Shown: positions 1 through 64,000 of the stretch, piece after piece
How the letters are laid out: every line of letters starts with the position of its first letter
Position numbering within the stretch: the first letter of the stretch is position 1
NCBI GenBank assembly: GCA_007376385.1
Contig: VMGC01000001.1
Location: forward strand, 224,001 to 288,000
Direction of reading: 5' to 3'
DNA length: 64,000 bases
Origin: Parcubacteria group bacterium Gr01-1014_8
GTDB taxonomy: Bacteria; Patescibacteriota; Minisyncoccia; Phycocordibacterales; UBA2100
Program-made: the position numbers and the translations under genes
Notes under the pieces: model-generated
Database searches by the model: none
What the model saw: the letters and a program-made list of their open reading frames with translations, nothing else
What the model was told of the DNA's origin: nothing

Positions 1-333
1 GGTTGGCGAGTCGCAAAACACGTCAAATCTAACGCAATAGTCTATTCCGCGCCTGACCGCACGCTCGGCATCGGCGCGGGGCAAATGAGCCGCATCGATT
101 CCACAAAACTCGCTATCTGGAAGGCCAAGGAAGCCGGCCTCTCACTCCAGGGAAGTGCTCTCGCAAGCGACGCATTCTTTCCGTTTCCTGACGGTCTCAT
201 CGCTGCCGCCGAAGCCGGTGCTACCGCTATCATCCAACCTGGTGGCGCGCTCAAAGATGCCGATGTCATCGCCGCAGCTGATGCGCGAAACCTCGCCATG
301 GTGTTCACCGGCGTTCGGCATTTTAGGCACTAA
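1..333 (+). CDS. purH: Bifunctional AICAR transformylase/IMP cyclohydrolase PurH, C-terminal fragment (5' end lies upstream of the window)
   Basis: Frame 1 is open from nt 1. Translation ...[29 protein letters not shown]...[11 protein letters not shown]...[11 protein letters not shown] matches the conserved PurH C-terminus. Confidence 0.8.
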
Positions 334-337
334 TTCC

Positions 338-760
338 ATGAATGAAAAAGTGAGGATGGTTGAACTTGAGAAAGGAGAGCATGCTTCTGTTATTGGCGTA
401 TCTATTTTTAGAGATAACGCTGAAGGCAAAAAGGAGATTTTACTTGTTAAGGGTCCGTCAGGAAAATGGTATTTTCCGGGAGGGAAGATGCGTAAAGGTG
501 AGAGTATGGATCAATGCGTGAGAAGAGAACTCAAGGAAGAGTTAGGCATCAATTATTCCGGATCCTTCTCGGCTTTTAATATCGGTTCATACGCAATCGG
601 AGGCAAGTTACTCGCAATCGCGAATATAACAGCTCTTGATTCTCTCCCTTCGGAGCCACGCATACAAAAAAGTGATGTCATCCAGGATTTTGTATGGACC
701 ACGAGTCCTTTGGATTATGATTTGACGGAACAAGCTCGCTTCCTCTTGCAAATCAGATGA
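338..760 (+). CDS. NUDIX hydrolase
   Basis: Nudix box GGKMRKGESMDQCVRRELKEELGI (GX5EX7REUXEEXGU). The start is placed at ATG 338 (MNEKVRMVELEK). The longer listed ORF from 155 overlaps purH in another frame. Confidence 0.7.
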   Translation: MNEKVRMVELEKGEHASVIGVSIFRDNAEGKKEILLVKGPSGKWYFPGGKMRKGESMDQCVRRELKEELGINYSGSFSAFNIGSYAIGGKLLAIANITALDSLPSEPRIQKSDVIQDFVWTTSPLDYDLTEQARFLLQIR

Positions 761-849
761 GCAGTTCTCTCCTTATCGAGAAAAAGCAGACCAGGAGTTA
801 GCAGAAGGAGTGTTGATTTAAGCCTTCCCTAGAGGCATACTAAGCCGTC

Positions 850-2175
850 ATGTGGAAAACTAGGCTTATAGCATTGGGGCTTCTGGCTTTTGGCGCCCTT
901 GTTGGCTGGTACGTGTATAGCTCTGAAATCAGCGGCTCGCGGCCGTTCCGTCTTGGGCTCGATCTCTCAGGGGGTACCCAGCTTGTCTACAAGGCGGATC
1001 TCAGTGAAATAAACCCCACGAACACGAACGATTCGATGGCTTCGCTTCGCGACACCATCGAAAGACGAGTGAACCTTTTCGGTGTGGCTGAGCCTATAGT
1101 CCAGACTGAAAAAGGCGGTGCGCTTGCAGGAGAAACAGAGGAGCGGCTTATCGTTGAACTTCCGGGTGTCACCGACACAGAAGCGGCCATCGCGATGATA
1201 GGGCAAACGCCATCGCTTGAATTTCGCCTGTTGAAAAAGGATATGCAAAGTCCGCCAGAGGGAACTCCGCTCGAGCCAATAAAAGATCTTTTTGAACCTG
1301 CATCCGTTACGGGCAAGCATGTCGAACATGCGGAACTTCAATTCGGAAATGGGGGTGGCGGCCTCTCAAACGAGCCTGTCGTAGTCCTCAATTTCAACGA
1401 CGAGGGGAAGCAATTATTTGCTGATCTTACTCGCACAAACGTGGGTCGTCCGTTCGGCATCTTTCTCGACAACGTACTCATCTCTATTCCCGTGATCCGT
1501 GAAGCTATTCCGGATGGGACCGCTGTCATTTCCGGTAATTTCACGCCTGAATCAGCCCGCGAACTCGTTCGCAATTTGAATTTCGGCGCGCTCCCGGTTC
1601 CCATCGAACTCTTAACTACTGAAACTGTAGGCGGCACGCTCGGAGGAAAAGCAGTAGAGAGCGGCCTTATGGCAGGCCTTGGCGGCGTCATTGCGGTCAT
1701 CGTTTTCATGCTCCTCTGGTACCGGCTCCCTGGATTATTGGCGTCACTCGCGCTTACGCTCTATGTCCTCCTCTCGCTCGCAGTCTTTAAGCTCATTCCT
1801 GTTACGCTAACCGCCGCCGGCATCGCTGCTTTTATTCTATCTATCGGTATGGCGGTTGATGCGAACGTGCTCATCTTTGAGCGTATGAAAGAAGAGATGA
1901 AGAAAGGAAAGAACGCACACGATTCCATCAAAGATGGATTTGCGCGTGCATGGCTCTCCATTCGCGACTCGAATATCTCGAGCATCATTACCGCCATCAT
2001 TCTCTTCTGGTTCGGCACGTCGCTCGTGAAAGGCTTTGCGCTGGTGTTCGGACTCGGTGTCATAATTTCTATGCTTACAGCCATCTCCGTGTCACGCACA
2101 TTTTTGCTTGCCCTTGGCGTTTCAACTGAGAGCAGGCTTGGCCGCTGGTTTCTTAGCAGCGGCTTCTCTCGATAA
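850..2175 (+). CDS. secD: Protein translocase subunit SecD
   Basis: N-terminal TM, LDLSGGTQLVYKAD motif, periplasmic domain and C-terminal six-TM core typical of SecD. Confidence 0.9.
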   Translation: MWKTRLIALGLLAFGALVGWYVYSSEISGSRPFRLGLDLSGGTQLVYKADLSEINPTNTNDSMASLRDTIERRVNLFGVAEPIVQTEKGGALAGETEERLIVELPGVTDTEAAIAMIGQTPSLEFRLLKKDMQSPPEGTPLEPIKDLFEPASVTGKHVEHAELQFGNGGGGLSNEPVVVLNFNDEGKQLFADLTRTNVGRPFGIFLDNVLISIPVIREAIPDGTAVISGNFTPESARELVRNLNFGALPVPIELLTTETVGGTLGGKAVESGLMAGLGGVIAVIVFMLLWYRLPGLLASLALTLYVLLSLAVFKLIPVTLTAAGIAAFILSIGMAVDANVLIFERMKEEMKKGKNAHDSIKDGFARAWLSIRDSNISSIITAIILFWFGTSLVKGFALVFGLGVIISMLTAISVSRTFLLALGVSTESRLGRWFLSSGFSR

Positions 2176-2180
2176 AAGTT

Positions 2181-3089
2181 ATGCTGATTGTCACCTACAG
2201 AAATGTTTTCTTTGCAATAACGGGACTGTTCGTGGTTGTTTCGATTGCCGCGGTTCTCATTTTTGGATTGAAACTTGGTACAGATTTTACAGGGGGCGTC
2301 CTTGCGGAGGCTCGGTACGAGAACAGCCGCCCCTCTGTTGAAGAACTATCCGTATCGCTTCGCGAAGCAGGATACAGCGGCTTTGCGATTCGAGAAGCCA
2401 AAGACAACGGATACATTGTTCGCGCAGGAAACATTTCAAGCGAAATGCGCGCATCGCTTCCGCAAACGCTTTCCATAAACGGTGCGTATCCCGCGACAAT
2501 GGAGCGTTTTTCCGAGATAGGACCCACTATAGGGGTTGAACTTCGAAACAAATCTCTTATTGCCATATCGCTCGTTCTTCTTGCCATTCTGCTCTACATT
2601 GCCCTTGTCTTTCGAAAAGTCTCGAAGCCGGTGTCTTCGTGGATATATGGGCTTATCGCTCTTGTGACCTTAGTTCACGATGTCATCGTGCCTATAGGCT
2701 TTTTTGCGGTGCTCGGGTACGTGTTTGGGGCTCAAGTTGATACGTTGTTTGTAACTGCGGTCCTTACAATTCTCGGCTTTTCTGTTCACGATACGATAGT
2801 TGTATTCGACCGAGTGCGAGAGAATCTTCGTCTCAATCATGAAGCGAATCGGAGAGAAGATTTTGAGCTTACTGCTGGAAGGAGTTTGCAGCAGACATTT
2901 GTCCGTTCGGTGAATACGTCAGTGACGGTCTTGATTTCCCTCGGAGTTCTTTTCTTTGTGGGTCCAGAGAGCACGCAAGATTTTGCGCTAACTCTCATTG
3001 TCGGCATTATCGCAGGAACGTTCTCTTCTATCGCGCTTGCGACACCGCTTTTGGTTACGGTAGAAAAGTGGCGTCGTAAGGACAAATAA
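2181..3089 (+). CDS. secF: Protein translocase subunit SecF
   Basis: Lies immediately downstream of secD. SecF-type TM core (LGTDFTGG..., FDRVRENL). Confidence 0.9.
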   Translation: MLIVTYRNVFFAITGLFVVVSIAAVLIFGLKLGTDFTGGVLAEARYENSRPSVEELSVSLREAGYSGFAIREAKDNGYIVRAGNISSEMRASLPQTLSINGAYPATMERFSEIGPTIGVELRNKSLIAISLVLLAILLYIALVFRKVSKPVSSWIYGLIALVTLVHDVIVPIGFFAVLGYVFGAQVDTLFVTAVLTILGFSVHDTIVVFDRVRENLRLNHEANRREDFELTAGRSLQQTFVRSVNTSVTVLISLGVLFFVGPESTQDFALTLIVGIIAGTFSSIALATPLLVTVEKWRRKDK

Positions 3090-3092
3090 ACT

Positions 3093-3830
3093 ATGCGCGT
3101 TGGCTCGGTCGGTATCATTGGGTACGGTAATTTTGGCGCGTTTTTACACGTGCTATTGAAGCGTTTTGCGCCGCAGATCACCGTCCGCGTCTTCACGCCA
3201 GAAAAGAAACCAGATGGCGCCACATTCTTTTCGATGGAAGAAGCGGCTGTGTCAGACGTTGTTGTGCTTGCTGTTCCTATCAGCGAATTTGAGAACGTAT
3301 TGGAGGATGTATTGCCACACGTCAAAGAGACCAGTGTCATCGTGGATGTCGCCACCGTGAAAATGCATACCGCAGATGTGCTCAAGCGGCTCGCGCCACA
3401 TAGGTCATATATTGCAACTCATCCGATATTCGGGCCCGAGAGCTATGCAAAACGGGAGGGGAACGTATCCGGTTTCAGAGTCGTCATTACGGACCATACC
3501 CTGTCAAAAGATGTGTACAAGGCTACTGTATCGTTCTTAAGGAAAACAGGTTTTGCGGTCATTGAAGTGAGCGCGGATGAACATGATAAACGCTTGGCAC
3601 AAACGCTCTTCTTGACACATTTTATCGGGCAAACCATCACTGAAGCAGAATTTGACAGAACTGACATCGACTCGGTTTCATTCGGATTTCTGATGGATGC
3701 TGTAGAGAGCGTTAAGCACGACAAGCAATTATTTCAAGATGTCTATCGCTACAACCCGCACTGCAAGGCGACATTGGACCGGTTTGAAAAGGCAGAAGCA
3801 AACGTGCGCCGGATGCTCGATAAAAGCTAG
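3093..3830 (+). CDS. tyrA: Prephenate/arogenate dehydrogenase (TyrA family)
   Basis: N-terminal NAD-binding GIIGYGNFGAFL. Size and aromatic-pathway context fit the TyrA family. Confidence 0.6.
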   Translation: MRVGSVGIIGYGNFGAFLHVLLKRFAPQITVRVFTPEKKPDGATFFSMEEAAVSDVVVLAVPISEFENVLEDVLPHVKETSVIVDVATVKMHTADVLKRLAPHRSYIATHPIFGPESYAKREGNVSGFRVVITDHTLSKDVYKATVSFLRKTGFAVIEVSADEHDKRLAQTLFLTHFIGQTITEAEFDRTDIDSVSFGFLMDAVESVKHDKQLFQDVYRYNPHCKATLDRFEKAEANVRRMLDKS

Positions 3831-4969
3831 AGGTATTCGTCAATATTGTCTACGTTGATGCAAATACTGGCGCGCACATAGCGCTCACCGTTCGTCCCAT
3901 ATGCACTGCCAGGTGTAAAGAGCACTTGTTTTTCTTTGAGCAAGTCCATGCAAAAAGTCTCTGAATCTTTTGCCGAGTCAGGTATTTTCGCCCAAATATA
4001 GAGGCTTCCTTTCGGGATTTCCAAGATGAGCCCCAGTTTTTTCATTTTCTCAGCGATGACATCACGGCGTTTTTGATAGGAAGAAAGCATTGCCGCGTGC
4101 CACTTTTCGTCACGATTATTCAGGGCGTATGCGCCGAGGAGTTGCAAGGGAAGCGACATGCCGGAATCCATTTGCGACTTCACCTTCTGCATAGCCGCAA
4201 TGATGTCTTTATTTCCAACTATCCAGCCCATCCGGAAACCTGCAAACGAGAACGTCTTTGAAAATGATCCTATTTCGACGCAATGTTCTTTTGCGCCTGC
4301 AACCTGAAGAATACTCGGCGCGACGAACCCATCGAATGTTATTTCTGCGTATGCGTTGTCATAAATAATTGGGAGGTCGTGCTTTTTTGAGAACGCCGTG
4401 ATTTCTTTGAGCTCATCGAGCGATGCAACGGCTCCGGTCGGGTTTCCGGGGAAATTCACCCACATGTATTTTGTTTTGTTCGTGATTTGCCTTGCAACAG
4501 AATCAAACATCGGCTTGAAATCATGTTCTGGCAGCAAGTCGTAATAATTGGAAGTAACTCCGAACATTGGACCTGGTTCGCTGAAAGGGGGATATCCAGG
4601 GTTCGGCGCCAGTACGTTGTCGCCTTCGTCTGCCAAGGCAAGAGGTAAGTGGCTAATCCCATCTTTACCGCCCAGTAGCGGCAGCACTTCATCATCCTCG
4701 AGCACAACATCGAATCGTTTCTTGTACCATGCTCGCACTGCATCATTGAATTCTTTGACGCCTTTATATCCGGGGTAGAGATGCGCTTTTGGGTCCCGGA
4801 CAAACTCAAAGAATTTCTGGATATACTTCTCACTCGGTGGAAAATCTGGGCTTCCCGGACCGAAGTTCAAGACTTTTCTCGCAGTCGCTTTTTCAGTTTC
4901 TACTACAGCTCTATTTAGTCTCGAAAAGATGTATTCAGGAAACTTCTCGACACGGTTCGCGATTCTCAT
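3827..4969 (-). CDS. Class I/II PLP-dependent aminotransferase (candidate aromatic/aspartate aminotransferase)
   Basis: SFSKTFSFAGFRMGW PLP-lysine region and NPGNPTG-like motif (NFPGNPTG). It overlaps the chorismate mutase gene upstream on the same strand. Confidence 0.75.
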   Translation of the reverse strand: MRIANRVEKFPEYIFSRLNRAVVETEKATARKVLNFGPGSPDFPPSEKYIQKFFEFVRDPKAHLYPGYKGVKEFNDAVRAWYKKRFDVVLEDDEVLPLLGGKDGISHLPLALADEGDNVLAPNPGYPPFSEPGPMFGVTSNYYDLLPEHDFKPMFDSVARQITNKTKYMWVNFPGNPTGAVASLDELKEITAFSKKHDLPIIYDNAYAEITFDGFVAPSILQVAGAKEHCVEIGSFSKTFSFAGFRMGWIVGNKDIIAAMQKVKSQMDSGMSLPLQLLGAYALNNRDEKWHAAMLSSYQKRRDVIAEKMKKLGLILEIPKGSLYIWAKIPDSAKDSETFCMDLLKEKQVLFTPGSAYGTNGERYVRASICINVDNIDEYL

Positions 4970-5244
4970 AGTTTTATGTTCTTTTGGATTGCGACGGAGT
5001 TTTTGTGGATCCTAGAGAAGATCTCATTTGCGAGTTTTGTCGATATCTTCATCGCTTTCGCCATGGCGATCCGTGATTTTATGAGCTGCGTTTTTCGTGT
5101 CTTATCGAGCGCTCTCATTCCTTTCTCGAGCTTATATTTGCCTATCACTTTCGAGAGCTTAGCCCGCTTTGCGAGCGCAGAAAGGATAATGGTGTCCACG
5201 GTGTCTATCTCTTTTCTCAGGCTTTCCAGTTCTTTCTTCTGCAT
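4966..5244 (-). CDS. Chorismate mutase (AroQ class)
   Basis: 92 aa. LRKEIDTVDTIILSALAKRAKLSKVIGKYK is the AroQ helix-1 signature. Its stop overlaps the start of the aminotransferase. Confidence 0.7.
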   Translation of the reverse strand: MQKKELESLRKEIDTVDTIILSALAKRAKLSKVIGKYKLEKGMRALDKTRKTQLIKSRIAMAKAMKISTKLANEIFSRIHKNSVAIQKNIKL

Positions 5245-5284
5245 AGTTCAGAATGTAGCGTATTTGGGGGCTTTTGTCGCGCCT

Positions 5285-5570
5285 ACGTTGACAGAGGGAA
5301 GAAATGGGGTAGAGTCTGGTGAGTTAAAGCTGTTCAGGTCCCGTCCGCCAGTTGGCGGAGGGGGTTGGGCCTGGATTCCTTAAGTGGGAAAGTGGTCATT
5401 GCGTAAGTGGTGACTCGGACTCCTCCGTAATCAGGATAACTGATGTCCACCAGCTGGCGGAGTCAGCGAAAGTCCGCCTCTGGCGGAAAAGTAAGGTGGC
5501 ACCGTGTCGAGAGACGCCCTTACATCGTAACGAATAGTTGCGGCGTGAGGGCGTTTTTTATTAGAAACTG
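5285..5570 (+). promoter_or_regulatory. Candidate T-box leader (Trp-specific) upstream of trpE
   Basis: AAGUAAGGUGGCACCGUGU at about 5488-5507 matches the T-box core AGGGUGGNACCGCG with N=C (it would pair with the G73 discriminator of tRNA-Trp). UGG triplets occur in the putative stem I (GAAAUGGGG at about 5300). A terminator hairpin GACGCCC...GGGCGU plus a U6 run ends at 5569. The position in front of the trp operon fits. Confidence 0.45.
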
Positions 5571-5702
5571 TCCAAAAAAGTCCAATTGCGTCGTTGCGAG
5601 CTGTGGTACTCCCTCACAATACGTCATGTATTGTTCGGTTCGTTCCTCGCTCGCGCCTAGCATTCGGAGCTTTTTGAAACAGTTTCGGGGCATCAGAACA
5701 GC

Positions 5703-7049
5703 ATGAAAATTCCAAAAATAAAATTAGGGCAAAAACCGACTTACGTGAAGATCGCGGAGGATGTGGATTTCTTTGATTTGTTCAAAAAGGTGGAAGAGCA
5801 TTTTGAAACGTGCTTTATTTTCGAATCACTCGGAGAAGAGGGAAAATTCTCTCGCTATTCCATTATCGGTTTCGATCCAGCTCACGTGGTATCTGCCCGC
5901 GAGAAGATACTTACATTTGATGGCGAACGATACGATGTAGAAAATCCATACGCTGCTTTGAGGCAGATCATGCCGAGGCAAACCATTGCGCGGAATTACG
6001 CAGGGGGGCTCATCGGGTATTTAAGCTACGAGGCAGTGAACTATTTTGAGCCGAAGGTTTCGGTGAAGGTTCATGATTCATTCGAGCAATTCATGTTCGG
6101 CGTTTATTTAGACGGGCTCATACTGGACAAACTTACGAACGAGCTTTTTTACTTTTACTATGACAATGATAGAAGCGGCACTCTTAAGGAAGTAATGCAT
6201 AGAGTTCCCAATAAGAAATCGTTCACAGCGGAATTTATTAAGGATGGTCTCACCCAGAAAGAACATGCGACGATAGTAGAGCGCGTCAAAGAACATATTC
6301 GAGCGGGAAATACGTTCCAGTGCGAGGTCGGTTTCAAGAGCGCGTACAAGGTAGGTGGGGACGTTGTCGCTATTTACGAGAAGTTGCGGGATGTAAATCC
6401 TTCTCCTTTTATGTATCATCTCAAGTTCGGGGCAAAACACATCATCGGGGCAAGTCCCGAGCTTTTATTTTCTCTTCGAGACGGTGAAATGACGACGCGT
6501 CCTCTTGCGGGAACTATTCGTCGCGGAAGGGATGACAAAGAGGACCAGCTGCTCGCAAGAAAGCTTCTTAGCGATCCCAAAGAGCGAGCGGAGCATACGA
6601 TGCTCGTTGATATGCATCGGAATGACATCGGGCGTGTTGCGAGGTTTGGCACCGTCCGCGTCAAAGATCTGATGACAGTCAAGAAGTTTAGCCACGTACA
6701 GCACATGTCGAGCGAAGTCGTCGGCGTCATACGGCCGGGCGAGGACATGTTCTCGGGGCTCCAGAGCAATTTTCCAATGGGAACGATTTGCGGCACGCCG
6801 AAAGTGGAGACGCTGAAGATAATAGATGCAAATGAGCCTGAAGCGCGCGGACCGTATGGTGGAGGCGTTGGGCATTTTGGATTCAACGGTGACTGCACAT
6901 TCGCGCTTACACTTCGTTCAGTATTCATACACAACTCCAACGCATATACGCAGACATGCGGCGGAATCGTGTACGACTCGACACCGGAGAATGAATATGA
7001 GGAAATTCAAAGAAAATCAGCTGCGATGAAAAAAGTACTTGGCGTATGA
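5703..7049 (+). CDS. trpE: Anthranilate synthase component I
   Basis: 448 aa. Chorismate-binding domain (LAGTIRRGRD..., GTICGTPK, PYGGGVGHFGFNGD). Confidence 0.9.
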   Translation: MKIPKIKLGQKPTYVKIAEDVDFFDLFKKVEEHFETCFIFESLGEEGKFSRYSIIGFDPAHVVSAREKILTFDGERYDVENPYAALRQIMPRQTIARNYAGGLIGYLSYEAVNYFEPKVSVKVHDSFEQFMFGVYLDGLILDKLTNELFYFYYDNDRSGTLKEVMHRVPNKKSFTAEFIKDGLTQKEHATIVERVKEHIRAGNTFQCEVGFKSAYKVGGDVVAIYEKLRDVNPSPFMYHLKFGAKHIIGASPELLFSLRDGEMTTRPLAGTIRRGRDDKEDQLLARKLLSDPKERAEHTMLVDMHRNDIGRVARFGTVRVKDLMTVKKFSHVQHMSSEVVGVIRPGEDMFSGLQSNFPMGTICGTPKVETLKIIDANEPEARGPYGGGVGHFGFNGDCTFALTLRSVFIHNSNAYTQTCGGIVYDSTPENEYEEIQRKSAAMKKVLGV

Positions 7050-7642
7050 AAATACTTATCATAGATAATTACGATTCGTTCACCTACAACCTCTATCAAC
7101 TGGTGGGGGAAATTTTGAAAGCAGAACAAGGAGATTTCACTATTGATGTTGTGCGCAACGATGAGATAACCCTCGATGAAATACAAAGGCGCGCGTACGA
7201 CAGAATAATCATCTCCCCAGGGCCAGGTGACCCGAGTGACAAACACTATTTTGGTGTGTGTGCCGATGTCATCTTGCATGTTGGCAAAAAGACGCCAATT
7301 CTCGGTGTGTGCCTTGGAATGCAAGGAATTGCGCACTATTTTGGCGGGAAGGTTGTTCGCGCAAAAGTACCGATGCATGGCAAGACAAGTGAAATAGAGC
7401 ACGATGAAAAAGGTGTCTTTGCAGGACTTCCGCAGGGTCTCGAAGTCATGCGTTACCACTCGTTGGTGGCGGAAAAAGAATCACTGCCTAGTTCGCTTGT
7501 CGTCACATCAACGGCGAAAGATTCTGGTGAGATAATGGGACTTCGCCATGTGAAATATCCGATAGAAGGTATTCAATTCCATCCAGAGTCATTTGCAACA
7601 GAAGGAGGAAAAAGACTTCTGGAAAATTTCTTGAAGGTATGA
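7046..7642 (+). CDS. trpG: Anthranilate synthase component II (glutamine amidotransferase)
   Basis: Class I GATase (GVCLGMQ, HPES). Start overlaps the trpE stop. Confidence 0.85.
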   Translation: MKILIIDNYDSFTYNLYQLVGEILKAEQGDFTIDVVRNDEITLDEIQRRAYDRIIISPGPGDPSDKHYFGVCADVILHVGKKTPILGVCLGMQGIAHYFGGKVVRAKVPMHGKTSEIEHDEKGVFAGLPQGLEVMRYHSLVAEKESLPSSLVVTSTAKDSGEIMGLRHVKYPIEGIQFHPESFATEGGKRLLENFLKV

Positions 7643-8649
7643 TACTGGACTTATTAAAGAAACTCGTTGAGAAAAAAGACCTGACTGTTTCGGAGTCGGA
7701 GCAATTCCTATTGGAAGTGATGAAAGGGGGAGTGAGCCCGACATGTATCGCAAGTATTCTCGTTGCACTGCGAATGAAAGGCGAGTCAGTTGATGAGATA
7801 GTCGGATTCCTCCGCGCGATGCGCGCGAACATGCTGAAAGTGAATGCGCCGGACGCGATTGATATCGTAGGAACCGGTGGGGACGGAAGCGGCACGTTCA
7901 ATATCTCGACTACCGCGGCTTTTGTGGTTGCAGGGGTGGGAGTAAAAGTGGCAAAGCACGGTAACCGTGCGGCAAGCAGCAAGTGCGGAAGCGCGGATGT
8001 TTTGGAAGCACTTGGCGTGAATATTCAGCTTACGAAGGAACAGGCGGAAGAAGTGTTTAAAAATGTCGGGCTCGTCTTTATGATGGCGCCTCTGTATCAC
8101 CCCGCGATGAAAGAGGTTGCCGCCGTCAGAGAAGAATTAAAGATACGAACTGTTTTTAATGTCCTAGGTCCATTCGCGAACCCTGCTTCGACGCAAACAC
8201 AATTAACTGGTGTTCCGAATAAGGCCATCGCAAAGAAATTGGCGGAGGTCGGCAAGCGGCTTGGCTACAAACGACTTCTCGTTGTCTCGAGCAATGATGG
8301 GATGGACGAGATAAGTTTGTCGTCAAAGACACATATGTTCGATGTCTATCGCGGCAAAGTAAAGAAATCGCTTATCGACCCGAAAAGATATGGATTCAAG
8401 CGCTCATCCAAGAAAGATATTCTTGGTGGGGATGCAACCGAGAACGCAGCTATTATCCGAGCGATTTTGAGTGGTGGAAGCGGGGCACAGCGTGACGTCG
8501 TTGTCTTTAACAGCGCGTTCGCGCTCTATGCTGCTGGCGCAGCCGCTTCAATTCAAGAGGGAATAGAGAAAGCTAAGCAGTCTATTGATAGCGGCAGCGC
8601 GCTTCGCGTATTAGAGTCATTGATACGGGAGACACAGAACTTCGCGTAA
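7639..8649 (+). CDS. trpD: Anthranilate phosphoribosyltransferase
   Basis: GTGGDGSGTFNISTTAAFVVAG and KHGNRAASSKCGSADVLEALG motifs. Confidence 0.9.
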   Translation: MILDLLKKLVEKKDLTVSESEQFLLEVMKGGVSPTCIASILVALRMKGESVDEIVGFLRAMRANMLKVNAPDAIDIVGTGGDGSGTFNISTTAAFVVAGVGVKVAKHGNRAASSKCGSADVLEALGVNIQLTKEQAEEVFKNVGLVFMMAPLYHPAMKEVAAVREELKIRTVFNVLGPFANPASTQTQLTGVPNKAIAKKLAEVGKRLGYKRLLVVSSNDGMDEISLSSKTHMFDVYRGKVKKSLIDPKRYGFKRSSKKDILGGDATENAAIIRAILSGGSGAQRDVVVFNSAFALYAAGAAASIQEGIEKAKQSIDSGSALRVLESLIRETQNFA

Positions 8650-8656
8650 CTAACCT

Positions 8657-9937
8657 ATGATCAGTGTTCAACTACAGCCGCTAACTGGCCCCGCCAATAC
8701 GAGCGTCGATATACCCGGCTCTAAAAGCTATACAAACCGCGCACTCCTCATGGCGACGATGTGCCGTGAGGCTGTTCGGATCCTTAAACCGCTGGTGAGT
8801 GACGACACGAGGGCGATGCTCAACTGTTTAAAGACTCTTGGTATCAAGGTTGAGGAAAAGAGCGACGAGATAACGGTGATAGGGCATATAACGGACGTGA
8901 AGAATCAGGACTACGAACTTGATGCCGACCTCTCAGGCACAACGATTCGATTTATGCTCGCCCTTTCATGTGTTTTGCCCGGTGTTCAAACATTGGTTGG
9001 AAAAGAAGGTCTCAACAAGCGCCCTATCAAGGATCTCGTTGATGGTCTTAGACAGCTCGGTGCAAAGATAGAATACCTTGAAAAAGAAGGCTTTCCGCCT
9101 CTTCGAGTTTCTTCGTATGAATTGAATCCCGGGACTATCCGCCTGAAGGGAGGGGTAAGCAGTCAATTTTTGTCTGCCATTTTGATGATTGTTCCGCAGG
9201 TGGGGGATGTCACGCTCGAGGTCGAGGGTGAGCAAATATCAAAGCCCTACATAGACATGACAATAGATACTATGTCGCGCTTCGGTGTATCAGTTGCTAA
9301 TTTGAACTACCAGCGGTACCGCGTCTCGGTTGGACAGGTCTACCAAGGTACTGAATATACGGTCGAAGGGGACGTTTCGAGCGCTTCGTACTTCGCTGCG
9401 ATTGCCGCGCTCACGAAGTCTCGCATAACGCTCGCGAACATGAATCCGCAGTCCGTGCAGGCTGACATGCATTTTTTTCACATTCTTGAGGACATGGGCG
9501 CGTCTGTCAGCTATGAGAAAGACAGAATAGTCGTGGTGGGAAATGGCGTGATGCCAATGGAAGTAGATATGGAAAATTGTCCCGACCAGGCTCAAACAAT
9601 GGCGGTTCTCTCTGCGTTTGCTCCGGGCGTAACGAAACTTTCTGGGGTGCGCTCGCTTCGTCTGAAAGAGACAGAAAGGGTGAAAGCGCTTGAAGCGGAG
9701 CTTGCGAAGATGGGCATCAAGACCGAATCAACTGAAGATATGCTCACGATATACGGAGGTTCGCCAAAAGCCGCAGCAATAGACACCTACGGCGACCACA
9801 GGATGGCAATGTCTTTCGCGGTTGCGGGGGCAATGCTTGATGGCATGCAAATAAACGATTTCGGCGTTGTAGGAAAGACATTTCCTCAATTTTGGGAGAA
9901 ACTCGAATCAATTGGAGTCGGAGTAAAAAGGGTATGA
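8657..9937 (+). CDS. aroA: 3-phosphoshikimate 1-carboxyvinyltransferase (EPSP synthase)
   Basis: GSKSYTNRALLMA, LNKRPI and DHRMAMSFAVAG motifs. Embedded inside the trp gene string. Confidence 0.9.
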   Translation: MISVQLQPLTGPANTSVDIPGSKSYTNRALLMATMCREAVRILKPLVSDDTRAMLNCLKTLGIKVEEKSDEITVIGHITDVKNQDYELDADLSGTTIRFMLALSCVLPGVQTLVGKEGLNKRPIKDLVDGLRQLGAKIEYLEKEGFPPLRVSSYELNPGTIRLKGGVSSQFLSAILMIVPQVGDVTLEVEGEQISKPYIDMTIDTMSRFGVSVANLNYQRYRVSVGQVYQGTEYTVEGDVSSASYFAAIAALTKSRITLANMNPQSVQADMHFFHILEDMGASVSYEKDRIVVVGNGVMPMEVDMENCPDQAQTMAVLSAFAPGVTKLSGVRSLRLKETERVKALEAELAKMGIKTESTEDMLTIYGGSPKAAAIDTYGDHRMAMSFAVAGAMLDGMQINDFGVVGKTFPQFWEKLESIGVGVKRV

Positions 9938-10458
9938 ATATCGTACTCATCGGAATGCGCGGGAGCGGTAAATCGACTGTTGCAAAAATGCTTGCGAAGA
10001 AGCTTGGCCGGAAATATATGGAATTGGACGACGAGATAGCCAAAAAAGCCGGCGCGCGCATCTCTGAAGTCGTGGAGCAGCAGGGTTGGAATTATTTCCG
10101 CGTGAGAGAAGCGGAGGTAGTCGAAGAAGCTGCTGCAGTAGACAATACGGTCATCTCCACCGGGGGTGGTGTTGTCTTGCAGAGTAAAAACGTTCAAGCA
10201 TTGAAGAAAAACGGTATCTGTATCTTTTTAAGCGCGCCAATCGAGGAACTGCTTCCACGCATTGGTGAATCGTCTACCAGACCGCGGCTTACAGGTGCAA
10301 AGACGATGAAAGAGGAATTGGAGAAAGTATGGGAAGAGCGCAAGCCGTTGTACGAAAAAGCAGCGGACGAGACTATTGATACTACAGGCATGAAACCGAA
10401 AGATATTGCCGAGGAAATAGTGCAGAGACTTAAAAAGAAGCATATAGTGCAAATCTGA
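9934..10458 (+). CDS. aroK: Shikimate kinase
   Basis: MNIVLIGMRGSGKSTVAKMLAKKLG P-loop. ATG 9934 overlaps the aroA stop (ATGA). The listed ORF from 9892 is an in-frame upstream extension. Confidence 0.85.
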   Translation: MNIVLIGMRGSGKSTVAKMLAKKLGRKYMELDDEIAKKAGARISEVVEQQGWNYFRVREAEVVEEAAAVDNTVISTGGGVVLQSKNVQALKKNGICIFLSAPIEELLPRIGESSTRPRLTGAKTMKEELEKVWEERKPLYEKAADETIDTTGMKPKDIAEEIVQRLKKKHIVQI

Positions 10459-10459
10459 T

Positions 10460-11542
10460 ATGGCAGGAAATTCATTCGGACAACTTTTTAGAATAACGAC
10501 ATTTGGTGAATCGCACGGCGGGGCTGTTGGGGTTGTACTGGATGGATGTCCGCCGGGGATTCAAATAACCGAAGAAGAAATCCAAATTCAGCTCGACCGT
10601 CGGAAGCCGGGGCAAAGTCATATCACGACGTCTCGCAAAGAGGCAGATAAAATAAAGATACTTTCTGGCTACTATGAGGGAAAAACGACTGGGACACCGA
10701 TACTTCTTATCGCATACAACGAAGATGCTAAGTCGGGGGATTACAAGGAACTGATGAAAGCGTACCGCCCGTCGCATGCAGATTACACGTACGAAGCAAA
10801 ATACGGCTTCCGCGATTGGCGTGGAAGCGGCCGCGCTTCGGCGCGCGAGACGCTTGCGCGCGTAGCAGCCGCGGCGATTGCACAGAAATATCTACAAGAA
10901 AAAGAGGGAATTGAGTGCCTGAGTTTCGTTGAACAAGTCGGCGACATCAAGGCGGATGTTGATGTTGAGAAAGTGCAGATGAAAGACATAGAATCCAACA
11001 TCATTCGATGTCCCGACCAGAAAGTGGCGGAGAAGATGATCGCGCTTGTTGAGAAAACGAAAGCAGAGGGTGATTCCATCGGCGGTATCATTCAGGGTGT
11101 TATTCGTGGCGTGCCAGCGGGCCTAGGCGAGCCGGTATTCGATAAAATTCCTGCTGACCTTGCGAAAGCAATGTTAAGCATCAATGCAGTCAAGGGATTC
11201 GAAATGGGGCTTGGGTTTCGAAGCGTCGGCATGAAAGGAAGTCAGCACAACGACCCGATGGAAATCCGTGATGGGAAAATTCGGACGAAAAAGAATGACG
11301 CCGGAGGCACATATGGTGGCATTTCAAGCGGCGAAACGATTCATTTCCGCGTTGCGTTCAAACCTGTCTCAACTATTGCAAAAGAGCAGGACACTGTCAC
11401 AACTGAAAAGAAGGCAACAAAACTTGCAGCCGCCGGTCGCCACGACCCGTGCGTCCTCCCCCGCGCCGTCCCCATCGTCGACGCCATGTCCGCGCTCGTC
11501 ATCATGGATCACTATCTTCGCAACAAGGCGCAAAATAAGTAG
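10460..11542 (+). CDS. aroC: Chorismate synthase
   Basis: FGESHGGAVGVVLDGCPPG N-terminus and GRHDPCV motif. Confidence 0.9.
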   Translation: MAGNSFGQLFRITTFGESHGGAVGVVLDGCPPGIQITEEEIQIQLDRRKPGQSHITTSRKEADKIKILSGYYEGKTTGTPILLIAYNEDAKSGDYKELMKAYRPSHADYTYEAKYGFRDWRGSGRASARETLARVAAAAIAQKYLQEKEGIECLSFVEQVGDIKADVDVEKVQMKDIESNIIRCPDQKVAEKMIALVEKTKAEGDSIGGIIQGVIRGVPAGLGEPVFDKIPADLAKAMLSINAVKGFEMGLGFRSVGMKGSQHNDPMEIRDGKIRTKKNDAGGTYGGISSGETIHFRVAFKPVSTIAKEQDTVTTEKKATKLAAAGRHDPCVLPRAVPIVDAMSALVIMDHYLRNKAQNK

Positions 11543-11554
11543 TACAATTTCCGA

Positions 11555-12058
11555 ATGAGCATGGAAGGCGGACCAAAACCTAGGAAAGGAATTCTTTCTG
11601 GTTTACAGAGATGGCTTGAACAACGAAAAGAACGAATAACGCTTGAAGAGGTAAGAGATCACTTGAGCTTTAATCTGTGGAAAACAGCCGATGCGGTGTG
11701 CACAGAAATCTTGGAAAATCGATTAGCGCAAGGCCGCACAGCTCCTAAATACACGAAGCTTAATCTCGATCGATCAAATTACTCTGAGTGGCAGTCGTAT
11801 TTTGATATGCGTTCGAGAACATCGAACTTTTGCATCCGCTTGTTTTCGATGAGGGAAGCGGATGTTAAGCAAGAAAATGAACTTACAGATCAGGAAAGGC
11901 AATGGGCTCGAACAGGTCCATCAGATGACGATCGCAGAAAGACTTATTTTGCTAATACTGGACATCATATCCCGTATTTTCGGCTTGTTCGAGGAGGTAG
12001 TCGACGTCGTGTTGAACAAAGTGAAGGAGATTCGTCGCCGATTACGGTTAAATCTTAA
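11555..12058 (+). CDS. Hypothetical protein (167 aa) at the 3' end of the trp/aro gene string
   Basis: An ORF without recognisable motifs fills the gap between aroC and the convergent trpA. Confidence 0.35.
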   Translation: MSMEGGPKPRKGILSGLQRWLEQRKERITLEEVRDHLSFNLWKTADAVCTEILENRLAQGRTAPKYTKLNLDRSNYSEWQSYFDMRSRTSNFCIRLFSMREADVKQENELTDQERQWARTGPSDDDRRKTYFANTGHHIPYFRLVRGGSRRRVEQSEGDSSPITVKS

Positions 12059-12064
12059 TTTGAT

Positions 12065-12889
12065 CTATAATTTCAGTTGAGACATCGTTTTTTCCACCGC
12101 GGAAATCTTCTTGTTCTTCTTTAGGGCGACAACAAACACACTTCCTGCGATCACAATATCCGCTACTTTGGACAAATCTTTTACATCCTTTTTTGACTTA
12201 ACACCGAATCCAACGGCCACGGGAAGTTCAGAAGTGCTTCGCAGTGTTTTTATAAATGCGGGCAAATCGGACGCAAACACACTTGTTGCTCCGGTGATTC
12301 CTTGTCGCGTTGTGCAGTACCAGAACCCCGTTGCGTCTTTTGCGAGCGTTTCAAGGCGTTCCTTTGGAACGCCGGGGGATACAACAGGAATTAATGCAAT
12401 ACCAGCTGCCTTGCACGTCGCAAGCAGAGACCAGCCTTCCATCGTGTCGAACGGACAATCTGGAACAATTAATCCGACCGCCCCAGCGTTGGAGATGGTC
12501 TTGATGAATTTTGGGATGCCCATCCGGTAAATAGGGTTGGCGTAAGTCATCACAACGACCGGCTTCTTGAATTTCGCAACCTTTTTTACGACTTCTAGAG
12601 CTTTTTTGACTGTCGCGCCTTTCTTGAGCGCCTCTTCGCACGCGACCGCAATTGTTGGGCCATCAGCCATTGGGTCGGAGAAGGGGATTTGCACTTCGAT
12701 AATATCTGCTCCACCTTTGGCGAGTGCCTTTGCGACCTGGATGGATTCAGAAATCGTCGGAAGCCCCGCGATCATGTGCGCCATGAAAAGAGATTTTTTC
12801 CCTCTGTTTTCCAATAAAACCATCAAGGCGACGCCTTGATGGTTTTTCTCAATGGAAGTTGTCATTCTAGTCATAGCGGTTGTATTCAT
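12065..12889 (-). CDS. trpA: Tryptophan synthase alpha chain
   Basis: LIAGLPTISESIQVAKALAKGGADIIEVQIPFSDPMADGP matches the TrpA N-terminal region. The true start may be the internal Met at 12823, because the 12889 start overlaps trpB by 23 nt. Confidence 0.85.
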   Translation of the reverse strand: MNTTAMTRMTTSIEKNHQGVALMVLLENRGKKSLFMAHMIAGLPTISESIQVAKALAKGGADIIEVQIPFSDPMADGPTIAVACEEALKKGATVKKALEVVKKVAKFKKPVVVMTYANPIYRMGIPKFIKTISNAGAVGLIVPDCPFDTMEGWSLLATCKAAGIALIPVVSPGVPKERLETLAKDATGFWYCTTRQGITGATSVFASDLPAFIKTLRSTSELPVAVGFGVKSKKDVKDLSKVADIVIAGSVFVVALKKNKKISAVEKTMSQLKL

Positions 12890-14078
12890 CTTTGAGGAAG
12901 TCTCTGAAGCTTTTGTCTTTGAAGGCGCGGGCGAAGTTGAAAAGGTCTTTGTCGCCGCGGCCGGAGAGTGTAGCGACGATGATGTGATCCTTTTTCATTT
13001 TTGGGGCGATTTTTATCACATGTGCAAGTGCGTGCGCGCTCTCGAGCGCGGAAATTACTCCTTCGAGTTTCGCGAAGAAATCTACCGCCGCAACCGCTTC
13101 TGTATCCAGCGCATACGTAAGTTCCAAGCGCCCTTCTTGGTAGAGGTCTGCGAGTTCGGGACCAAGTCCTGGGTAATCGAGTCCGGCGGAAATAGAATGC
13201 GTGGGCGCAATTTGACCGTCGTCCGTCTGCAGAAAGAGAGATTTGTATCCCTGAAATATCCCCAACACTCCTGCTATTTTTCGGGATGCATGCTGTCCAA
13301 CCTTTTTTCCAATTCCTCCCGCCTCCACTCCTATCAATCGCACTGAAGATTCAGGCACAAAGTCATAAAAACTGCCGATGGCGTTTGAGCCTCCGCCGAC
13401 GCAGGCAACGACTACATCCGGGAGCTTGCCTTCGCGCTCCTGTAGTTCAGAACGAATTTCTCGTCCAATGATGGATTGGAAGTATCGGTTCATTTCGGGA
13501 TATGGTTTTGGGCCAAGCACGGAGCCGATGCAGTAATGCGCTTTCTCAAGATTTTCCATCCAGAATTTTAGCGCCTCGTTCACCGCGTCTTTCAGAGTCT
13601 TGCTTCCGTATTCAACGGGAATTACTTTCGCACCGAGTCGTTCCATCAAGAATACATTTGGTCTCTGGCGGCGTATGTCTTCGTTTCCCATGAATACTAC
13701 ACACTCAAGTCCTAGTTTTGCCGCTACCGTTGCTGTTGCGACGCCGTGTTGTCCTGCGCCAGTTTCTGCGATGAGCATCTTTTTGCCCAGTTTTTTCGCC
13801 AGGAGCCCTTGTCCGAGGCAGTGCGTTATCTTATGAGCACCAGTATGGTTTGCGCCCTCGTTCTTCAGATATATCTTCGCGCCGCCAAGTTTCTTCGTTG
13901 CCCGCTCTGCAAAAATGAGGGGAGTAGGACGGCCAGAAAAATTCTTTAAGAGGTCTCTGAATTCCTTTTGGAACTCGGGGTCTCTTTTTGCTTTCTCAAA
14001 TGCGGCGATAAGCTGCTGCAGGGTCTCCCATAGCATTTCGGGTATATATGCTCCGCCGAATGTCTCACGCTCTGTCAT
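12867..14078 (-). CDS. trpB: Tryptophan synthase beta chain
   Basis: HTGAHKITHCLGQ PLP-lysine motif and GGGSNAIG. Confidence 0.9.
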   Translation of the reverse strand: MTERETFGGAYIPEMLWETLQQLIAAFEKAKRDPEFQKEFRDLLKNFSGRPTPLIFAERATKKLGGAKIYLKNEGANHTGAHKITHCLGQGLLAKKLGKKMLIAETGAGQHGVATATVAAKLGLECVVFMGNEDIRRQRPNVFLMERLGAKVIPVEYGSKTLKDAVNEALKFWMENLEKAHYCIGSVLGPKPYPEMNRYFQSIIGREIRSELQEREGKLPDVVVACVGGGSNAIGSFYDFVPESSVRLIGVEAGGIGKKVGQHASRKIAGVLGIFQGYKSLFLQTDDGQIAPTHSISAGLDYPGLGPELADLYQEGRLELTYALDTEAVAAVDFFAKLEGVISALESAHALAHVIKIAPKMKKDHIIVATLSGRGDKDLFNFARAFKDKSFRDFLKDEYNRYD

Positions 14079-14863
14079 ATCATTGCTTTCTGAAGTTCTC
14101 GTATCTTCTCGAGGGGGTCATTAGACTCCAGAATCGCAGTTCCAACAAGGATTCCTCGGACGCCGGTTTTGCGAACACGAAGCACATCATCAGCCGTGTA
14201 AATTCCTGATTCACTCACGACGGGTATGTCTTTGGGGATGGAGTTCATCAGCGTTTCTGTTGTGCTGAGGTCTATTTCCATAGTTCGGAGGTTGCGGTTG
14301 TTGATGCCGATGAGTTTTGCATTCGCTTCTATCGCCTTTTTCACATCTTCTTCGTCGTGCACTTCAACGAGACTTCCGATGCCAAGCGATTCTCCAAGGG
14401 ATATGAGTTCAGCGAGCTTGTCTTTCTCAAGCACCGCTGCGATGAGAAGAAACGCATCGCCACCCCCGGCAAGTGTTTCGTAGACCTGGTATTCATCAAC
14501 GATAAAATCTTTTCTTAGAATTGCTTGCGGAACTTTTTCTCGCACGTGCTGCAACAATTCAAGACTCCCGCCGAAATATTTGTTGTCAGTAAGAACGGAA
14601 ATCGCGTCCGCTGCACTTTCGGCGTACAGTTCTGCAACTTTGAGCGGGGAATCGATGAGTTTACCGGCGGAAGGAGAGCGCGGCTTTATCTCTGCAATGA
14701 GAACGCTTGATCCGGGGTCGCTAAATCGCGAGCGAAATGGTCTCGCTTTTCGGTATTGTTTTTGCTCCGATATACGTGCTCGCAAGACCTCAAGCGGCAC
14801 TTTCTTCATCCTCTCTTCCAGTTCGGAGCGGGTATTAGATACTATTTCATCGAGTACTGTCAT
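14075..14863 (-). CDS. trpC: Indole-3-glycerol phosphate synthase
   Basis: IAEIKPRSPS motif and IGINNRNL. Its stop overlaps the trpB start. Confidence 0.85.
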   Translation of the reverse strand: MTVLDEIVSNTRSELEERMKKVPLEVLRARISEQKQYRKARPFRSRFSDPGSSVLIAEIKPRSPSAGKLIDSPLKVAELYAESAADAISVLTDNKYFGGSLELLQHVREKVPQAILRKDFIVDEYQVYETLAGGGDAFLLIAAVLEKDKLAELISLGESLGIGSLVEVHDEEDVKKAIEANAKLIGINNRNLRTMEIDLSTTETLMNSIPKDIPVVSESGIYTADDVLRVRKTGVRGILVGTAILESNDPLEKIRELQKAMI

Positions 14864-14935
14864 GCTCGGCTATTATAGTGATTATCACGAATTTACCTAG
14901 CGTTTTAGCCCTTTGCAGTCTACGATGGAGCATTC

Positions 14936-15574
14936 ATGGTTAAGGTGAAGATCTGCGGCAATACGAGCAAGGAAACTGCGCTTGCCGCGCTTTCGTATGG
15001 TGCAGATATGCTTGGATTCATTGTGAATGTTTCTGGATCAAAGACTTCCATAACGCCAGAGCAGGCGCGTGAAATTATTTCTGCGCTGCCGTCTGGCGAG
15101 ACTGTGGTGGTTACAACTGCAACAGATGCTCAGGAAATAAAAAGACTTGCACAGGAAACTGGCGTTTCAACAATTCAATACCATGGTGAAGTGTCACCGG
15201 AGACAATTGCAAAGATAAAAGATGAGCTACCGAATATCGCCGCGTGGAAAGTAATCCATGTGAAAGATGAGAGTGCGATTGATGAAGCAAGGAAATATGA
15301 AAGTATCGTAGACGCGATACTTTTGGACACAGCACAGGGCGGCCAAATCGGCGGAACTGGTACTACGCATGACTGGAATATTAGCCGCATAATTGCAGGT
15401 GATTATTCCAAACCGATCATCTTGGCCGGGGGACTGAATCCAGACAATGTGGAGGAAGCAATACGGGTCGTGAAGCCCTATGCGGTAGACGTGAACTCCG
15501 GTGTTACTAACTCGGATGGCTCAAAGGACCTTGAAAAAGTGAAGCTTTTCATAGAACGTGCAAAGGGCAAATGA
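14936..15574 (+). CDS. trpF: Phosphoribosylanthranilate isomerase
   Basis: MVKVKICGNTSKETALAALSYGADMLGFIV N-terminus, and AGGLNPDNV. Confidence 0.85.
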   Translation: MVKVKICGNTSKETALAALSYGADMLGFIVNVSGSKTSITPEQAREIISALPSGETVVVTTATDAQEIKRLAQETGVSTIQYHGEVSPETIAKIKDELPNIAAWKVIHVKDESAIDEARKYESIVDAILLDTAQGGQIGGTGTTHDWNISRIIAGDYSKPIILAGGLNPDNVEEAIRVVKPYAVDVNSGVTNSDGSKDLEKVKLFIERAKGK

Positions 15575-15591
15575 GGCCTTAAAATCGTCGC

Positions 15592-15619
15592 TTGACAGGG
15601 GTCGCAAGTCGACTATACT
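15592..15619 (+). promoter_or_regulatory. Sigma70-type promoter, probably driving the rRNA transcript
   Basis: TTGACA (15592-15597), 16-nt spacer, TATACT (15614-15619). It sits right after the trpF stop, about 440 nt upstream of the 16S 5' end. Confidence 0.45.
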
Positions 15620-16340
15620 GTCCTGAACTACCGACCTCGGTGGTTTTTTTGACCCTCCTGTGAGGAGGGACAGAAGGCTTGAACTTTGACAACTGAATAT
15701 GAAAAATTGTACGCAAAACCAAAAAAGAAATTGGTAAGTAAAATTGTTGCCGGCGCTCGCTCGGAATTGAAAATTTATTTTCATTTCGCTCGCTCGCATG
15801 GGCAATAAGAATTCTTGTTGTTCTCAAGTTAGGAACAATAAGACACACACAAAAGCAAGAAAACAGAAAATACATATTGAGGTTCCAGGAGGATCTCATG
15901 TGTAAGTAAACAGTAATAACGAGACAAAAGATCCCCCAAGGGGACTGCGACTTTCTACGATTCAAATGAATCGTGAAAGTCGGGAGATATACATTCTTTT
16001 GTTTCGTCCATCCTAGAGATATTGAAGCAATTCAAATTCTTGAAAGTGGTGTAAAAACCATTTTTACTTAGAGTTTGATCCTAGCTCAGGGTGAATGCTG
16101 GCGGTATGGATAAGGCATGCAAGTCGAATGGGTTAGACCCATGGCAGACGAGGTAGTAACAGGTAGGTACGTCCCCGGAAGTCGGGCATAACCAGCCGAA
16201 AGGTTGGATAATTCCCGATGGTCTCGCAAGAGTAAAGATTTATCGCTTCCGGAGCGGCCTGCTTTGTATCAGCTTGTTGGTGAGGTAACGGCTCACCAAG
16301 GCTATGACGCATAGGGGACCTGAGAGGGTGACCCCCACCG

Positions 16341-16377
<37 letters not shown>

Positions 16378-16891
16378 TGCAGCCGAGAATATTCGACAAT
16401 GGGCGAAAGCCTGATCGAGCGATACCGCGTGGTGGATGAAGCGCTTCGGCGCGTAAACACCTTTTATGAGGGAAGAAATTTTGACGGTACCTCATGAATA
16501 AGGGGCTCCTAACTCTGTGCCAGCAGGAGCGGTAATACAGAGGCCCCAAGCATTACCCGGAATTACTGGGCGTAAAGGGTGCGTAGGTGGTCATATTAGT
16601 CGCCTGTTAAAACCCACGGCTCAACTGTGGAACCGCGGGCGAAACGGTATGACTAGAGAGAGTGAGAGGTGAATGGAACTCATGGTGTAGGGGTGAAATC
16701 CGTTGATATCATGGGGAACACCGAAAGCGAAGGCAATTCACTGGCACTTTTCTGACACTCAAGCACGAAAGCGTGGGTAGCGAACGGGATTAGATACCCC
16801 GGTAGTCCACGCCCTAAACGATGATCGCTGGATTTGGGGAGTATCGACCCTCTCCGAGTCGAAGCTAACGCGTTAAGCGATCCGCCTGGGT

Positions 16892-16923
<32 letters not shown>

Positions 16924-17390
16924 AGACGGGGGCTTGCACAAGTGGTGGAGCGTGTGGCTCAATTCGTCGCTAAGCGAAGAACCTTACCAGGGCTAGAAAT
17001 CCAGCTGCATACTTTGGGAAACCTTAGTAGCCTTCGAGGGTGCTGGACAGGTGATGCATGGCTGTCGTCAGTTCGTGGTTTGAATCGTTCCCTTCAGTGG
17101 GGTAACGAACGCAACCCTCGTTGCCTGTTATATTTGTCAGGCGAGACTGCCCCCTCACGGGGGAGGAAGGTGAGGATGACGCCAAGTCAGCATGTCCCTC
17201 TGATGTCCTGGGCTGCACACGCGCTACAATCGCCGTTACAACGAGGCGCAACGTCGTAAGACCGAGCAAATCTTTCAAAAGCGGCGCCAGTTCGGATTGA
17301 GGTCTGCAACCCGACCTCATGAAGCCGGAATCACTAGTAATCGCGGGTCAGCCACACCGCGGTGAATACGTTCTCAAGCCTTGTACTCAC

Positions 17391-18234
17391 AATAAAAGCG
17401 CACAGCAGTGTACATATCTATGCGGTTAAAATCCGCACCTCTCTTTCGTACAGAGAGCGTAGCAGAAGGATAGTTGTTATCCGCGAGGATGATAATGGAG
17501 GATCCTAATGCAAAGAGCAGCCATTTCGCACAAAAGCCGACCGACCTGTCAATGGGTGGTGAGGATAGGGAAGGTCCTAGAAAGGCAAGAAAATGGATGC
17601 CTAGAACAGATACGCACATAACCTGTGGAGATCTGACGCTGTTATCCCAAAGATGGGATATGATGAATCTGACGCAGCGTCAGAAGTCAGCTGAGTCATA
17701 GTATTTGCAGATATGCAAAAAAGGACTCACTCAAAGCAAAATCTTAGTCCAGATTATGTTGTTGGACTCGTAGATGGTGAAGGAAGCTTTACTGTCTACG
17801 TAAGAAATCCAGACATAGAGAAAAAAGTCGCTCGAAGAGTGGTTGTAGAGCCAAAATTCTACATAAAACTAATCGAACGCGACAAAGATATTCTCTATGC
17901 ACTTCGAGATTTCTTCGGATGTGGAAGTATTTACTTCCAAAAAGATAATCGTCCGAATCATCAACATTGCTATCGTTACGAGGTCTTCCGGTGGGAAGAA
18001 CTTCAAACGATAATCATTCCGTTCTTCAAGCGGCACGTTCTCAAATTCGCGTCAAAACGGCACGACTTTGAAGTGTTTTGCATGATGATGGAGCTTCTCA
18101 AAAAAGAAGCACATCGAACGGAAAAAGGACTACGAGAGTTGTTTAAGTTGAAACAACGCATGCATTGAGCTCGCGTAGTGCGGGAAATCCGCTCGCTACG
18201 TGGGAACATCAATTCTTAGATTCAAGAAGATAAT
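17391..18234 (+). mobile_element. Intervening sequence (intron) in the 16S rRNA near E. coli position ~1390-1400, carrying a homing endonuclease gene
   Basis: The 16S collinearity breaks after CCTTGTACTCAC (17390) and resumes at CGCCCGTCAACTC (18235). The 844-nt insert contains the LAGLIDADG ORF. Confidence 0.6.
17713..18168 (+). CDS. LAGLIDADG homing endonuclease (single-motif type), intron-encoded
   Basis: 151 aa. VVGLVDGEGSF is a LAGLIDADG motif. The gene lies entirely inside the 16S insertion. Confidence 0.8.
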   Translation: MQKRTHSKQNLSPDYVVGLVDGEGSFTVYVRNPDIEKKVARRVVVEPKFYIKLIERDKDILYALRDFFGCGSIYFQKDNRPNHQHCYRYEVFRWEELQTIIIPFFKRHVLKFASKRHDFEVFCMMMELLKKEAHRTEKGLRELFKLKQRMH

Positions 18235-18488
18235 CGCCCGTCAACTCAGGGAAGCCGGGAGTGTCCGAAGCACATACTCGTTATGTACCAAGGCAAACTC
18301 GGTGACAAAGAGTAAGTCGTAACAAGGCACGGCTAGCGGAAGCTGGTCGTGGATTCATTCAAAATTGATTTCGATTTTCAGGTTCGCCTGATAATCGGAG
18401 CAGTCGATTTCTGTATCTCGATCGAGTACAGAAGAAGGTATGACATTGATCCTCAAACATGTCGGACAACTTGGAAAGACAAGTGGAT

Positions 18489-18600
18489 AATGGACGGAAC
18501 AAAAGAGTGTGTATATAGATCAGGTTATAGGTTACAGCTTGTAGCTTGTAGGAAATGCGAACAAACAAAAACGCCGACTCGATATGAGCACGGCGTTTTT
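18489..18600 (+). repeat. Intergenic repeat element copy A (22-mer AATGGACGGAACAAAAGAGTGT ... terminator hairpin CAAAAACGCCGACTCGATATGAGCACGGCGTTTTT)
   Basis: The 22-mer is identical at 20812-20833. The 35-nt hairpin/T-run module is near-identical at 20901-20937. The hairpin is followed by a U-run on both strands, so it may terminate in both directions. Confidence 0.6.
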
Positions 18601-18620
18601 GCGTGTGCTAGATTAATGCC

Positions 18621-18968
18621 ATGGGAGGCGTACCATTTGGAGTTTTTACACTGTGGGGGGTGCTCATGCTCCTTGTTGTGATTTTTCTTGAAAAGTTTGG
18701 GGAAATGTCTCCAATCGTCGCTTTTTTCGTGGTTCCTGTTTTAACTGTAATTATTGCGTTTCGAGTTGCAAAAATACTCGAAAGTATTATTCCTGAAAAT
18801 GTACCTCGCTATGAGAATGTATTGATGCGGCGTTGGTATGGAAGCCGTCTCGATGATTTTTTAATGTATATTGTTGGTGGACCGGTAAATTTTGCTCTGA
18901 TACTAGGGACCGCGATAGTTCTCGGTGTTTTTCTATTGATATATTTCACAACCGGGTCATTCTTTTAA
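18621..18968 (+). CDS. Hypothetical small membrane protein (115 aa, 3 predicted TM)
   Basis: Hydrophobic segments with no known motifs. Located inside the insert between the 16S and tRNA-Ile. Confidence 0.4.
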   Translation: MGGVPFGVFTLWGVLMLLVVIFLEKFGEMSPIVAFFVVPVLTVIIAFRVAKILESIIPENVPRYENVLMRRWYGSRLDDFLMYIVGGPVNFALILGTAIVLGVFLLIYFTTGSFF

Positions 18969-18974
18969 CTCGGC

Positions 18975-19070
18975 AGGGAAAAGAGTGTGTATGAAGAATA
19001 GCTGGTAGCTTGTAGCCAGCAGCTTGCAGCAAATACAAAACGCCCGAAAGGGTGGTTTTGTGTTGCAGCG
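18975..19070 (+). repeat. Intergenic repeat element copy C (AAAAGAGTGTGTAT...AGCTTGTAGC...AAAACGCC hairpin)
   Basis: Shares AAAAGAGTGTGTAT and the ...ACAGCTTGTAGC...AAATNCNAACA...AAAACGCC backbone with copy A. It follows the 115-aa ORF. Confidence 0.45.
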
Positions 19071-19113
19071 TTCACATGAGAGAAGTTGAAACCACTCCCG
19101 CTCTTGATACATC

Positions 19114-20778
19114 GTGATATGCTTTTTGTATATGACTGACGGGTTGAAAGAATGGAAGAAGCCGGAAGTAACAGACATTTCTTCTGAAGAGCCAGTAAAG
19201 GAGAAAGCGGAGCTGACAGAAGAATTAAAAGATCATATCAGGCAAGACTTGGAATTGGATACGTACGACACACCAGAGAAAGCGAAAAAACGCCGTACGC
19301 AATTGGCAATATTTTATGGTACGAACGTGCAGCAGATTGGGGCAGTTTCTGCGTATAAAAAGCGCGATGGTAAATTAAGCTTAGAGGCAAAATTTGAAAA
19401 ACTACCTCCCGCTCCACCGAAAATCGAAACAGAGTATGACAATTTTACAAAGCGTGCATGGCGGCAGAAAATCTTCAATGCTATAAAGAACGATTTTACT
19501 CAAGAGCAGCTGCAACGTGCTCGAGTCCTATGTTTTCCCGGACAAGCTTTACAAGAGGTGACCGAAGTTTATTTGCCACTAGGTATTCGACCAGAAAATA
19601 TTGTGTGTATTGAGAAGGATCCAGATGTTGTGAAAACCATGAGAAAAAACCTCAAGGCACTCATCCAAACGAAGGTGCTGAGCCAATCTGTCTCCATTTT
19701 CGAAGGAAGTGTCGAGGAATTTTTACAGAGCTCACATGAGCCCGTAACCATCGCTTCATTCGATCTTTTGGGGCCTATGTACGAGGGATTTTTGATGAGT
19801 ATTCCCAATCTCCGTGTCGCGGATAAATTCATGGTTATTACGAATTGTTTGCAGCGCAGGGAACAGAAAAATCAGCAAGATGCATTGAAGTCAATGACGT
19901 CAGCAACGCGTGCGGTAGGGAGCGCACTCGATGCGCTCCAGAATTATAAGCACATTCTCCCGGGTGTTGGCAGCACATCTTTCGACGTGAGTCACCTCAT
20001 GGCTCAAATTGCAAGGGCAAATCAACAACCGATAGACCTTTCAGAAGCGCGAGATGAAGGTGCGGCTATCACGATGATAGCTTTTCTCTTAGGAGGTCAA
20101 GCCAAACAGTCACTCGATGATCTCTACTCTGAAGCTAGCATCGTTCCACCGCGGTTCAAGTCAGATGACGACCGACAAGCTTTTGAAGATCACACGCTCG
20201 GAACACTGATACGTGGGATTGAACAATTAGTTATAAACTATTCTAGAGTGTATTCGCGATTGTCGCTGAAATCCGACGTAAACATATTGGAAAACACCCT
20301 TAGTAGAAGCGATACCGGAAAACATGGATTTTTATTGCACTTTCTCACCGTGGCGACGCATTGCATGAGCGATCTTACGATTTGCGATTTACAACGGTAT
20401 GAATATTCAAGCGAGAAATCCGGGTCTCCATATCAGACGGATGTGATCACGTTGTTTGATTGGAAGCGGAATTTCCGCGAGAAGCATCGGGAAGCATATC
20501 ATTTCATCCGAGATTGTTTTCGAGTGATCGGTCAACACTCGGTAGATCAGATTTCCTTCCAGTTTAAAAAAGGCATCACGGTTTTACCGAAAAACTATGC
20601 TGGCAGCAACGCAAAGATAGATTTAACGGTGAACGTAAACGGCAAGCAGTTTCTCAGTATATCGTTCAGCAAACTCCTTGAGCTAGTGGCTTACTTTAGG
20701 AAAACGGAGAAAATCGTTACAAAAGGAAAAATACCACAGGACTTTTTGGAACGGCCGCGAATCAAGATAGAAACATAG
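19114..20778 (+). CDS. Hypothetical protein (554 aa); N-terminal ~240 aa resemble a Rossmann-fold SAM methyltransferase
   Basis: VLCFPGQALQEVTEVYL (motif-I-like, compare Erm/KsgA hhEIGPGxGxLT), IVCIEKDPDVV (motif II hhhhExD) and FEGSVEEF (compare Erm/KsgA IHGDALKF). The C-terminal 300 aa are unrecognised. The gene lies in the AT-richer insert downstream of the 16S. Confidence 0.5.
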   Translation: MICFLYMTDGLKEWKKPEVTDISSEEPVKEKAELTEELKDHIRQDLELDTYDTPEKAKKRRTQLAIFYGTNVQQIGAVSAYKKRDGKLSLEAKFEKLPPAPPKIETEYDNFTKRAWRQKIFNAIKNDFTQEQLQRARVLCFPGQALQEVTEVYLPLGIRPENIVCIEKDPDVVKTMRKNLKALIQTKVLSQSVSIFEGSVEEFLQSSHEPVTIASFDLLGPMYEGFLMSIPNLRVADKFMVITNCLQRREQKNQQDALKSMTSATRAVGSALDALQNYKHILPGVGSTSFDVSHLMAQIARANQQPIDLSEARDEGAAITMIAFLLGGQAKQSLDDLYSEASIVPPRFKSDDDRQAFEDHTLGTLIRGIEQLVINYSRVYSRLSLKSDVNILENTLSRSDTGKHGFLLHFLTVATHCMSDLTICDLQRYEYSSEKSGSPYQTDVITLFDWKRNFREKHREAYHFIRDCFRVIGQHSVDQISFQFKKGITVLPKNYAGSNAKIDLTVNVNGKQFLSISFSKLLELVAYFRKTEKIVTKGKIPQDFLERPRIKIET

Positions 20779-20811
20779 TAAAGATATGTGTGACCTTAGG
20801 AAAGGCGGGGG

Positions 20812-20937
20812 AATGGACGGAACAAAAGAGTGTCCCGACGCGCGAGAGCGGTCGGGATCCCGACCGAAGCGTCGGGATGTATTGAAGAAAATGCTACAAC
20901 CAAAAACGCCGACTCAACATGAGCACGGCGTTTTTTT
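20812..20937 (+). repeat. Intergenic repeat element copy B (22-mer + GC hairpins + terminator CAAAAACGCCGACTCAACATGAGCACGGCGTTTTTTT)
   Basis: Direct repeat of copy A, separated from it by ~2.3 kb that contains the two unknown ORFs. Confidence 0.6.
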
Positions 20938-21657
20938 GATTTGGATTTGATATTCCTCCCGGCGGCAATGCAGGCACTGCCGCCAGGAAGACTTTCCCTC
21001 ACTGGGTTGGTCGTTTCTCAAAAGCCGTTGGCTTGGCTACGGTTTTTCGTGCCCACTGGCGTGACCGCCGGTTGGCTCCGTTGCTGGGCTTGCGCCCGCG
21101 CCTCTTCTTTCGAGTACTTGTCCTGTGCCCCATTCGGCACTCCCTATGTTCGAGTAAGCATTTGCAAAGAGCGGATTCCCTCTGCCACGTCGAACGTAGC
21201 ACGTATGTAGGTGCTTTGTCACGCTTTACTAAAGTAGAGTGGTGTATACGAACATAAAAAACACCGAGACAATTCTTAGGCACAGCAGCGCTTGAATGAA
21301 CGTGTCCCAACTAAGCACCGCCGACCCGGGAGGGTCGGCGGTGCTGGTTGTTGCCAGAGAGTGGGTATCCAGCGCGAGGGCTACTTACGTCCGTGCTTCT
21401 GTTTCTTCTTCCTCTTGCCGGCATTCTTCCCGCAACGAGGATTCCAATTGGAAGCCTGACGTGCTTTCGCCTCCGAATGGTTGTGACCGCGATGGCCCAT
21501 TTTCGTACCTCTCAACGTGGCATCATTGCCGCGGCTAAAGTAGCACATGAGCCATGGTTTTGCTACCATCGCGGGTACAAGCGCGTTTAGCTCCGGCGGA
21601 TGATACAGACACATCGGTCGCAGCGAGGCGCGGTTTGGAGTAGATTGGTTTGATAAC

Positions 21658-21729
21658 GCGCGTTTAGCTCAGTGGTAGAGCATCCCTCTGATAAGGGGAA
21701 GGCCGTAGGTTCAATCCCTACAACGCGCA
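21658..21729 (+). tRNA. tRNA-Ile (anticodon GAT)
   Basis: GCGCGTT acceptor, AGCTCAGTGGTAGAGC D-arm, anticodon loop CTGATAA (GAT), T-arm GGTTCAATCC, 3' acceptor AACGCGC plus A. CCA is not encoded. Confidence 0.85.
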
Positions 21730-21933
21730 CAAAAGACAGAAACACCTGCCGCAACGGCCAGGTTTTCTGCTTTTGTGGGAGCCGGAGCGATGTTGCGCGA
21801 GTACGCGCAACCGCGAGGCCGGGTCGGGAAAATTTGTTTGGGACGACAAACAAATTATTCCTGACCACAAGTCCATGTGTGACCACACTTCGACTCAAGA
21901 CGCACTCAGTGTACACTGAGTGCGACAATATCT

Positions 21934-23235
21934 ATGAACTATCACGTCATCGGCGGGAAAAAACTCTCTGGTTCTGTGCGGACCAATACTTCAAAGAACG
22001 CTGCAGTCGTACTGCTTGCGGCATCACTTTTGAATCGCGGAACTACAACGCTGAAGAGGATGCCGAAGATAGAGGAAGTGAACCGACTTATCGAGGTCAT
22101 GAAAAGTATCGGCGTGAAAATAGAGTGGACCGACAAGGAAATGACCATAATGCCTCCGAAAGAATTCGACCTGAAGAATGTAGACAAAGTCGCTGCGCAA
22201 AAAACCCGAAGCATAGCGCTTTTTATCGCCCCCCTTGCTCACGTGATGGATTCTTTTGACCTCCCCGCGCCAGCCGGATGCGATTTGGGCAAAAGAAGTC
22301 TCGGTGCGCACATTGACGCACTGGAGCGTCTCGGTATTTACATCAGCGGGGATGAAAAAAAGAATTCATATCACACTGAAGTTAAAGATAAGCAGCTGGC
22401 AGAAATAATCATGTATGAGGCGAGCGACACAGGCACAGAAAATGTGTTGATGGCTGCTGCTAAAATTCCCGGCAAGACGGTCATTAAATTCGCGAGTGCA
22501 AATTACATGGTTCAGGATCTATGTTTCTTTCTGGAAAAATGCGGTGTCAAAATTGAGGGCATCGGTACTTCAACGTTGGTTGTTCACGGAGTGAAAGACA
22601 TTGGTCTCGATGTTGTTGATGCGCCAAGCGAGGACCCGATTGAATCAATGTTTTTCATCTCCCTCGCCGCAACAACCGATTCGGAACTGACTATTGAAAG
22701 ATGCTCCATTGATTTTCTTGAGCTGGAGCTGCTTACTCTCGAACATATGGGCTTGAAATACAAAGTGGGAAAAAAATATCTGGCCGAAAATGGGCGCACG
22801 ACCTTATGCGATATCAAGATAAATAAATCAGAATTGCATGCACCGCCGGAGAAAATAGCTCCGCGTCCATATCCCGGCATCAACATCGATAACCTTCCGT
22901 ATTTCGTTTCTATTGCGACGCAAGCAAAAGGGGAGACGCTTATCCATGACTGGGTCTACGAGATACGCTCGTCCTACTATCTGGAAATGGCAAAGCTCGG
23001 CGCAGATGTAAAAAAACTAGACCAGCATCGCGTGTTAGTCAAAGGTCCCACGCCGTTACATGGCACAAATATCAAAGCGCCGCCTGCGTTTCGTCCTGCA
23101 TCTATCCTCCTCATCGGCATGCTCGCGGCCGAAGGCGAATCAACACTTTATGATGTGTATCCGATAAACCGCGGATATGAGAATTTGCACGAGCGATTGA
23201 AGTCGCTCGGTGCAAACATTGAAGCGATTGATTAA
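21934..23235 (+). CDS. murA: UDP-N-acetylglucosamine 1-carboxyvinyltransferase
   Basis: EPT-family fold. The GG[AG]K..G.V....SKNA motif is present as GGKKLSGSVRTNTSKNAAV, and there is a C-terminal INRGYENLHERLKSLGANI. Confidence 0.85.
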   Translation: MNYHVIGGKKLSGSVRTNTSKNAAVVLLAASLLNRGTTTLKRMPKIEEVNRLIEVMKSIGVKIEWTDKEMTIMPPKEFDLKNVDKVAAQKTRSIALFIAPLAHVMDSFDLPAPAGCDLGKRSLGAHIDALERLGIYISGDEKKNSYHTEVKDKQLAEIIMYEASDTGTENVLMAAAKIPGKTVIKFASANYMVQDLCFFLEKCGVKIEGIGTSTLVVHGVKDIGLDVVDAPSEDPIESMFFISLAATTDSELTIERCSIDFLELELLTLEHMGLKYKVGKKYLAENGRTTLCDIKINKSELHAPPEKIAPRPYPGINIDNLPYFVSIATQAKGETLIHDWVYEIRSSYYLEMAKLGADVKKLDQHRVLVKGPTPLHGTNIKAPPAFRPASILLIGMLAAEGESTLYDVYPINRGYENLHERLKSLGANIEAID

Positions 23236-23240
23236 GGTGT

Positions 23241-23735
23241 ATGGACAGAGACTTGAAGTTGCGGCAAGAGCCGAATTTTAGTATTCGTTTGCTTGGGAAA
23301 GAGGACGGCGCTCAACTTCTTGCGCTATATACAGCAAACCTCTCTCGGCTCCAAGAACTTGGTCTGCACGAAGCGCGCATTCCTGTCGAAGAGCAAATTG
23401 ACGACGTTCTCACGCCAAAAGAAGGCAGCGATCTGTTTGGAATTTTTGATCAACAGGAGTTGATTGGAGCCGTTTACATAACACGAGATTTTAGCGCGCC
23501 GCGAAGTGCCCAAATTGGTCGTTTAATAGATTCTCATTATCAGAATAAGGGAATCGGCGGTAGGGCGCTCACCAGGATTATGAACGAACTTTCAAATCGT
23601 TATGACCGTTTTTGGGCGATGACAAGGGAGGATAACGTTCTTGCAAGAAAATCACTTGAACGAGCGGGTTTTGCGGCGATGTCAGAACCGTCAGACGATA
23701 GCCCGAATGTACTGTATGTTTGGGGTCGGCAATAA
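23241..23735 (+). CDS. GNAT family N-acetyltransferase
   Basis: QNKGIGGRALTRIM (acetyl-CoA binding motif A) and NVLARKSLERAGF. Confidence 0.75.
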   Translation: MDRDLKLRQEPNFSIRLLGKEDGAQLLALYTANLSRLQELGLHEARIPVEEQIDDVLTPKEGSDLFGIFDQQELIGAVYITRDFSAPRSAQIGRLIDSHYQNKGIGGRALTRIMNELSNRYDRFWAMTREDNVLARKSLERAGFAAMSEPSDDSPNVLYVWGRQ

Positions 23736-23752
23736 AGGGGCGTCATTTAGGT

Positions 23753-25015
23753 TTACGTGACTCTTACAGCCTTAGCTGATTTCATCGCTTTTTCTCGCGC
23801 TTTTCTTACATCCTTTCCAATTGCAAGAGCAACTCCCATACGGCGGTGGTCAGGGGAAGACGGTTTTCCGAAAATGCGTACCCACGTGCCTGGGGTTTTG
23901 AGCGCTTTTTCGACGCCAATATATACGGGATTATCCGTTTTCATGTTCGCGAGAATTGCGACACTTGCGCCTGGACAGCACGGAATTTCAGCCTGCCTGC
24001 CGCGCCCGCGGCGCAGGCAGGGAATCGGCAGACCAAGAATTGCACGCACATGCAATTCCATCTCGCTCATATTCTGCGAGACCATCGTGACCATGCCGGT
24101 GTCATGCGGGCGAGGGGACACTTCCGAGAACCAAACCATATCGCCCTTGACGAATAGCTCTACGCCAAAAATGCCGCGGCCTGCTTTTCTGCCTGCCTGC
24201 CGCGACGCACGCGGCGCAGGCAGGCAAAGTTCGTTCACGACTTTTTTTGCAATGTGCTGCGCCCGGGCAAGCGCTTTTTTCGACATCGGATGCGGTTGCC
24301 AGCTTTCGCGATAATCACCATCGATCTGAATATGCCCGACAGGCGCACAGAAACTTATCCCGCCCGCATGGCGAACGGTAAGCAACGTAATCTCATAATC
24401 AAAATTTATCTTTCCCTCGACAATAACTTTTCCAGTTTTTCCGCGTCCTGCCTCCATCGCATGCTCCCACGCCTTCTTTAATCCCGATGGATTTTTGACT
24501 TGAGACTGTCCATGACCGGACGATGACATAGTCGGCTTGATAAAGCAGGGGAATCCAACAGCCTCGGCTCCCGCTTCAAGCTCTTCCAAACTTCCCGCAA
24601 ACCGATACGGCGACGTCGGCAACTTCAACGTCTCGGCTGCAAGTTGCCGAATGCCTTGTCTGTCCATCGTAAGACGCGTCGCGCGCGCCGTCGGGATTAC
24701 GGTCCAACCTTCTTTTTCCAGTTCGACGAGCGTATCCGTCGCGATTGCTTCGATCTCGGGGACGATAAAATCCGGCTTCTCTTGTTCGACTATTTTTCGG
24801 ATCATCGTCCCGTCTCGCATGTTAAACACGTGCGACCGATGCGCCACCTGCATCGCCGGCGCGTTCTCGTATCTATCGCACGCAATCACCTCCACCCCCA
24901 ACCGCATCGTCTCGATAACGACCTCCTTTCCAAGTTCACCGCTGCCGAGCAGGAGTATTCTGGTAGCTGATGGTTTCAGGGGTGTTCCGAATCTCGTCAT
25001 GACCCAGAATAACAT
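23753..25015 (-). CDS. purT: Formate-dependent phosphoribosylglycinamide formyltransferase (PurT, ATP-grasp)
   Basis: [17 protein letters not shown]...[17 protein letters not shown]...[15 protein letters not shown] is collinear with PurT. Two short Arg/Gly/Ala-rich insertions sit in otherwise conserved stretches (see the repeat features below). Confidence 0.85.
23991..24021. repeat. GC-rich palindromic mini-element inserted in-frame in purT (copy 1)
   Basis: GCCTGCCTGCCGCG-CC-CGCGGCGCAGGCAGG is a near-perfect inverted repeat. On the purT strand it encodes [10 protein letters not shown], which conserved PurT segments lack. Confidence 0.55.
24190..24226. repeat. GC-rich palindromic mini-element inserted in-frame in purT (copy 2)
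   Basis: TGCCTGCCTGCCGCG-ACGCA-CGCGGCGCAGGCAGGCA has the same arms as copy 1. It is read in a different frame and encodes [11 protein letters not shown] inside purT. Confidence 0.55.
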
Positions 25016-25033
25016 GGGCTGTATACTTTAGTC

Positions 25034-26080
25034 ATGGCAGAACGACTGACCTTGCGAGAAGAATTAGCGCAGCGTCACCCTGTACTTTTAAAGGACTGGT
25101 TACGTAACGAAGGGGTACCAATTGGGGATGATTTTTCATGCGAAATGGAGTTTAATCTTGGACGTCACTCGCTACGCAAGGATGCGCGTCGGTTTAGAGA
25201 GTACTCAAAAGAAGCTGATATTATTTTTTCTGAACGTTTGGACTGGACTCCACTACAAACCGATGTGTATCAGCAGGTAAGTGCGGGAACATTGGATGCT
25301 GTCGGCGCAGGTAAGACAATTACCAGCGACTATTCTAAATTTCAGCAGGGAGAACTAGAACAAATATTTGAAACCGGAGCGTCGATCTACCACCTCGATT
25401 TGCCTCTGGGTGAAGAGTCTGTGGCGTTACAAAAAGATATAATTGATAAAATAATGGAGCACATATTGCTCCACGAACCACCTTTGAGCCTCGAGGAAGC
25501 GCAAAAGACTTTTCTCAACAACCTAGATAAAGATGCGACTTTACACACCGCACGTGAAGAACATGCTGCAGCTGAATTTAGGTCACTTGTTAAAAAAGCG
25601 TTAACAGAACGACCGGAACTGCTAAACCGAAAGCCACTTAGGATTCTTGTGATTTACGGGTTGGCGCATACATCTTTAAAACATCGAATAACCACTACGT
25701 ATCCTGATGTATTGGCGAGACCGTCCACAGAATATAGTACATCGTACCGAGAAGAATATCTTCAGAACAGATTATGGGGCATTGAACCAACAGAGGAGTT
25801 GGAAAAGAAAGTCTTTTTCGAGGCATGGGCAGCTTCGTCTGTACCGAAGCGTTTGTTGTCGGTCTCCCAGGACGCGGCGCGTATTTGGGGGCGTAATGTC
25901 GTAGACGCGTTATCTATACAAGAATGGCAACGCATGTACGGGAGTTGGATGGAAGGAAGTGATAGAGGGGGCGTCACAAAATTCATAAAACATAAGTTAA
26001 AGGAAGCGGGTGTACCTGACTCACACACAGGGGCGATGAAGCTGAAGAAGTGGTATAAACAACAGACTGACAAAAAATGA
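25034..26080 (+). CDS. Hypothetical protein (348 aa) translationally coupled to purN
   Basis: No recognisable motifs. Its stop overlaps the purN start (ATGA). Confidence 0.5.
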   Translation: MAERLTLREELAQRHPVLLKDWLRNEGVPIGDDFSCEMEFNLGRHSLRKDARRFREYSKEADIIFSERLDWTPLQTDVYQQVSAGTLDAVGAGKTITSDYSKFQQGELEQIFETGASIYHLDLPLGEESVALQKDIIDKIMEHILLHEPPLSLEEAQKTFLNNLDKDATLHTAREEHAAAEFRSLVKKALTERPELLNRKPLRILVIYGLAHTSLKHRITTTYPDVLARPSTEYSTSYREEYLQNRLWGIEPTEELEKKVFFEAWAASSVPKRLLSVSQDAARIWGRNVVDALSIQEWQRMYGSWMEGSDRGGVTKFIKHKLKEAGVPDSHTGAMKLKKWYKQQTDKK

Positions 26081-26754
26081 GTAAACCGAAATTATTGATA
26101 TTCGCTTCCGGTACCAAAATCGGAGGAGGTTCGGGCTTCGAGAATTTGGTACAAGCAAGCAGGAGTGGCGCGCTTGGCACGGAAATCGTGGGTGTAGTTT
26201 CGAATCATGAGAACGGAGGGGTACGTGAGCGTGCGGACAGACTCGGAGTGCCATTCATATATTTTGGCGGACCATGGGAAGCAGAGCACTATCAGCGTGT
26301 GGTAAAAGATAGCGGTGCCGAGTGGGTCATGCTCTCTGGCTGGCTGAAATTTGTGAAAGGACTCGATCCGATGCGTACATTCAACATCCATCCCGCGCTC
26401 CTCTCATTCGATCATGGTCGTTTCGGGGGCCCCGGTATGTATGGCCACCATATTCACGAAGCAGTCGCTGAAGCGTTGGAAAAAGGGGAGATAACCAACT
26501 CAGGATGTTCAATGCATTTTACGACCGAAGAATATGACCGCGGACCGATATTTTTCGAATATCGCGTACCGCTCGAAAAAGGAATGACCGCCGAGACAAT
26601 AGCAAAAGTCGTGCAAGCGGCGGAACACGAATGGCAACCCAAGATCACAAACATGGTTGTGCACGAATTAATCCGTTGGGATGGGAAAGATGCAAATACA
26701 CTTGTTGTGCCGAAAGGCTACTCATTTCTTCCGAATCATGACGCCGTCGCATAG
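26077..26754 (+). CDS. purN: Phosphoribosylglycinamide formyltransferase-like (formyl transferase family, PurN-like)
   Basis: KLLIFASGTKIGGGSGFENL N-terminus and NIHPALLSFDHG (compare PurN NIHPSLLP). Confidence 0.7.
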   Translation: MSKPKLLIFASGTKIGGGSGFENLVQASRSGALGTEIVGVVSNHENGGVRERADRLGVPFIYFGGPWEAEHYQRVVKDSGAEWVMLSGWLKFVKGLDPMRTFNIHPALLSFDHGRFGGPGMYGHHIHEAVAEALEKGEITNSGCSMHFTTEEYDRGPIFFEYRVPLEKGMTAETIAKVVQAAEHEWQPKITNMVVHELIRWDGKDANTLVVPKGYSFLPNHDAVA

Positions 26755-27808
26755 ACTTGGTGCTGCTGTTGTCGCGCTGCTTGTATTCTCTGCGGGTGTT
26801 GCGCACATCTCCCAATTTCACAATAGCGTCGAAGGGTATGTATTTTCGGTAAAAGGTGAGAGTGATGTGATGGACATGATGCGGCGCGATTTGCCGGGCA
26901 TAGTTGATGAAAAAGGTGCGGCATTTGTTGTAAATGTTGTAGATTCTCTTATTAAAAAGAAGATGATCACTATAGATGATTGCCATTTGCTTCTGCACCT
27001 CGTGGGGCATAAGGCATATCAAGAGCACGGTTCTGATTTTGAGAGCATGCTTGGCGTGAATAAAAAGCGAATTTGCCTTAATGCATTTGTGCATGGCATC
27101 GAGGCAGAAATTGCGTCAAAGGGAGATAAAGCGGAAATATGGCGATTTTGCGCGTTCACGGAAAATGAACATATACAGAACGGTCCCTGTTATCACGGAG
27201 TCGGACATAGCATTTTTGAGCGCACAAAAGATATACACGGATCACTCACATACTGTGATTCTCTTACTGGAGGTCCTGAACAAGATCTGTCCAATTGCTA
27301 TCGAGGTGTTTTTAGTGAATTGGGGGCCCAAGTTGACGGGTATGATACGAATACCGGCCTTTCAATTCAGCCGCTCGATCTGGTGAGCCAAGGTTTCTAT
27401 GTCGACAAGCCCTATGCGTATTGCTCGAGACTCTCTGCACGGTATCAGGATTCGTGCTATTCTCAGCTATCGAAACTTTTATTTTCTTCAGATAACCCTC
27501 TCGGCAGTGTACAGAAATGCAATGTAGCGTCTACGGAACATGCGCGCAGTGAGTGTGTTAGTACGGTGACAGGCATGAGTGTCAGAATATTGCTTGATTC
27601 CGGCGGTGCGGAGGAGGCCGCAAATTTTTTGAATTCAATTGGGGTACGATCGCAAAAGAACGCCCTTCTTGGCGTACAGGACGGCTATATGTCACATTGC
27701 GATACAAAGGAAGACCTCTTTTCGTGGCGTTCTTTCTGCACATTGCTTACGAACGTGGATACGCGGCAGCAGTGTGGGGTGTTATCGCCGTGCTCGGGAA
27801 TCCATTAA
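26738..27808 (+). CDS. Hypothetical Cys-rich secreted/membrane-anchored protein
   Basis: N-terminal hydrophobic segment (MTPSHRLGAAVVALLVFSAGVA) followed by about 16 Cys and two HxVGH motifs (HLVGHKAY, HGVGHSIF). The listed ORF from 26681 is an upstream extension that overlaps purN. Confidence 0.45.
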   Translation: MTPSHRLGAAVVALLVFSAGVAHISQFHNSVEGYVFSVKGESDVMDMMRRDLPGIVDEKGAAFVVNVVDSLIKKKMITIDDCHLLLHLVGHKAYQEHGSDFESMLGVNKKRICLNAFVHGIEAEIASKGDKAEIWRFCAFTENEHIQNGPCYHGVGHSIFERTKDIHGSLTYCDSLTGGPEQDLSNCYRGVFSELGAQVDGYDTNTGLSIQPLDLVSQGFYVDKPYAYCSRLSARYQDSCYSQLSKLLFSSDNPLGSVQKCNVASTEHARSECVSTVTGMSVRILLDSGGAEEAANFLNSIGVRSQKNALLGVQDGYMSHCDTKEDLFSWRSFCTLLTNVDTRQQCGVLSPCSGIH

Positions 27809-27821
27809 AAAGCGTCCGGTA

Positions 27822-28202
27822 CTATTTTTTCTCGAAGTGACTGGCAACCATTTGGACTATCTCGCTTGGGTCGTGGTCAGCCTTTTGTACGAAAAGTGTA
27901 ATGTTCGCCTCCATTGCATCTGCAAGATTTTCCGCATTTATCGAGTTGGTTAAAATGACAAAGAATGTTTCAGGTGCGGATGCGCGAGTTTCTTTTACAA
28001 GCTCGATACCCGAGCGCTCAGGGAGCATTAGATCGACTATAGCGACGGCAGGAGAATCTTTCTTGATAGCTGTGAGACCTGCTTCGTATGAGATCGCTCC
28101 TTCAACTTCAGCACCCGCATCAGCGAATAATTTTGAGAGTACGTCAATAACACGCGGGTCGTCATCAACTATAAGCACCTTTTTTCCTTTCATTCGAGAC
28201 AT
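27822..28202 (-). CDS. Response regulator, receiver domain only (CheY-like)
   Basis: KKVLIVDDDPRVIDVL...AIVDLMLPERSGIEL. The start at 28202 overlaps the kinase stop (TAATG). The listed ORF extends to 28262. Confidence 0.75.
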   Translation of the reverse strand: MSRMKGKKVLIVDDDPRVIDVLSKLFADAGAEVEGAISYEAGLTAIKKDSPAVAIVDLMLPERSGIELVKETRASAPETFFVILTNSINAENLADAMEANITLFVQKADHDPSEIVQMVASHFEKK

Positions 28203-29569
28203 TATACATTGGCAGGAAGCGTGACAGTGAATGTCGTGCCGTTTGCTTCTGACGAATTGCACGTGATAGTGCCCCTGTGAAAATCAACTATTTTTTTGGA
28301 GATATACAAGCCGAATCCAGTCCCCATCGCGCCTGACTCTTCGGCATTGGTGCCTCGGAATCCCTTGAATATCGAGTCGAGGTCAGTTTTTGAAATACTG
28401 ATGCCGCGATTGTGCACTTGGAACATTCTGGATGTTTGATCGTCTACATAGGAGATTGAGACCACTGAACCGGGGGGAGAATATTTAACTGCATTGGATA
28501 GCAGATTATCGAATACAAGGCGCAGTTTCTCTGCGTCGCCCATAACCATCGCCGACGTGTCCGGCCCGATATCGGACTGAATGGTGATATTTTTGGCTTT
28601 TCCTAAGGAAAGCCCGTCGGCGATAGCACTTCTGAGGACACGGGCAACATTGACCGGCTTGAAATCAGCCCTACGCATGAGACCGTGGTCGGCTGACGTT
28701 GTCAGCAGGAACGTGGAGGTCAAGTCGATGAGCGAACATATGCGGAGGTAAATGTCGTTCAATGTGTCTCGCATTTCTGGTCTCAGCGAGGTGTCCAGCC
28801 TCAGTGTCGAAAGGCTCCATCGCAAAGAAGCGAGCGGTGAGCGCAGTTCGTGCGATGCGACGGCTACGAAGTCTTCTTTCATTTTGACGAGGTCTTGCTC
28901 TCTCTTATTAAAAACGTATAGCATGCTGACGAGCGAGAGCAGTGCGATGGTTGCTAGGAGTACAAGACCCGATTGCAGGTAGAAAACTAAGCGGTGGGTG
29001 TCTGCATTTTGATCAAATCCAATGAGTGCAACTGTTGTTCCGCTGGCATTCACGACAGGTGCCAGGGCAGATATCCAATTGCCCCAGCGGTCTGCGTATA
29101 TTTCTAGGACGAAGGGAACATTGGGGTTCCATCCATTTATCAGAGCCGGAGATGCCTCTACATACTCCTGCCCAGGAGGAGAGTAATCTTCGGACGAAGG
29201 GTCCTCCGAATCGAGCATGAAGTACACGCGGCCATTCCGCATTGCCATCAAGTACGCAAAACGCAGGTCTTTGTTGGCATCCTTTAGTGCGGTGATCTTT
29301 TTCTTCAGCAAGATGTATACGGGGTTGTCGAGGTCTGCTTCAGACAGTGTTAGTTGAGACATCTCCGCAGGCTCAAGAACAGTAGCAACAGACTGCACGC
29401 GCCTCACCAACTGCTCGTAGGTCTGGGTGTTTGTTGTGTGGCCGACATAAAAGAATGCGAGCGCACTTACTGCAAGTATCGCTACGCACGCGACGTAGTA
29501 GAGAATATCCTCTCTCTTCAAGCCCCGCTTGCCGAAAGGCATAGAGGAATTATACGGGACATTTAGCAT
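28202..29569 (-). CDS. Sensor histidine kinase
   Basis: N-terminal TM, extracytoplasmic domain and second TM. H-box ASHELRSPLASL. HATPase_c G-boxes (NAVKYS, GTGFGLYISKKIV). Confidence 0.85.
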   Translation of the reverse strand: MLNVPYNSSMPFGKRGLKREDILYYVACVAILAVSALAFFYVGHTTNTQTYEQLVRRVQSVATVLEPAEMSQLTLSEADLDNPVYILLKKKITALKDANKDLRFAYLMAMRNGRVYFMLDSEDPSSEDYSPPGQEYVEASPALINGWNPNVPFVLEIYADRWGNWISALAPVVNASGTTVALIGFDQNADTHRLVFYLQSGLVLLATIALLSLVSMLYVFNKREQDLVKMKEDFVAVASHELRSPLASLRWSLSTLRLDTSLRPEMRDTLNDIYLRICSLIDLTSTFLLTTSADHGLMRRADFKPVNVARVLRSAIADGLSLGKAKNITIQSDIGPDTSAMVMGDAEKLRLVFDNLLSNAVKYSPPGSVVSISYVDDQTSRMFQVHNRGISISKTDLDSIFKGFRGTNAEESGAMGTGFGLYISKKIVDFHRGTITCNSSEANGTTFTVTLPANV

Positions 29570-29582
29570 GGAGCTTTTACTG

Positions 29583-29618
29583 TGTGGATAAATTGGTAGA
29601 CGCTACTAGTCTCAGGAT
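29583..29618 (+). pseudogene. tRNA-Leu-like 5' fragment (D-arm plus anticodon loop CAG), truncated after the anticodon loop
   Basis: GTGGATAAATTGGTAGACGC matches the class-II tRNA D-arm consensus. It is followed by CTAGT CTCAGGA (U33, CAG, purine-37). There is no 3' half and no proper acceptor stem. Confidence 0.3.
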
Positions 29619-29630
29619 AAAATTGAGAAT

Positions 29631-30386
29631 GTGAAAAGAGGACCGAAACCGAAAGGGCAGGTAAGTACAAATTGGTCATCGGACTTTGCTTACGTCATTG
29701 GATTAATTACTGCCGATGGTTGTCTGCTTAATGATGGCCGACACATTGATTTTACTTCAAAAGATCGAGAGCAAGTTGCAACGTTCAAAAAATGCTTAAA
29801 GCTCAAAGCCAAGATCGGCATCAAACATTCTGGGATCGGAAACGAGTACTACCGCATACAATTTGGCGATGTTTTGTTTTATGCATTTCTTGTTAGCATC
29901 GGCTTATCTCCTGCAAAATCAAAAACAATCTCTCACGTGCTTGTTCCTGATGAATATTTTCTGGATTTTCTCAGAGGTTACTTCGATGGAGATGGCACAA
30001 GTTATTCTTTTTACGATTCAATCTTCCCAAAAAGTTACCGATTCTATATATCGTTTATGTCGGCAAGTCCCGTCTATATTCATTGGCTAAGAAAAAAGAT
30101 AAGTGATTTTTTACACATTCAGGGGCATCTCGACCGCAGTGGTAACAAGCCGTACATTCAACTCAAATTCTCAAAGAAAGAAGCAGTGATACTAGCCAAA
30201 GGTATGTACTATTCTAGCGGCATTCCGTGGTTAACGCGGAAGCATTTGAAGATTCAGCGATCTTTACGCATAATCGAGGCAGGCCGCGGTGGTGAAATTG
30301 GTAAACACGCTGCGTTCAGAACGCAGTTCTCGCAAGGGGTTGGGAGTTCGAGTCTCCCCCGCGGCACATCAAAATTTGCTCATTAA
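29631..30386 (+). CDS. LAGLIDADG homing endonuclease (double-motif type); reading frame runs through the downstream tRNA-Leu
   Basis: YVIGLITADGCLL and LRGYFDGDGTSY are two LAGLIDADG motifs. The frame is already open from 29610 inside the tRNA fragment. The last ~35 codons are tRNA-Leu sequence, and the stop at 30384 lies past the tRNA. Confidence 0.75.
   Translation: MKRGPKPKGQVSTNWSSDFAYVIGLITADGCLLNDGRHIDFTSKDREQVATFKKCLKLKAKIGIKHSGIGNEYYRIQFGDVLFYAFLVSIGLSPAKSKTISHVLVPDEYFLDFLRGYFDGDGTSYSFYDSIFPKSYRFYISFMSASPVYIHWLRKKISDFLHIQGHLDRSGNKPYIQLKFSKKEAVILAKGMYYSSGIPWLTRKHLKIQRSLRIIEAGRGGEIGKHAAFRTQFSQGVGSSSLPRGTSKFAH
30283..30366 (+). tRNA. tRNA-Leu (anticodon CAG), class II with long variable arm
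   Basis: GCCGCGG acceptor, GTGAAATTGGTAAACAC D-arm, CTGCG-TTCAGAA-CGCAG anticodon arm (CAG), ~15-nt variable arm, GGGAGTTCGAGTCTCCC T-arm, CCGCGGC-A 3' acceptor. Confidence 0.8.
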
Positions 30387-30792
30387 CTGGCGCGGAATTC
30401 CGAGATACACTCTGTTCGCCAGCGGATATTCTCCGAAGATGGCAAAGCCCTGAGGTCTTGGCACTCCCTTTTCTTGTATTGGCAGTTTGTATCCTGAAGG
30501 CGTTCCTGTCATGCCAGCATCTACTACGACGACCGGAGTTACCCCTCCTTTAAATATCACCACCCTCATTTTTTTTGTGATCGCCGCTGACTATCAAAAT
30601 TCTCACCGTAACATCCTCGCCTGCAAGTTGTAGTGGAAAAAGTTTCTCTTTGATGTGCTCAGTATCTGGGTAAACTTGAATTCCGTGTTGCAAAACGTGA
30701 GCGAAAAGTTCCTCAGCCAATTTCCGTCGCTCTTCCTGCGTGCCTTCGGTCGCCGCGACGAAGTCGACTATTTTGAAATACTTTTCGGGCAA
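30369..30792 (-). pseudogene. Hypothetical protein split by a frameshift at an A8/T8 homopolymer (30568-30576)
   Basis: ORFs 30550..30792 and 30369..30569 are adjacent and same-strand. Removing one A in the A8 run fuses them into a single ~146-aa ORF. Confidence 0.35.
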
Positions 30793-30977
30793 GGGAATTC
30801 CTTGCTAGACTGAAGGCTTCTCAATCAGCTCTTCTGCTCGTGGAGTTTCAGGAGCATCTTTTTCTCCTGCGCGTCCGCCGACCCAGCGAGAACCCCCCAC
30901 AATGCCTACTGCCCCGAGCGTTCTTCTTATCCCCCTGGCAAGGTCGTCTAATCCCATTGGCCCATTATACTGTCAGC

Positions 30978-31430
30978 ATGGACATCAAGGAGCACACACA
31001 GCCAGCGAAACTCGAGCGGTATAGCTTTCTCTGGTCCGAAGTTCGTCTCGTCATCGCTGCCGTGGCGCTTCTTCTGGGCGGGATCCCGCCAGCATTGTAT
31101 CTTCTGCCGATTCCCGCTCTGTACGGTCTTATCATAGTTCTTTTAAAACTTGCGTGGATTGTTTCAGGTGCGGCGTCTGCTTACTTGCTCTACCGATGGT
31201 ACATCGGGGGGCGGAAAGTATTCGGCGGTAATGACATGAAAGATAACGTTGCGTTCTTCGTGAGTGTCATTTCCGGCATTAATCTTGGCATCGTGGGGCT
31301 GCTCGGCACGAATATCGGCATGTCCATAACGAGCAACTATATCGTTTTTGTCATCGTCGCGCTCCTCTATCTTGCGGCAGCGTATCAACTCTACACGCGT
31401 TGGAAATCACACGGAGAGAAGATTTCCTAG
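30978..31430 (+). CDS. Hypothetical membrane protein (4 predicted TM)
   Basis: Start placed at ATG 30978 (MDIKEHTQ). Four hydrophobic helices. Confidence 0.45.
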   Translation: MDIKEHTQPAKLERYSFLWSEVRLVIAAVALLLGGIPPALYLLPIPALYGLIIVLLKLAWIVSGAASAYLLYRWYIGGRKVFGGNDMKDNVAFFVSVISGINLGIVGLLGTNIGMSITSNYIVFVIVALLYLAAAYQLYTRWKSHGEKIS

Positions 31431-31489
31431 ATAATCCGCGTTCCTCCTCTTTCCTTGCTCTCAACATATTACTCAGTTAGAGTCCGAGA

Positions 31490-32194
31490 ATGATTGCGTT
31501 CCTTAGAGTCATCGGGTTTTTGCTCGTGTGCCTACTTTTGCTTATCGCGGGAATCGCTGTATTTTTTGTAATTAAAGATTACCCAATAGTTCGCCAAGTG
31601 CCTGAACACGTTGAATGGATCGAGAATTTCTATACAGCGAATTCACGTTTTCCAAGTAAAGCAGAGTTTGAAAGTCAGTTTCCCGGCGTATTAAGTTCCA
31701 ATCCTCATTGGCATACTGGCACACATTACCGCATGTATGGAGACCAGGAATCAGCGCAGCATTACTATTATTCATACCCCATTTCGCATATAGGGAAATG
31801 GCTTGGAATTGCAGACCAAGGCTCTCCTTTCACGGGCGTTCTTGGATATGAGGGCTATTACACCGTTGATCCATGTCCTCGATGGGCAGATGTCGGGTTG
31901 GGTGACTCGTATCCTCACGATGCGTACGTGTATCCTCCTGAGGGCTTAATTCGAAGCAACTTCCATAAAGGCACCATTTATTTTTGGGATAGTAAGATAA
32001 ATACGGAAGACGACTGGGGAAGACTCCTTATGTCGGGGTTTGTACATCCTCGGGTTATGCAAAAAGACGGCTCGAACGTGATTATCACAAACGGACCTGA
32101 CGTTTTGTCCTATGCGTGGGACAGTGTTGCGATGAAATTAGTGAATCCTCAAAGGATTGGAGAAGTACCGACAGGATGTCCTGCGCGTGAATAA
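31490..32194 (+). CDS. Hypothetical N-terminally anchored protein (234 aa)
   Basis: Single N-terminal TM followed by a Tyr/His/Pro-rich domain. No known motifs. Confidence 0.45.
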   Translation: MIAFLRVIGFLLVCLLLLIAGIAVFFVIKDYPIVRQVPEHVEWIENFYTANSRFPSKAEFESQFPGVLSSNPHWHTGTHYRMYGDQESAQHYYYSYPISHIGKWLGIADQGSPFTGVLGYEGYYTVDPCPRWADVGLGDSYPHDAYVYPPEGLIRSNFHKGTIYFWDSKINTEDDWGRLLMSGFVHPRVMQKDGSNVIITNGPDVLSYAWDSVAMKLVNPQRIGEVPTGCPARE

Positions 32195-32279
32195 TAGATC
32201 AGTTAGGTATCCTCCTCACGAGACGGTAATCAGTGTCCCTTTTCTGCCCAATACTTCGCTGATATAGTGTGCCTTCTTT

Positions 32280-33173
32280 ATGGTTAAAAAGATTGGCACA
32301 TTTCGTGTTAAATCCGGCCTCGCGCAGATGCTAAAGGGCGGCGTCATTATGGATGTCGTGAATGCCGAACAGGCGAGAATCTCGGAAAAAGCAGGGGCGG
32401 TTGCGGTGATGGCACTGGAGCGTGTTCCTGCGGACATTCGTGCCACAGGCGGCGTCGCGCGTATGTCGGACCCACGAATGATAAAAGAGATCCAAAAAGC
32501 TGTGACAATCCCTGTGATGGCAAAATGCCGCATTGGGCACTTTGTTGAAGCGCAGATACTTGAGGCACTCGACGTCGACTACGTCGATGAAAGCGAAGTC
32601 CTAACCCCCGCAGATGAACAATTTCATATTGATAAAACAAAATTCACAGCGCCATTCGTGTGTGGTGCGAAAGACTTGGGCCAGGCATTGCGGAGGATCT
32701 CGGAGGGCGCGGCGATGATACGGACGAAGGGAGAAGCGGGGAGCGGAAATATCGTGGAAGCGGTGCGTCACATTCGTACTGTTCGGTCAGAGATCGACGA
32801 AATTCAGAAACTTCACAAGAGCGGCAACACGAAAAAACTACGAGAGAAGGCGGCAGAATATCGAGTCGCATACGATCTTGTTGTACAAACGGCGAAACTT
32901 GGACGATTACCTGTCGTGAATTTTGCTGCGGGCGGTATTGCGACACCTGCGGATGCAGCGCTTTGCATGCAGCTGGGCGTTGACGGCGTATTTGTCGGCT
33001 CAGGTATTTTCAAAAGTGCAGAGCCGAAAAAGCGTGCAAAAGCTATCGTGGATGCGGTCGCACATTTTAGAGATGCAAAAAAGATCGCGCAGGTAAGCGA
33101 AAATATGGGCGATGCAATGAAAGGACAGGAATTGTCGAAACTAGAAACTCGATACTCCCATAGGGGAATCTAG
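32280..33173 (+). CDS. pdxS: Pyridoxal 5'-phosphate synthase lyase subunit PdxS
   Basis: [47 protein letters not shown] is near-identical to the PdxS/Pdx1 consensus. Confidence 0.9.
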
Positions 33174-33174
33174 C

Positions 33175-33765
33175 ATGTTGCGAGTTGGTATCTTAGCATT
33201 TCATGGCGATGTCAGCGAGCACCTCCGTGCCTCAAAAGGGGCTGCTGAAAAGCTGAAACGAAAGATTATAGTATCTGAAGTGCGGACGAGATCAGATTTG
33301 AATGGATTGGATGCTCTTATTATCCCAGGAGGTGAAAGTACGACGCTTCAAAAACTCTGTGAGCGAGAAGGAATGTTTCCTGCGATGAAAAAAATCAAGA
33401 ATATATTTGGCACGTGCGCAGGTGCCATACTGCTCGCCAAAAAAGTAAGGAATAAAGCCACAAATCAGCGGACAATCGAATTGATGAATATTGAGGTCGA
33501 ACGAAATGCATACGGACGTCAGAACGAGTCATTCGAAAAAGAAATAGGAACGACGCTCGGAAAAATGGTCGCAACATTCATCCGCGCTCCGCACATTAAC
33601 AATGTAGGAAAAGGTGTCACTGTGCTTGCCAAAGATGGTGGCGAGATTCTTGCTTGCGAACAAAGGGTGGGCGACAAATACTACCTTGCGCTCTCATTTC
33701 ATCCCGAACTCACGACGACGAAATTCCACGAGTATTTTTTGAATCAAGTCGCAAGTGCGAGATAA
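33175..33765 (+). CDS. pdxT: Pyridoxal 5'-phosphate synthase glutaminase subunit PdxT
   Basis: LIIPGGESTT..FGTCAG catalytic Cys context. Lies immediately downstream of pdxS. Confidence 0.85.
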   Translation: MLRVGILAFHGDVSEHLRASKGAAEKLKRKIIVSEVRTRSDLNGLDALIIPGGESTTLQKLCEREGMFPAMKKIKNIFGTCAGAILLAKKVRNKATNQRTIELMNIEVERNAYGRQNESFEKEIGTTLGKMVATFIRAPHINNVGKGVTVLAKDGGEILACEQRVGDKYYLALSFHPELTTTKFHEYFLNQVASAR

Positions 33766-33774
33766 AATGAGTAC

Positions 33775-34362
33775 ATGGACTGGAATACATTCCTTATCGT
33801 TGTAGGAGTCAGTGTCTTCGCGGTGTATCCCGGCTTTGAATTTTTCCAGTATCTTGCGATCCGCAGAGGCCAAATACCGCGGCGAGGTGAGGTGGAGTGG
33901 AAGGGAAGATCATTCTTTCACTGGGATCGATACAAAACACTTTTGTTTGGCGACTTACTATTTGCCTCTCTCTTTAACGGATTTGCCATCTGCCTGTTTT
34001 CTTTGGAACGAAATCATCTCGGCACACTCTATTTTGTGGCAGCAGCTCTGATCGCGCTCGTCATCACGGGAGCATGGTTCGCGCAGGCCAAACGGCGTTT
34101 TGAAACCGGTGACATGCGAACTCTGCGATGGGACTGGGCATTTACAGCTTCCAACGGCCGTCCTCCGATCAGCGGTTTGTACCACCTCGTCTATTTTGCC
34201 TTTGAAGCGTTTCTTGTCTCCTTCACCCTGCTAATGTTGATTTCAGTACCTATCGAACGCTTCATACTGCTCGGCCTCATATGTTCTTCTGCAGGGTATA
34301 TCGCAACGCTTCTGTATGATATGTACGATATCGGCATGTTTCTCGGTCCCCGCACAGGCTGA
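33775..34362 (+). CDS. Hypothetical membrane protein (195 aa)
   Basis: Multiple hydrophobic helices. No known motifs. Confidence 0.45.
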   Translation: MDWNTFLIVVGVSVFAVYPGFEFFQYLAIRRGQIPRRGEVEWKGRSFFHWDRYKTLLFGDLLFASLFNGFAICLFSLERNHLGTLYFVAAALIALVITGAWFAQAKRRFETGDMRTLRWDWAFTASNGRPPISGLYHLVYFAFEAFLVSFTLLMLISVPIERFILLGLICSSAGYIATLLYDMYDIGMFLGPRTG

Positions 34363-34364
34363 AC

Positions 34365-37082
34365 TCAAAAGAGTAGGTTGTAGAAGAATGAACCAAGCTT
34401 TTTGAAGAAACCAAACACCTTTGATCCGAGCCCGGATGTTTCGACATTCCCTGCTGCTGCAACTTGAGCAGTATTGGATGGTGGAGGAAGAACGGCAAGG
34501 GGCGGGGGAACGGGCAACGTACTCGTTGCCATCTTTTGTTTCGGAGCATCCTTTTTGATTGTCGCTTTTTCGACGGTCGCTTTCTTTTCTACAACTGGTG
34601 GCATCAGTATGATCTCGGGTATTGCTTGCGGTGAGCTTGTCGAAACCGTTGATGTCGAAATGCCAAGCACGAGGGGCGTAGTCGATGCTTGCGAGTTCGT
34701 TGGGGGTGTTGAAGTTGCCGCAGACGTTGTAGAAGTCGTGGTTTGTCCTCCGCTTGCTTGAGTTGAACCCGAACCCGAAAGGGCTGAACTGGTACTTGGT
34801 TTTGTGAAATCCTGCAAGACGGAATCCCACGTTCTTCCAAGTGCCGCGGGAATCGCATACTCGGTGCTCCAGAGGCGTTGGTGAGGATCTGTGCTCATTG
34901 TTTCCAATCCTCCGTCAGTCTGTTGAAGAGACGCGAGATAATCCTCTGGCGTTTTTCCGTTGATAGTCCACGACGACATTGAGTCTCCCAATGCCGCAAT
35001 TGCTTGCAACGCCCAGCTTGTTGACTGGCCATTTTCAAACCCGCCACTTGTCTGTTGTTTTGAGTGCAGATACGTCCGTGCTCTTTCAAGGGCCTGAGCC
35101 ACGCCATCCAACGACGATACTTGTACGAGAGCCTGCATTGCTGCAGCGGTGAGGTCCACGCTTCCTTCCCACGAACCATCTGCGCGCTGCTTTGAAAGTA
35201 CGAATGCTGTCGTTTGCTGTATCGTTGCATCTCCTGCGCCGTACCCTGCACTTCGGAGGGGGAAGAGCGCGAAGATGTCATCGTTCACGAGAGAGATGTC
35301 ACCGAACTGTGTTCCGTCAAAGTATGTAAGAATTTTCTGAATGTAGTCAATCGACGCGCCTCTGTATGGGTTTACACCAAGTGCCATGAGCGCCATTGCG
35401 CGACGTTCATAATCGGTGACACTCGAGAGCCCTGTGGAATTAGTGCCCAGATATTGTCTTAAGATGTCTTTTGCGTTTTGCGAGGCGTTTCCCGCCATAA
35501 ATGCGATTGCTGCCCAATCAGAGAGGATGCTTGTCGAAAAAGATCCGCCTTCATTCTGCACCGCGACGAGAAATGCGAGCGCGCTTCCAACATTCACCTC
35601 CGCAGATGTTGGTGTGCCGGGGCCGCCTCCGCCAGGGGACTCGTCTGTCGAACCACCTCCGCTACTCGGCGGCGCGGCTGCTTCCGTAACAGCGAGCGCA
35701 GTGCTGGGGAAATAAAAATCTTCTTGTATTCCAACTGCGTAATTTCCGGCTATGCTCAGCGAGAACGTGGCTTGCCCGGATGCGTTCACCGACGACGTTG
35801 CTATCTCAAGCGGCGTGAATGGGTCATCGGGATTCGTTTCTGTAATACCTATCGTGTAGCTTTCTTCTACGGGCGCATATGAATTGCTCAAAGGGACGTA
35901 TCGCTCTGCAGTTGCAGTGAATGATTCATTGACCGCGACTTCATTGTCGCTGAGCGAGACACGGCGCGGATAGCCGAAGAAAAAGAAAACTTGTTCGCCG
36001 CCCGAAAGCGTGTACGAATCTGCTCCGACGCCGGGCGTGGAGCCGTTCACTGCATACTGCCAGTTGTCGCAAGCCTCTGCGGCAAGTGTGATGCAGCGAA
36101 TATAAAAGGAACCGTATGAATCGAAGTATTGAAGGTCCGAGATCGAGAATTTTTCGGACGCCTGGTCCGCATTCCAAAGCGCCGTGAGGGCGCTTGATCC
36201 CGAAACATCGTGGCTTGTGCCGAGCGTTGTTTGGATCGTGGTCGTGCCGGGCGCTATCGTCGTCACGCCTTGGTACGCGAGGTCATCGCCGTTTCTGATG
36301 CGCACGATCACCTCGCTCTCGGCAAGTTCGCGTACAACAAGTGGCGTTGTGGATGCATAGAAGTCTTCCGCAAGCCCGATGTTGTAGGTGTCGGCACTAT
36401 CCAGTTTGATGCTCGCGATGCCACTCTCATCGCTCGTTGCCGTTTTCACAACAGTGGGATTCCATGGCTCAGCACTGTTCGGAAGTGTTGCGCCGACAGT
36501 GGAGCCGGAAAGAGGATGCCAAGAGCCGTCGGTGTAATCATATTCTTCGACAGATACATGAACGGGAATCGTTGGAACGGTTTCTTCCGGCGCGACGGAA
36601 AATCTGCGCGGCGTACCGAAGTATAGGAATACGGTATCACCGTCCTGCAATAGGTAGTCGTCGGTACCGACTTGTGGATACGTGTCGTTCACAACGTACT
36701 GCCAGTTATGGCACTGCGGCTCTGCGGACACCGCAGGAGCCGTGATGCAATTAATGAGGAACGAGTCGAAGGAACTGAAATATGCGATGTCTGAGATAGC
36801 GAACTCATTCTCGGCGGCATCTGTAGCAACGAGAGCTGAAAGCAAACTTCGGGCCGGAGCAGAAACTGCGTCTCCTGATGTTGAAGAGATTGTTGTCGTT
36901 GCGTCAGAAAGGGGAAACGATGCCTCGCCAGTCCACACAATAGTGGTGCCATGACGGATCGTAATGGTTGCTTTTCCTGTTTCTGGTTCGGCCAGCGCTT
37001 CTTGTGCAATGCCGAATCCCATAGGAGAAAGGAGAGAAACCGTCACGAACCCTGCAATTATTTTTCGAATCATGAAAATCAT
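34365..37082 (-). CDS. Large secreted protein with two DUF4430-like domains plus a C-terminal alpha/alpha-toroid (prenyltransferase/terpene-cyclase-like) repeat domain (transcobalamin-like architecture)
   Basis: Signal peptide MIRKIIAGFVTVSLLSPMGFGIAQEALA. Tandem repeats ...CHNWQYVVNDTYPQVGTDDYLLQDGDTVFLYFG and ...CDNWQYAVNGSTPGVGADSYTLSGGEQVFFFFG follow the W.Y.VNG...GD.V..Y DUF4430 pattern. C-terminal repeats GGFENGQSTSWALQAIAALG, DGSWEGSVDLTAAAMQALVQV and EGGSFSTSILSDWAAIAFMAG follow. Then a Ser/Thr/Pro-rich linker and a hydrophobic tail. Start chosen at Met 37082 (MIFMIRK) to avoid overlap with the upstream gene. Confidence 0.65.
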   Translation of the reverse strand: MIFMIRKIIAGFVTVSLLSPMGFGIAQEALAEPETGKATITIRHGTTIVWTGEASFPLSDATTTISSTSGDAVSAPARSLLSALVATDAAENEFAISDIAYFSSFDSFLINCITAPAVSAEPQCHNWQYVVNDTYPQVGTDDYLLQDGDTVFLYFGTPRRFSVAPEETVPTIPVHVSVEEYDYTDGSWHPLSGSTVGATLPNSAEPWNPTVVKTATSDESGIASIKLDSADTYNIGLAEDFYASTTPLVVRELAESEVIVRIRNGDDLAYQGVTTIAPGTTTIQTTLGTSHDVSGSSALTALWNADQASEKFSISDLQYFDSYGSFYIRCITLAAEACDNWQYAVNGSTPGVGADSYTLSGGEQVFFFFGYPRRVSLSDNEVAVNESFTATAERYVPLSNSYAPVEESYTIGITETNPDDPFTPLEIATSSVNASGQATFSLSIAGNYAVGIQEDFYFPSTALAVTEAAAPPSSGGGSTDESPGGGGPGTPTSAEVNVGSALAFLVAVQNEGGSFSTSILSDWAAIAFMAGNASQNAKDILRQYLGTNSTGLSSVTDYERRAMALMALGVNPYRGASIDYIQKILTYFDGTQFGDISLVNDDIFALFPLRSAGYGAGDATIQQTTAFVLSKQRADGSWEGSVDLTAAAMQALVQVSSLDGVAQALERARTYLHSKQQTSGGFENGQSTSWALQAIAALGDSMSSWTINGKTPEDYLASLQQTDGGLETMSTDPHQRLWSTEYAIPAALGRTWDSVLQDFTKPSTSSALSGSGSTQASGGQTTTSTTSAATSTPPTNSQASTTPLVLGISTSTVSTSSPQAIPEIILMPPVVEKKATVEKATIKKDAPKQKMATSTLPVPPPLAVLPPPSNTAQVAAAGNVETSGLGSKVFGFFKKLGSFFYNLLF

Positions 37083-37098
37083 GTAATCTAGTAAATTA

Positions 37099-37644
37099 TT
37101 AATACCCCTTCTTGTATCTCCACTCGATTGAATCTCCCGAAGAAACTTTCGCCGTCGACGCCCCTGTATTTGCAGTTTTTCCATTTACGTAAAGAATCCA
37201 GTAATACCCGTTGTCGCTCCGTAGTCCGTTAATTTCTTCTACCATCACGCCGAGACCGGGGAACTCTTTCGTCTTGAATTCGAAATGTGACTTTTTCGCA
37301 AATTCTTCCATTGCTGCGAGCACTGTTCCTGATTCTTTTGCAGCGAATGTGTAGGACGTTTGGTCGTGTTGCGGGTCGGCAACAGTCGTTGCGGTCTCGA
37401 TTTTTTCAGGAGTTGAAGTAGGACGTACCTTGCTCGAACTCGTTTCGGCCATATCAACCTCGTAGGTCGAAATAGTCGTGGTTGCTGGATTGGGGATGTT
37501 TCTGGTGTCCGAGGTCGAACCTAGAGCATTGGAGTCCGATTTCGGGGAATAAATCGTATACGTCGTTGAGCCTGCGCCAAACGCAGTAAGAACCGTCACG
37601 ATCATCGCTACGAGTATTCCGGCGCTTAGATACATTTTTTTCAT
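37099..37644 (-). CDS. Small secreted DUF4430-like protein
   Basis: ATG at 37644 (MKKMYLSAGILVAMIVTVLTAFGAG signal/TM). The C-terminal domain YWILYVNGKTANTGASTAKVSSGDSIEWRY fits the DUF4430 pattern. Lies directly upstream of the large paralog on the same strand. Confidence 0.6.
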   Translation of the reverse strand: MKKMYLSAGILVAMIVTVLTAFGAGSTTYTIYSPKSDSNALGSTSDTRNIPNPATTTISTYEVDMAETSSSKVRPTSTPEKIETATTVADPQHDQTSYTFAAKESGTVLAAMEEFAKKSHFEFKTKEFPGLGVMVEEINGLRSDNGYYWILYVNGKTANTGASTAKVSSGDSIEWRYKKGY

Positions 37645-37799
37645 ATAAAAAAATCCGCGCCGAGCGGAGAAGGTGAGTAACATTGGTGTATGCACCAACT
37701 TCCTGCTCGGGATATGAGCGTGTCCGCAAACCTCATTCCCGCTGCGCTGCACTCAATCGGGCTACAACTCGTGTCTCGGACTCAATGTGCCACCGGCAC

Positions 37800-38010
37800 A
37801 CTTCGTCCTCCGACACTTCGTCTCGCCTCGATTGCGTGCCGCTCGCTTCAGGAAGCAGGTTTTCGGACCCACTCTTCAGTTGTTTGACGACCGGACTCGT
37901 TTCGCCAAACTGGCGAACATTACCGTTGCGGCACAGTGCGGGGATGTAACCCGACTTCCACAAACAACTGTAGAAAGGAGTGTACTCCAATGCGTGAACA
38001 GTGCAATGTG
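37800..38010 (-). promoter_or_regulatory. Cobalamin-riboswitch-like motifs in the 460-nt leader of the DUF4430 operon (tentative)
   Basis: The minus strand reads GGAAGUCGGGUUACAUCCCCGCACUGUGCCGCAACGGUAAUG. CGCAACGGUAA resembles the conserved CGCAGCGGUAAG core, and there is a GGAA..C.GGU.A.AUCC segment. A second GCGCAGCGGGAAUGAGG lies nearer the start codon. No clean B12-box GCCACUG is present. Confidence 0.25.
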
Positions 38011-38105
38011 GATAAATCGCCCTGCAACGCACTTTGATTCTCGTCAATCAGGTTATTGATACAGCCATGAACGAGAGAGACCATTCATCGGCTAGGCTAT
38101 CGACT

Positions 38106-38348
38106 TTAACGATGCTGCTTATTATTTCTTTTGAAGTGCCATATACCGTATCCAACCATTGGGACGCTGCTGAGTATAAAAAACCAACCTCCGATGAAAC
38201 CTGCCAGTGAAGGTACGAAGTGCAACATGACAATGCCGGCGCCACAGAGGGCGGCTCCTGTGCGGACATATGCAAGAAGCGTGCGTTCATTTGCAAGGCG
38301 TGTCCGCTCCGTTGCCAGGTCATCGCGCACGGTATGCGTCTTCGTCAT
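38106..38348 (-). CDS. DUF202 (YidH-like) small membrane protein
   Basis: ANERTLLAYVRT motif and two TM helices. Start placed at Met 38348 (MTKTHTV). Confidence 0.55.
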   Translation of the reverse strand: MTKTHTVRDDLATERTRLANERTLLAYVRTGAALCGAGIVMLHFVPSLAGFIGGWFFILSSVPMVGYGIWHFKRNNKQHR

Positions 38349-38379
38349 GAACGCATGATGCCTCACATCGTGTCTTCTT

Positions 38380-39210
38380 TCAACGTGACTTGTGCACCAG
38401 AGCATTCAGACGTGCCTGGGCGTCGGTTATCTTCCGAAAAGCATCATGGCTTTCGTGGTGGGAGTGGGTTTGCCAGATAGGTATCAACTCATTTAGTGTG
38501 GCAAGCATACCGGCAAGTTCAGCTTTACTTTCTTCGTGTTCAAGCCAGGAGATATCCGCATCGTTCATGATGTTCAACATACGGTTTATACGCGCAGTTG
38601 TGCGCTGGACGGCATCGAGAAGGAGTACTTCTCTGCCAGGGTCGATAACATACAGATCACTTATGACGTCGTAGAAATTCGGTATTTCTTTGAGAAGGCT
38701 TGAGATCTGTTGGTACGCGATGGTGAGCCTTTCCCACTCAGCGTCCGTGAGCGCATTGTTGTTCTCAACAAGTTGAATGACGTGATCAAAATCCTTGCGT
38801 GCAACATAAAAATCTTCTCGAATACTCCGGAACGTTAGTTCAAATGATAGCTGATGGACTTCTTTTATTGACTTGTCTTGCCGGTAAGATACGAGTTTTG
38901 CGATGAAGAGAGCGAAAAGAAACAGCTCAGTGACGCTTTGCAGAGCAGCAAAAAATCGTGAATATCCTAGAGGGACGATATCGCCGTACCCCGTGTTTGT
39001 TGCTGTTATGACACTGTAGTAAAGGCTATTGAGCATCCGGCCGAGGAAGGGAAGTTCACTTAGCCCGCTCGGTCCATTTCCTGGTACGTAACTCAAGGCG
39101 ATGTAGATAGCAGCATATATAAGTACGCTTGAGACCCAGAACAGGAAAATCACACTGTACGACAACTCGTTCACTCTATCGATGAATGTCAGTCTGTTTT
39201 TTGTTTCCAT
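38380..39210 (-). CDS. Two-TM potassium channel family protein with a cytoplasmic C-terminal domain
   Basis: Selectivity filter TATNTGYGDIVP (TxGYGD) between two TM helices. About 170 aa of soluble C-terminus. Confidence 0.7.
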   Translation of the reverse strand: METKNRLTFIDRVNELSYSVIFLFWVSSVLIYAAIYIALSYVPGNGPSGLSELPFLGRMLNSLYYSVITATNTGYGDIVPLGYSRFFAALQSVTELFLFALFIAKLVSYRQDKSIKEVHQLSFELTFRSIREDFYVARKDFDHVIQLVENNNALTDAEWERLTIAYQQISSLLKEIPNFYDVISDLYVIDPGREVLLLDAVQRTTARINRMLNIMNDADISWLEHEESKAELAGMLATLNELIPIWQTHSHHESHDAFRKITDAQARLNALVHKSR

Positions 39211-39240
39211 ACCGCTGGGCTATCGGGGGGCATTAAAGCA

Positions 39241-40563
39241 CTAAAATGTAGCATTTTCTAGAAATTCTATTCGTTCTTTCATTGTTGGATGAGTGCCGAA
39301 CCACCACTGTAAGAATCTTGGCGGGTCGGGATCAACAAAACTTTGGTACGTCATTTTCCTGAATGATGTGATAGCGGGCTTAGTCGCATGCGTTAATTCG
39401 AAACCGAACACATCTGCTTTATGCTCGATGTCGCGGCTGATAGCGGAATCGATAGGGGCAGCAAGCAGCGACATGGTCGAGAGAATAACGCCAAGGAACG
39501 GGTAGAGCACGATGTCGTTGACACGCGTGGAGCCAATGCGTTTACCCCATTTTTTCAGCACGTACCAAAGAATGAGTGCGAGGAGTCCTAACGATATGAA
39601 TGTCTCGATAGCATACTGCACGATACCTCTCCACATGTCGTGTTTTACATAGTGGCCAAGTTCATGTCCAAGGATTGCCAGGATTTCGTCGTCTGTGTAA
39701 TACGTGAGCAATGTGTCATCGAGTACGACGCGTTTCGTGCTCCACAATCCCGTCATGTATGCGTTGCTCTCGAGTGTGCGAGTACTTGCGTCCTCGACAA
39801 AGACGCGGTCGACAGATATTCCGGCAGAATCGGCGAGCGTAATTATCTTTTCCTTAAGAACGCTATCTTCAAGCGGGACATTTCTGCTGAAGAGCGGGTC
39901 TATCACGACGGGAGCGATGTACCCGGTGAAAATGCTAAACAAGGTTAGAAATGCCGCACCGAGTGCCCACCAGGCTCTTGGATATTTATCCATTATCCAG
40001 TAGAGAGGTATGAATGTCGCGATCGCGAATACGAATTCGAGAAAGAGGTTCAACACGAGATCCTCGACTGCGAGAAGGGGCGTTATGTTTGAAGTTCCTC
40101 GCAGAAGCTCAATGTAATAATCGGATACATACGTTGGGAGCGCGATGAACGTTGATAGCAGAACCATTCCTAATAGATAATAGGAACGTTGTGCATGCAC
40201 GTTTCTATAGAGGCGTTTAGCAAGATTCGCGAGTGCGCTGCTTACGCCCCCAAAAATGATCAACCACGCGATGAAAAACGAGAACAAGATACCGACGACA
40301 AGACTCACCTCATAGAATGCACTCTCGAATCGCGCGACTTTTGTCCACTCGCCGTTTTCAAGGTCAATAGATTCAACAGGAGGAAGTACGTTGTCTCGAA
40401 GGTCTTTTTCATGAGAGAGAAAGGCCTCCTTTAAGGGGCCAGTCGCAAAATAATGGTACGCAGCGAATGATGCCGACTCTACTATCGCGCTGATGACAAG
40501 AAGCAGCACTATTTTTTTAAGAATACTCATGAGAATAGCGGCTCCCTCTTTTTTGATATACAT
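39241..40563 (-). CDS. M48 family zinc metalloprotease (Ste24/HtpX-like) with multi-TM N-terminal region
   Basis: HELGHYVKHD (HExxH) zinc motif after several TM helices. Confidence 0.75.
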   Translation of the reverse strand: MYIKKEGAAILMSILKKIVLLLVISAIVESASFAAYHYFATGPLKEAFLSHEKDLRDNVLPPVESIDLENGEWTKVARFESAFYEVSLVVGILFSFFIAWLIIFGGVSSALANLAKRLYRNVHAQRSYYLLGMVLLSTFIALPTYVSDYYIELLRGTSNITPLLAVEDLVLNLFLEFVFAIATFIPLYWIMDKYPRAWWALGAAFLTLFSIFTGYIAPVVIDPLFSRNVPLEDSVLKEKIITLADSAGISVDRVFVEDASTRTLESNAYMTGLWSTKRVVLDDTLLTYYTDDEILAILGHELGHYVKHDMWRGIVQYAIETFISLGLLALILWYVLKKWGKRIGSTRVNDIVLYPFLGVILSTMSLLAAPIDSAISRDIEHKADVFGFELTHATKPAITSFRKMTYQSFVDPDPPRFLQWWFGTHPTMKERIEFLENATF

Positions 40564-40571
40564 TCTAACCT

Positions 40572-41318
40572 ATGATAGGGCTCTTTGATTCCGGTTCGGG
40601 CGGGCTCACAGTACTGGATGCACTTCGAAAAAAGGCGCCGAATGCAGATATTGTGTATTTCGGCGACATCAAGAATGCGCCCTACGGGACGCGGTCCAAG
40701 GAAGAGCTTGCGTCGCTAACAACTGCGGGCATTCGGATGCTGCAGAATTTTGGCACAGACGAACTCATCAGTGCCTGCAACAGTGCTGCTCTTTCCGTAC
40801 TCTTGGGCGCGGCGGGGCACGCGCGCATAATAGATATGACGCGCCCGACAGCGCGAGCAATGAGACAATATGCGGGAAAACGCGTACTGCTTCTTGCGAC
40901 CCCGGCAACAATCATTTCTCGTCTGTACTCAGACGCTCTTGAGACAATAGTGCTTTTGGATCCGCTCCCCATCGCAGAGCTCGCTGCCGCTATCGAATTC
41001 GGCGCTTCGAGATCCACGATACGAGACATTGTGAGAAGTTCTTTTCGAGAACGGAAAGGGAGGCAGTACGACCTGGTTCTTCTCGGGTGCACGCACTATC
41101 CACTCGCGCGCGACATTATTGAGAGAGAAGCGGAGAAGATGTTTGGAAAGGTAGAATACATAGATCCAGCAGAAGCAGTTGCTGAGGAGGCTGCGCAACG
41201 ATTTCACACGGAAGGTCGTGGAAAACTTGCGTTCAAAATCTCAAAGGACTCTGATCATTTTAGGAAGCGTGTCGCCGAACTTTGGCCGGACGCCAAATAC
41301 ACTATTCAAATAACATGA
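40572..41318 (+). CDS. murI: Glutamate racemase
   Basis: GLFDSGSGGLTVL N-terminus and second catalytic Cys context LLGCTHYPL. Confidence 0.85.
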   Translation: MIGLFDSGSGGLTVLDALRKKAPNADIVYFGDIKNAPYGTRSKEELASLTTAGIRMLQNFGTDELISACNSAALSVLLGAAGHARIIDMTRPTARAMRQYAGKRVLLLATPATIISRLYSDALETIVLLDPLPIAELAAAIEFGASRSTIRDIVRSSFRERKGRQYDLVLLGCTHYPLARDIIEREAEKMFGKVEYIDPAEAVAEEAAQRFHTEGRGKLAFKISKDSDHFRKRVAELWPDAKYTIQIT

Positions 41319-41424
41319 TTGCCCTGTCGCAGCCAGGGTGCCCGTGATTTAATGTGAGTACTTATGATTCGGACCGTTTCTTTTCGAGCGGACATTTTGA
41401 TTTTTCGGGACGCCCTTCTCTCAT

Positions 41425-42780
41425 ATGAGTGAACTACGGCAAGGACCGCCAGGAGGGCCACCGGAGGGTCCTGATGAAATCAAGGATCCAAGAGGAATTA
41501 TTCGAATGTGTCTTGGAATACTTGAGCCACTACGGTCAAAGCTTGAACTTTCAGAAGTGGAAACGAAAGCACTTGAACTCTTTTCTGCGGTGCAAGGATT
41601 AGTGCTTGCTGAATTTCTTAGCTCAACGAGAAATCCTGCTCCGTATCGGGTTATATATGATCTCATAGCACGGAATGAAGAGGGGCTCTCATTGCCTGCA
41701 AGACAGGTTGCAAACCGAATAAAATCTGCTCTAGAGCGGTTTGAGGCGAGAATGAGTCAAGCTCCCGGAACACAGAAAGCAGAGGGTTCTCCATGGCAGC
41801 CCAGAATATTGAATGACGAAGACATTAGAGTTTTTAAGGGGGATGGACTGCAAGTCTGGCGATCACTACGAACGGCAATGAGCAAAAGTCAAAAGAGCCT
41901 CGCAGATATCTCGAAAGAAACGCGAATACCATTCCCAAAAATATATAAAGCGTTTACAAGCACTTCCTTTAGGGATCCCAAAACTGGAACTCCTTTAGAC
42001 CACCCCCTCAGCGTGGGCGAGCTAACACTTGTTGGTATGGTTTGCGGTGTTCCCATTCGAACAGATGCACTTCCACCTGTTCGGGAAAGAGTGCGACGGT
42101 TGCTTTTACCTGAGAGAGCAGAAATAACTCCTTACGAAGATATTGCAGACGTTCCTCTAAAAGAAATTCCTCCGGAAAGGCTAAGCGTTGTCTCATTAGC
42201 CCAAGTAAAAAGAGATCGAGAAGCAATCTCGCAATTCATGAGTGAGGTGACCAGACTGCGATCCGCAGTTAAAAATATTCAGAAAGGGTGGGAGAAAGAA
42301 GCGGGGAGCGAAGAACATATCAGAGACTTTTTATTCAATGTTGGATCACTGACTAAGAATATGCAGGGTTTAGCGCGAGGTCAACTCGACGGAAAAAATA
42401 TGCGAACACTGGTTGAACTATACATACAACACGTAGTATTTGCGGTCATGAATATCGTAGGTCTCTATCATGTGGAACTGCGTACAAAGCTTAACCCCAT
42501 CGCGCTACGACTTTCGAAGATAACGACACCTGCAATTATTCGTGCACTTCTCGGGTCGGATTCCGATAGATCATTGACACACGAAGACTTGATTAAGGTA
42601 TTGGGTCACGTCGTCGCGCTCATGAATGTCTTGGAGCGAGAGCTTACAGCAGCTCTCGCTAGCGGGATTAAAACTAATTACGGACATGTTCGAGTTGCAG
42701 CCAGGCACCTCGTTGAAATGACGCAGGCGCTTCGTAACATTTTGCCAGAGGGAGAAATTTCTCAGCAGAAAGGCGACTGA
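41425..42780 (+). CDS. Hypothetical protein (451 aa), no recognisable domain
   Basis: Long ORF between murI and murD with an N-terminal Pro/Gly-rich segment (GPPGGPPEGP). Confidence 0.5.
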   Translation: MSELRQGPPGGPPEGPDEIKDPRGIIRMCLGILEPLRSKLELSEVETKALELFSAVQGLVLAEFLSSTRNPAPYRVIYDLIARNEEGLSLPARQVANRIKSALERFEARMSQAPGTQKAEGSPWQPRILNDEDIRVFKGDGLQVWRSLRTAMSKSQKSLADISKETRIPFPKIYKAFTSTSFRDPKTGTPLDHPLSVGELTLVGMVCGVPIRTDALPPVRERVRRLLLPERAEITPYEDIADVPLKEIPPERLSVVSLAQVKRDREAISQFMSEVTRLRSAVKNIQKGWEKEAGSEEHIRDFLFNVGSLTKNMQGLARGQLDGKNMRTLVELYIQHVVFAVMNIVGLYHVELRTKLNPIALRLSKITTPAIIRALLGSDSDRSLTHEDLIKVLGHVVALMNVLERELTAALASGIKTNYGHVRVAARHLVEMTQALRNILPEGEISQQKGD

Positions 42781-42791
42781 CACGCGCAAAT

Positions 42792-44138
42792 ATGACCAAC
42801 AAGTACCAGTCCTTTTTTGCTGGAAAACGCATAACCATGCTGGGTCTTGGTCTTTTGGGGCGCGGGGTGGGGGACGCTGAATTTATCACGCCTCTGTGCA
42901 AAGAATTGCTCATCACCGATCGAAAATCTGAAGACGAATTGCGAGGATCGGTGGCTCGTCTGAAAAAGCATCCGAATATAACTTTTAGATTGGGAGAGCA
43001 ACGAGAAGAAGATTTTACAAACTGCGACATGGTTATCAAAGCGGCTGGTGTACCACTGGACTCACCGTATATTGCAGCGGCAAAAAAAGCAGGTGTTCCA
43101 GTGTATATGTCGACTGCTCTCTTTGCGAAATTTGCGAAGGAAATGAGCGTTACCATTGTCGGCATCACCGGTACGCGGGGAAAATCTACGGTCGTGCATC
43201 TCATCTATCACGCGCTGCACGAGGCAGGGAAACGCGCTCATCTTGGCGGAAACATTCGAGGCGTGTCAACGCTCGCGCTGCTTCCGAAGATGCAAAAAGG
43301 CGATATAGCTATTCTTGAACTTGATTCGTGGCAGCTGCAGGGATTCGGTGACCTGCAGATAAGTCCTCATATTGCCGTGTTCACGAATTTGATGCCTGAT
43401 CATTTGAATTACTATCCGGACATGGAGACGTATTTCAATGATAAGGCGAATATTTTTAAATATCAGAAAAAAGGTGATGTCCTCATCGCCGGAGACCAGG
43501 TCGAACAAAAGATCTTGCGCGCTCAGCCGACAGTTGATCCTCTGTCGCCGTTGCTTTCCAAATCGATAAAGCTGAAAATTCTCGGAGAACACAACCGAGA
43601 AAATGCTGCACTCGCTGCAGCTGCGCTCGATACGCTTGGCCTCTCTGAAGAGGTCATTCATGAAAGTCTAGGATCTTTTCGGGGTATTGAAGGACGTCTG
43701 CAGTATCTGGGCGAAACACAGGGTGTAAAAATATACAATGACAACAATGCGACAACTCCCGAAGCGACAATTGCAGCCCTTCGTGCTCTGGGCGATGGGA
43801 AAAATATCGTGCTCATCATCGGGGGCGATGACAAAAACTTGGATATGTCCAAGCTTGTGGAAGAAATCCCGAAGTGGTGCAAGGGGGTGGTTATGTTCAA
43901 AGAGAGGGGGACCGATCGAATACGCGAACAGGTTCTTGCGATGAAGGGTCAAAAAATCGACGTCTACGAGGAAAAGGGATTGGAGGCTACGGTTAAGCGT
44001 GCTTTTTCAGTCGCGAAGGAGGGGGAGACTCTATTGTTCAGCCCCGCTTTTTCATCGTTCGGAAGATACTTCAAGAACGAGTTCGACAGGGGTGACCAGT
44101 TCGTTCAGTTGGTGGATGCACACGTGAAAGCCGGATAA
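42792..44138 (+). CDS. murD: UDP-N-acetylmuramoylalanine--D-glutamate ligase
   Basis: Mur ligase P-loop GITGTRGKST. MurD-type N-terminal Rossmann-like domain (ITMLGLGLLGRGVGD). Confidence 0.8.
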   Translation: MTNKYQSFFAGKRITMLGLGLLGRGVGDAEFITPLCKELLITDRKSEDELRGSVARLKKHPNITFRLGEQREEDFTNCDMVIKAAGVPLDSPYIAAAKKAGVPVYMSTALFAKFAKEMSVTIVGITGTRGKSTVVHLIYHALHEAGKRAHLGGNIRGVSTLALLPKMQKGDIAILELDSWQLQGFGDLQISPHIAVFTNLMPDHLNYYPDMETYFNDKANIFKYQKKGDVLIAGDQVEQKILRAQPTVDPLSPLLSKSIKLKILGEHNRENAALAAAALDTLGLSEEVIHESLGSFRGIEGRLQYLGETQGVKIYNDNNATTPEATIAALRALGDGKNIVLIIGGDDKNLDMSKLVEEIPKWCKGVVMFKERGTDRIREQVLAMKGQKIDVYEEKGLEATVKRAFSVAKEGETLLFSPAFSSFGRYFKNEFDRGDQFVQLVDAHVKAG

Positions 44139-44142
44139 AGTG

Positions 44143-44409
44143 CTAACGTGGAGATGAAAGTCTGCTCATCAGGATGGTGATCCCTTTTTGCATGTTGTCT
44201 GAGGTTTTCGAATCATTCGTGAGATCTTGGATGGTATCAAAAAGTAGTTTATCGATGCCCTGACTATTGTCGAACAGATAGGAGGGAAATTCTTCGAACC
44301 GCTCGAAGTATTCGATGAAGATATTTTTACGCACTGCAGGATCTTCGCTTGTCGCGTCCATCTTCAATTTCTGGAAATTGAATTTATCGACTTTCTTTAT
44401 AACGTTCAT
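44143..44409 (-). CDS. Hypothetical small protein (~88 aa)
   Basis: Start placed at Met 44409 (MNVIKKV). The longer listed ORF overlaps pit by 105 nt. Confidence 0.3.
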   Translation of the reverse strand: MNVIKKVDKFNFQKLKMDATSEDPAVRKNIFIEYFERFEEFPSYLFDNSQGIDKLLFDTIQDLTNDSKTSDNMQKGITILMSRLSSPR

Positions 44410-44465
44410 AAGGTTGATTGTATCTTGTTTCAACCCATCAAGATAGAAGATATCGTTCCCCTTTC

Positions 44466-45458
44466 TTAAATGAATAGCGCGTTCGCAACGAGCGCTGCGA
44501 AAAAAGCGAGCACTCCACAGCAGGGGAATGTGAATAGCCATCCTTGTATGACATTTCCAAGGACTCCCCATTTGACGTCGTTCACACGGCGAGACGAACT
44601 AGCTCCCGCTATCGATGTGGTTATTGTATGGGTGGTACTAAGAGGTACGCCAAATATGGATGCACTGATGATCGTCGCGGATGCGGCGCCCGTCGCTGCA
44701 AATCCTTGCCACGGTTTGATAGTGACCATTTTTTTGCCGATTGTTGCGATTATGCGCCATCCGCCAAGCGATGTACCAAGTCCCATGGTAAGACCGCAAA
44801 GGATGATGACCCACCACGGAATATTAAAACCCTGGACACTGCCGCCGAGAACAAGAACGAGCGTGAAAATTCCCACAAATTTCTGTCCGTCGTTCATTCC
44901 GTGTGCAAATGCCATGGCACTTGCGGTACATACATGAGCAACATCGAAAAACCGTGCAGCTTTTGTGGGGGAAGCATTCCCTGCAAACATAATGATGAGT
45001 CTGCCGATGATGAATGAAATTCCAAATCCAGCTATGACTGATAACAGCATCCCAATCAATATTTTCTCCCATCCACTCCAGAGAAGAGCATTAAAGCCGT
45101 TTCCCGCGACAGCTGCCCCCGCAAGTCCTGCTATGAGGGCATGCGATTTGCTTATTGGTAGTCCTTTGTAAGCGGCAAATCCGCCCCACAAAATTATGCT
45201 CACCATAGCCGCGGCTATCGCAGGAACGGTAACTGATTCCGTTGTGACGATGCCTTTGCCTATCGTTGCGGCTACCGCAGTCCCCGAGAGCGCGCCGGCA
45301 ATATTCAAAAACACTGCCATAGGCACTGCAAAATGGAGAGGAAGTGTTCCTGTCGAGACGACGGTGGCAATTGCGTTTGGTGCATCGGTCCAGCCGTTGA
45401 TGAACTCTGCGGAAAGGACCAAAGCAAGTGCAACAAACAACAGTATCAACTCCGTCAT
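44466..45458 (-). CDS. pit: Inorganic phosphate transporter, PiT family
   Basis: GWTDAPNAIATVVSTG signature in two repeats (also GMNDGQKFVG). Start at Met 45458 (MTELILL) so it does not overlap the DUF47 gene. Confidence 0.85.
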   Translation of the reverse strand: MTELILLFVALALVLSAEFINGWTDAPNAIATVVSTGTLPLHFAVPMAVFLNIAGALSGTAVAATIGKGIVTTESVTVPAIAAAMVSIILWGGFAAYKGLPISKSHALIAGLAGAAVAGNGFNALLWSGWEKILIGMLLSVIAGFGISFIIGRLIIMFAGNASPTKAARFFDVAHVCTASAMAFAHGMNDGQKFVGIFTLVLVLGGSVQGFNIPWWVIILCGLTMGLGTSLGGWRIIATIGKKMVTIKPWQGFAATGAASATIISASIFGVPLSTTHTITTSIAGASSSRRVNDVKWGVLGNVIQGWLFTFPCCGVLAFFAALVANALFI

Positions 45459-46108
45459 GTTTCCTTTCGGGCCATAGACAGGACAAGCCGTCCGCAATGA
45501 TCCGCGCTATCCGTAATGCCCTCCAGCAGTCTGAAAAGCTTGTCCCACGCAGAGAACTCTATGGCGCTTTTGCCGGGGATATTAAATTCGGCAATAAGCG
45601 CGATTGCCGCGTTCTCTAATGTACGATCGGCTATACTCTCTGAATGTGCTAGTCGCTTGACGCATTCTTTTATGCGAGATTGGGATAATCTTTTTTCCGA
45701 AAGCATCTTGACGAGATCTCGCACGGCTGTCGTCATGGAAGCGATAATATCCAAAAATTCCAACGCCTGCGGTTTTAGCGGCGATAAGACTTTCCCATAC
45801 ATGTGTACATGCTTAGCAACGCGACGCATGCCATCGAGCATGTCGTCGAGTTCCGCTGCAAGATGAGTCACGTCGGATTTGTCGAATCGGAGAATGAATG
45901 AGTTGTCGAGGATCTCGTGTATTTGAGCCTCCGTTTCGTCACCAGTGTGTTCAAATTCTGTAATACGCTCAAGATCTGAACATTTCGTCTCACGCAAACG
46001 CTTAGCGGACAGAGCGGCTGCGTCGGAGAGCCTGAACAACATCTCAGCGAGGGGAGTGTTCTGTGATTTGCCAAACATTCGCTCGAGCGCGTTTGTAATG
46101 AGTGGCAT
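45455..46108 (-). CDS. DUF47 / PhoU-like phosphate transport regulator (Pit accessory protein)
   Basis: Helical PhoU-like protein directly upstream of pit on the same strand, the usual arrangement. Confidence 0.7.
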   Translation of the reverse strand: MPLITNALERMFGKSQNTPLAEMLFRLSDAAALSAKRLRETKCSDLERITEFEHTGDETEAQIHEILDNSFILRFDKSDVTHLAAELDDMLDGMRRVAKHVHMYGKVLSPLKPQALEFLDIIASMTTAVRDLVKMLSEKRLSQSRIKECVKRLAHSESIADRTLENAAIALIAEFNIPGKSAIEFSAWDKLFRLLEGITDSADHCGRLVLSMARKET

Positions 46109-46166
46109 AATCAGTTTTGTATCTCAATCGTACCACGTTGTCCTGTAAGGTCGTATACTGCGCTTC

Positions 46167-47465
46167 ATGACGACATCAAACAATATTTACATGGTGGGCA
46201 TGGGGGGAATCGGCATGTCAGCCCTTGCGCAACTGTTGGTCCACCAAGGCAAGAACGTAAGCGGGTCCGACAGGGAAGAGTCGCCAACGACCGCGATGCT
46301 GGGAGATAGAGGAATACAGGTTACGGTGGGCCACGACCAATGCAACATTCCTGCCGATACTGGACTTCTTATTTATAGCGACGCGGTGAATGCGGATAAC
46401 ACGGAGCGCGTGCGAGCGAGGGAGATGGGCATCAAGCAGATATCGTACTTTGAGATGTTGGGGAAAATCAGCGAGCCCGGGACAACCATTGCTGTTGCAG
46501 GAACTCACGGAAAAACAACGACTACCGGCATGCTTGCATCAATTCTTAGAGCGGCAGGCAAGGAGCCAACGGCTATAGTCGGCTCTATTGTCCGTGATTT
46601 TCCCGGCCGGACAGGGGGTTCGAATTTTCTTGCCGGACGGTCGGATCTCTATGTCATCGAAGCGTGCGAATACCGGGACCACCTTCTGGAACTGAAACCA
46701 GAAATACTCGTCATTACTAACATAGAGCTTGATCACACAGATTTCTTTCCATCGCTTTCCGCTATGCAAAATACATTTCACTCTGCAGTGGAACGTGTCC
46801 CAAAGCATGGAACAATCGTGACGGATCCCGAGAATTCGAATATTGCGCCGATACTTTCCCATATCAGCGCGCGAGTTGTCGATTACACGAAAAAGGCAGT
46901 CGGTGAATTGAAACTTATCGGTGAATTTAATCGTGAGAATGCGCGCGCCGCTCTTGCTGGTGCTCTTGCTGCCGAACCATCTCTTTCGCAAGAAGCTGCC
47001 ATACACACACTGTCTGAATTTAAAGGTTCCTGGCGCAGATTTGAATACAAAGGCGAGACACCGCATGGGGCGCTCGTCTACGATGATTATGCGCATCACC
47101 CGACGGCAGTCCGGAAGACCATTGAAGCAGCGCGTGAGAAATACCCTAACAAGCGGATCGTCGTTGCATTTCATCCGCATTTATATTCACGAACGAAATC
47201 GTTCCTTGCAGAGTTTGCTGATGCGCTTGCAACAGCCGACGATGCGATAATCGCTCCCATTTATGCGGCGCGTGAGGCGCATGATGGAAGCATTTCAAGC
47301 GATGTTCTTGCAGAGGAAATTCGAATGCGAAAAGGCAATGCACGAGCCCTGCAATCATTCGAGGCGATCCGACAGGCGCTTTCGCTTGAGCCGGGAAATA
47401 CGGTGATTATCACTATGGGTGCCGGAGATATTTATAAAGTTTCGGAACAAATTATTGTTCAATAA
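46167..47465 (+). CDS. murC: UDP-N-acetylmuramate--L-alanine ligase
   Basis: IYMVGMGGIGMSALAQLL N-terminus and AVAGTHGKTTTTGMLASIL P-loop. Confidence 0.85.
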   Translation: MTTSNNIYMVGMGGIGMSALAQLLVHQGKNVSGSDREESPTTAMLGDRGIQVTVGHDQCNIPADTGLLIYSDAVNADNTERVRAREMGIKQISYFEMLGKISEPGTTIAVAGTHGKTTTTGMLASILRAAGKEPTAIVGSIVRDFPGRTGGSNFLAGRSDLYVIEACEYRDHLLELKPEILVITNIELDHTDFFPSLSAMQNTFHSAVERVPKHGTIVTDPENSNIAPILSHISARVVDYTKKAVGELKLIGEFNRENARAALAGALAAEPSLSQEAAIHTLSEFKGSWRRFEYKGETPHGALVYDDYAHHPTAVRKTIEAAREKYPNKRIVVAFHPHLYSRTKSFLAEFADALATADDAIIAPIYAAREAHDGSISSDVLAEEIRMRKGNARALQSFEAIRQALSLEPGNTVIITMGAGDIYKVSEQIIVQ

Positions 47466-47895
47466 GTTTTCCATATTTAATTTCGAGATCGTGGAGAGCA
47501 TCTTCAGCTGAAGTAATCTGATCCAGAAACCACGGTTCGTCCTTCCAGATTTGCCCGTCCATCCTTTTGTCGACCAAAAATCCTTTTAGTCCATCACGCC
47601 ACATCGTGAGCCGTTGTTTTGTTGTTCTGTATGCTGCTTCTCTAATGACGAGATGTTTTTTCGTTTGTCCTACAGCAGCTAAAAAGAGCGCGTATCCCCG
47701 AAGAATTTTCGCGCCCTGATTTAGAACTTGAGATTTCAATACTTGAGGGGGTGTTCTTTCCAAAGGGCCGCCCGCATTCTCAACCACCCATTCTGCTATC
47801 CTGTCCCAGTATTGAACGACCGTACGCACTCTTTCTTCAAAAGTTCCATTCGGCAAATCAAAATCTTTAAATGAACGCGACTCGGGACGGTTCAT
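47452..47895 (-). CDS. Hypothetical protein (147 aa)
   Basis: ORF without motifs, convergent with murC. Confidence 0.4.
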   Translation of the reverse strand: MNRPESRSFKDFDLPNGTFEERVRTVVQYWDRIAEWVVENAGGPLERTPPQVLKSQVLNQGAKILRGYALFLAAVGQTKKHLVIREAAYRTTKQRLTMWRDGLKGFLVDKRMDGQIWKDEPWFLDQITSAEDALHDLEIKYGKLIEQ

Positions 47896-47956
47896 AGATA
47901 CATCTTACAGAACAGAACGATTTCCGCCACGATCTCATATATGTTACAAAGCTCGC

Positions 47957-48640
47957 ATGGGAAAACTCTCAATTGTCGCGACCTCTATTGGCAATCTCGA
48001 AGACATCACGCTCCGAGCTCTACGGATACTCAAGGAGTGTAACGTCATCTACTGCGAAGATACACGTGTTACATCAAAACTTCTCGCTCGGTATGAGATA
48101 CAGAAACCACTGTTCCGGCTTGATGTGGTTACCGAACGAGAAAAAACGCCGGAAGTTATCAATCGTTTGGAGAGGGGAGAAAAGGTAGTCTATGTCTCTG
48201 ATGCGGGAACGCCGGGCGGACTTTCTGACCCGGGCTCTTACCTTGTGGCTCACGTTCGAAAAGAACTGCCAGAGGTGAAGATCGAAGCAATTCCAGGCGC
48301 TTCACCCCTGACTGCTGCGATATCAATCGGAGGTGTTCTTATGAACGAATTCCTCTTTCGCGGATTTTTGCCGCACAAGAAAGGAAGACAGACTGCACTT
48401 AAAGAAATCGCTTCAAGCGAGAGACCCGTTGTTCTTTTTGAGTCTCCGCATCGTATCCTGAAATTGCTTGCTGAATTGGAGAAGTTGATCCCCGAAGCTC
48501 ATGTTGTCATCGCGAGGGAACTCACTAAAATTCACGAGGAAATTGTGACCGGAACGGCACGCGAAGTGGCAGCCTCACTGCAGGAGCGCGATGCCGTACG
48601 CGGCGAGTTTGTTGTTCTTGTAGAGCCTACTAGAGAGTAA
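47957..48640 (+). CDS. rsmI: 16S rRNA (cytidine1402-2'-O)-methyltransferase RsmI (tetrapyrrole-methylase fold)
   Basis: LSIVATSIGNLEDITLRALRILKECNVIYCEDTRVTSKLL and DAGTPGGLSDPG are RsmI signatures. Confidence 0.85.
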   Translation: MGKLSIVATSIGNLEDITLRALRILKECNVIYCEDTRVTSKLLARYEIQKPLFRLDVVTEREKTPEVINRLERGEKVVYVSDAGTPGGLSDPGSYLVAHVRKELPEVKIEAIPGASPLTAAISIGGVLMNEFLFRGFLPHKKGRQTALKEIASSERPVVLFESPHRILKLLAELEKLIPEAHVVIARELTKIHEEIVTGTAREVAASLQERDAVRGEFVVLVEPTRE

Positions 48641-48666
48641 CGCCAGGAGGCGATATACTACCGGAC

Positions 48667-48918
48667 ATGACACTAGATGCTCTCATAATGCTTCTTGGTA
48701 CATTCGTTGCGATCCTGCCTTTTTTGGGGTTTCCGAACAGTTGGGACACTATCATGTTGTTAGTTGCCGGTATTCTGCTTGTAGTTCTTGGTATCGTCGT
48801 GCGCAGAAGACTTGCTCGAAAGAATGGCGGCTCCCTAGCCGGGCAGGCCGGTCCGCATGCGCACGCCTCAGCAGAAAAATCATCTCTGGATCCTTCTCGG
48901 CATGAACCCATGCACTAA
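48667..48918 (+). CDS. Hypothetical small membrane protein (83 aa)
   Basis: Two hydrophobic helices. Confidence 0.3.
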   Translation: MTLDALIMLLGTFVAILPFLGFPNSWDTIMLLVAGILLVVLGIVVRRRLARKNGGSLAGQAGPHAHASAEKSSLDPSRHEPMH

Positions 48919-49009
48919 ATTTTGGCATGGCTTTCGCCTTGCTTTCAGCGCGTGAGACAATGGCGTGTGACGCTTAGAATCGTACTACGTCTTCTACATA
49001 TCAATTCGC

Positions 49010-50314
49010 ATGGGAAATAATGCCAAAATTAGTGACCGGGCAGGCAGCCGTAGGCCAAAGCCCCGCCGATACGGGCTTATGCTCGCATGTGCGGCAGCTT
49101 TTCTTGCTGTTGGCCTGTATTTTAGCGGATGGAGTACCAGCATCGCCATAGCTCTATCGGGCGCATACGATACTCTGGTTCCACCGACGGTTTCATTCGA
49201 TAGAGCTGATCCGGATCCCGAAAGTGAGCCGCTTCTTCCCCCAAAACCTGTAGTCGAGCACGCTCCGACTCCTAAAGAAGTAAAGGCAGTGTACATGACA
49301 CAGTGCTACGGAGGCACGCCGTCGCTCCGCTCCGGCCTTATCAAGCTCGTTAATAACACCGAGCTGAATTCTATTGTTCTCGACCTCAAGGATTACAGCG
49401 GTACCGTATCGTTCCCATCGAAAGTTGCGCTAGAAGGAGGTGGTTGCACAATATCTGATTTTCGAGATTTAATTAAGCAAATGCACGACAACAACATTTA
49501 TGTCATCGGCAGGCTCACCGTATTCCAAGATCCCGTATATACAAAAGCACACCCTGAAGAAGCGGTACAAAGCGTTTCAAGGAACGGGCCATGGAAAGAT
49601 AGAAAAGGCCTCTCGTTCGTGGATGTCGGCTCTAGTGCATTTCACTCGTACATCATTGCACTTGCCCGCGAAGGGCATGACCTTGGCGTCGATGAGATAA
49701 ATTTTGATTACGTTCGATATCCATCGGACGGGGACATGAAGGATGCGGAGTATGCGCATTCAGAGGGGAGTCATCCGGAAATGCTCGAGAAATTCTTCAA
49801 GAAACTTAGCGAAGCAGTTCGTGCTGACCAGCCTGACCACATGCCGGTACTTTCCGCTGACCTTTTCGGGATGACGACGACCAATACGGATGATCTGAAT
49901 ATTGGGCAGGTCTTAGAACGTACTCTTCCGTATTTCGACTACATCGCGCCGATGGTGTATCCATCTCACTATCCAACGGGTTTTCATGGGTACAAGAATG
50001 TGAATGCGAACTCATATGGCATCGTACACTTTTCAATGAGCGAATCAGTGCGACGTACAGTCGCATCGACAACGCCAGTTGAAGCGCTTGCGTACGAACG
50101 TATGGGAACCTCGACACCTGCCGTCTATAAAAAACCAGTGTATGACAAGCAAAAAATGCGCCCTTGGCTCCAAGATTTTGACTACCCCGTTGCGTATACT
50201 CCAGCGATGGTGCAGGAACAGATAAAAGCGACCCACGATTCAGGACTCAACTCATGGATGTTCTGGGATCCTGCGAATAGATACGATAGCTTGCGCCAAG
50301 TGCTGTCGCAGTAG
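49010..50314 (+). CDS. Putative membrane-anchored glycoside-hydrolase-like TIM-barrel protein (GHL/DUF4015-like)
   Basis: N-terminal TM. Motifs VLDLKDYSG, GRLTVFQDP, INFDYVRYPSDG and MVYPSHY are typical of glycoside-hydrolase-like families. Confidence 0.5.
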   Translation: MGNNAKISDRAGSRRPKPRRYGLMLACAAAFLAVGLYFSGWSTSIAIALSGAYDTLVPPTVSFDRADPDPESEPLLPPKPVVEHAPTPKEVKAVYMTQCYGGTPSLRSGLIKLVNNTELNSIVLDLKDYSGTVSFPSKVALEGGGCTISDFRDLIKQMHDNNIYVIGRLTVFQDPVYTKAHPEEAVQSVSRNGPWKDRKGLSFVDVGSSAFHSYIIALAREGHDLGVDEINFDYVRYPSDGDMKDAEYAHSEGSHPEMLEKFFKKLSEAVRADQPDHMPVLSADLFGMTTTNTDDLNIGQVLERTLPYFDYIAPMVYPSHYPTGFHGYKNVNANSYGIVHFSMSESVRRTVASTTPVEALAYERMGTSTPAVYKKPVYDKQKMRPWLQDFDYPVAYTPAMVQEQIKATHDSGLNSWMFWDPANRYDSLRQVLSQ

Positions 50315-50316
50315 GT

Positions 50317-51162
50317 ATGGGATTATTTGACTGGGCCAGAGGAAAATCCAACGAAAAATTGCGAGCGGGCCGGCGGGCTCGCGAGCAAATTATGTCTGCT
50401 GCACATGCAAAAGCGATTGCTGCAGCACAAAGCGAGACCATCCATGATGACTGGGCGTATATCGATTCTCCATTAGAGCTGCCTCCGGCACATATTGGGT
50501 CGTTCGATGAGACGTTCAAGAGAGTTCTTCCGGTAGAGACCTTGCCGCACGAGAGGAATTTGCGACGATATATCGAGCGCACATTTGAGCATAAGAAAGG
50601 CGGCGTTATAGGCATCGAATTTGGCGGCCCTGCGTCAAGGCTTTTTGCCGGCTTCACTCCCGGTTTTTTTAAAAAGTCGCTTGGCGTATCAATCAGGGAT
50701 TATAGAAAAGAAGAAGTGCGGCAATCTGACGCCAAACGGCACCATGCTGTCATAACTGGGAATATGTTGTGGGAAGAGACGGAAGAACGTGTGGACGAAT
50801 GGTTAGGGGGGGAAAAAGTGGATGTAGGATTTCAACGGCTTTTGGACGGGTTCGAGTTCATTCCTATAGAGCCGTATACGCTCGGTGCATGGATACAGCG
50901 GCGATACCGGCAGTTAAGCGACGTCGGCCTGCTCGTTCTGCAGGTTCCGCTTACTATGCAACCGTTCCTTAAGCCATGGTCCGAAGCAATACAAGCGAAG
51001 TGTGGTGATAGGATACAATTTCAATTCGTCGAAGGAACGAACGATCGATCAACGTTCGAAACAGGAGCGCTGCGAATTCAAAAAATGAAAGGAGCGCCCG
51101 AAGAATTGCCACCCTTAGATGCACGTACGATTCGAAATATAACTGAAATTTCTCGGAAATGA
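50317..51162 (+). CDS. Hypothetical protein (281 aa)
   Basis: No recognisable motifs. Start is 3 nt after the previous stop. Confidence 0.45.
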   Translation: MGLFDWARGKSNEKLRAGRRAREQIMSAAHAKAIAAAQSETIHDDWAYIDSPLELPPAHIGSFDETFKRVLPVETLPHERNLRRYIERTFEHKKGGVIGIEFGGPASRLFAGFTPGFFKKSLGVSIRDYRKEEVRQSDAKRHHAVITGNMLWEETEERVDEWLGGEKVDVGFQRLLDGFEFIPIEPYTLGAWIQRRYRQLSDVGLLVLQVPLTMQPFLKPWSEAIQAKCGDRIQFQFVEGTNDRSTFETGALRIQKMKGAPEELPPLDARTIRNITEISRK

Positions 51163-51191
51163 GCAATGTGAAGCGGTGATATACTTCGGAG

Positions 51192-52820
51192 ATGCACGTC
51201 GATCAGAATAATCCGGACCGTCGTGTCACCTATTTTGCGTCCACCCATACGCGCGGCCAGCGCGAGCTTTTTGGCATTCGTGGGGAGGATCGAGGCAAGC
51301 ATATATACCTCATTGGAAAGACCGGTATGGGCAAGTCGACCCTGATGGAGAATATGGCAATTCAGGACATACAGAATGGCGAGGGCATCTGTTTTATCGA
51401 CCCGCACGGAGCAACAGCAGAAAAACTTCTCGACTTTGTACCCTACGAGCGCATCAAGGATGTCGTGTATTTTGCGCCATTTGATACCGATTACCCGTTC
51501 GGCTTTAACGTGATGGAGGACGTAGGGTATGACAAACGCCATCTTGTCGTTTCAGGACTCATCGGTGCGTTCAAGCGTATCTGGGTAGATATGTGGAGTG
51601 CTCGGATGGAATACATCCTCCAGAATACTCTCCTTGCACTTCTTGAATACCCCGACGCAACGCTCCTCGACGTGAATCGGATGCTCTCGAACAAAGAATT
51701 TCGGAAAGCGGTGATCGAGAAGATCTCGGACCCTATCGTCAAAACATTCTGGAAAGAAGAATTTGCGACCTACACCGACCGTTATACGCAAGAGGCGACG
51801 CCCGCGATACAAAACAAGGTCGGTCAATTCACTGCGAACCCGTTGGTGCGCAATATTGTGGGACAGCCAAAATCATCATTTGACCTGCGAAAGATGATGG
51901 ATGAGAAAAAGATATTCATTATCAACCTCTCGAAAGGAAGAATGGGCGAGTCGAACGCGTCGCTTCTGGGCAGCATGCTTACGGTAAAGATCTATCTCGC
52001 TGCCATGTCGCGCGCAGACGAACCCGCCTCGCGTCTCGCACAATTGCCGCGCGTCTATTTCTATGTTGATGAGTTCCAATCGATGATGAATGAGGCTTTT
52101 GCCGACATCCTTTCCGAGTCGCGAAAATATAAACTTGCGCTCACTCTCGCGAACCAATACATCGAACAGATGGAAGAAAATGTGCGTAACGCGGTTTTTG
52201 GCAACGTGGGAACGTTGATAGCGTTCCGTGTCGGCCCGTTTGACGCGGAAGTGTTAAAGACGATTTTCGAGCCGACATTCACGCCAGAGGATCTTGTGGG
52301 ATTAGGCGTTGGCCACATCTATTTGACGCTCATGATAGATGGAGTCGGTTCACAGCCTTTTTCTGCGGAGACGATACCTCCCATAGACTTGCCTTCTGTC
52401 TCGTATCGGCAAGATGTCGTGCATTATTCGCGGGCAACATACGGGCGTCCTCGGGCGGAAATGGAGACGCTTGTATTGAAGCGGCAGGAGGATTTTGCGC
52501 CGCTTTCCAAACAGGACAGGAAGAAGGCGCAAGCGGCAAAAAGGCCGGATGAGGCGGAGATGCCACATAGAGAGGAGGGTTCGAGTGCGGATCGCGCCGC
52601 CTTGCGTGCGGCATTAAGTGCGGCCAAGACAGAGGCGCCGAACATGAATGGCAAGACGCCAATTGAGATCCTTCGCGCACGCAAGGCGGCGAAGGAAGCG
52701 CGCTCATCGCACGGCGCTGATGCACAATCGCCTCCAAAGGCGGCGCAGCAGGAACAGCGAGAAGGAGAAATATCACCGGAAGTGCTGCAAAGGATCCTTC
52801 GCGGCAACGATCCAGTATGA
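51192..52820 (+). CDS. Soluble TraD/VirD4-like P-loop ATPase (FtsK/HerA superfamily, DUF87/TraG-D_C-type) with a low-complexity Lys/Ala-rich tail
   Basis: Walker A YLIGKTGMGKST...FIDPHG and Walker B VYFYVDEFQ. There are no N-terminal TM helices. The C-terminal ~120 aa are K/A/E-rich. Confidence 0.55.
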   Translation: MHVDQNNPDRRVTYFASTHTRGQRELFGIRGEDRGKHIYLIGKTGMGKSTLMENMAIQDIQNGEGICFIDPHGATAEKLLDFVPYERIKDVVYFAPFDTDYPFGFNVMEDVGYDKRHLVVSGLIGAFKRIWVDMWSARMEYILQNTLLALLEYPDATLLDVNRMLSNKEFRKAVIEKISDPIVKTFWKEEFATYTDRYTQEATPAIQNKVGQFTANPLVRNIVGQPKSSFDLRKMMDEKKIFIINLSKGRMGESNASLLGSMLTVKIYLAAMSRADEPASRLAQLPRVYFYVDEFQSMMNEAFADILSESRKYKLALTLANQYIEQMEENVRNAVFGNVGTLIAFRVGPFDAEVLKTIFEPTFTPEDLVGLGVGHIYLTLMIDGVGSQPFSAETIPPIDLPSVSYRQDVVHYSRATYGRPRAEMETLVLKRQEDFAPLSKQDRKKAQAAKRPDEAEMPHREEGSSADRAALRAALSAAKTEAPNMNGKTPIEILRARKAAKEARSSHGADAQSPPKAAQQEQREGEISPEVLQRILRGNDPV

Positions 52821-53764
52821 TTCCGCAGAGAACTCTGTTGTTATCAATAGCAGCGTTGTTTGTTCCGGGTGCTGTGTCCGCGCAAGTCGTCATTACCGAA
52901 TTGATGTACGACCTTTCTGAGGGCTCTGATACAGGGCGCGAATGGATAGAAGTATGGAATAGCGGAACAGAGCCCATAGAGCTTACAAACTGGAAGTTGT
53001 TAGAAGCGAATACGAACCATGGCATAAACGCAGTAGGAACTGAAACGCTGGCCCCCGGCGAGTATGCAGTTATCGCTGACAATCCGGCAAAATTTAAAAA
53101 CGATTGGCCTTCTTTTTCGGGAATATTATTTGATTCTTCTTTTTCTCTGAATAATGCCGGTGAACAGTTGATTCTGCGTTGCTGTGGAAAAGAGCTAAGC
53201 GATAAGGATTCGGTGACGTATTCGAGCGAGTGGGGAGGTGCGGGAGACGGCGCGTCGCTCGCGAAAAGCGGTTCATCGTTCATTGCGGCGCAGCCTTCGC
53301 CGGGCTCGGGCTCAGTTGTTGCATTTGCTGTTCCTGAACCTGAATTGCGGTCAGAACCGCCACCTCAACAAAAAGCAGTACAGCAAGAAATTGCAAAGAA
53401 ATCGGAACCGGACAATAAAGAGAGTCCCGCACAAGATCCGAGCGCGGATGTTGCTTCGCAAGTTACAACAGCTCCATCTGTGCAAAAACAAGATGAGGCT
53501 CCAAAAAAGATAGCAAAGAAAACCACCCCTTCTGCTCAAAAAGACCCCGTGCAGAATTCTGAAGAGGAGGTCATTGTTGAGGCCACCGATACAAAGGGCG
53601 TAATAAGCGATAGCAATCAGGCCGCTGCGGTAGCGAGCACGGAAACGAATAACGTGATGTGGTGGGGAGGAGCAGTCACGCTTACAGCCCTCGGGGCAGG
53701 GGCAGTAGTCTTTCTACAGCGAAGCAGAAAAAAGGAATGGGATATTGTTGAGGAAAAAGAGTAG
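52817..53764 (+). CDS. Lamin-tail-domain (LTD) surface protein with signal peptide and C-terminal TM anchor
   Basis: Signal peptide, VVITELMYDLSEGSDTGREWIEVWNSGTEPIELTNWKL...APGEYAVIA (LTD signature), an acidic/low-complexity linker and a C-terminal hydrophobic helix. The start overlaps the ATPase stop. Confidence 0.7.
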   Translation: MIPQRTLLLSIAALFVPGAVSAQVVITELMYDLSEGSDTGREWIEVWNSGTEPIELTNWKLLEANTNHGINAVGTETLAPGEYAVIADNPAKFKNDWPSFSGILFDSSFSLNNAGEQLILRCCGKELSDKDSVTYSSEWGGAGDGASLAKSGSSFIAAQPSPGSGSVVAFAVPEPELRSEPPPQQKAVQQEIAKKSEPDNKESPAQDPSADVASQVTTAPSVQKQDEAPKKIAKKTTPSAQKDPVQNSEEEVIVEATDTKGVISDSNQAAAVASTETNNVMWWGGAVTLTALGAGAVVFLQRSRKKEWDIVEEKE

Positions 53765-53908
53765 TGTATGCGAAACTCTTTTTTGGCGCAGGTGTTTTGC
53801 CGTCGCTATCTGGCACTGTTGTGCCAGCGCTCAGGCTCGTCCTCGTCAGGCCTGCGCAAACGGCAAAATACCTACGCCTTCGACGAGTTTTGCGGTGTGG
53901 TGTAAGGT

Positions 53909-54784
53909 ATGGAAATGCGAAATACAGAGAGGAAAACGATCCTCGTTACGGGAGGCGCGGGATTTGTCGGCTCGCATTTGTGCCGTAGGCTTGTGAGAGA
54001 TGGTCACAAAGTCATTTCGCTCGACAACTACTTCACTGGCTCGAAAGAAAATCATGTCGAGGGCGTTGAGTATCGAGAAGGACACACGAAGGATATCGAG
54101 GAGCACGTTACAGAAACACCCGACCTCATCTATCATCTCGGCGAATATTCCCGTGTTGAGATAAGTTTGAATGAGCCTGCGCTCGTGTGGGATCTGAACA
54201 AAGCCGGCACCTTCGGCGTTCTTGAGTTTTGGCGCAAGAAAGGCTGCAAGCTGGTGTATGCAGGCTCGTCGACGAAATTCGGCGACGGCGGGATGGGTCG
54301 CGACCAAAGTCCGTATGCATGGACGAAGGCGTCGAATACTGAACTTACAAGAAACTACGGTGCTTGGTACAAGCTGCCGTATGCCATCACATATTTCTAC
54401 AATGTGTATGGCCCCGGAGAGAGGGCGGGGGCGTATGGAACTCTTATCGAGATATTCAGACAAAAATTCTTGAAGAAAGAACCATTGACCGTGGTTGCAC
54501 CGGGAACGCAAAAAAGGAACTTCACGTATATCGACGATATTATCGAGGGATTAGTCCTGGTCGGCGAAAAAGGAGAAGGAGATGATTTTGGGCTTGGCGA
54601 TGTGCGGGAATATTCGGTGCTTGAGATCGCAAAGATGTTCGGCGGCCCTGTCGAAATGCTCCCGACCAGGGCCGGGAATCGCATGAGCTCTTCTGTTGAT
54701 ACGTCAAAAGCATCAGCCATCGGATGGAGCGTCAAGCACAGCGTCGAGGACTACATCAAGAACATTATCTCTGCGGGAACATGA
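53909..54784 (+). CDS. NAD-dependent epimerase/dehydratase, UDP-glucuronate decarboxylase (UXS)-like
   Basis: ILVTGGAGFVGSHL Rossmann motif, and SLDNYFTGSKENH typical of UXS/ArnA-type decarboxylases. Confidence 0.7.
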   Translation: MEMRNTERKTILVTGGAGFVGSHLCRRLVRDGHKVISLDNYFTGSKENHVEGVEYREGHTKDIEEHVTETPDLIYHLGEYSRVEISLNEPALVWDLNKAGTFGVLEFWRKKGCKLVYAGSSTKFGDGGMGRDQSPYAWTKASNTELTRNYGAWYKLPYAITYFYNVYGPGERAGAYGTLIEIFRQKFLKKEPLTVVAPGTQKRNFTYIDDIIEGLVLVGEKGEGDDFGLGDVREYSVLEIAKMFGGPVEMLPTRAGNRMSSSVDTSKASAIGWSVKHSVEDYIKNIISAGT

Positions 54785-54825
54785 ACCCCGTGAGATAAAC
54801 TATTTGACCGTGAAGAAACGCTGAT

Positions 54826-56094
54826 ATGGAGAAAGAAAATGAAGCTCATTCCTCTGAATCGAAGGGTATATCTCATGGGGTGAAGCGCGTTTTAATTTTC
54901 TCCCTAGGATATTTTCCGAATGCCGTCGGGGGCGCAGAAGTCGCTATCAAAGAGATAACGCAGCGCATTCCAGATATCGAGTTCCACATGGTGACGAATC
55001 GCTACGATTCGACACTGCCGAAGGTAGAGAAAATCGGCAGCATACTCGTACACCGCATCGGCATCAGTTCGAAGAGGCCTTCGATAGCTGATCTGCGCCG
55101 GTGGCCGCTGCACCTCAACAAATTTTTGTATCAATTTCTTGCAGCGTGGAAAGCGATCAAGCTCCATCGAACATATAAGTACGATGCACTGTGGGCGATG
55201 ATGGCGCATTCATGCGGCGTGCCAGCCGCGATATTCAAAATGAGGAATATGGATGTGCCCTACGTGCTAACGCTCCAAGAAGGTGATCCGCCTGCCTATA
55301 TTGAGAGAAAGATGTGGCTTCTGTGGCCCTTCTTCAAACGAGCGTTTACCTCGGCCGATATCGTTCAGGCGATCTCGACGTTTCTTGGAAAATGGGCGAC
55401 GCACCGCGGCTTCAAAGGACCCTTGGAAATAATTCCAAATGCAGTTGATATTCAGCATTTTTCCGAAGAACCGCCGCTGTATTTGGTGAATGAAATAAAA
55501 GATGGACTCAGTAAGAGAATGGGGGACGTATTTGTGATAACAACGTCGCGTTTGGTACATAAGAATGCCGTGGACGATGTCATTCGAGCGCTTCCGAAAC
55601 TCCAAGAGAATGTGAAGTTCATTATTCTCGGCGTCGGACCGGACGAAGCTAAACTAAAAAAACTGGCGAAAGATCTGAATGTCGCGAAGCGGGTTCAATT
55701 TGTGGGGCAAGTGAGCCATGCCGATTTGCCTAAATATTTGAAGGCGTGCGATATTTTTATCCGTCCGTCGCGCTCTGAAGGCATGGGCAACTCCTTTGTT
55801 GAAGCGATGGCGGTGGGGCTACCGGTCGTCGCAACACAAGAAGGCGGCATTGCCGATTTTCTATTCGACGAGCGTAGGGATCCCGATAAGCCAGTGACGG
55901 GGTGGGCAGTGGACAAGGATTCGCCGGAACAAATAGTGCTTACGATAAAGGAGATCATCTCGCGGCCGGAAAAAGTGCGCGCGGTAGTCGCGACGGCGCG
56001 GGAGACGGTGAAAGAGAAGTATGATTGGGATATTATCGCGGGCGATATGTGGGAGAAAGTGTTTGCGAGATTGTTTGAAGTTCGCTCGAAATGA
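54826..56094 (+). CDS. Glycosyltransferase family 4 (GT-B)
   Basis: C-terminal GT4 signature EGMGNSFVEAMAVGLPVVAT. Confidence 0.8.
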   Translation: MEKENEAHSSESKGISHGVKRVLIFSLGYFPNAVGGAEVAIKEITQRIPDIEFHMVTNRYDSTLPKVEKIGSILVHRIGISSKRPSIADLRRWPLHLNKFLYQFLAAWKAIKLHRTYKYDALWAMMAHSCGVPAAIFKMRNMDVPYVLTLQEGDPPAYIERKMWLLWPFFKRAFTSADIVQAISTFLGKWATHRGFKGPLEIIPNAVDIQHFSEEPPLYLVNEIKDGLSKRMGDVFVITTSRLVHKNAVDDVIRALPKLQENVKFIILGVGPDEAKLKKLAKDLNVAKRVQFVGQVSHADLPKYLKACDIFIRPSRSEGMGNSFVEAMAVGLPVVATQEGGIADFLFDERRDPDKPVTGWAVDKDSPEQIVLTIKEIISRPEKVRAVVATARETVKEKYDWDIIAGDMWEKVFARLFEVRSK

Positions 56095-56363
56095 AGAGAG
56101 CCGCACTGCTGCAGCTCCCTTCTCCTGTGGTTACCTAAGCCACAGGAGGATTAGAAGAATCGAGAGCGCCGTCATTCCCTGCACGGTCATCAAGTACGTA
56201 AGTGCGACAATTGCCCAGAGGCGAGCCTGGTGTAGCCCGAACCGGGCAAAGAACTTCGCTATAACGTACCAGATGCATACCTTGAGAACAATTCTGCCCA
56301 TGGTCTCCTCCTCTACCCGCGAGGAATATAGCGCCATTTATAGCAGTGCGCTAGAGTATTCAA

Positions 56364-57503
56364 ATGCGCATTCTTATCGCGACAGGAATTTTTGAACCTG
56401 AAGCGGGCGGGCCAGCGACATACACGCCCAAAATAGCGGCAAAACTGGTCCAAGCGGGCAATGAAGTTACAGTTATTACTTATTCTGATAAGAAAAAACA
56501 CGATCTTGACTCAAGATATCCCTTTCGGTTGATACGAGTCGTTCGAGGAAAATACAAGCTCGCGAATTATTATTCTTTCTTTCGAGCAGTCTCGCCGGAA
56601 TTGGTTGGAGTAGATGTCACGTATAGCCTGGATTGGATAGCTGCGGGCCTCCCTCTCACTCTTGCAGCGATGATAAAGAATATCCCTGTCGTCATCCGCG
56701 TGGGCGGGGATTACATTTGGGAAAAATATCTGCAGTCCGGCGGGTCTCCGATGCCTCTTGCCGAGTTCAATGAACGCGGCCTGTATAAACATCAAAGAAT
56801 ACTTTTTTGGATAATTATCGTCGTATTGAGGCGCGCGTTCGTCGTGTTCAACAGCGATGCGGAGCGGGATATGTACCGCCGCTTGTATGGTCTACGAGAG
56901 GAGAGGACCGGCGTCATACACAATCCTATGCCGGAGAAGGGTTGGCTAGGAGTTGTGCGTGAGAAACCGAACAATGAACTGGTGTTTGCGGGGCGATTCA
57001 TAGCGATGAAAAACATCACGTCGCTCCTTGCGGCATATGCGACGGCGCGCACTCCATTTCGTCTTGTGCTGATGGGAGAAGGTCCGGAAGAACAGAGGAT
57101 ACGAGGGGCTATCAAAGCGCTAAAGCTCGAAGAAAAGGTATCTATATATCCGCCCATGAGGCAGCAAGAACTTTTTGAAAGGATAAAGAATTCTCGTGCG
57201 CTTGTGTTGCCGAGCTGGACTGATATTGCCCCGAACCAAGTCAGTGAAGCCATCGCGCTCGGCATTCCGATCCTTGTTACCAAAGAGAATTTTCTCGTCT
57301 TTAGAGACCAATTGCCAGACATGCTCGACCCGGCATCCGTCGAAGACATCCGCCAAAAACTGGAAATGCTTGCTGACGAGATGAGGTACCAGAGTTTTGC
57401 CGAGAAGTGCCGTCGCATTGAATTTAAGAATAGTTGGGACGATGTCGTTACGAAGCATCTTGGTGTTTTTGGGCACGTACTTTCGAAGGGCACGCGTCAT
57501 TGA
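56364..57503 (+). CDS. Glycosyltransferase family 4 (GT-B)
   Basis: MRILIATGIFEPEAGGPAT N-terminus typical of GT4. Confidence 0.8.
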   Translation: MRILIATGIFEPEAGGPATYTPKIAAKLVQAGNEVTVITYSDKKKHDLDSRYPFRLIRVVRGKYKLANYYSFFRAVSPELVGVDVTYSLDWIAAGLPLTLAAMIKNIPVVIRVGGDYIWEKYLQSGGSPMPLAEFNERGLYKHQRILFWIIIVVLRRAFVVFNSDAERDMYRRLYGLREERTGVIHNPMPEKGWLGVVREKPNNELVFAGRFIAMKNITSLLAAYATARTPFRLVLMGEGPEEQRIRGAIKALKLEEKVSIYPPMRQQELFERIKNSRALVLPSWTDIAPNQVSEAIALGIPILVTKENFLVFRDQLPDMLDPASVEDIRQKLEMLADEMRYQSFAEKCRRIEFKNSWDDVVTKHLGVFGHVLSKGTRH

Positions 57504-57542
57504 AAAACGGCTCAAAAACACGTAGAGTGAGCCAAACGCACT

Positions 57543-59513
57543 ATGCGCATCTTAAGTATTTCCAGTGATTGGAACGTCTTTAGTGAAGACAGTGCCGTCG
57601 CGAGACGCCAGCGTCTGCAGGCTTCAACCGTAGAGCGGTTCGATGTGTTCATGCCGCATGGGCCCGACGAGACCATTCATATCGCAGGAAACGGGACCAT
57701 GCGCGGGTTTGGTCCCGGCAAATTGCGAGGCATGTTTCGCATGTTATGGTCCGCATTCAGGATGCAAAGACCGGATATCGTTTCTTCACAAGACCCATTC
57801 TTTCTAGGACTTCTTGCCTGGAAGATCGCAAAAGTGCGGGGAGCAAAACTGCATATACAGATACACACCGATCTTTTTGACCCGCATTTTGCAGCGCATT
57901 CTTTCACCAATCGAATTCGATTGCTGCTCGCGCGTTTCGTTCTCTCGCAAGCAGATTGCGTTCGCGTCGTGTCGGAGCGCATTAAGCGCTCATTGGATAA
58001 ATTGCATCTTCGTGTCCCGGTTTCTGTTCTTCCGGTTTTTATTGATGCGGAGGTCATTGACGCGGCGCAACCTTTGCAGAAACGCAGCGTATATCCCGAT
58101 TTCGAGAAAATAATTCTAGTCGTCAGCAGACTCGAGCCGGAAAAGAATGTTACTGCCGCCCTTCGCGCTCTGCCGGACATATTGAAAGCGCAGCCGGGCA
58201 CCGGGCTCGTCATCGTCGGCGATGGCTCTTTGCGCGAGCAGCTCGAACGTCTTGCGAAAGAGCTCGGCATTGAGAAACGCGTTGCTTTTGCAGGCTCTAC
58301 AAAGCCATATCCATACTACAAAGCTTCAGATCTATTACTTTCGACCTCTGATTACGAAGGATATGGGATGGTGGTGGTAGAAGCGCTCTATGCAGGATGT
58401 CCTGTCATCTCGTTCGATACTGGCGTCGCTCGCGAAGCAGGTGCCATAATCGTGACTCCAGAGGTTCTTGCGAGCACTGCGGCTGCCACGTTATCAGAAG
58501 GCCGCCGTGGGAAACTCGCTTTTACTTTGCCGAGCGAACAGGAATATCGTGACCTATGGCACTCACAGATCGCGCTTACGCTGGCACTGAAGAGTTCTGC
58601 CTCCGCGCCAAAAGCGGCATCGAGAAAGGCGTTGAAAATAGGTTTTATCGGGCAAGGCTTCATCGGCAAGAATTACGCGGATGACCTCGAGCGACGCGGT
58701 ATCTCGGTCACACGGTATGCTCTCGAAGAACCGTATCGGCAAAATAAAGACAAGATAAAAGATCGCAACATCGTTTTCATTGCCGTTCCAACACCGACCA
58801 CACCGAAAGGGTTCGACTATTCGATTGTGCGAGAGGCTGTCGGTCTTGTCGGGAAGGGAAGTGTTGCCGTCATCAAATCCACGCTTGCCCCGGGCACGAC
58901 AGAAAAGATACAGAAAGAATTCCCGGGCGTCATCGTGATGCACTCTCCCGAATTTCTGCGGGAAGCAACGGCGGCGTTTGATGCTGCGAGACCGGATAGG
59001 AATGTCATCGGGCTTGCCATCGATTCGCCCGAGAACAGAGAGCGTGCAAAGGACGTTCTTTCCATTCTGCCGTCTGCTCCGTTCGAGCTCATTTCAACGT
59101 CGAGAGAAGCGGAACTTATTAAGTACGCGGGGAATGCGTGGCTGTATATGAAAGTCGTATACGCGAATATGCTGTACGACCTTTCAGAGCGTTTGCATAT
59201 CAATTATCAAAGCGTGCGAGAGGGTCTTGCCGCGGACCCGCGCGTTGGAAGGTCGCACCTAGATCCGATCCACGCCAGCGGGCATCCTGGAGCTAATCCG
59301 GGTCGTGGGGCGGGAGGTCACTGTTTCATCAAAGATTTTGCCGCACTTCGCATGGAGTATGAGCAAGCTTTGCCGGATGATACTGCCGGAATCGCAGCCT
59401 TCCGTAAACTCGAGGAGAAAAATGTGCAGCTGCTTCTTGAGAGCGACAAAGACCTCGAACTCCTGCGCGGTGTATACGGAGATGAACTAGAGAATTTCCG
59501 AAGGAAGAAATAA
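57543..59513 (+). CDS. Fusion protein: N-terminal GT4 glycosyltransferase plus C-terminal UDP-glucose/GDP-mannose dehydrogenase-like domain
   Basis: Residues 1-330: GT4 (EGYGMVVVEALYAGCPVIS). Residues ~345-656: KIGFIGQGFIGKNYADDL NAD-binding, IVFIAVPTP, STLAPGTT, and catalytic-Cys motif GAGGHCFIKD (compare UGDH GGSCFxKD). Only ~65 aa follow the Cys, so the C-terminal UDP-binding domain looks truncated. Confidence 0.65.
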   Translation: MRILSISSDWNVFSEDSAVARRQRLQASTVERFDVFMPHGPDETIHIAGNGTMRGFGPGKLRGMFRMLWSAFRMQRPDIVSSQDPFFLGLLAWKIAKVRGAKLHIQIHTDLFDPHFAAHSFTNRIRLLLARFVLSQADCVRVVSERIKRSLDKLHLRVPVSVLPVFIDAEVIDAAQPLQKRSVYPDFEKIILVVSRLEPEKNVTAALRALPDILKAQPGTGLVIVGDGSLREQLERLAKELGIEKRVAFAGSTKPYPYYKASDLLLSTSDYEGYGMVVVEALYAGCPVISFDTGVAREAGAIIVTPEVLASTAAATLSEGRRGKLAFTLPSEQEYRDLWHSQIALTLALKSSASAPKAASRKALKIGFIGQGFIGKNYADDLERRGISVTRYALEEPYRQNKDKIKDRNIVFIAVPTPTTPKGFDYSIVREAVGLVGKGSVAVIKSTLAPGTTEKIQKEFPGVIVMHSPEFLREATAAFDAARPDRNVIGLAIDSPENRERAKDVLSILPSAPFELISTSREAELIKYAGNAWLYMKVVYANMLYDLSERLHINYQSVREGLAADPRVGRSHLDPIHASGHPGANPGRGAGGHCFIKDFAALRMEYEQALPDDTAGIAAFRKLEEKNVQLLLESDKDLELLRGVYGDELENFRRKK

Positions 59514-59517
59514 GTAC

Positions 59518-60669
59518 TTGCCCCGTGAGATAACTCACTCAGCGATGAATTCTAAATCTAGTATGAGTCATGATACGTCGAATGAGGAGGGAATGCGGAC
59601 CGGACTATCTCATGGGGTAAACCTACTCGTATGCGCGCAGACGGTAGATATTAAAGATCCGTTCAATGGCTTTTTTGTCGAATGGCTCCGAGAAATGTCG
59701 AGTCATTTTTCCAGCGTCCACGTCATCAGCCTCTCTGCCGGCGAATATTATCTTCCTTCAAATGTCCGAGTTCTCTCTCTTGGAAAGGAATCGGTGAGAG
59801 GTCCGCGCTTTGTCGTACGGTTCCGCTACATCTGGCTCTTACTTCAATACAGCTGGTCTCTGCGCCGTGAATACGATTCAGTGTTCGTGCATCAAAGTCA
59901 GGAGTTTATATTAAGCGCAGGATTTCTGTGGGCGCTTCTTCGAAAGCCTGTGTACCTGTGGCGCAATCACTATGCAGGAAATATCCTCACCGATATCGCC
60001 GCATACTTTTCGCGAAAGGTTTTCTATACCTCACATTTTTCCTATACCGCAAAATACAAGCATTCGGTTGCCATGCCTGTCGGTGTCGATGTTGAACAAT
60101 TCGCCCCAGGAGGGGATGTTGAGCGTAGAGCGCGTTCTATTCTTTTCCTTGGTCGCATCACACCTTCCAAGCGTCCGCATATGTTGCTTGAAGCGTTGTC
60201 GATAGTGCAGAAAAAGTCGATTTCTTTCAAAGCATCTCTCTACGGCTCATACCTTCCTTCCGATAGTACATATCGCGAGGAGCTTATTCAGAAAGTGAAT
60301 ACATCTGCTTTGAAAGACAGTGTCACATTTCATGAGGGGATACCGCACAAAGATGTGCCGCGTGTTTTCAATCAGTTCGAGCTGTACGTGAATCTTGCGC
60401 AAAGCGGGATGCTCGATAAGACGATATTTGAAGCCGCGGCATGCGGCGCGGTTCCGTTAACTGCGAGCAAGGACTATGCAGACATGGCAGGGGAACAATT
60501 TCTTTTTGAGAATGCAGAGGACCTCGCGAAGAAACTTGAACAATTCTTGGGAATGCCAGAAAACAAAAAAGACGAACTTCGTTCGCGCATTCGCGCTCTT
60601 GTCGTGCAAAAACACTCGCTCAAAGAATTGGGTCGTCTGCTCTCTGTTCAGATGGTTGCGTTGAATTGA
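59518..60669 (+). CDS. Glycosyltransferase family 4-like
   Basis: FLGRITPSKRPHML... and FEAAACGAVPLTAS (E-x7-E-like GT4 C-terminal motif). Confidence 0.6.
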   Translation: MPREITHSAMNSKSSMSHDTSNEEGMRTGLSHGVNLLVCAQTVDIKDPFNGFFVEWLREMSSHFSSVHVISLSAGEYYLPSNVRVLSLGKESVRGPRFVVRFRYIWLLLQYSWSLRREYDSVFVHQSQEFILSAGFLWALLRKPVYLWRNHYAGNILTDIAAYFSRKVFYTSHFSYTAKYKHSVAMPVGVDVEQFAPGGDVERRARSILFLGRITPSKRPHMLLEALSIVQKKSISFKASLYGSYLPSDSTYREELIQKVNTSALKDSVTFHEGIPHKDVPRVFNQFELYVNLAQSGMLDKTIFEAAACGAVPLTASKDYADMAGEQFLFENAEDLAKKLEQFLGMPENKKDELRSRIRALVVQKHSLKELGRLLSVQMVALN

Positions 60670-60803
60670 TTTTAGGCAGCTATTTGCCTACACTGACGAA
60701 GCATGTCATCTCTAGCGGAAAGAAACATAGTCGTAACCCCGATACCACAGCGCTTTGCGCTGGCTACGGGGCAGGCCGGCTCATTTCACGCCGTACTTTA
60801 AAT

Positions 60804-61793
60804 ATGTTGGACAAAAAAACTATCGTCGTAACTGGAGGTTTAGGGCATATTGGCTCGCGCCTTATCCGTTCGTTCGGCTCCACTGTGAATGAGATACGGA
60901 TAGTTGATAACCTCGCAACACAGCGATACCCCTCACTCTTTGATTTGCCCGAAACACCGCGAGTCCGATTTTATGAGGAGGATATTCTGACGGCGAATCT
61001 CGGAGAGATTTTCAAAGGTGCTGATGTAGTGGTGCATCTCGCGGCGATTACGAATGCTGAAGCGACTGTCGGGAAAGAGGAAGAAACAGAGGCGGTGAAT
61101 TTTGAAGGCTTGAAACGCGTTGCTGACGCGTGCGAAAAGACAGGAGCCAAGCTCATTTTTCCCTCGACGACCAGTGTGTACGGCAGTCAGGAAGCAGTTG
61201 TCGACGAGACGTGCGCAGACCTTCAGCCTCAAAGCCCATATGCTGTCTCAAAATTGAAGGCAGAGGAATACCTGACGGGGAAGCGCGGAACGGGCTTAAA
61301 GTTCGTCACTCTCCGACTCGGTACAATATTCGGCTGGTCAGTGGGAATTCGTTTTCATACGGCAGTCAATAAATTTATCTGGCAGGCGGTGAACGGGAAG
61401 GAGATAACGGTCTGGAAGACAGCGTGGGAACAGAAGCGCCCATATCTCGATCTTGGTGACTGTGTCCGCGTATTTAATCATGTCATCGAGAGTGACCGAG
61501 CGTCGAGCGAGGAAATACTGAGCGCAGCAGCGCGAACGTACGATTTGTTCGACGGAGAGATATACAATGTCGTCACGAAGAATTTTACCGTGCGCGACGT
61601 TGTCGAAGGCATTCAGAAATTTGTTCCCTCGCTTCGCGTCAAATACGTTGATTCAAAGATAATGAACCAGCTGTCTTATGATGTAGTCGCCGACAAAATT
61701 GCAAGCAAAGGGTTTGTGCCAAAAGGAGACCTTAGTGTTGCGATAGGAGAGACAATCGATAAATTAAAAACGATTGTACGCACTTCAAATTAA
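60804..61793 (+). CDS. NAD-dependent sugar epimerase/dehydratase
   Basis: Start at ATG 60804 (MLDKKTIVVTGGLGHIGSRL). Has the YAVSK catalytic YxxxK. The listed ORF from 60666 is an upstream extension. Confidence 0.7.
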   Translation: MLDKKTIVVTGGLGHIGSRLIRSFGSTVNEIRIVDNLATQRYPSLFDLPETPRVRFYEEDILTANLGEIFKGADVVVHLAAITNAEATVGKEEETEAVNFEGLKRVADACEKTGAKLIFPSTTSVYGSQEAVVDETCADLQPQSPYAVSKLKAEEYLTGKRGTGLKFVTLRLGTIFGWSVGIRFHTAVNKFIWQAVNGKEITVWKTAWEQKRPYLDLGDCVRVFNHVIESDRASSEEILSAAARTYDLFDGEIYNVVTKNFTVRDVVEGIQKFVPSLRVKYVDSKIMNQLSYDVVADKIASKGFVPKGDLSVAIGETIDKLKTIVRTSN

Positions 61794-61796
61794 CGT

Positions 61797-62972
61797 ATGC
61801 GAATACCTCTCAAACCAGTCATCGATTTTGGGAGAATGCCAATCGCAAATGCTTTTCTTGCCCCTGGACAATTCGAGGGTGAATATTTTTTCGATATGGT
61901 GGTCGGGTACGATGCCGAAACCGATGCCATCGGATTAGTGAACACCGTTCCGCCGGAGAAAATGTTCCACGAGAACTACGCGTTCTTTTCATCCACTTCA
62001 AAAGGAATGCAAAAGCATTTTTGCGAGACTGCGGAAAAACTGAAACCTCTTGCCGGGAGCGGAATTGTGGTTGAGATGGGGAGTAACGATGGCATCATGT
62101 TGGATGCATGGAAAGATCTAGGCGTGCGGGCGATAGGGGTCGAGCCTTCTAAGAATGTTGCCGCGGCGGCGCGAGCGCGCGGCCACAAGGTCATAACAGA
62201 GTTCATGAGCGAAAAGGTGGCAGACGAAATACTTTCGAGTGGAGAAGTGTCGTTCGTGTTTGGCGCGAATGTCTCGTGCCATATCGAGGATATAGAAACG
62301 TATTTCAAAAGCATTGCGAAGCTCATAGGAAAAAAGGGCGTGTTCGTTTTTGAAGACCCGTATTTTCTCGATATCGTCGAAAAGACATCCTACGACCAAG
62401 TCTACGATGAGCACGTTTGGTATTTCACGATCTCGTTCATCAACAAAATGTTTGCACCTCTTGGATATCATGTTTTTGACTGCGAGCATGTTCTTGTGCA
62501 TGGGGGAGAGTTGCGCATGTATGTGGGGCACAAAGACACACATACCGTGAAGTCAGTCGTTGAGGAATGGCAGAAGAAAGAAACCGACCTCCCTCAAAAA
62601 CTTGAACTCCTAAAGGCGAATATTCTTCTATCGAAGAGTCGTATGCGGGAGCTCCTCGTTGGTCTCAAGAAAGACGGGAAGAGAATGTGCGGGTTTGGCG
62701 CATCCTCAAAAGGAGTCATCGTATGTAATTTTTGCGAGATAGGTCCTGATTTAATTCCTTTCATCACGGATAACACGCCCGCAAAGCAGGGAAAATACTA
62801 CCCAGGGGTTCATATACCGGTTCGTCCGCAGGAAGAATTCAAAGATGTTGATGTTGCGGTGCTTTTTGCGTGGAACCATCTTGTCGAGATAGAAAAACTG
62901 CCTCTTATTCAGGAATTTCGTAAGGCAGGAGGGAAATTGGTCACGCACGTACCTGAGCCACATCTTTTCTAG
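61797..62972 (+). CDS. NDP-sugar C-methyltransferase (TylCIII/NovU-like class I SAM methyltransferase with C-terminal C-methyltransferase domain)
   Basis: The N-terminal LKPVIDFGRMPIANAF element resembles the substrate-binding N-terminus of sugar 3-C-methyltransferases. SAM motif VVEMGSNDGIML. C-terminal domain as in that family. Confidence 0.65.
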   Translation: MRIPLKPVIDFGRMPIANAFLAPGQFEGEYFFDMVVGYDAETDAIGLVNTVPPEKMFHENYAFFSSTSKGMQKHFCETAEKLKPLAGSGIVVEMGSNDGIMLDAWKDLGVRAIGVEPSKNVAAAARARGHKVITEFMSEKVADEILSSGEVSFVFGANVSCHIEDIETYFKSIAKLIGKKGVFVFEDPYFLDIVEKTSYDQVYDEHVWYFTISFINKMFAPLGYHVFDCEHVLVHGGELRMYVGHKDTHTVKSVVEEWQKKETDLPQKLELLKANILLSKSRMRELLVGLKKDGKRMCGFGASSKGVIVCNFCEIGPDLIPFITDNTPAKQGKYYPGVHIPVRPQEEFKDVDVAVLFAWNHLVEIEKLPLIQEFRKAGGKLVTHVPEPHLF

Positions 62973-62992
62973 AGGTACGCTATCATGGCTCT

Positions 62993-63721
62993 ATGACGAA
63001 GATTCTGGTTACGGGTGGTTCCGGTCTGCTCGGCGGACATATTCTCGCCCTCGAGTCTTCGCTCATTTCGCCATCTCATTCGGAGATGGATATCACTGAT
63101 AAGGCGAGCGTCGAAATGGCTTTTGATAAATATCAGCCTGATACAGTGCTTCATCTTGCCGCCGCGACGAAGCCCCCAGAACATGAGAAAACACCCGCGA
63201 TCGGTATTGAGAACAACATCATAGGGACAGCGAATGTCGCGCTCGCGGCACTGAAAAGAAACGTCCGAATGGTCTACACCTCAACCGACTACTTATATAG
63301 CGGGAAAGGACCGCATACAGAGAACGAGCCTATGCTCCCGCCGTATAAATTTGCGTGGTCAAAGCTTGGAGGAGAATCTTGTGTTGCGCTTTTGCCAAAC
63401 AGTTTGATCCTTCGTCTGTCGTTCGGTCCTAGGCCTTTTCCATGGGAGAAAGTGTACAAAGACCAATTGAATTCGAAATTGTATGTGGATGAGATAGCGC
63501 CGCTCGTGCTTGCTCTAGCTCAAGGCAGTGAAGTGGGTATTATGAACGTCGGCGGTCCCCGAAATACGCTCGAGGAATATGCGCGGCGTACCAAGCCCAA
63601 TATCGAAACGATTGAAAAGCCTGAATGGGTGCCAGCGGATACGAGCCTCGATATTTCACGTATGTGCGATGTTCTCGGCATTACAGATGCGCACACGCTT
63701 TTGAAACATTACATACTATGA
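62993..63721 (+). CDS. dTDP-4-dehydrorhamnose reductase (RmlD)-like NAD(P)-dependent reductase
   Basis: ILVTGGSGLLGG N-terminus. Fits the RmlD substrate-binding-domain family in size and pattern. Confidence 0.65.
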   Translation: MTKILVTGGSGLLGGHILALESSLISPSHSEMDITDKASVEMAFDKYQPDTVLHLAAATKPPEHEKTPAIGIENNIIGTANVALAALKRNVRMVYTSTDYLYSGKGPHTENEPMLPPYKFAWSKLGGESCVALLPNSLILRLSFGPRPFPWEKVYKDQLNSKLYVDEIAPLVLALAQGSEVGIMNVGGPRNTLEEYARRTKPNIETIEKPEWVPADTSLDISRMCDVLGITDAHTLLKHYIL

Positions 63722-64000
63722 TAGATGGCGTACACATAAAAAATATAGTTCGGCACAACGACGAGCGCGGCTATTTTGCGGAGCTGATGAAAAAAGGGGA
63801 GCCGGGTTACCACGAGATAGCGCAGACAAGTTACGCTCTGACACTGCCAGGAGTTATCAAAGCATTCCACTTTCATGATTACTCTGAAACGTGGGTCGTT
63901 GTTCGAGGGAGCGCGCAAATTGTTATGTACGATGGAAGGGAAAACTCCAAGACTAAGGGAGAGACACAGGTCATCGAAGCGGGGGAAGAAAACCCTATCG
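63718..64000 (+). CDS. dTDP-4-dehydrorhamnose 3,5-epimerase (RmlC, cupin)-like, N-terminal part (continues past window end)
   Basis: ATG at 63718 overlaps the rmlD-like stop (ATGA). Translation MIDGVHIKNIVRHNDERGYFAELMK... carries the RmlC D-x-RG-x-F-x-E motif. The gene is not in the ORF track because it is truncated by the window edge. Confidence 0.55.
   Translation, partial: MIDGVHIKNIVRHNDERGYFAELMKKGEPGYHEIAQTSYALTLPGVIKAFHFHDYSETWVVVRGSAQIVMYDGRENSKTKGETQVIEAGEENPI

Follow-up and report, generated by a model that had tools for sequence, protein, structure and literature searches.

The question raised by this locus, which belongs to the Parcubacteria MAG Gr01-1014_8, is what occupies the spacer to the left of the tRNA-Ile(GAT) gene (Table 1; positions are those of the window, i.e. 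the whole 64-kb stretch of DNA that was analysed). An earlier note described the spacer as a GC-rich structured region with minus-strand motifs that recall the 5' domain of 23S rRNA, and offered two explanations, a decayed or inverted 23S remnant left by a broken rRNA operon or an unrelated structured RNA. The sequence elements that it described between 20940 and 21657 can all be located, one hairpin being longer than stated. The reading preferred here is a different one, which we consider probable with a good deal of room for doubt: the spacer is a control region that consists of a two-way promoter, small basic open reading frame (ORF) units on the minus strand, and hairpins that follow these units.

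Table 1. Features of the spacer and its right-hand border, in window coordinates
Feature	Position	Strand	Description
Bidirectional intrinsic terminator (predicted)	20897-20937		Hairpin with A-run on the left and T-run on the right; second copy of the post-16S module
Hairpin A	20953-20990	-	Uninterrupted 17-bp stem, 3 of the pairs being G-U; begins no more than 6 nt from the sORF2 stop
sORF2 (tentative gene, this window only)	20999-21133	-	44 aa + stop: MGHRTSTRKKRRGRKPSNGANRRSRQWARKTVAKPTAFEKRPTQ
GGGAG purine motif	21140-21144	-	6 nt before the sORF2 ATG
Unit 2 promoter-like site (inferred)	21193-21222	-	GTGACA, 18-nt spacer ending in TGC, TACGTT
Hairpin B	21314-21345	-	Perfect 14-bp stem, AGCACCGCCGACCC / GGGTCGGCGGTGCT
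sORF1	21381-21500	-	39 aa + stop: MGHRGHNHSEAKARQASNWNPRCGKNAGKRKKKQKHGRK
GAGAGG purine motif	21508-21513	-	7 nt before the sORF1 ATG
Palindromic two-way promoter element (predicted)	21537-21569		AAAGTAGCA-N14-TGCTACCAT
tRNA-Ile leader	21570-21657	+	Contains a copy of the tRNA 5' end
tRNA-Ile(GAT)	21658-21730	+	ARAGORN; Rfam 74.7 bits

The setting of the spacer and the 23S-like motifs

The order of the locus (16S, terminator, variable cargo, tRNA-Ile, murA) is kept in relatives. The related loci include Hainich contigs, obtained from 0.1-um-filtered groundwater, and a contig in run SRR8863434 has a murA identical to that of the window. The spacer is GC-rich as described, with values of 0.54-0.56 over 20900-21650 that lie above those of both neighbours, the left-hand ORF (0.42-0.43) and murA (0.45-0.49). 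The earlier observation that murA, and not a 23S gene, is found 3' of tRNA-Ile also holds, and 23S is absent from the entire window and from the 104 related loci fetched. The left end of the spacer is marked by a predicted terminator, a hairpin (predicted folding energies of -16 kcal/mol, z -3.5, on the plus strand and -20 kcal/mol, z -5.0, on the minus strand) with a U-run after the stem on both strands. It is 93% identical to 18561-18600, and its layout of a hairpin and a T-run is common to relatives, in which the sequences differ. A consensus terminator scan did not call this element, probably because of its internal loop.

The three 23S-like motifs are present on the minus strand: ACGTGCTA (21205 to 21198), GCCGAATGGGG (21139 to 21129) and AAGTACTCGAAAGAAGAGG (21119 to 21101). 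Their likeness to 23S consists of one 8-mer, one 10-mer and one 6-mer in the same order and nothing more, and it is at chance level: the Smith-Waterman alignment to positions 1-600 of E. coli rrlH scores 22, where shuffles score 19.5 +/- 2.2 and 39 out of 200 of them reach 22 or more. The region has no blastn match at E<=10 in 5,426 complete E. coli genomes. The Rfam models proposed as a check (LSU, RNase P, tmRNA and 6S) gave no match in 20935-21320, and neither did any other Rfam family, in a cmscan run with permissive filters at E<=10; in the wider interval 20700-21800 the same settings gave no LSU match, and the Rfam matches found there are noise-level ones to unrelated sRNA models, all due to the hairpins. 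ARAGORN found no tmRNA.

A simpler account of the motifs is available in the local sequence. The first maps to the promoter-like TGCTACGTT, the second to the start codon of sORF2 (GCCGA-ATG-GGG), and the third to sORF2 codons 6-11 (T S T R K K), reaching one base into codon 12. The GCCGAAUGGGGCAC stretch, which holds the start codon, forms a small local hairpin of its own. The view that a 23S 5' fragment, decayed and inverted, was left on the minus strand of 20950-21260 when the rRNA operon was broken draws on the three short motifs that recall 23S domain I in matching order and on the lack of 23S after tRNA-Ile, but it conflicts with the LSU covariance model, the E. coli genomes and the shuffle-level rrlH alignment, on which grounds we reject it. 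It also conflicts with the related loci: 23S is unlinked in 31 of 31, and the spacer sequence occurs in none of them, so that the operon break is older than the clade and the spacer sequence is specific to one genome. Taken with the simpler reading of the motifs, this leaves the 23S fragment exceedingly improbable.

Folding of the region and its hairpins

The region was rightly called structured, as both strands of its 720 nt fold more stably than shuffles do (z about -6), but the structure does not lie in the motif stretch. In a sliding scan the signal resolves into three discrete hairpins, while 21000-21260, which carries the 23S-like motifs, has z values of only -0.3 to -2.8. The folding of the whole and the elevated GC content might suggest that one strand or the other encodes a single long non-coding RNA, structured and of a new class. 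Such an RNA, and with it the second explanation of the earlier note, is very unlikely here: the signal is limited to three separate hairpins with nothing conserved between them, Rfam families are unmatched, and no conservation was found outside the promoter in 31 related loci, nor any in plasmids, phages and viral contigs. With no homologues, covariation is not demonstrable for it.

The searches for homologues covered both DNA and protein. Comparison of 20940-21530 with 8 close and 23 metagenomic related loci (blastn and tblastx) matched the promoter and the leader and nothing else, and when the spacer is aligned globally with that of L001, the closest relative, only the promoter part of the alignment has any meaning. 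Plasmids and phages contain no match to the spacer, pattern scans of viral contigs returned just chance 16-mer matches, and a self-blast inside the window found no other copy of the spacer. All six ORFs of the region had no match in Pfam, NCBIfam, PADLOC or PHROGs, ten ORFs of relatives had no meaningful score against Pfam or NCBIfam, and sequence searches of the PDB gave no credible match. In a collection of 5.8 billion proteins, the 77-aa ORF (a longer version of sORF1) matched itself alone, the 103-aa ORF that contains sORF2 had no match, and the sORF of a relative matched a small hypothetical family. Neither sORF1 nor sORF2 has a detectable sequence homologue, the sORFs of relatives included. 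Two further origins of the spacer found no support. Queried with ornithine-decarboxylase-like and AdoMet-decarboxylase-like cargo proteins of relatives (tblastn) and with their conserved 5' UTR (nhmmer), the spacer shows no trace of a cargo pseudogene, and the terminal inverted repeats of a possible MITE-like element (20962-20977 and 21517-21532) share a 9-bp perfect core that, by our own estimate, is at chance expectation.

Hairpin B is the perfect hairpin of the earlier note; it is indeed perfect, with a stem of 14 bp and not 12 (dG -35 kcal/mol, z -7.9). Its predicted fold starts 29 nt past the sORF1 stop, and the 14-bp stem ~35 nt past it. Hairpin A is strongly asymmetric: it folds with -33.3 kcal/mol (z -7.3) on the minus strand and with only -20.2 kcal/mol (z -3.1) on the plus strand, where the pairing is interrupted, and this difference of 13 kcal/mol points to a minus-strand RNA element. 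The tails after the stems of hairpins A and B (AUAUCAAAUCC and UUAGUUGGG, respectively) have no clear U-tract, and the consensus terminator scan called neither hairpin. Transcripts are predicted to terminate at both, and the two may be stabilisers, processing sites or partial terminators rather than full terminators.

Most relatives likewise have a GC hairpin of about 10-14 bp after the sORF, at most 30 nt from the stop in 15 of 17 cases and often followed by a U-run. The 80 nt past the sORF stop have a mean z of -3.5, with values below -2 in 14 of 18 loci. The hairpin energies in relatives are weakly informative for strand, the sORF strand being the more stable one in 11 of 18 loci by a mean of 1.9 kcal/mol.

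The palindrome and the small basic ORF slot

The core of the palindrome, GTAGCA-N14-TGCTAC, is located at 21540-21565. For tRNA-Ile on the plus strand, the -35 would be GTAGCA and the extended -10 TGC-TACCAT; for sORF1 on the minus strand, the extended -10 would be TGC-TACTTT. The palindrome is conserved in four loci that were fetched through murA (L001, L002, L006 and L008), and it is found in 23 metagenome loci, which were fetched using the palindrome pattern itself. The minus-strand TGCTACTTT reaches two bases beyond the fetch pattern, and both bases are kept in 20 of these 23 loci. tRNA-Ile begins 7-112 nt past the palindrome in every locus that reaches that far (7-10 nt in 8 loci), and in L003 the palindrome and the tRNA are inverted together. 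In 8 relatives only 7-10 nt separate the end of TGC-TACCAT from the mature tRNA 5' end, a distance that suits transcription starting at the tRNA. The hexamers match the sigma-70 consensus at only 3-4 of six positions, and neither the unit 1 nor the unit 2 promoter passed a consensus promoter scan. The palindrome is most likely a two-way promoter, and promoter activity is predicted in both directions from its sequence and placement.

The leader between the palindrome and the tRNA contains a copy of tRNA positions 1-13 at 21581-21593 (GCGCGTTTAGCTC, 13 of 13 matching 21658-21670). The relatives with long leaders (L093, L088, L008, L087 and L098) also carry a copy of the 5' end of their own tRNA there.

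The 39-codon Lys/Arg-rich ORF of the earlier note, sORF1, is confirmed on the minus strand with GAGAGG upstream of it. Its peptide contains the stretch MGHRGHNHSEAK and is 44% Lys, Arg and His. The distance from its start to the palindrome is 47 nt, and the 5' UTR around GAGAGG is unstructured (z -0.7). In the public record this ORF appears only as a longer, 77-aa hypothetical protein; the 77-aa frame overlaps the conserved promoter, and the 39-aa peptide is the likely product.

In relatives, the corresponding place is also taken by small basic ORFs, which makes this ORF and the perfect hairpin the informative observations of the earlier note. A slot ORF was defined as one that starts with ATG 25-100 nt from the palindrome on the strand opposite to tRNA-Ile, and has at least 39 aa, of which at least 25% are Lys, Arg or His. 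Such an ORF is present in 16 of 22 distinct loci, against a per-locus rate of 3.9% in shuffles (P about 1e-19, Poisson-binomial; P values for the slot are optimistic, as the loci are phylogenetically related, the definition was set post hoc and most loci were fetched by the palindrome pattern). Membership of the class was judged by a size of 31-82 aa and at least 25% Lys+Arg+His, and sORF1 falls within these limits. Purifying selection acts on the slot ORF in relatives: dN/dS is 0.19 for L092/L095, 0.22 for L098/L100 and 0.37 for L086/L006, and in L092/L095 the differences are distributed 7/8/18 over the three codon positions, with pN/pS of 0.26 in frame compared with 1.68 and 0.75 in the other frames. 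In one subgroup of relatives the ORF carries a protein annotation, with 4 homologues in databases. Of 19 sORF starts in the clade, 17 have such a purine motif upstream (judged by eye), compared with 7 of 52 ordinary genes. The 16S of the clade lacks the anti-SD, and GGAG-like motifs therefore cannot be classical Shine-Dalgarno sites.

The positions of the palindrome, the small basic ORF and the following hairpin are conserved in relatives, and the sequence of the ORF is not. Several subgroups of slot ORFs are mutually unalignable, which may mean one very fast-evolving family or several unrelated occupants. In L001, the closest relative (87% identity in murA), the slot is filled by a 44-aa basic ORF that is unrelated. 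In searches with a family HMM and with relatives' sORFs (18 phmmer runs), sORF1 scored at noise level among the window ORFs. It is an occupant of a slot that is conserved by position and not by sequence, and since the window ORFs lack homologues and the L001 ORF is unrelated, it is position, size, charge and layout that define its membership.

Translation of sORF1 and sORF2 is predicted, and the evidence on this point is divided. It is conceivable, though distinctly improbable, that the small ORFs are untranslated and that the conserved entity is a short, divergently transcribed non-coding RNA with a hairpin at its end, which could be a by-product of a symmetric promoter, an insulator against antisense transcription of 16S, or a small regulatory RNA. 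This would agree with the unconserved peptide sequences across the clade, the 16S without an anti-SD, the hairpin as the most constant feature, and the poor codon-usage scores of the window ORFs (-0.01 for sORF1 and -0.11 for the 103-aa ORF that contains sORF2, which is not coding-like; the genome coding range is 0.15 +/- 0.07). It would leave unexplained why an open frame of at least 39 aa, regardless of basicity, is kept in 19 of 22 loci compared with 21% of shuffles, why substitutions are frame-specific with dN/dS of 0.19-0.37 in three pairs, and why the basic composition is maintained.

Unit 2, the proposed scheme and known systems

The part of the spacer between hairpin B and the terminator contains a second set of similar elements. 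The N-terminus of sORF2, MGHRTSTRKK..., has the MGHR start in common with sORF1. In net positive charge sORF2 is second among the 481 ATG-initiated ORFs of the window, and sORF1 would rank alongside. Dinucleotide shuffling of 20940-21313 yields an ORF of 40 aa or more, with a Lys, Arg and His content of 35% or higher, in 0.3% of cases; if a GGAG/GAGG site must also precede the start, the figure drops to 0.07%. The window contains only 3 copies of TGCTACNTT, two of them on the minus strand of the spacer region. The unit 2 promoter-like site was not called in the consensus promoter scan because its -10 hexamer matches only 3 of 6 positions. The common layout, TGCTACNTT and the MGHR start suggest that unit 2 could be a diverged duplicate of unit 1. 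A tandem duplication is not supported by alignment, as the two units align neither as DNA nor as protein, and what they share is limited to these three features.

A doubtful but serious alternative limits function to unit 1 (promoter, sORF1 and hairpin B). On this view 20940-21313 either is spacer that evolves fast and has no function, or is what remains, in decayed form, of cargo lost at a hotspot of insertion; sORF2 would then have arisen by chance in purine-rich DNA, and hairpin A would be a leftover or would serve as a back-up terminator. The distance between the 16S terminator and the palindrome varies from ~0.3 to 10 kb across relatives and is unalignable between moderately diverged members, neither a TGCTACNNT site nor a basic ORF occurs twice in any relative, sORF2 has no homologue and the two units do not align, all of which speaks for this view; the minimal loci L083 and L104 also have an additional GC hairpin adjoining the 16S terminator. 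Against it stand the rarity of a basic ORF of this length in shuffles, the features that sORF2 shares with sORF1 (the MGHR start, the rare TGCTACNTT and a purine motif at a like distance), the strand-asymmetric hairpin directly past the sORF2 stop, and the lack of any trace of the relatives' cargo genes or 5' UTR in tblastn, tblastx and nhmmer searches.

If the spacer is a control region, the interval would separate a 16S transcription unit on the left from tRNA-Ile and murA on the right, with 23S elsewhere, on another part of the 408-kb contig or in the rest of the assembly. The palindrome would drive tRNA-Ile rightwards and a short minus-strand mRNA leftwards. This mRNA, with an unstructured leader of ~30 nt, would encode the 39-aa, very basic sORF1 and would be ended or stabilised by hairpin B. 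Unit 2 would follow downstream on the same strand in a like layout (GTGACA-N18-TACGTT with a TGC extension, GGGAG, sORF2 and hairpin A) and would abut the bidirectional terminator, where rightward 16S and cargo transcripts would end too. The GC richness and the structure of the region would then stem from hairpins that act as terminators or insulators between convergent units and from Arg/Lys/Gly-rich coding, and not from an rRNA remnant.

Their charge and their rRNA and tRNA neighbourhood lead us to guess that the peptides bind nucleic acid or the ribosome, which would have a bearing on the reduced, anti-SD-less ribosomes of Parcubacteria. In its strongest and rather improbable form, this idea would have the slot encode lineage-specific, tiny, very basic and extremely fast-evolving proteins that bind rRNA, tRNA or the ribosome, duplicated in this genome and translated by way of an unusual GGAG-type leader signal unable to pair with 16S. 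They would represent a new class of ribosome- or RNA-associated small proteins that are maintained for charge and position over sequence, and their SD-like motifs would have a function other than SD pairing.

As it stands, the locus is a modest one, assembled from ordinary parts. For annotation, a false lead is removed, with neither an rRNA pseudogene nor a new large RNA at this locus, and a public gene call is corrected from a 77-aa hypothetical protein to the likely 39-aa product. A recurring CPR locus layout is also defined (16S, terminator, variable cargo, small basic ORF, two-way promoter, tRNA-Ile and murA), in which the positionally conserved, sequence-variable small basic protein, mostly missed by automated annotation, is a mild curiosity.

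With the 5' domain of 23S (Rfam LSU_rRNA_bacteria) the spacer shares short ordered k-mers, and neither the model, blastn nor alignment extends this resemblance above chance. Small basic ribosome-associated proteins, such as bL34, bL36, bS22/Sra, Thx and the mycobacterial bL37, are 25-60 aa long, rich in Lys, Arg and His, and encoded by short stand-alone genes. The sORFs are similarly small, very basic and stand-alone, and here the gene adjoins rRNA and tRNA genes, but they have no sequence similarity to these proteins and no meaningful Pfam or NCBIfam score. Ribosomal proteins are strongly conserved in sequence, whereas the slot peptides are mutually unalignable even at 87% murA identity. Divergent bacterial promoters can arise from the symmetry of DNA sequence. 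The palindrome resembles them in its inverted repeat (GTAGCA / TGCTAC), in the -10-like and -35-like hexamers on both strands, and in the genes that leave in both directions; it differs in that one arm would be the -35 in one direction and the extended -10 in the other, with predicted starts ~45 bp apart, and in that its hexamers are weak matches to the sigma-70 consensus. Unlike intrinsic terminators, hairpins A and B have no proper U-tract, but like the intrinsic and bidirectional terminators found between convergent genes, the locus places GC hairpins right after stops, and its left-hand terminator carries U-runs on both strands.

Composition of the spacer and the 23S question

The most fitting reading of the GC-rich interval between the 16S side and tRNA-Ile is an intergenic control region made from ordinary parts. 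Its left border would be a bidirectional terminator that closes the 16S and cargo transcripts, its minus strand would carry a clade-conserved unit of a small basic ORF and a hairpin, perhaps joined by a second unit specific to this genome, and its right part would be a palindromic two-way promoter followed by the tRNA-Ile leader. As far as these tools can tell, the interval is neither an rRNA remnant nor a large structured RNA.

The three minus-strand motifs that the earlier note likened to the 23S 5' domain (ACGTGCTA, GCCGAATGGGG and AAGTACTCGAAAGAAGAGG) are all present in the sequence, as is a Lys/Arg-rich 39-codon ORF (sORF1) with GAGAGG 7 nt upstream of its ATG. The perfect hairpin described there also exists (hairpin B), but its stem is 14 bp long and not 12 bp. 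The GC richness is borne out (0.54–0.56 in the interval vs 0.42–0.43 leftward and 0.45–0.49 in murA), and tRNA-Ile(GAT) is indeed followed by murA with no 23S in between. At gathering thresholds, the Rfam matches in the 64-kb window are limited to the 16S gene, two tRNAs and a weakly scoring intron; a 23S gene is found neither there nor in any related locus.

The proposal that the motifs are a 23S 5' remnant fails. A cmscan of 20700–21800 (E-value thresholds, permissive filters) gave no match to LSU, RNase P, tmRNA or 6S, only noise-level matches to unrelated sRNA models aligned on the hairpins, and in 20935–21320 no family was matched at all. The minus strand has no blastn match (E ≤ 10) in all complete E. 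coli genomes, and local alignment of the region to the first 600 nt of E. coli rrlH scores 22, a value at the level of dinucleotide shuffles (19.5 ± 2.2) that 39 of 200 shuffles equal or exceed. With Rfam, blastn and the rrlH alignment all negative, a ribosomal origin is rejected within the reach of these tools. As to the other proposal, an unrelated structured RNA, the predicted fold of the entire interval beats that of shuffles on either strand (z about −6). A sliding 120-nt scan traces this signal to three discrete hairpins, with the motif stretch at just −0.3 to −2.8, and the interval is not a large structured RNA.

Positions of the features discussed (window coordinates unless a locus is named; arrows run in the minus-strand direction)
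Feature	Position	Strand
16S gene	16063–18356	
Sequence pairing with 16S 3' processing stem	15987–16011	
16S insertion	~17398–18230	
Weak group-II-D1D4-1 match	17639–17726	
LAGLIDADG ORF	17713–18168	
16S 3' exon restart	~18231	
16S tail	18340–18356	
Processing-stem-plus-terminator module copies	18489–18600; 20812–20937; partial third 18979–19064	
Module copies, L001	1966–2037; 2824–2925	
554-aa cargo ORF	19114–20778	
Predicted bidirectional terminator	20897–20937	both
Hairpin A	20953–20990	−
sORF2	21133->20999	−
AAGTACTCGAAAGAAGAGG	21119->21101	−
GCCGAATGGGG	21139->21129	−
TGCTACGTT	21201->21193	−
ACGTGCTA	21205->21198	−
GGAG/GAGG-type sORF leader motifs	21508–21513; 21140–21144; also relatives L001–L104	
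Hairpin B	21314–21345	−
sORF1	21500->21381	−
Conserved quasi-palindromic stretch	21520–21593	
Leader copy of tRNA 5' end	21581–21593	
tRNA-Ile(GAT)	21658–21730 (first 13 nt, 21658–21670)	
tRNA-Ile, L003 and L004	1700–1772; 3840–3912	
24-nt palindrome	21901–21924	
murA	from 21934	
Third TGCTACNTT site	39245–39253	−
Gene downstream of third site	38380–39210	−
Decarboxylase leader	L002 3248–3527; L087 5552–5830; L091 3366–3620; others	−
Decarboxylase leader	L086 5262–5551; L094 1871–2155; others	+

The palindrome and the tRNA-Ile side

Genomes of related species, gathered by a murA-based scan, are close CPR relatives (murA identity to the window of 87% in L001 and 67–72% in L002–L008) that keep the gene order 16S, tRNA-Ile, murA, tRNA-Leu. 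The sole stretch of the interval shared with them (blastn, tblastx) lies directly upstream of the tRNA and is a quasi-palindrome, AAAGTAGCA-N14-TGCTACCAT; 20940–21520 shows no similarity in any of 31 related loci. One metagenome scan with the palindrome as search pattern gave 23 further loci (L082–L104), in which its conservation is by construction because it was used to fetch them; L001, L002, L006 and L008 back it independently, as does its fixed placement relative to the tRNA. In all of the 23 loci that reach far enough, tRNA-Ile lies 7–112 nt after the palindrome and is followed by murA. In eight loci the tRNA starts 7–10 nt past the element, as it should if TGC-TACYAT served as an extended −10 for a transcript beginning at the tRNA. 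The palindrome is best read as a predicted two-way promoter element. Both putative promoters of the interval fail a consensus scan.

The tRNA-Ile gene is inverted relative to murA in L003, where the palindrome is inverted along with it, and in L004, which has a different, canonical-looking promoter. Long tRNA-Ile leaders (the window, L093, L088, L008, L087, L098) open with a copy of the tRNA's first 13 nt, identical at 13/13 positions in the window, which tracks each genome's own acceptor-stem sequence. The copy is followed by a conserved CCGGYGGATGATAC in the window, L088 and L093, while L008 diverges past CCGG; the L093 leader repeats the downstream part of the copy (GTAGCTCCGGTGGATGATAC). 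It could be an insertion scar, a product of gene conversion or a functional decoy. Further on, 9 nt separate the murA start codon from the end of a perfect 24-nt palindrome, CGCACTCAGTGTACACTGAGTGCG, which could be an operator or a tRNA-Ile terminator.

Small basic ORFs and their hairpins

Read outward from the palindrome on the strand opposite tRNA-Ile, nearly all loci carry a very basic small ORF (31–82 aa) that starts 32–96 nt away. When this slot is defined by an ATG 25–100 nt from the palindrome, a length of 39 aa or more and a K/R/H share of 25% or more, it is occupied in 16 of 22 distinct loci vs 3.9% per locus in dinucleotide shuffles (Poisson-binomial P about 1e-19; kinship among the loci and the choice of criteria after the data were seen make such P values optimistic). 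Without the composition criterion, an ORF of this length fills it in 19 of 22 loci vs 21% of shuffles. Three pairs of relatives show purifying selection on the slot ORF (dN/dS 0.19, 0.22 and 0.37), and in the pair L092/L095 the selection is frame-specific (pN/pS 0.26 in frame vs 1.68 and 0.75 in the other frames; 7/8/18 differences per codon position). One subgroup is annotated as hypothetical protein, with four database homologues. Most relatives have a GC hairpin of about 10–14 bp after the ORF, often with a U-rich tail and no more than 30 nt from the stop in 15/17; the 80 nt past the stop have a mean fold z of −3.5 (below −2 in 14 of 18 loci).

The window's sORF1 and hairpin B occupy this slot exactly. 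The ATG lies 47 nt from the palindrome, and after the stop the predicted fold begins at 29 nt and its 14-bp stem at about 35 nt. A 77-aa extension of sORF1 is annotated in Gr01-1014_8 (hypothetical protein G01um10148_243) and matches only itself among 5.8 billion proteins; the 39-aa start is more likely because the longer version would cross the conserved promoter. No sequence link was found between the window's sORFs and those of relatives, and even in L001 the slot holds an unrelated 44-aa basic ORF. The small ORFs belong to no Pfam, NCBIfam, PADLOC or PHROGs family and match nothing credible among PDB sequences. It is mildly interesting that slot, size, charge and terminal hairpin of this small gene are kept across the clade without conservation of its sequence. 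Our guess, from charge and location, is that the peptides bind nucleic acid or the ribosome.

The three 23S-like motifs map onto a second unit, arranged like the first. ACGTGCTA shares bases with TGCTACGTT, and the TACGTT hexamer follows GTGACA after 18 nt. The 64 kb contain just three copies of TGCTACNTT, two of them in the interval on the minus strand, where one is a palindrome arm. The third site lies 35 nt upstream of a minus-strand gene start, a position consistent with a promoter element. GCCGA-ATG-GGG opens the 44-aa sORF2 (MGHRTSTRKKRRGRKPSNGANRRSRQWARKTVAKPTAFEKRPTQ), which is preceded by GGGAG at a 6-nt spacer and shares its MGHR start with sORF1; AAGTACTCGAAAGAAGAGG is its codons 6–11 plus the first base of codon 12. 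Its net charge ranks second among 481 ATG-initiated window ORFs (sORF1 would rank alongside), and an ORF that is no shorter than 40 aa and has a K/R/H share of 35% or more arises in 0.3% of shuffles of 20940–21313, or in 0.07% with a GGAG/GAGG site as well. Hairpin A begins within 6 nt of the stop; on the minus strand its 17-bp stem is unbroken and includes three G-U pairs (−33.3 kcal/mol, z −7.3), vs an interrupted stem on the plus strand (−20.2 kcal/mol). Against this unit count the lack of a second such unit in any relative, of any DNA or protein alignment between the two units, and of any homologue or database entry for sORF2 or the 103-aa ORF that contains it, as well as a codon-usage score that is not coding-like. 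A genome-specific second unit is plausible but unproven.

The 16S side and translation signals

Throughout the clade the 16S gene is followed by a 3' processing stem (GGACGGAACAAAAGAGTG, complementary to 15987–16011) and a hairpin-plus-T-run terminator. Copies of this module bracket two cargo ORFs in the window. The copy nearest the interval folds on both strands with a U-run after the stem in either direction and is best read as a predicted bidirectional terminator of the 16S/cargo transcripts; hairpins A and B have no clear U-tracts. Among relatives the module lies about 0.3 to 10 kb from the palindrome, and in many the space holds a minus-strand ornithine-decarboxylase-like or AdoMet-decarboxylase-like gene, of which, as of its conserved 5' UTR, tblastn and nhmmer find no trace in the window.

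A conserved promoter and 5' UTR (about 150–200 nt) are common to these decarboxylase-like genes. The UTR contains invariant blocks (e.g. TTGTCAG...ACATCAGAGATG), matches nothing in Rfam and is a candidate for a cis-regulatory leader of polyamine genes. Of the two window cargo ORFs, one is membrane-like (115 aa) and the other has 554 aa; in L001 the module copies surround a MazF/antitoxin-like pair. This pattern suggests an insertion hotspot where every cassette has a module copy after it. For the 554-aa ORF, Pfam and PHROGs give no family, and there are weak matches to PADLOC mad2 (E 0.007) and, in NCBIfam, to the HinfI restriction enzyme (E 0.06); it is possibly a cargo gene of methyltransferase or restriction-like type. 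An insertion of about 830 nt encoding a LAGLIDADG homing endonuclease splits the 16S gene itself near E. coli position ~1400; within it Rfam finds only a weak group II match (42 bits), whereas L002 has a group I intron match at the equivalent position.

GGAG or GAGG stands 5–16 nt upstream of 17 of 19 sORF starts, by a by-eye reading of the upstream strings, and an SD-like motif is absent from 45 of 52 long window ORFs. The sORF starts carry it although the clade has no anti-SD and other genes have no such motif. Many of the 52 long ORFs have a TATACT/TATAAT-like hexamer 6–10 nt upstream of the ATG, and the sequence suggests that leaderless mRNAs may be widespread. The clade's 16S 3' end is GGATTCATTC, without the anti-Shine-Dalgarno CCUCC; in the window, L002, L083, L091, L101, L103 and L104 the tail reads GGATTCATTC(AAAA) instead of GGATCACCTCCTT. 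Absence of the anti-SD from a subgroup of Parcubacteria has been described before (Tsurumaki et al. 2022, PMC9297842).

Follow-up and report, generated by a model that had tools for sequence, protein, structure and literature searches.

The two GC-rich palindromes inside purT are probably ORF-less, non-autonomous "solo-stem" members of a hairpin-bounded element family that is widespread; its full-length forms are cassettes with a GIY-YIG nuclease domain. The palindromes have the same arms as these cassettes, belong to the same family and share the in-frame architecture. Element lengths follow a multiple-of-three rule, the arms co-vary, and the purT inserts are absent from most orthologs.

The purT gene and its inserts

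The window, i.e. the whole 64-kb stretch of DNA analysed, contains a purT gene (Table 1) for a formate-dependent phosphoribosylglycinamide formyltransferase, which matches E. coli PurT (1eyz) over its full length (E = 3.4e-135) and is 100% identical to P0001, [quoted passage not shown]. The original prediction of two GC-rich palindromes in frame inside this gene holds for both of them. Both hairpins are imperfect, and a one-sided GC bulge gives them an orientation. On the + strand copy A reads CCTGCCTGC-CGCG-ACGCA-CGCG-GC-GCAGGCAGG and copy B CCTGCCTGC-CGCG-CC-CGCG-GC-GCAGGCAGG; the arms are identical, the sole difference being the apical loop (5 vs 2 nt). Folded as single-stranded DNA, the 33-mer of copy A reaches -19.8 kcal/mol (z = -4.5 to -5.2), the 30-mer of copy B -13.5 to -13.9 kcal/mol (z = -2.4).

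Table 1. Coordinates of purT, of the two hairpin elements and of their parts in the window.
Feature	Position	Strand	Remarks
purT	23753..25000	minus	415 aa from ATG at 25000; host gene of both inserts; ORF listing
Copy A, 33-nt hairpin element	24192..24224	minus	read as aa 260-270 (11 residues)
Copy A, lower stem	24192-24200 / 24216-24224	+	
Copy A, upper stem	24201-24204 / 24210-24213	+	
Copy A, loop	24205-24209	+	
Copy A, GC bulge	24214-24215	+	2 nt
Copy B, 30-nt hairpin element	23992..24021	minus	read as aa 328-337 (10 residues)
Copy B, lower stem	23992-24000 / 24013-24021	+	
Copy B, upper stem	24001-24004 / 24007-24010	+	
Copy B, loop	24005-24006	+	
Copy B, GC bulge	24011-24012	+	

Codon-level alignment to orthologs reveals copy A as a clean 33-nt insertion between Cys259 and Arg271, and copy B (orthologs L002 and L003) as a clean 30-nt insertion splitting the Pro327 codon (C^CT). 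The alignment agrees with the predicted use of different reading frames of the element: copy B is read in the +1 frame, and copy A has the orientation and frame of the full-length GIY-YIG cassette arms (LPAPR...RQAG). Orthologs had been expected to lack counterpart residues, and indeed both insertion places are gaps in the E. coli protein and in most of 28 close orthologs. In an AlphaFold2 model of PurT (mean pLDDT 81.5) both inserts are predicted to lie in low-confidence loops, again as anticipated. Copy A falls in the coil between helix 241-258 and strand 276-285 (pLDDT <50 at 264-270), copy B in the coil between helix 313-322 and strand 344-351 (pLDDT <50 at 330-335).

A 13-mer arm search of the window, allowing up to two mismatches, yields 8 matches, compared with 1.24 ± 1.23 in shuffled sequence (0/100 shuffles reach 8); the four matches remaining beside the purT copies are 2-mismatch singletons without a hairpin. 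No third family member was found in the window by a GC-rich hairpin scan of its whole length and by the arm searches, and its only two copies both lie within purT.

Copies in related Kaiserbacteria

One Kaiserbacteria ortholog (L001) has the copy-B 30-mer at the corresponding position of purT, although the gene around it shares no more than 75% identity. L001 and the window agree at 30/30 positions of the site-B 30-mer, but at only 45% of the third codon positions of purT. L001 possesses, furthermore, a second copy nested in the apical loop of its site-B copy. Site B is occupied in several PurT ortholog lineages, and a site-B insert of identical sequence is found in an independent Kaiserbacteria protein present on 8 contigs. 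A third purT site holds an 18-nt element in L003 and L004, and the same arms occur twice in murC of L005.

A GIY-YIG cassette was found neither in the window nor in the eight Kaiserbacteria loci examined, nor in any of 120 PurT orthologs. The long PurT orthologs (435-601 aa) were considered as cassette carriers and ruled out, their extra length being N-terminal over-extension.

Distribution of short hairpins in bacteria and phage contigs

The common arm pattern of the family is CCTGCCTGC-GC-CGCG ... CGCG-GCAGGCAGG. With 0-30 nt between the arms it is present in at least 120 viral (phage-like) contigs with length peaks at 18, 20, 30 and 33 nt, whereas a composition-matched control palindrome occurs in only 49 viral contigs and with a flat length distribution. 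A longer arm pattern is found at no fewer than 120 genome loci from about twenty phyla, two cultured isolates included; this taxonomic spread is qualitative and drawn from the matches listed. Copy A is identical (33/33) to a copy in Thiorhodospira sibirica ATCC 700588 (L287), and the exact 30-mer of copy B recurs in L042 (viral), L231, L247, L269, L270 and L283. The host assemblies originate from many laboratories and comprise long-read chromosomes and cultured isolates.

Among the matches listed, 117 of 125 of these short elements (minis) have a length divisible by three, in most cases 30, 33, 36 or 39 nt, and 89% of the mini copies are free of stop codons in all six frames. Their upper stem co-varies, with a score of 0.122 vs 0.054 ± 0.011 in shuffled data (0/500 shuffles reach it). 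The 52 copies from low-GC genomes are located in clear long ORFs (13), in ambiguous ones (12) or outside long ORFs (27); as about half of them lie outside, coding constraint alone does not explain the multiple-of-three rule.

Dispersed and probably mobile palindromes, tolerated in frame, had been predicted. The same arms at other sites of purT and murC, their recurrence in about twenty phyla and on phage contigs, and the nested copy bear out the dispersal and the in-frame tolerance, and suggest mobility. The elements had likewise been thought new for this type of genome: the literature searches turned up neither reports of palindromes inserted in frame in the Candidate Phyla Radiation nor the arm sequences, but the family is not peculiar to such genomes, given this phylum range and the phage contigs.

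The flanks of the two purT copies are AATTTCAG / GAATCGGC and CTTTTCTG / CAAAGTTC. Flank comparison brings out no target-site duplication at purT site A or B and no clear target motif; family-wide there is only an A/G (R) bias at -1 and a C bias at +1. Target-site duplications were rejected as a family trait, as direct repeats flank only a few copies (L023, L045, L095) and most copies are without them. Clustering of the ORFs around ~240 loci gave no recurrent transposase beside the hairpins, only shared phage genes. Rfam has no family that fits the hairpins or the loci around them, and INPHARED (cultured phage) and PLSDB (plasmids) contain no real DNA match to the 33-mer.

Several other known features were considered and discarded. 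CRISPR repeats do not apply, with only one copy per locus; domain V of group II introns has a similar bulged-hairpin layout, but the AGC triad is missing; and the resemblance to a pair of Type IIS restriction sites is a numerical coincidence only.

The ORF clustering of the ~240 loci also brought out the GIY-YIG cassette in L232.

Full-length GIY-YIG cassettes

These arms enclose a GIY-YIG domain (PF01541, E = 3e-16), in frame, at the genome loci L232, L259 and L262, and a GIY-YIG domain in most of 80 metagenome loci retrieved, with both arms present in 70/105 matches. The metagenome cassettes have hundreds of host codons on each side. The nuclease domain between the arms comprises ~250 nt (~85 aa), without a start or stop of its own and in frame in the host ORF; all distinct cassettes (45/45) are 279-303 nt long and multiples of three. 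From left to right they consist of the left arm (CCTGCCTGC-GC-CGCG...), the GIY-YIG domain and the right arm (...CGCG-GCAGGCAGG). Each arm constitutes half of one long stem, ~20 bp when paired in single-stranded DNA, and in the mini form the same stem is closed by a 2-5-nt loop. The cassette arms co-vary at synonymous third positions ~250 nt apart (A-T 10, G-C 6, C-G 2 of 21). Host genes of cassettes include those for LeuRS, UvrB, RNase R, MsrB, HsdR/M/S, SNF2 helicase and Eco57I-type enzymes, and several of them carry mini copies too.

The cassette nuclease is of the small UPF0213/Slx1-like kind of GIY-YIG, with the UPF0213 proteins 1ywl and 1zg2 as nearest solved relatives. Pfam detects GIY-YIG only, and no Hint or intein domain, in the cassette and ten host proteins. 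Viral contigs yielded no full-length cassette, and only distant stand-alone GIY-YIG proteins match the cassette in INPHARED and PLSDB. A protein search with an alignment of the cassette domain returned mainly short stand-alone GIY-YIG proteins and fragments, and was uninformative for Kaiserbacteria cassettes. In-frame GIY-YIG cassettes with such arms were not found described in the literature.

Relation to known repeat and nuclease systems

The closest known counterpart of the purT hairpin family is the Ssn nuclease and hairpin-repeat system, which includes SsnA / NTS-dRS3 of Neisseria and the Ssn-related motifs (SRM; Chenal et al. 2025, PMC11893778). The GIY-YIG nucleases of the Ssn clade (cd10448) cleave single-stranded DNA beside cognate hairpin repeats, 20-50 nt long, on both sides of their own gene, and the hairpin is bound and cut solely in single-stranded form and on one strand; the hairpins, oriented by their asymmetry, are dispersed in many solo copies per genome, 2% of the NTS copies of Neisseria are intragenic, and Rickettsia is rich in SRM repeats (PMC11893778). 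Cassettes of other genomes resemble this system in that a small single-domain GIY-YIG coding sequence lies between hairpin-forming inverted repeats, in an IS-like layout; additional dispersed solo hairpins are common to both, and the purT hairpins of 30 and 33 nt fall among oriented inverted repeats of 20-50 nt as in SRM. The hairpin sequence, in contrast, is unrelated to that of Ssn, and a regex search of both strands around both purT copies gave no match to the published SRM consensus (HGTCWY N0-2 YYVSBRH N0-5 WNVSBRG N0-2 RNCYNB). The purT-family elements differ, furthermore, in lying in frame in coding sequences, in a nuclease embedded in host proteins without its own start and stop, and in arms nearly invariant across phyla. 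A repeat-gene-repeat arrangement is approached by the cassettes of other genomes, in which each arm is half of one long stem and the domain lies in frame in a host ORF; the window contains no such unit. It is by layout that the cassette nuclease is likened to Ssn; its nearest solved structures are UPF0213 proteins and Pfam assigns it to PF01541 only.

The purT palindromes had also been compared to Rickettsia palindromic elements (RPE), i.e. repeated palindromes that interrupt various unrelated housekeeping genes of a reduced genome without shifting the frame and are apparently compatible with the protein fold (PMC10969869). The comparison is apt for the in-frame mode of working, as the purT palindromes too lie in frame in a protein-coding gene, but these are not members of the RPE family. 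RPE are ~100-150 bp long, restricted to Rickettsia and divided into ten sequence families with conserved peptides, and we know of no parent nuclease cassette described for them. The purT-family elements, in contrast, are 18-39 nt long (30-33 nt in purT), are not confined to one lineage but cross phyla, and possess a full-length GIY-YIG parent form; size and spread set them apart. As Rickettsia is rich in SRM, a deeper link between RPE and the purT hairpin family is possible.

Cassettes resemble homing endonuclease genes and inteins in placing a nuclease in frame inside conserved genes and in being absent from close homologs. Unlike inteins, they lack a Hint protein-splicing domain according to Pfam; unlike homing endonuclease genes, they occupy many unrelated insertion sites instead of one cognate site and come with hairpin-forming arms and ORF-less 18-39-nt derivatives.

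Alternative explanations

The purT hairpins could be in-place remnants that never moved, left by cassettes that once occupied both sites and lost the ORF between their arms. A degeneration cycle is the rule for homing endonuclease genes, copy A shares the exact orientation and frame of the cassette arms, and cassettes and minis occur in the same host genes. We nevertheless regard this history as unlikely. Copy B and many other minis lie in frames or orientations that bar read-through of a nuclease ORF, and because its frame bars translation of a cassette, copy B did not decay in place from an in-frame one. Minis come, moreover, in a small number of sharply defined sizes, their upper stems intact and co-varying, identical 30- and 33-mers occupy unrelated sites in unrelated phyla, one mini is nested in the loop of another, and 0/120 PurT orthologs contain a cassette. 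PurT loops that expanded in one lineage or serve a function as peptides, with DNA that is palindromic by chance and no mobile element involved, would suit the position of both inserts in loops of an intact gene and the filling of site B in several ortholog lineages. They are scarcely credible: the same nucleotides in other genes, phyla and phage contigs contradict them, the different frames result in unrelated peptides, most orthologs lack the inserts, and the 30-mer is kept 30/30 at the DNA level with flanking synonymous sites saturated. The window is part of a metagenome-assembled genome, and one might suspect an artefact of assembly or sequencing; its probability is negligible in view of the preserved reading frame, the identical site-B insert in the independent Kaiserbacteria protein on 8 contigs and the recurrence of the family in assemblies of many laboratories, long-read chromosomes and cultured isolates. 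A sequencing adaptor was dismissed given frame-preserving inserts, independent assemblies, long-read chromosomes and isolates.

REP/REPIN repeats are extragenic imperfect palindromes of 20-40 nt with a GTAG/GTGG head and an HUH tyrosine transposase (RAYT, IS200/IS605 family), and their spread is thought to be due to an enzyme recognising single-stranded DNA hairpins, whose gene the repeats flank. Classical MITEs of DDE transposons have terminal inverted repeats, a target-site duplication and a length of 50-500 bp. The purT hairpins resemble REPs in size (30-33 nt), in the bulged imperfect palindrome and in their dispersed copies, and MITEs in the inverted terminal arms. Membership in either class is highly improbable, as the purT copies are intragenic, have no GTAG/GTGG head at the foot of the palindrome and show no duplication at site A or B, the family elements measure 18-39 nt, and neighbour-gene clustering at ~240 loci returned no recurrent transposase; the sole gene found between the arms, at dozens of loci, is a GIY-YIG domain, with no Y1 (HUH) transposase gene in a non-exhaustive search. 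It is very unlikely, too, that the inserts stay untranslated, i.e. are cut out of the mRNA or passed over by the ribosome, as in T4 gene 60 or the yeast mitochondrial "byp" elements. The GC clusters of yeast mitochondria, including byp, are mobile palindromes, short and rich in GC, which insert themselves into the coding sequences of a compact genome; byp elements are skipped in translation and their length is not bound to multiples of three. Stable GC-rich hairpins within a coding region, as in purT, and the mitochondrial precedent of short, bypassed mobile palindromes speak for this possibility. The purT family is, however, bacterial, and to our knowledge no nuclease cassette shares arms with byp. 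Skipped inserts would need neither a length in multiples of three nor freedom from stops, so bypass or removal is disfavoured by the lengths of minis (117/125 among the matches listed) and cassettes (45/45) and by the enrichment of minis for stop-free copies; matching take-off and landing codons are not evident at sites A and B.

Proposed mechanism and implications

For the purT hairpins as solo-stem members of the cassette family, the Ssn enzyme offers a model, as it cuts single-stranded DNA beside a hairpin. By analogy with Ssn nucleases and the IS200/IS605-REP systems, the cassette-encoded GIY-YIG nuclease would recognise the hairpin on single-stranded DNA, supplied perhaps by replication forks, transformation or phage DNA. 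Cleavage at the base of the hairpin would allow full-length and mini elements to be excised and re-inserted, or copied by repair, and the minis would presumably be mobilised in trans. Inserts would persist in genes only with a length divisible by three, without stops and in a permissive surface loop. Those of PurT would then be translated as 10-11-residue loops, rich in Arg/Gly/Ala/Pro and without a role of their own.

A bolder generalisation, offered tentatively and with some doubt, is that the family represents a bacterium-wide transposon-like class with a minimal GIY-YIG nuclease as the mobility enzyme acting on single-stranded DNA hairpins. Full-length members would be in-frame, non-splicing "guest domains" in essential and defence genes, and their 18-39-nt solo-stem derivatives the smallest mobile elements known, harmless in any frame and spreading between phyla and phages nearly unchanged.

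If these proposals are correct, the odd loops of PurT give a glimpse of a layer of mobile DNA that has gone unrecognised, with 18-39-nt hairpins that are near-identical in ultra-small groundwater bacteria, Latescibacterota, Planctomycetota, Proteobacteria and phage contigs, and with a parent cassette that puts a nuclease domain in frame in essential genes without splicing machinery. The Ssn hairpin-repeat system (2025), until now an extragenic curiosity, would be extended to a mobile element compatible with coding sequence, Rickettsia-type in-frame palindromic repeats would gain a concrete candidate enzyme, and a minimal GIY-YIG nuclease as transposase of single-stranded DNA would become directly testable. 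Hairpin inserts inflate and confuse protein annotation in metagenome-assembled genomes, and can be located simply by their arm sequence; the hairpin/nuclease pairs are attractive as tools for single-stranded DNA.

A GIY-YIG domain has been described as "recently inserted" at about residue 800 of the HsdR protein MCA0838 of Methylococcus capsulatus, with arms, repeats and mobility not described (Dunin-Horkawicz et al. 2006, PMC1564403). The family proposed here would explain this puzzle, and the HsdR insertion site in L298-L305 matches the MCA0838 position reported in 2006.

Hairpin elements in purT

The PurT protein of the window is 100% identical to a database protein of 'Parcubacteria group bacterium Gr01-1014_8'. 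The two GC-rich palindromes predicted inside its gene were both located in the sequence (see table); copies A and B share the same arms, with the apical loop as their sole difference. An arm search allowing up to two mismatches returned 8 matches in the window versus 1.24 ± 1.23 in shuffled sequences, and scanning the whole 64 kb for hairpins detected no further member of the family. Folded as ssDNA, the 33-mer of copy A reaches -19.8 kcal/mol (z about -4.5 to -5.2) and the 30-mer of copy B about -13.7 kcal/mol (z = -2.4).

Codon-level alignment with orthologs bears out the predicted in-frame insertion. Copy A is an exact 33-nt insertion after Cys259 (aa 260-270) and copy B an exact 30-nt insertion within the Pro327 codon (aa 328-337), one frame over from copy A, i.e. 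the two copies are indeed read in different frames. No target-site duplication is present at either site in this alignment. E. coli PurT, said in the original prediction to lack these residues, has gaps at both places, and so do most of the 28 close orthologs compared, which are about 395 aa long. An AlphaFold2 model of PurT (mean pLDDT 81.5) shows the two inserts as coil, flanked by regular structural elements, with pLDDT <50 at residues 264-270 and 330-335; they are most likely translated as passive loops of 10-11 residues. Elsewhere in the window, the ORF-poor stretch after the 554-aa ORF (region 19114-21650) is accompanied by GC-rich hairpins at 20849, 21314 and 21792.

Features of the window and hairpin copies in murC of the Kaiserbacteria locus L005
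Feature	Sequence	Position	Strand	Description
16S rRNA gene	window	16063-17422		
Group II intron D1-D4 match	window	17639-17726		follows the 16S rRNA gene
ORF	window	19114-20778		554 aa
tRNAs	window	21658 and 30283		
purT	window	23753-25000	minus	415 aa; full-length match to E. coli PurT 1eyz, E = 3.4e-135
Copy B	window	23992-24021	+ (reading)	CCTGCCTGC-CGCG-CC-CGCG-GC-GCAGGCAGG; 30 nt, GC-rich imperfect palindrome in purT
Copy A	window	24192-24224	+ (reading)	CCTGCCTGC-CGCG-ACGCA-CGCG-GC-GCAGGCAGG; 33 nt, GC-rich imperfect palindrome in purT
murC	L005	1359-2651	minus	
murC copies	L005	1490-1509 and 1970-1989		two in-frame 18-nt CTGCCTGCCGGCAGGCAG (LPAGRQ)

Copies in related loci

The DNA of relatives was examined in eight ortholog loci. 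A Kaiserbacteria PurT locus (L001) possesses the identical 30-mer at site B, with a second, diverged 27-nt hairpin (CTACCCGCGCGCCGCGCGCAGGCGGGC) nested within the apical loop. In L003 and L004 a third purT site bears an 18-nt form of the element (CTGCCTGCGCAGGCAGGC and a variant with one mismatch), and two other loci (L006, L007) contain decayed 30-nt relatives at site B, which differ from each other by compensating 1-nt indels. The purT genes of the window and L001 share 74.9% nucleotide identity, and 45% at third codon positions; since the site-B element is nevertheless identical at 30/30 positions, its DNA sequence would either be under selection or have been recently acquired or converted in both lineages.

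The murC gene of L005 is a second example of one housekeeping gene with two copies; murC of its neighbour L004 is without either. A different GC-rich palindrome (GCGGCGCGAC...GTCGCGCCGC) occupies the same place in a MurD-like gene of both loci (L004 2988-3012, L005 3547-3573) and may represent another coding hairpin family. The murA-like genes adjoining purT encode 487 aa in L003 (2133-3596) and 483 aa in L007 (1795-3246), versus 433-434 aa in the window and other loci, and the longer ones may contain further in-frame inserts. LAGLIDADG endonuclease ORFs near purT of Kaiserbacteria (L001 7389-8739 and 14482-14817; L004 15310-16664) are presumably part of rRNA insertions.

Structure and length of the hairpins

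The hairpin consists of a lower stem of 9 bp (CCTGCCTGC/GCAGGCAGG), a one-sided two-base GC bulge that gives it an orientation, and a variable upper stem with a short closing loop. Across 36 distinct 33-mers, co-variation is seen at the three unconstrained pairs of the upper stem (one pair: C-G 17, A-T 8, T-A 1), with a score of 0.122 versus 0.054 ± 0.011 in shuffles, a value reached by none of 500 shuffles.

The elements follow a frame-preserving length rule. Among the genome matches listed, 117 of 125 copies are a multiple of three long, including sizes of 30 nt (38 copies), 33 nt (56), 36 nt (6) and 39 nt (14), and 89% of distinct copies are stop-free in all six frames, versus 74.5% expected for random interiors. 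Many intergenic copies obey the rule too, and coding constraint alone is therefore insufficient to explain it. In low-GC genomes clear long ORFs contain about one quarter of the copies, and about half lie outside long ORFs. Given this location together with the length and stop-free properties, the hairpin is not confined to genes, yet is built to suit them. C directly follows the element in 70% of the copies among the matches listed, and T is rare directly before it; no target-site duplication or clear target motif was found across the family copies.

Distribution among phyla and viral contigs

The pattern CCTGCCTGC-N(0-30)-GCAGGCAGG was detected in at least 120 viral contigs, with sharp length peaks, among the matches listed, at 18 nt (CCTGCCTGCGCAGGCAGG), 20 nt (CCTGCCTGCCGGCAGGCAGG), 30, 33 and 36 nt. 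A control palindrome of equal composition occurs in 49 viral contigs in a complete scan, with flat lengths, one 18-mer and two 20-mers. Some viral-contig copies (L013 10596-11761, L023 1660-1679, L045 8396-8415) lie between heptamer tandem repeats or 8-14-nt direct repeats; such flanking repeats are absent from most.

Searching one genome per species for longer arms (CCTGCCTGCGCCG-N(0-15)-CGGCAGGCAGG) gave at least 120 loci, of which the taxonomic picture is qualitative. Among the matches listed, Latescibacterota possess several copies per genome, long-read chromosomes included, and further hosts are Verrucomicrobiota, Kiritimatiellae, Lentisphaerae, Planctomycetota, Bacteroidota, Acidobacteria, Methylomirabilota, delta-, beta- and gammaproteobacteria, Omnitrophota, WOR-3, Elusimicrobia, Nitrospirae and, within Patescibacteria, Kaiserbacteria, Parcubacteria, Kazan and Saccharibacteria. 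Two are cultured isolates, Thiorhodospira sibirica ATCC 700588 and Pelomicrobium sp. G1. Copy A is identical to the Thiorhodospira copy (33/33), and identical copies of copy B occur in one viral contig and five unrelated genomes. The element is hence not peculiar to this type of genome. Comparable hairpins were not found in cultured-phage and plasmid collections, nor was a match to an Rfam family.

The Latescibacterota hairpin forms one module within an intergenic composite repeat of about 150 nt. This conserved repeat (L183, L197, L218, L245, L267, L292 and other loci) includes the 33-nt hairpin, a second one that is AT-rich, and a T-run, and looks like a larger lineage-specific repeat.

The full-length GIY-YIG cassette

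The purT hairpins belong to a family with a nuclease-bearing full-length form. Clustering of the ORFs around all hairpin loci led to an HsdR-like ORF (L232), in which the same arms, about 290 nt apart, enclose a GIY-YIG domain (PF01541, E = 3.2e-16) without its own start or stop (...LPAPRPG-[GIY-YIG]-SAARQAG...). L259 and L262 share this layout, and L283 has an in-frame GIY-YIG domain with a 20-nt palindrome directly upstream. A metagenome search with an alignment of these domains yielded 214 relatives; in the best 80 loci, both arms flank the domain in 70 of 105 hits and most domains are in frame within an ORF that extends hundreds of codons beyond them in both directions. Each purT hairpin equals the left plus the right cassette arm, a 2-5-nt loop taking the place of the nuclease ORF. 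Among solved structures, the UPF0213 proteins 1ywl and 1zg2 are the nearest relatives of the domain. No GIY-YIG cassette is present in the window or the Kaiserbacteria loci examined.

Arm-to-arm length is 279-303 nt, a multiple of three in 45 of 45 distinct cassettes, and the two arms are able to form a stem of about 20 bp. About 250 nt apart, they co-vary at synonymous third positions (CGN Arg versus GGN Gly; n=21: A-T 10, G-C 6, C-G 2, G-T 1, mismatch 2). Selection acts here on single-strand pairing of the arms, not on the peptide. Cassettes are inserted into leucyl-tRNA synthetase, UvrB, RNase R, MsrB (within the conserved motif GHVFDD|GP...RYCINS), the restriction-modification proteins HsdR, HsdM and HsdS, a SNF2 helicase, DUF1156 and Eco57I-type methylases and a dehydratase subunit. 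ORF-less mini copies are likewise present in several of these host genes. The left arm of L259, upstream of its GIY-YIG match (3747-3986, minus), has one extra CTGC unit (CCTGCCTGCCTGC) and the upstream HsdR frame is out of register, which could reflect a switch operating by tetranucleotide slippage, a pseudogene or misassembly.

Comparison with known systems

We classify the purT inserts as hairpin repeats of the kind associated with a small GIY-YIG nuclease. The closest described system is Ssn/SRM: the Ssn enzymes, small GIY-YIG nucleases of a single domain, act on ssDNA alone and cut it beside hairpin repeats of 20-50 nt that flank the nuclease gene itself (Chenal et al. 2025, PMC11893778). 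The NTS repeats of Neisseria cluster much as the purT, murC and HsdR copies do. The published SRM consensus does not match the purT hairpins, and the purT family is set apart by its coding compatibility, in-frame parent cassette and near-invariant arms across phyla. The proposed likeness to Rickettsia palindromic elements holds in that the purT element is palindromic, in frame and tolerated, but size and lineage place it outside their definition. The original observation is confirmed in every respect open to checking, and its interpretation is supported in substance and now far more specific. REP/REPIN elements are similar in size and shape, but their GTAG head is absent from the purT element, they are extragenic, and their enzyme is a tyrosine transposase, whereas the link here is to GIY-YIG. 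Like intein-borne homing endonucleases, the cassette sits in frame within conserved genes, but it lacks a splicing domain.

[quoted passage not shown] The site of that insertion is the HsdR site of the cassette loci L298-L305. Our literature search turned up no earlier description of the arms, of the cassette family or of the mini hairpins. The family accounts for unusual insertions that occur sporadically among proteins of uncultivated bacteria.

Proposed movement of the elements

On the model of the Ssn enzymes, the nuclease of the cassette would recognise the hairpin in ssDNA and cut at its foot. The cut could lead to excision and re-insertion, or to repair-mediated copying, of cassettes, and minis could be mobilised in trans by the same nuclease; survivors in genes would be those in frame, stop-free and in a surface loop. 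Copies tend to cluster in single genes: purT has two, murC of L005 two, and the HsdR gene of L298 a cassette along with three minis. Minis might instead be cassettes decayed in place, but copy B and many others sit in a frame or orientation in which a cassette would break the host gene. The sharp mini size classes, identical minis in unrelated phyla and the mini nested in the single-stranded loop of another likewise argue for minis moving in their own right. The elements raise the directly testable, and highly interesting, question of whether transposon-like movement on ssDNA is driven by a minimal GIY-YIG nuclease.

Other in-frame insertions

A second set of in-frame GIY-YIG insertions (L322, L329, L332, L337, L340, L342, L346-L350) occurs in proteins with the motif RFMTWPVCVQRTGRK and is wholly without CCTGCCTGC arms. 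The DUF1156 methylase-like cassette host of L330 (2545-5889) also contains a DUF559 (Vsr-like nuclease) domain between direct peptide repeats (SPSPSDMERGPGGE), which may be another kind of in-frame nuclease cassette. The leucyl-tRNA synthetase of L343 (1438-5202, 1255 aa) combines a GIY-YIG cassette with internal alpha/beta-hydrolase and NUDIX domains.

Follow-up and report, generated by a model that had tools for sequence, protein, structure and literature searches.

As far as we are aware, homing endonucleases are thought to persist in essential genes only under cover of a self-splicing intron or an intein. The gene for SegB of phage T4 lies in the tRNA gene cluster of the phage. The T-even phages possess free-standing homing endonucleases responsible for intronless homing (PMC3984707; SegB is also treated in PMC13096335), in which a gene that belongs to no intron or intein is believed to invade empty alleles by cutting them and being copied in when the break is repaired, the carrier allele being protected by sequence differences. 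A further case without introns is represented by the mobile endonuclease ORFs (mORFs) of fungal mitochondria, reported in atp6 of Allomyces macrogynus and in atp6, atp9, cox2 and nad3 of Glomus, which encode LAGLIDADG enzymes in most of the Glomus genes and a GIY-YIG enzyme in atp9 (PMC3630166). From a structural perspective, a mORF is an intron-less endonuclease ORF inserted in a host gene, to which it brings a foreign copy of the part that it displaces; the native part stays adjacent as an unexpressed duplicate, and native and inserted sequences are of different types (PMC3630166). As regards tRNA genes, group I introns are found in bacteria at the anticodon loop (positions 33/34 to 36/37), and a survey of tRNA introns in Patescibacteria reported only HNH enzymes, in tRNA-Asn introns, and did not describe the layout presented below (PMC13011429). 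Finally, insertions in the rRNA genes of CPR bacteria carry LAGLIDADG genes, and many of these insertions are group I or II introns (PMC11270868, a text in which the word tRNA is absent).

The locus considered here belongs to a 64,000-nt stretch of DNA from a Parcubacteria genome, hereafter the window, to which all coordinates refer. It is composed, from 5' to 3', of a 5' piece of tRNA-Leu(CAG), an ORF with two LAGLIDADG motifs and an intact tRNA-Leu(CAG). This order had been noticed in a preliminary description made from the sequence and was confirmed by ARAGORN, Rfam, Pfam and comparisons of the fragment. The explanation that we favor, and regard as probable, is that of a homing-endonuclease cassette with tRNA-Leu genes as its targets and a replacement tRNA on board. 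Similarly to a mORF, a native part, apparently displaced, and what seems to be a foreign functional copy flank the ORF. Unlike in mORFs, the host gene is a bacterial tRNA gene, the displaced part is the upstream 5' half and not the 3' end, the cassette seems to bring a whole tRNA with its promoter instead of an in-frame gene end, and the displaced fragment is conserved, whereas it decays in mORFs. With the T-even enzymes the cassette shares a gene outside introns and inteins; the mode of spreading and the protection of the carrier allele may also be comparable. The Seg enzymes, in contrast, are of the GIY-YIG type and are encoded between genes, with neither a split tRNA nor a replacement, while the cassette encodes a LAGLIDADG enzyme in cellular CPR genomes, and viral contigs hold only distant homologs of it, none adjoining tRNAs in 24 loci. 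As in the tRNA group I introns, the interruption falls in or by the anticodon loop and the apparent target is a conserved tRNA gene; unlike them, the cassette has no ribozyme or splicing, and a second tRNA would make up for the lost function at the level of the DNA. The enzymes of the CPR rRNA insertions come from the same host group and the same superfamily, but they are mostly single-motif LAGLIDADG_1/2 proteins located inside rRNA insertions (PMC11270868).

Layout of the locus and its distribution in CPR bacteria

All the features lie on the plus strand. The remnant of the 5' half of a resident-type tRNA-Leu(CAG) (29581-29617), corresponding on a comparative basis to about tRNA positions 4-38, directly abuts a -10-like box, TAAAAT (29618-29623), located 7 nt before a GTG start codon, so that 13 nt separate the fragment from the start. 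The ORF (29631-30386, 251 aa) comprises the conserved core of the endonuclease gene (29631-30282, aa 1-217), defined by Pfam PF14528, homologs and an AF2 model, and a tail (30283-30386, aa 218-251). The core reaches the intact tRNA-Leu(CAG) (30283-30367) with a spacing of 0 nt; ARAGORN and Rfam both call this one intact tRNA-Leu(CAG), Rfam with a score of 60.4 bits. According to the ORF list, the endonuclease gene is the sole ORF of the cassette. The 600 nt extending from the tRNA to a conserved 150-aa gene show no homology in the other loci and no significant Pfam match.

The endonuclease frame had been described as opening in the fragment and reading through the tRNA. The frame does open there, after a TAG at 29607-29609, although the first start codon, GTG at 29631, lies outside. 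The read-through was verified: the TAA stop (30384-30386) is found 19 nt beyond the tRNA, so that the last 34 codons consist of tRNA sequence and trailer. Most homologs are 231 aa long and end in ...GGEIGKHA[AS]FRS*, where the 3' strand of the anticodon stem (GCTAG) supplies a TAG stop; the window ORF does not meet this stop because its anticodon stem has CGCAG. The tail is thus an accidental read-through, a by-product of the layout. Gene calls for Logan locus L085 (protein P0001), which comes from another assembly source possibly based on the same reads, give an identical 251-aa product. A contig lookup with the exact protein of the GTG-start ORF returned no match. The L085 contig has the same arrangement as the window and consequently offers no presence/absence polymorphism.

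The endonuclease has 930 homologs. Of 81 CPR loci, 74 have a homologous ORF whose end coincides with the beginning of a tRNA on the same strand (ORF end within about -30 to +113 nt of the tRNA 5' end), this being tRNA-Leu in 66 loci, tRNA-Asp in 7 and tRNA-Cys in 1; three of the 74 ORFs are shortened, with homology still reaching the tRNA. The layout, initially judged unusual, is therefore common in CPR bacteria, although a full-text search of the literature, mostly outside subscription journals, found no description of it. The homologs on viral contigs share at most 41% best-segment identity; 23 of the 24 viral loci have no tRNA and the remaining one has two, more than 1.3 kb upstream. A phage vector was rejected on these grounds, the viral homologs being distant and none of the 24 viral loci abutting a tRNA.

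Given that tRNA genes are classic integration sites, the locus could also represent the scar of an integrase-mediated island in tRNA-Leu, later mostly deleted, and in locus L066 22 nt of the tRNA 3' end recur exactly, as a direct repeat, at 127 nt downstream, which fits this origin. We consider it very unlikely, as the cassette has no integrase gene, the piece duplicated in the window is the 5' half up to the anticodon and not the 3' end, of which no repeat is present, and the same compact endonuclease layout recurs in dozens of loci.

Two promoter-like signals are embedded in the cassette. In 24/24 loci inspected, 6-7 nt separate the end of a TATAAT-like hexamer from a candidate in-frame start, which was chosen by eye where several were available; with an automated scan set to the first in-frame start, 50 of 81 loci showed the box, most often at 6 nt. 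In the window the promoter scan detected no canonical -35 at 16-18 nt from the endonuclease -10 box. Judging from the sequence, TAAAAT is a putative promoter of the endonuclease gene, whose mRNA would be leaderless or near-leaderless. The D-loop motif of the fragment, TTGGTA, was considered as the -35 of this promoter and rejected as a general explanation: it lies 19 nt from the -10 box in the window and 7-21 nt from it elsewhere, a variation from which it follows that it is not a -35 element. The second signal, identified by the promoter scan, is a sigma-70-type element (TTGAAG-17 nt-CATAAT, 30246-30274) located in the 3' end of the ORF (codons LKI...RII) and ending 8 nt before the tRNA, for which it is the putative promoter. 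TTGAAR-17-CATAAT is conserved at the nucleotide level in L001-L005 and L007, TATAAT equivalents of its -10 occur in L023, L032, L039, L044 and L047, and in relatives a -10-like box is found at a comparably short spacing from the native tRNA-Leu genes.

The upstream tRNA-Leu fragment and the empty site

The fragment, TGTGTGGATAAATTGGTAGACGCTACTAGTCTCAGGA, ends just past the anticodon and has in common with the intact tRNA the stretch GTGGnnAAATTGGTAnACnC; their shared pattern has exactly 2 matches in the window, compared with 0.01 expected. It contains the D-loop TTGGTA (29593-29598), the 3' strand of the D stem, CGC (29601-29603), an extra 'TA' (29604-29605) and an anticodon-like CAG (29613-29615). 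The preliminary description, which saw a D-arm plus anticodon loop (CAG), was right about the tRNA derivation and the end after the anticodon; the fragment also retains the last acceptor bases, U8/G9 and the first D-stem base, in addition to the extra base. It had been proposed to submit this piece to tRNA callers, and these reject it: it is not called by ARAGORN and obtains no score with the Rfam tRNA model at E<=10, so that the evidence for a tRNA origin is comparative. The fragment aligns with tRNA-Leu 5' halves (p<=0.01 versus shuffles) and with the native tRNA-Leu of the relatives L081 and L083. The same motif is found 5' of the endonuclease gene in about 30-40 of the 66 Leu loci, roughly half, and fragment and downstream tRNA have the same anticodon in 28 of 30 loci that were scored (CAG 11/11, GAG 15/15, TAG 2/3). 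Because of this agreement the fragment is, by sequence comparison, tRNA-derived, and relatives do not show the upstream piece to be unrelated sequence. In loci L012, L022, L027 and L049 the 5' half is still complete, with its acceptor strand. Approximately half of the Leu loci and all the Asp, Cys and Leu(TAA) loci lack 5' fragments, none being significant there. A conserved anticodon-like hairpin was noticed by eye in L014, L015 and L017 and does not occur in the CAG class.

The ending of the fragment by the anticodon, the site of bacterial tRNA group I introns (PMC13011429), had suggested a group I or other self-splicing intron with an endonuclease gene in the tRNA-Leu anticodon loop. Such an intron is extremely improbable here. 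The ORF fills all the sequence between fragment and tRNA, the downstream tRNA has its own 5' half and is complete without splicing, and most fragments lack an acceptor strand with which the tRNA 3' end could pair; in the window, no pairing is possible between TGTG, which is what remains of the acceptor, and the 3' strand CCGCGGC. Moreover, no Rfam intron family was detected at E<=10 in 29400-30600, nor at the gathering score in 20 related loci, those scans having returned tRNAs and rRNA only. [quoted passage not shown]

Regarding its conservation, the fragment has a D-stem 3' strand CGC in about 24 of 30 cases. The window fragment carries one surplus base between the D stem and the anticodon stem, and this base ('TA' in place of N26) is present in 29 of 30 fragments, where the stretch measures 7 nt compared with 6 nt in 83 of 85 tRNA-Leu genes. 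The core columns are at least 90% conserved, versus 24% identity in control windows, and this conservation goes far beyond that of the synonymous sites of the neighboring ORF (pS about 0.8), which indicates that the fragment is inherited and under selection and not simply a fresh relic of each invasion. The sequence GGATAAAT recurs in the fragments of the window, L001, L003 and L005.

The endonuclease gene is free-standing: no intron or intein encloses it, and a relative has the corresponding site empty. This relative, L081 (PdxS about 90% identical, with relatedness judged from few genes), has no endonuclease gene and carries an uninterrupted tRNA-Leu(CAG) of GGGTGTG type in the same intergenic site, between the same histidine kinase and 150-aa genes. 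The comparison with insert-free relatives proposed at the outset thus bears out the invasion of a tRNA-Leu gene next to the anticodon, with a complete tRNA-Leu downstream. The L081 type has the acceptor GGGTGTG and the D stem GCG/CGC, and the window fragment (cTGTGTGG...TGGTAGACGC) matches it. The intact tRNA is of a different type, with acceptor GCCGCGG, D stem GTG/CAC and anticodon stem CTGCG/CGCAG. As a consequence, the regeneration or duplication of the tRNA previously suggested holds as far as a complete downstream copy is concerned, but replacement describes it better (GCCGCGG, GTG/CAC versus GGGTGTG, GCG/CGC). L001-L006 and L036 likewise have a tRNA of the GCCGCGG, GTG/CAC type linked to their endonuclease gene; by a comparison of types only, GCCGCGG occurs in Kaiserbacteria, Nomurabacteria, Peregrinibacteria and Parcubacteria loci, and endonuclease-free Kaiserbacteria-like relatives have GGG types. 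In L003 the order is native 5' piece, endonuclease gene, GCCGCGG-type tRNA and native 3' piece (ATGGGAGTTCGAGTCTCCCCGCACCCAC). No native 3' piece was found in the window on either strand of 30368-31000. The L081 tRNA is in the opposite orientation, and L001 and L003 carry inverted native 3' ends, features that simple homing does not explain.

A different reading of the same locus is that a free-standing endonuclease merely sits in the spacer 5' of tRNA-Leu without disrupting any gene, its position being stable because the tRNA promoter lies inside the endonuclease gene, and that the fragment is a decayed tandem duplicate or a tRNA-like promoter or operator. The selection acting on the fragment, its derived features common across classes (the +1 base and GGATAAAT), its contact with the endonuclease -10 box, the half of the loci without it and the synonymous saturation, by which many loci look old and not recently invaded, would all fit. 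We nevertheless consider this reading unlikely, since the anticodon match and the host-specific acceptor strands of the complete fragments point to a real tRNA source, in L003 native pieces flank the unit formed by endonuclease gene and tRNA, the endonuclease-free relative has a tRNA of another type than the linked one, and the variable distance of the D-loop motif from the -10 box excludes a -35 role.

The endonuclease and its linked tRNA

The ORF matches Pfam LAGLIDADG_3 (PF14528) in two stretches (E 6.4e-8), with motif 1, VIGLITADG, at about 29694-29720 and motif 2, LRGYFDGDG, at about 29970-29996. In a 20-sequence alignment D29/G30 and D119-G122 are invariant, and both catalytic Asp are among the invariant residues. 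The AF2 model (mean pLDDT 81, above 85 for most of aa 8-218, about 30 in the tail) predicts tandem alpha-beta-beta-alpha-beta-beta-alpha domains with a DNA-binding saddle, and its top Foldseek matches are I-Tsp061I, E-DreI, I-DmoI, I-SceI and I-AniI, with WhiA as the second-best structural match. Among solved structures, profile and fold comparisons place I-Tsp061I (2dch) and other LAGLIDADG enzymes first. I-Tsp061I and I-DmoI (2dch, 2vs7) are the closest solved relatives (profile E 2.6e-8, Foldseek E 9.5e-12), and the cassette enzyme is of their type, a monomeric, two-domain LAGLIDADG_3-type protein with two motifs; they share only about 21% identity with it and, unlike it, belong to archaeal rRNA introns and have rDNA targets. 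Purifying selection acts on the ORF, with a dN/dS of 0.06-0.09 in the closest pairs, and its synonymous sites are saturated. Degenerate copies are found in L004, L065 and L067, as expected for the life cycle of a homing endonuclease. With its invariant catalytic Asp, confident fold and low dN/dS, the endonuclease looks functional and would be active as a nuclease.

WhiA is a LAGLIDADG-derived transcription factor, and its rank among the structural matches raises the alternative of a domesticated, immobile LAGLIDADG protein, inherited vertically and having a host function linked to tRNA-Leu, for example as a regulator. Strong purifying selection together with saturated synonymous sites, and a fixed position by tRNA-Leu across many CPR lineages, would be in line with such a role. 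Nevertheless, a domesticated protein would hardly account for the invariance of both catalytic Asp, the absence of the gene from L081-L084, which have plain tRNA-Leu(CAG) genes, the pseudogenised copies and the tRNA fragments, which are scars of gene disruption, and we judge domestication quite improbable.

As for the linked tRNAs, the D-stem 3' strand CGC is present in 17 of 65 (26%), versus 14 of 21 unlinked ones (67%; Fisher p 0.0014, phylogeny-uncorrected), a difference that we count in favor of the cassette model. The 17 linked tRNAs that keep this canonical D stem count against it.

A possible route into RNA genes

In the mechanism that we propose for the invading cassette, the enzyme would cut cassette-less tRNA-Leu genes, probably in the region of the D stem and anticodon arm, this target site being our guess. 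Repair of the break would copy the cassette from a carrier genome, with the tRNA sequence as homology, and the insertion would split the resident tRNA-Leu gene. The function of the tRNA would be maintained not by splicing but by the promoter-equipped tRNA of the cassette, whose altered D stem may guard against cleavage.

Taking all the parts jointly, we tentatively put forward, as a possibility that is still somewhat doubtful, that the cassette is a selfish element of the cleave-and-rescue kind, occurring naturally and widely in CPR bacteria. Its endonuclease would destroy the resident genes for tRNA-Leu and, in sister clades, those for tRNA-Asp and tRNA-Cys, and the cassette would provide a cleavage-resistant tRNA having its promoter within the 3' end of the endonuclease gene; with the promoter embedded in this way, loss of the gene would cost the host the tRNA. 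The 5' fragment with its shared +1 base would be a selected working part, used either as the homology arm through which diverged genomes are reached by homing or, in the form of a half-site that cannot be cleaved, as an operator next to the endonuclease -10 box. Such an element would have an intron-free route to colonise essential RNA genes and would be a vehicle for the horizontal replacement of tRNA genes. ClvR, an engineered, Cas9-based cleave-and-rescue gene drive that does not home into its target, follows the same logic, a nuclease destroying a needed gene and linked to a cleavage-resistant copy of it, with the difference that the resistance of the cassette tRNA is suggested only by its D-stem differences.

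The cassette suggests a third way, specific to RNA genes, for a homing endonuclease to persist, namely a spare, promoter-equipped copy of the broken gene. If this is true, the 'hypothetical' LAGLIDADG genes that adjoin tRNAs in CPR genomes, a large class left unannotated, would be explained, horizontal replacement of tRNA genes could occur in these reduced genomes, a set of natural meganucleases with specificities for tRNA genes would be available, and the engineered cleave-and-rescue drives would have a natural counterpart. In terms of annotation, the overlap of these ORFs with tRNA genes leads gene callers to run on into tRNA sequence at either end, and a 5' tRNA fragment may be wrongly recorded as a pseudogene or a split tRNA. 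The window also holds a LAGLIDADG_1 gene, which adjoins its 16S rRNA gene.

The tRNA-Leu locus and its intron-less organization

A two-motif LAGLIDADG_3 ORF of 251 aa with a GTG start (29631-30386) lies between a tRNA-Leu(CAG) 5'-half fragment (29581-29617, TGTGTGGATAAATTGGTAGACGCTACTAGTCTCAGGA) and an intact tRNA-Leu(CAG) (30283-30367), the latter a single call of ARAGORN and Rfam. The window is of CPR bacterial origin, and the ORF product is 100% identical to a protein of 'Parcubacteria group bacterium Gr01-1014_8'. The fragment comprises the end of the acceptor strand, U8/G9, the D arm, the 5' strand of the anticodon stem and a CU-CAG-GA loop, after which the likeness to tRNA stops. The layout reported in the preliminary description is borne out by ARAGORN and Rfam and because a pattern common to fragment and intact tRNA (16 specified bases) occurs exactly twice in the window versus 0.01 expected matches. 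Likewise, the ORF does read through the whole tRNA before its stop (TAA, 30384-30386); the main correction is to its start codon, which lies 13 nt beyond the fragment. In the CAG class the frame usually closes at a TAG within the anticodon stem (GCTAG, 3' strand); the stem of the window tRNA is CTGCG/CGCAG, so that the frame runs on and the read-through is incidental. In the AlphaFold model of the product, residues 8-218 are confident and residues 219-251 have a pLDDT of about 30.

A group I intron had also been suggested, and this idea is rejected. At E<=10 no Rfam intron family matched in 29400-30600, nor did any pass its gathering score when 20 related loci were scanned. The tRNA downstream is complete unaided, and there is no space for a ribozyme, since the ORF starts 13 nt after the fragment and the conserved core abuts the tRNA.

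The same arrangement is found across the family. A total of 930 homologs of the endonuclease were detected, most of them of 231 aa with the C-terminus ...RRGGEIGKHA[AS]FRS, which is the translated 5' half of tRNA-Leu, while N-terminally extended gene calls translate the upstream fragment (LWINxYTLLxS). The window was analysed together with 80 species-representative loci. In 74 of these 81, the ORF terminates at the 5' end of a tRNA on the same strand, and in 66 of the 74 the tRNA is a tRNA-Leu (CAG, GAG, AAG, TAG, TAA); the most distant members precede tRNA-Asp (7) and tRNA-Cys (1). Of 24 viral loci with distant homologs, taken as a control, 23 lack tRNAs altogether, and the remaining one has two, both located more than 1.3 kb upstream. 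The architecture of this cassette, an endonuclease gene plus a linked complete tRNA, is well supported, and its mechanism is one that we infer.

Proposed replacement of a resident tRNA-Leu gene

The related locus L081 has the same neighbours as the window (genes for a response regulator, a histidine kinase, a 150-aa protein and PdxS/PdxT, the two PdxS proteins being about 90% identical), lacks the endonuclease gene and carries an uninterrupted tRNA-Leu(CAG) in the same intergenic space. This native tRNA reads GGGTGTGTGGCGGAACTGGTATACGCG... and shares TGTGTGG...TGGTAnACGC with the window fragment, whereas the intact tRNA of the window differs (GCCGCGG, GTG/CAC D stem). The GCCGCGG type also adjoins the endonuclease gene in loci labelled Kaiserbacteria, Nomurabacteria and Peregrinibacteria. 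Moreover, in the cassette locus L003 a native 5' piece is followed by the endonuclease gene and by a GCCGCGG-type tRNA, which directly abuts a native-type 3' end (ATGGGAGTTCGAGTCTCCCCGCACCCAC). The simplest reading of these sequences is that a unit formed by the endonuclease gene and a complete tRNA would have inserted into a resident tRNA-Leu gene.

The nearest analogue of the cassette is the fungal mitochondrial mORF, an endonuclease ORF inserted in atp6, atp9, cox2 or nad3, which brings a foreign replacement gene end while the native end stays beside it (PMC3630166). Free-standing endonucleases of phages are established as homing without an intron (PMC3984707). The cassette layout is described neither in a survey of tRNA introns in Patescibacteria (PMC13011429) nor in one of LAGLIDADG genes in CPR rRNA insertions (PMC11270868).

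The L081 tRNA is inverted relative to the window cassette. Native-type tRNA-Leu 3' ends occur in L001 (2922-2950) and L003 (217-234 and 1029-1056): in both loci one stands in reverse complement immediately before the forward 5' fragment, and in L003 a forward one also abuts the intact tRNA, so that the unit is flanked by inverted copies. These inverted ends point to local inversions, which simple homing would not account for. No native 3' piece of the tRNA was found in the window (30368-31000, both strands).

Two short overlapping ORFs on the minus strand (66 and 80 aa; 30369-30792), with no significant Pfam match, fill the roughly 600 nt from the tRNA to the conserved 150-aa gene (30966-31430), a distance of only 62 nt in L081; this extra DNA may have come with the cassette. 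In L066 (3590-3821), the last 22 nt of the intact tRNA-Leu(TAG) recur as an exact direct repeat 127 nt further downstream, either as the native 3' end after displacement or as an att-like scar left by an integrase; 15-nt versions lie about 160 nt downstream in L014 and L067.

Upstream fragment, predicted promoters and D stem

In 30 Leu loci the motif TGGTA[G/T]ACGCTA, followed by 5 nt, YT and a triplet, precedes the start by 8-48 nt, and a looser search with the D-arm anchor alone found about 40. The fragment is both tRNA-derived and target-specific, its triplet being the same as the anticodon of the tRNA downstream in 28 of the 30. Several loci retain a full 5' half whose acceptor strand is unlike that of the linked tRNA, e.g., L012 (GGGCGTG), L027 (GCCCAGG) and L049 (GCGGACG). 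From D stem to anticodon loop, 29/30 fragments have 7 nt, one base more than the 6 nt of 83/85 real tRNA-Leu genes. Furthermore, the fragment core is at least 90% conserved per column versus 24% identity in control windows, even though adjacent synonymous sites are saturated. The extra base and the core conservation do not fit a simple relic model; because of both, the fragment is judged to be inherited as part of the cassette and maintained by selection. It could serve as a homology arm for homing, or as an uncuttable half-site binding the enzyme beside the -10 box. The fragment was not detectable in half of the Leu loci, nor in any Asp, Cys or TAA locus.

In the GAG subclade (L014, L015, L017), the fragment was seen by eye to form, about 45 nt before the start codon, a hairpin of 6 bp closed by a loop of 6 nt (TATCAC-CTTGAG-GTGATA), with compensatory changes between loci and a 3' strand overlapping the -10 box. 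Chloroflexi-labelled cassette loci carry a canonical TTGACA-N16/17-TAGAAT promoter where the fragment would be.

Both promoters, that of the endonuclease gene and that of the tRNA, are predicted from sequence. In 24/24 loci inspected, a candidate in-frame start codon follows 6-7 nt after the end of a TATAAT-like hexamer, the fitting start having been picked by eye among several; an automated scan using the first in-frame start found the box in 50/81 loci (mode 6 nt). In the window the box is TAAAAT (29618-29623, by inspection). This short spacing suggests a leaderless endonuclease mRNA. A putative tRNA promoter, TTGAAG-17 nt-CATAAT (30246-30274), lies inside the last ORF codons and ends 8 nt before the tRNA. 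The replacement tRNA seems to bring a promoter of its own, embedded in the endonuclease gene, since the motif is conserved at the nucleotide level in the closest loci, with TATAAT equivalents in other subfamilies, and in relatives -10-like boxes are similarly close to the native tRNA-Leu genes.

The canonical CGC as D-stem 3' strand occurs in 14/21 unlinked tRNA-Leu genes and about 24/30 fragments versus only 17/65 linked tRNAs (p 0.0014 for linked versus unlinked, uncorrected for phylogeny). Because CGC is rarer in linked tRNAs and the extra base of the fragment falls in the same part of the tRNA, we hypothesize a role for positions 23-27 in recognition and a possible resistance of the linked tRNA.

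The enzyme, its relatives and a second LAGLIDADG gene

Both catalytic Asp residues are invariant, and among solved structures the archaeal intron enzyme I-Tsp061I is the best relative (profile search E 2.6e-8; Foldseek E 9.5e-12). Synonymous sites are saturated in most pairs (pS about 0.8), dN/dS is 0.06-0.09 in the closest pairs and the ORF is broken at 3 loci. These values fit a long-lived endonuclease lineage that would be active now or was so until recently.

The distant members L071-L078 and L073 (31-36% identity) occupy the same position before tRNA-Asp(GTC) and tRNA-Cys(GCA), which suggests sister clades with other tRNA targets. At L008 (851-1602) the cassette tRNA is inverted, a tRNA-Leu(CAG) on the minus strand (1518-1602) overlapping the 3' end of the endonuclease gene. 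Nine cassette contigs (L025, L042, L043, L045, L047, L055, L069, L070, L033) are labelled Gammaproteobacteria, Chloroflexi, Omnitrophota, Planctomycetia or Nanoarchaeota and could be mis-binned CPR contigs or reflect transfer beyond CPR.

Elsewhere in the window, the 16S rRNA gene (16063-17422) spans the whole Rfam model (positions 1-1533) although it is just 1360 nt long. A 554-aa ORF without Pfam match (19114-20778) lies between the 16S region and tRNA-Ile, which first appears at 21658. Downstream of the 16S gene comes a match to group-II-intron D1-D4 (17639-17726, 42.3 bits), overlapped by a 151-aa ORF (17713-18168) for a LAGLIDADG_1 protein (E 5.5e-15). This second LAGLIDADG gene of the window is unrelated to the first and lies in a group-II-like insertion located at the 16S 3' end or beyond it.
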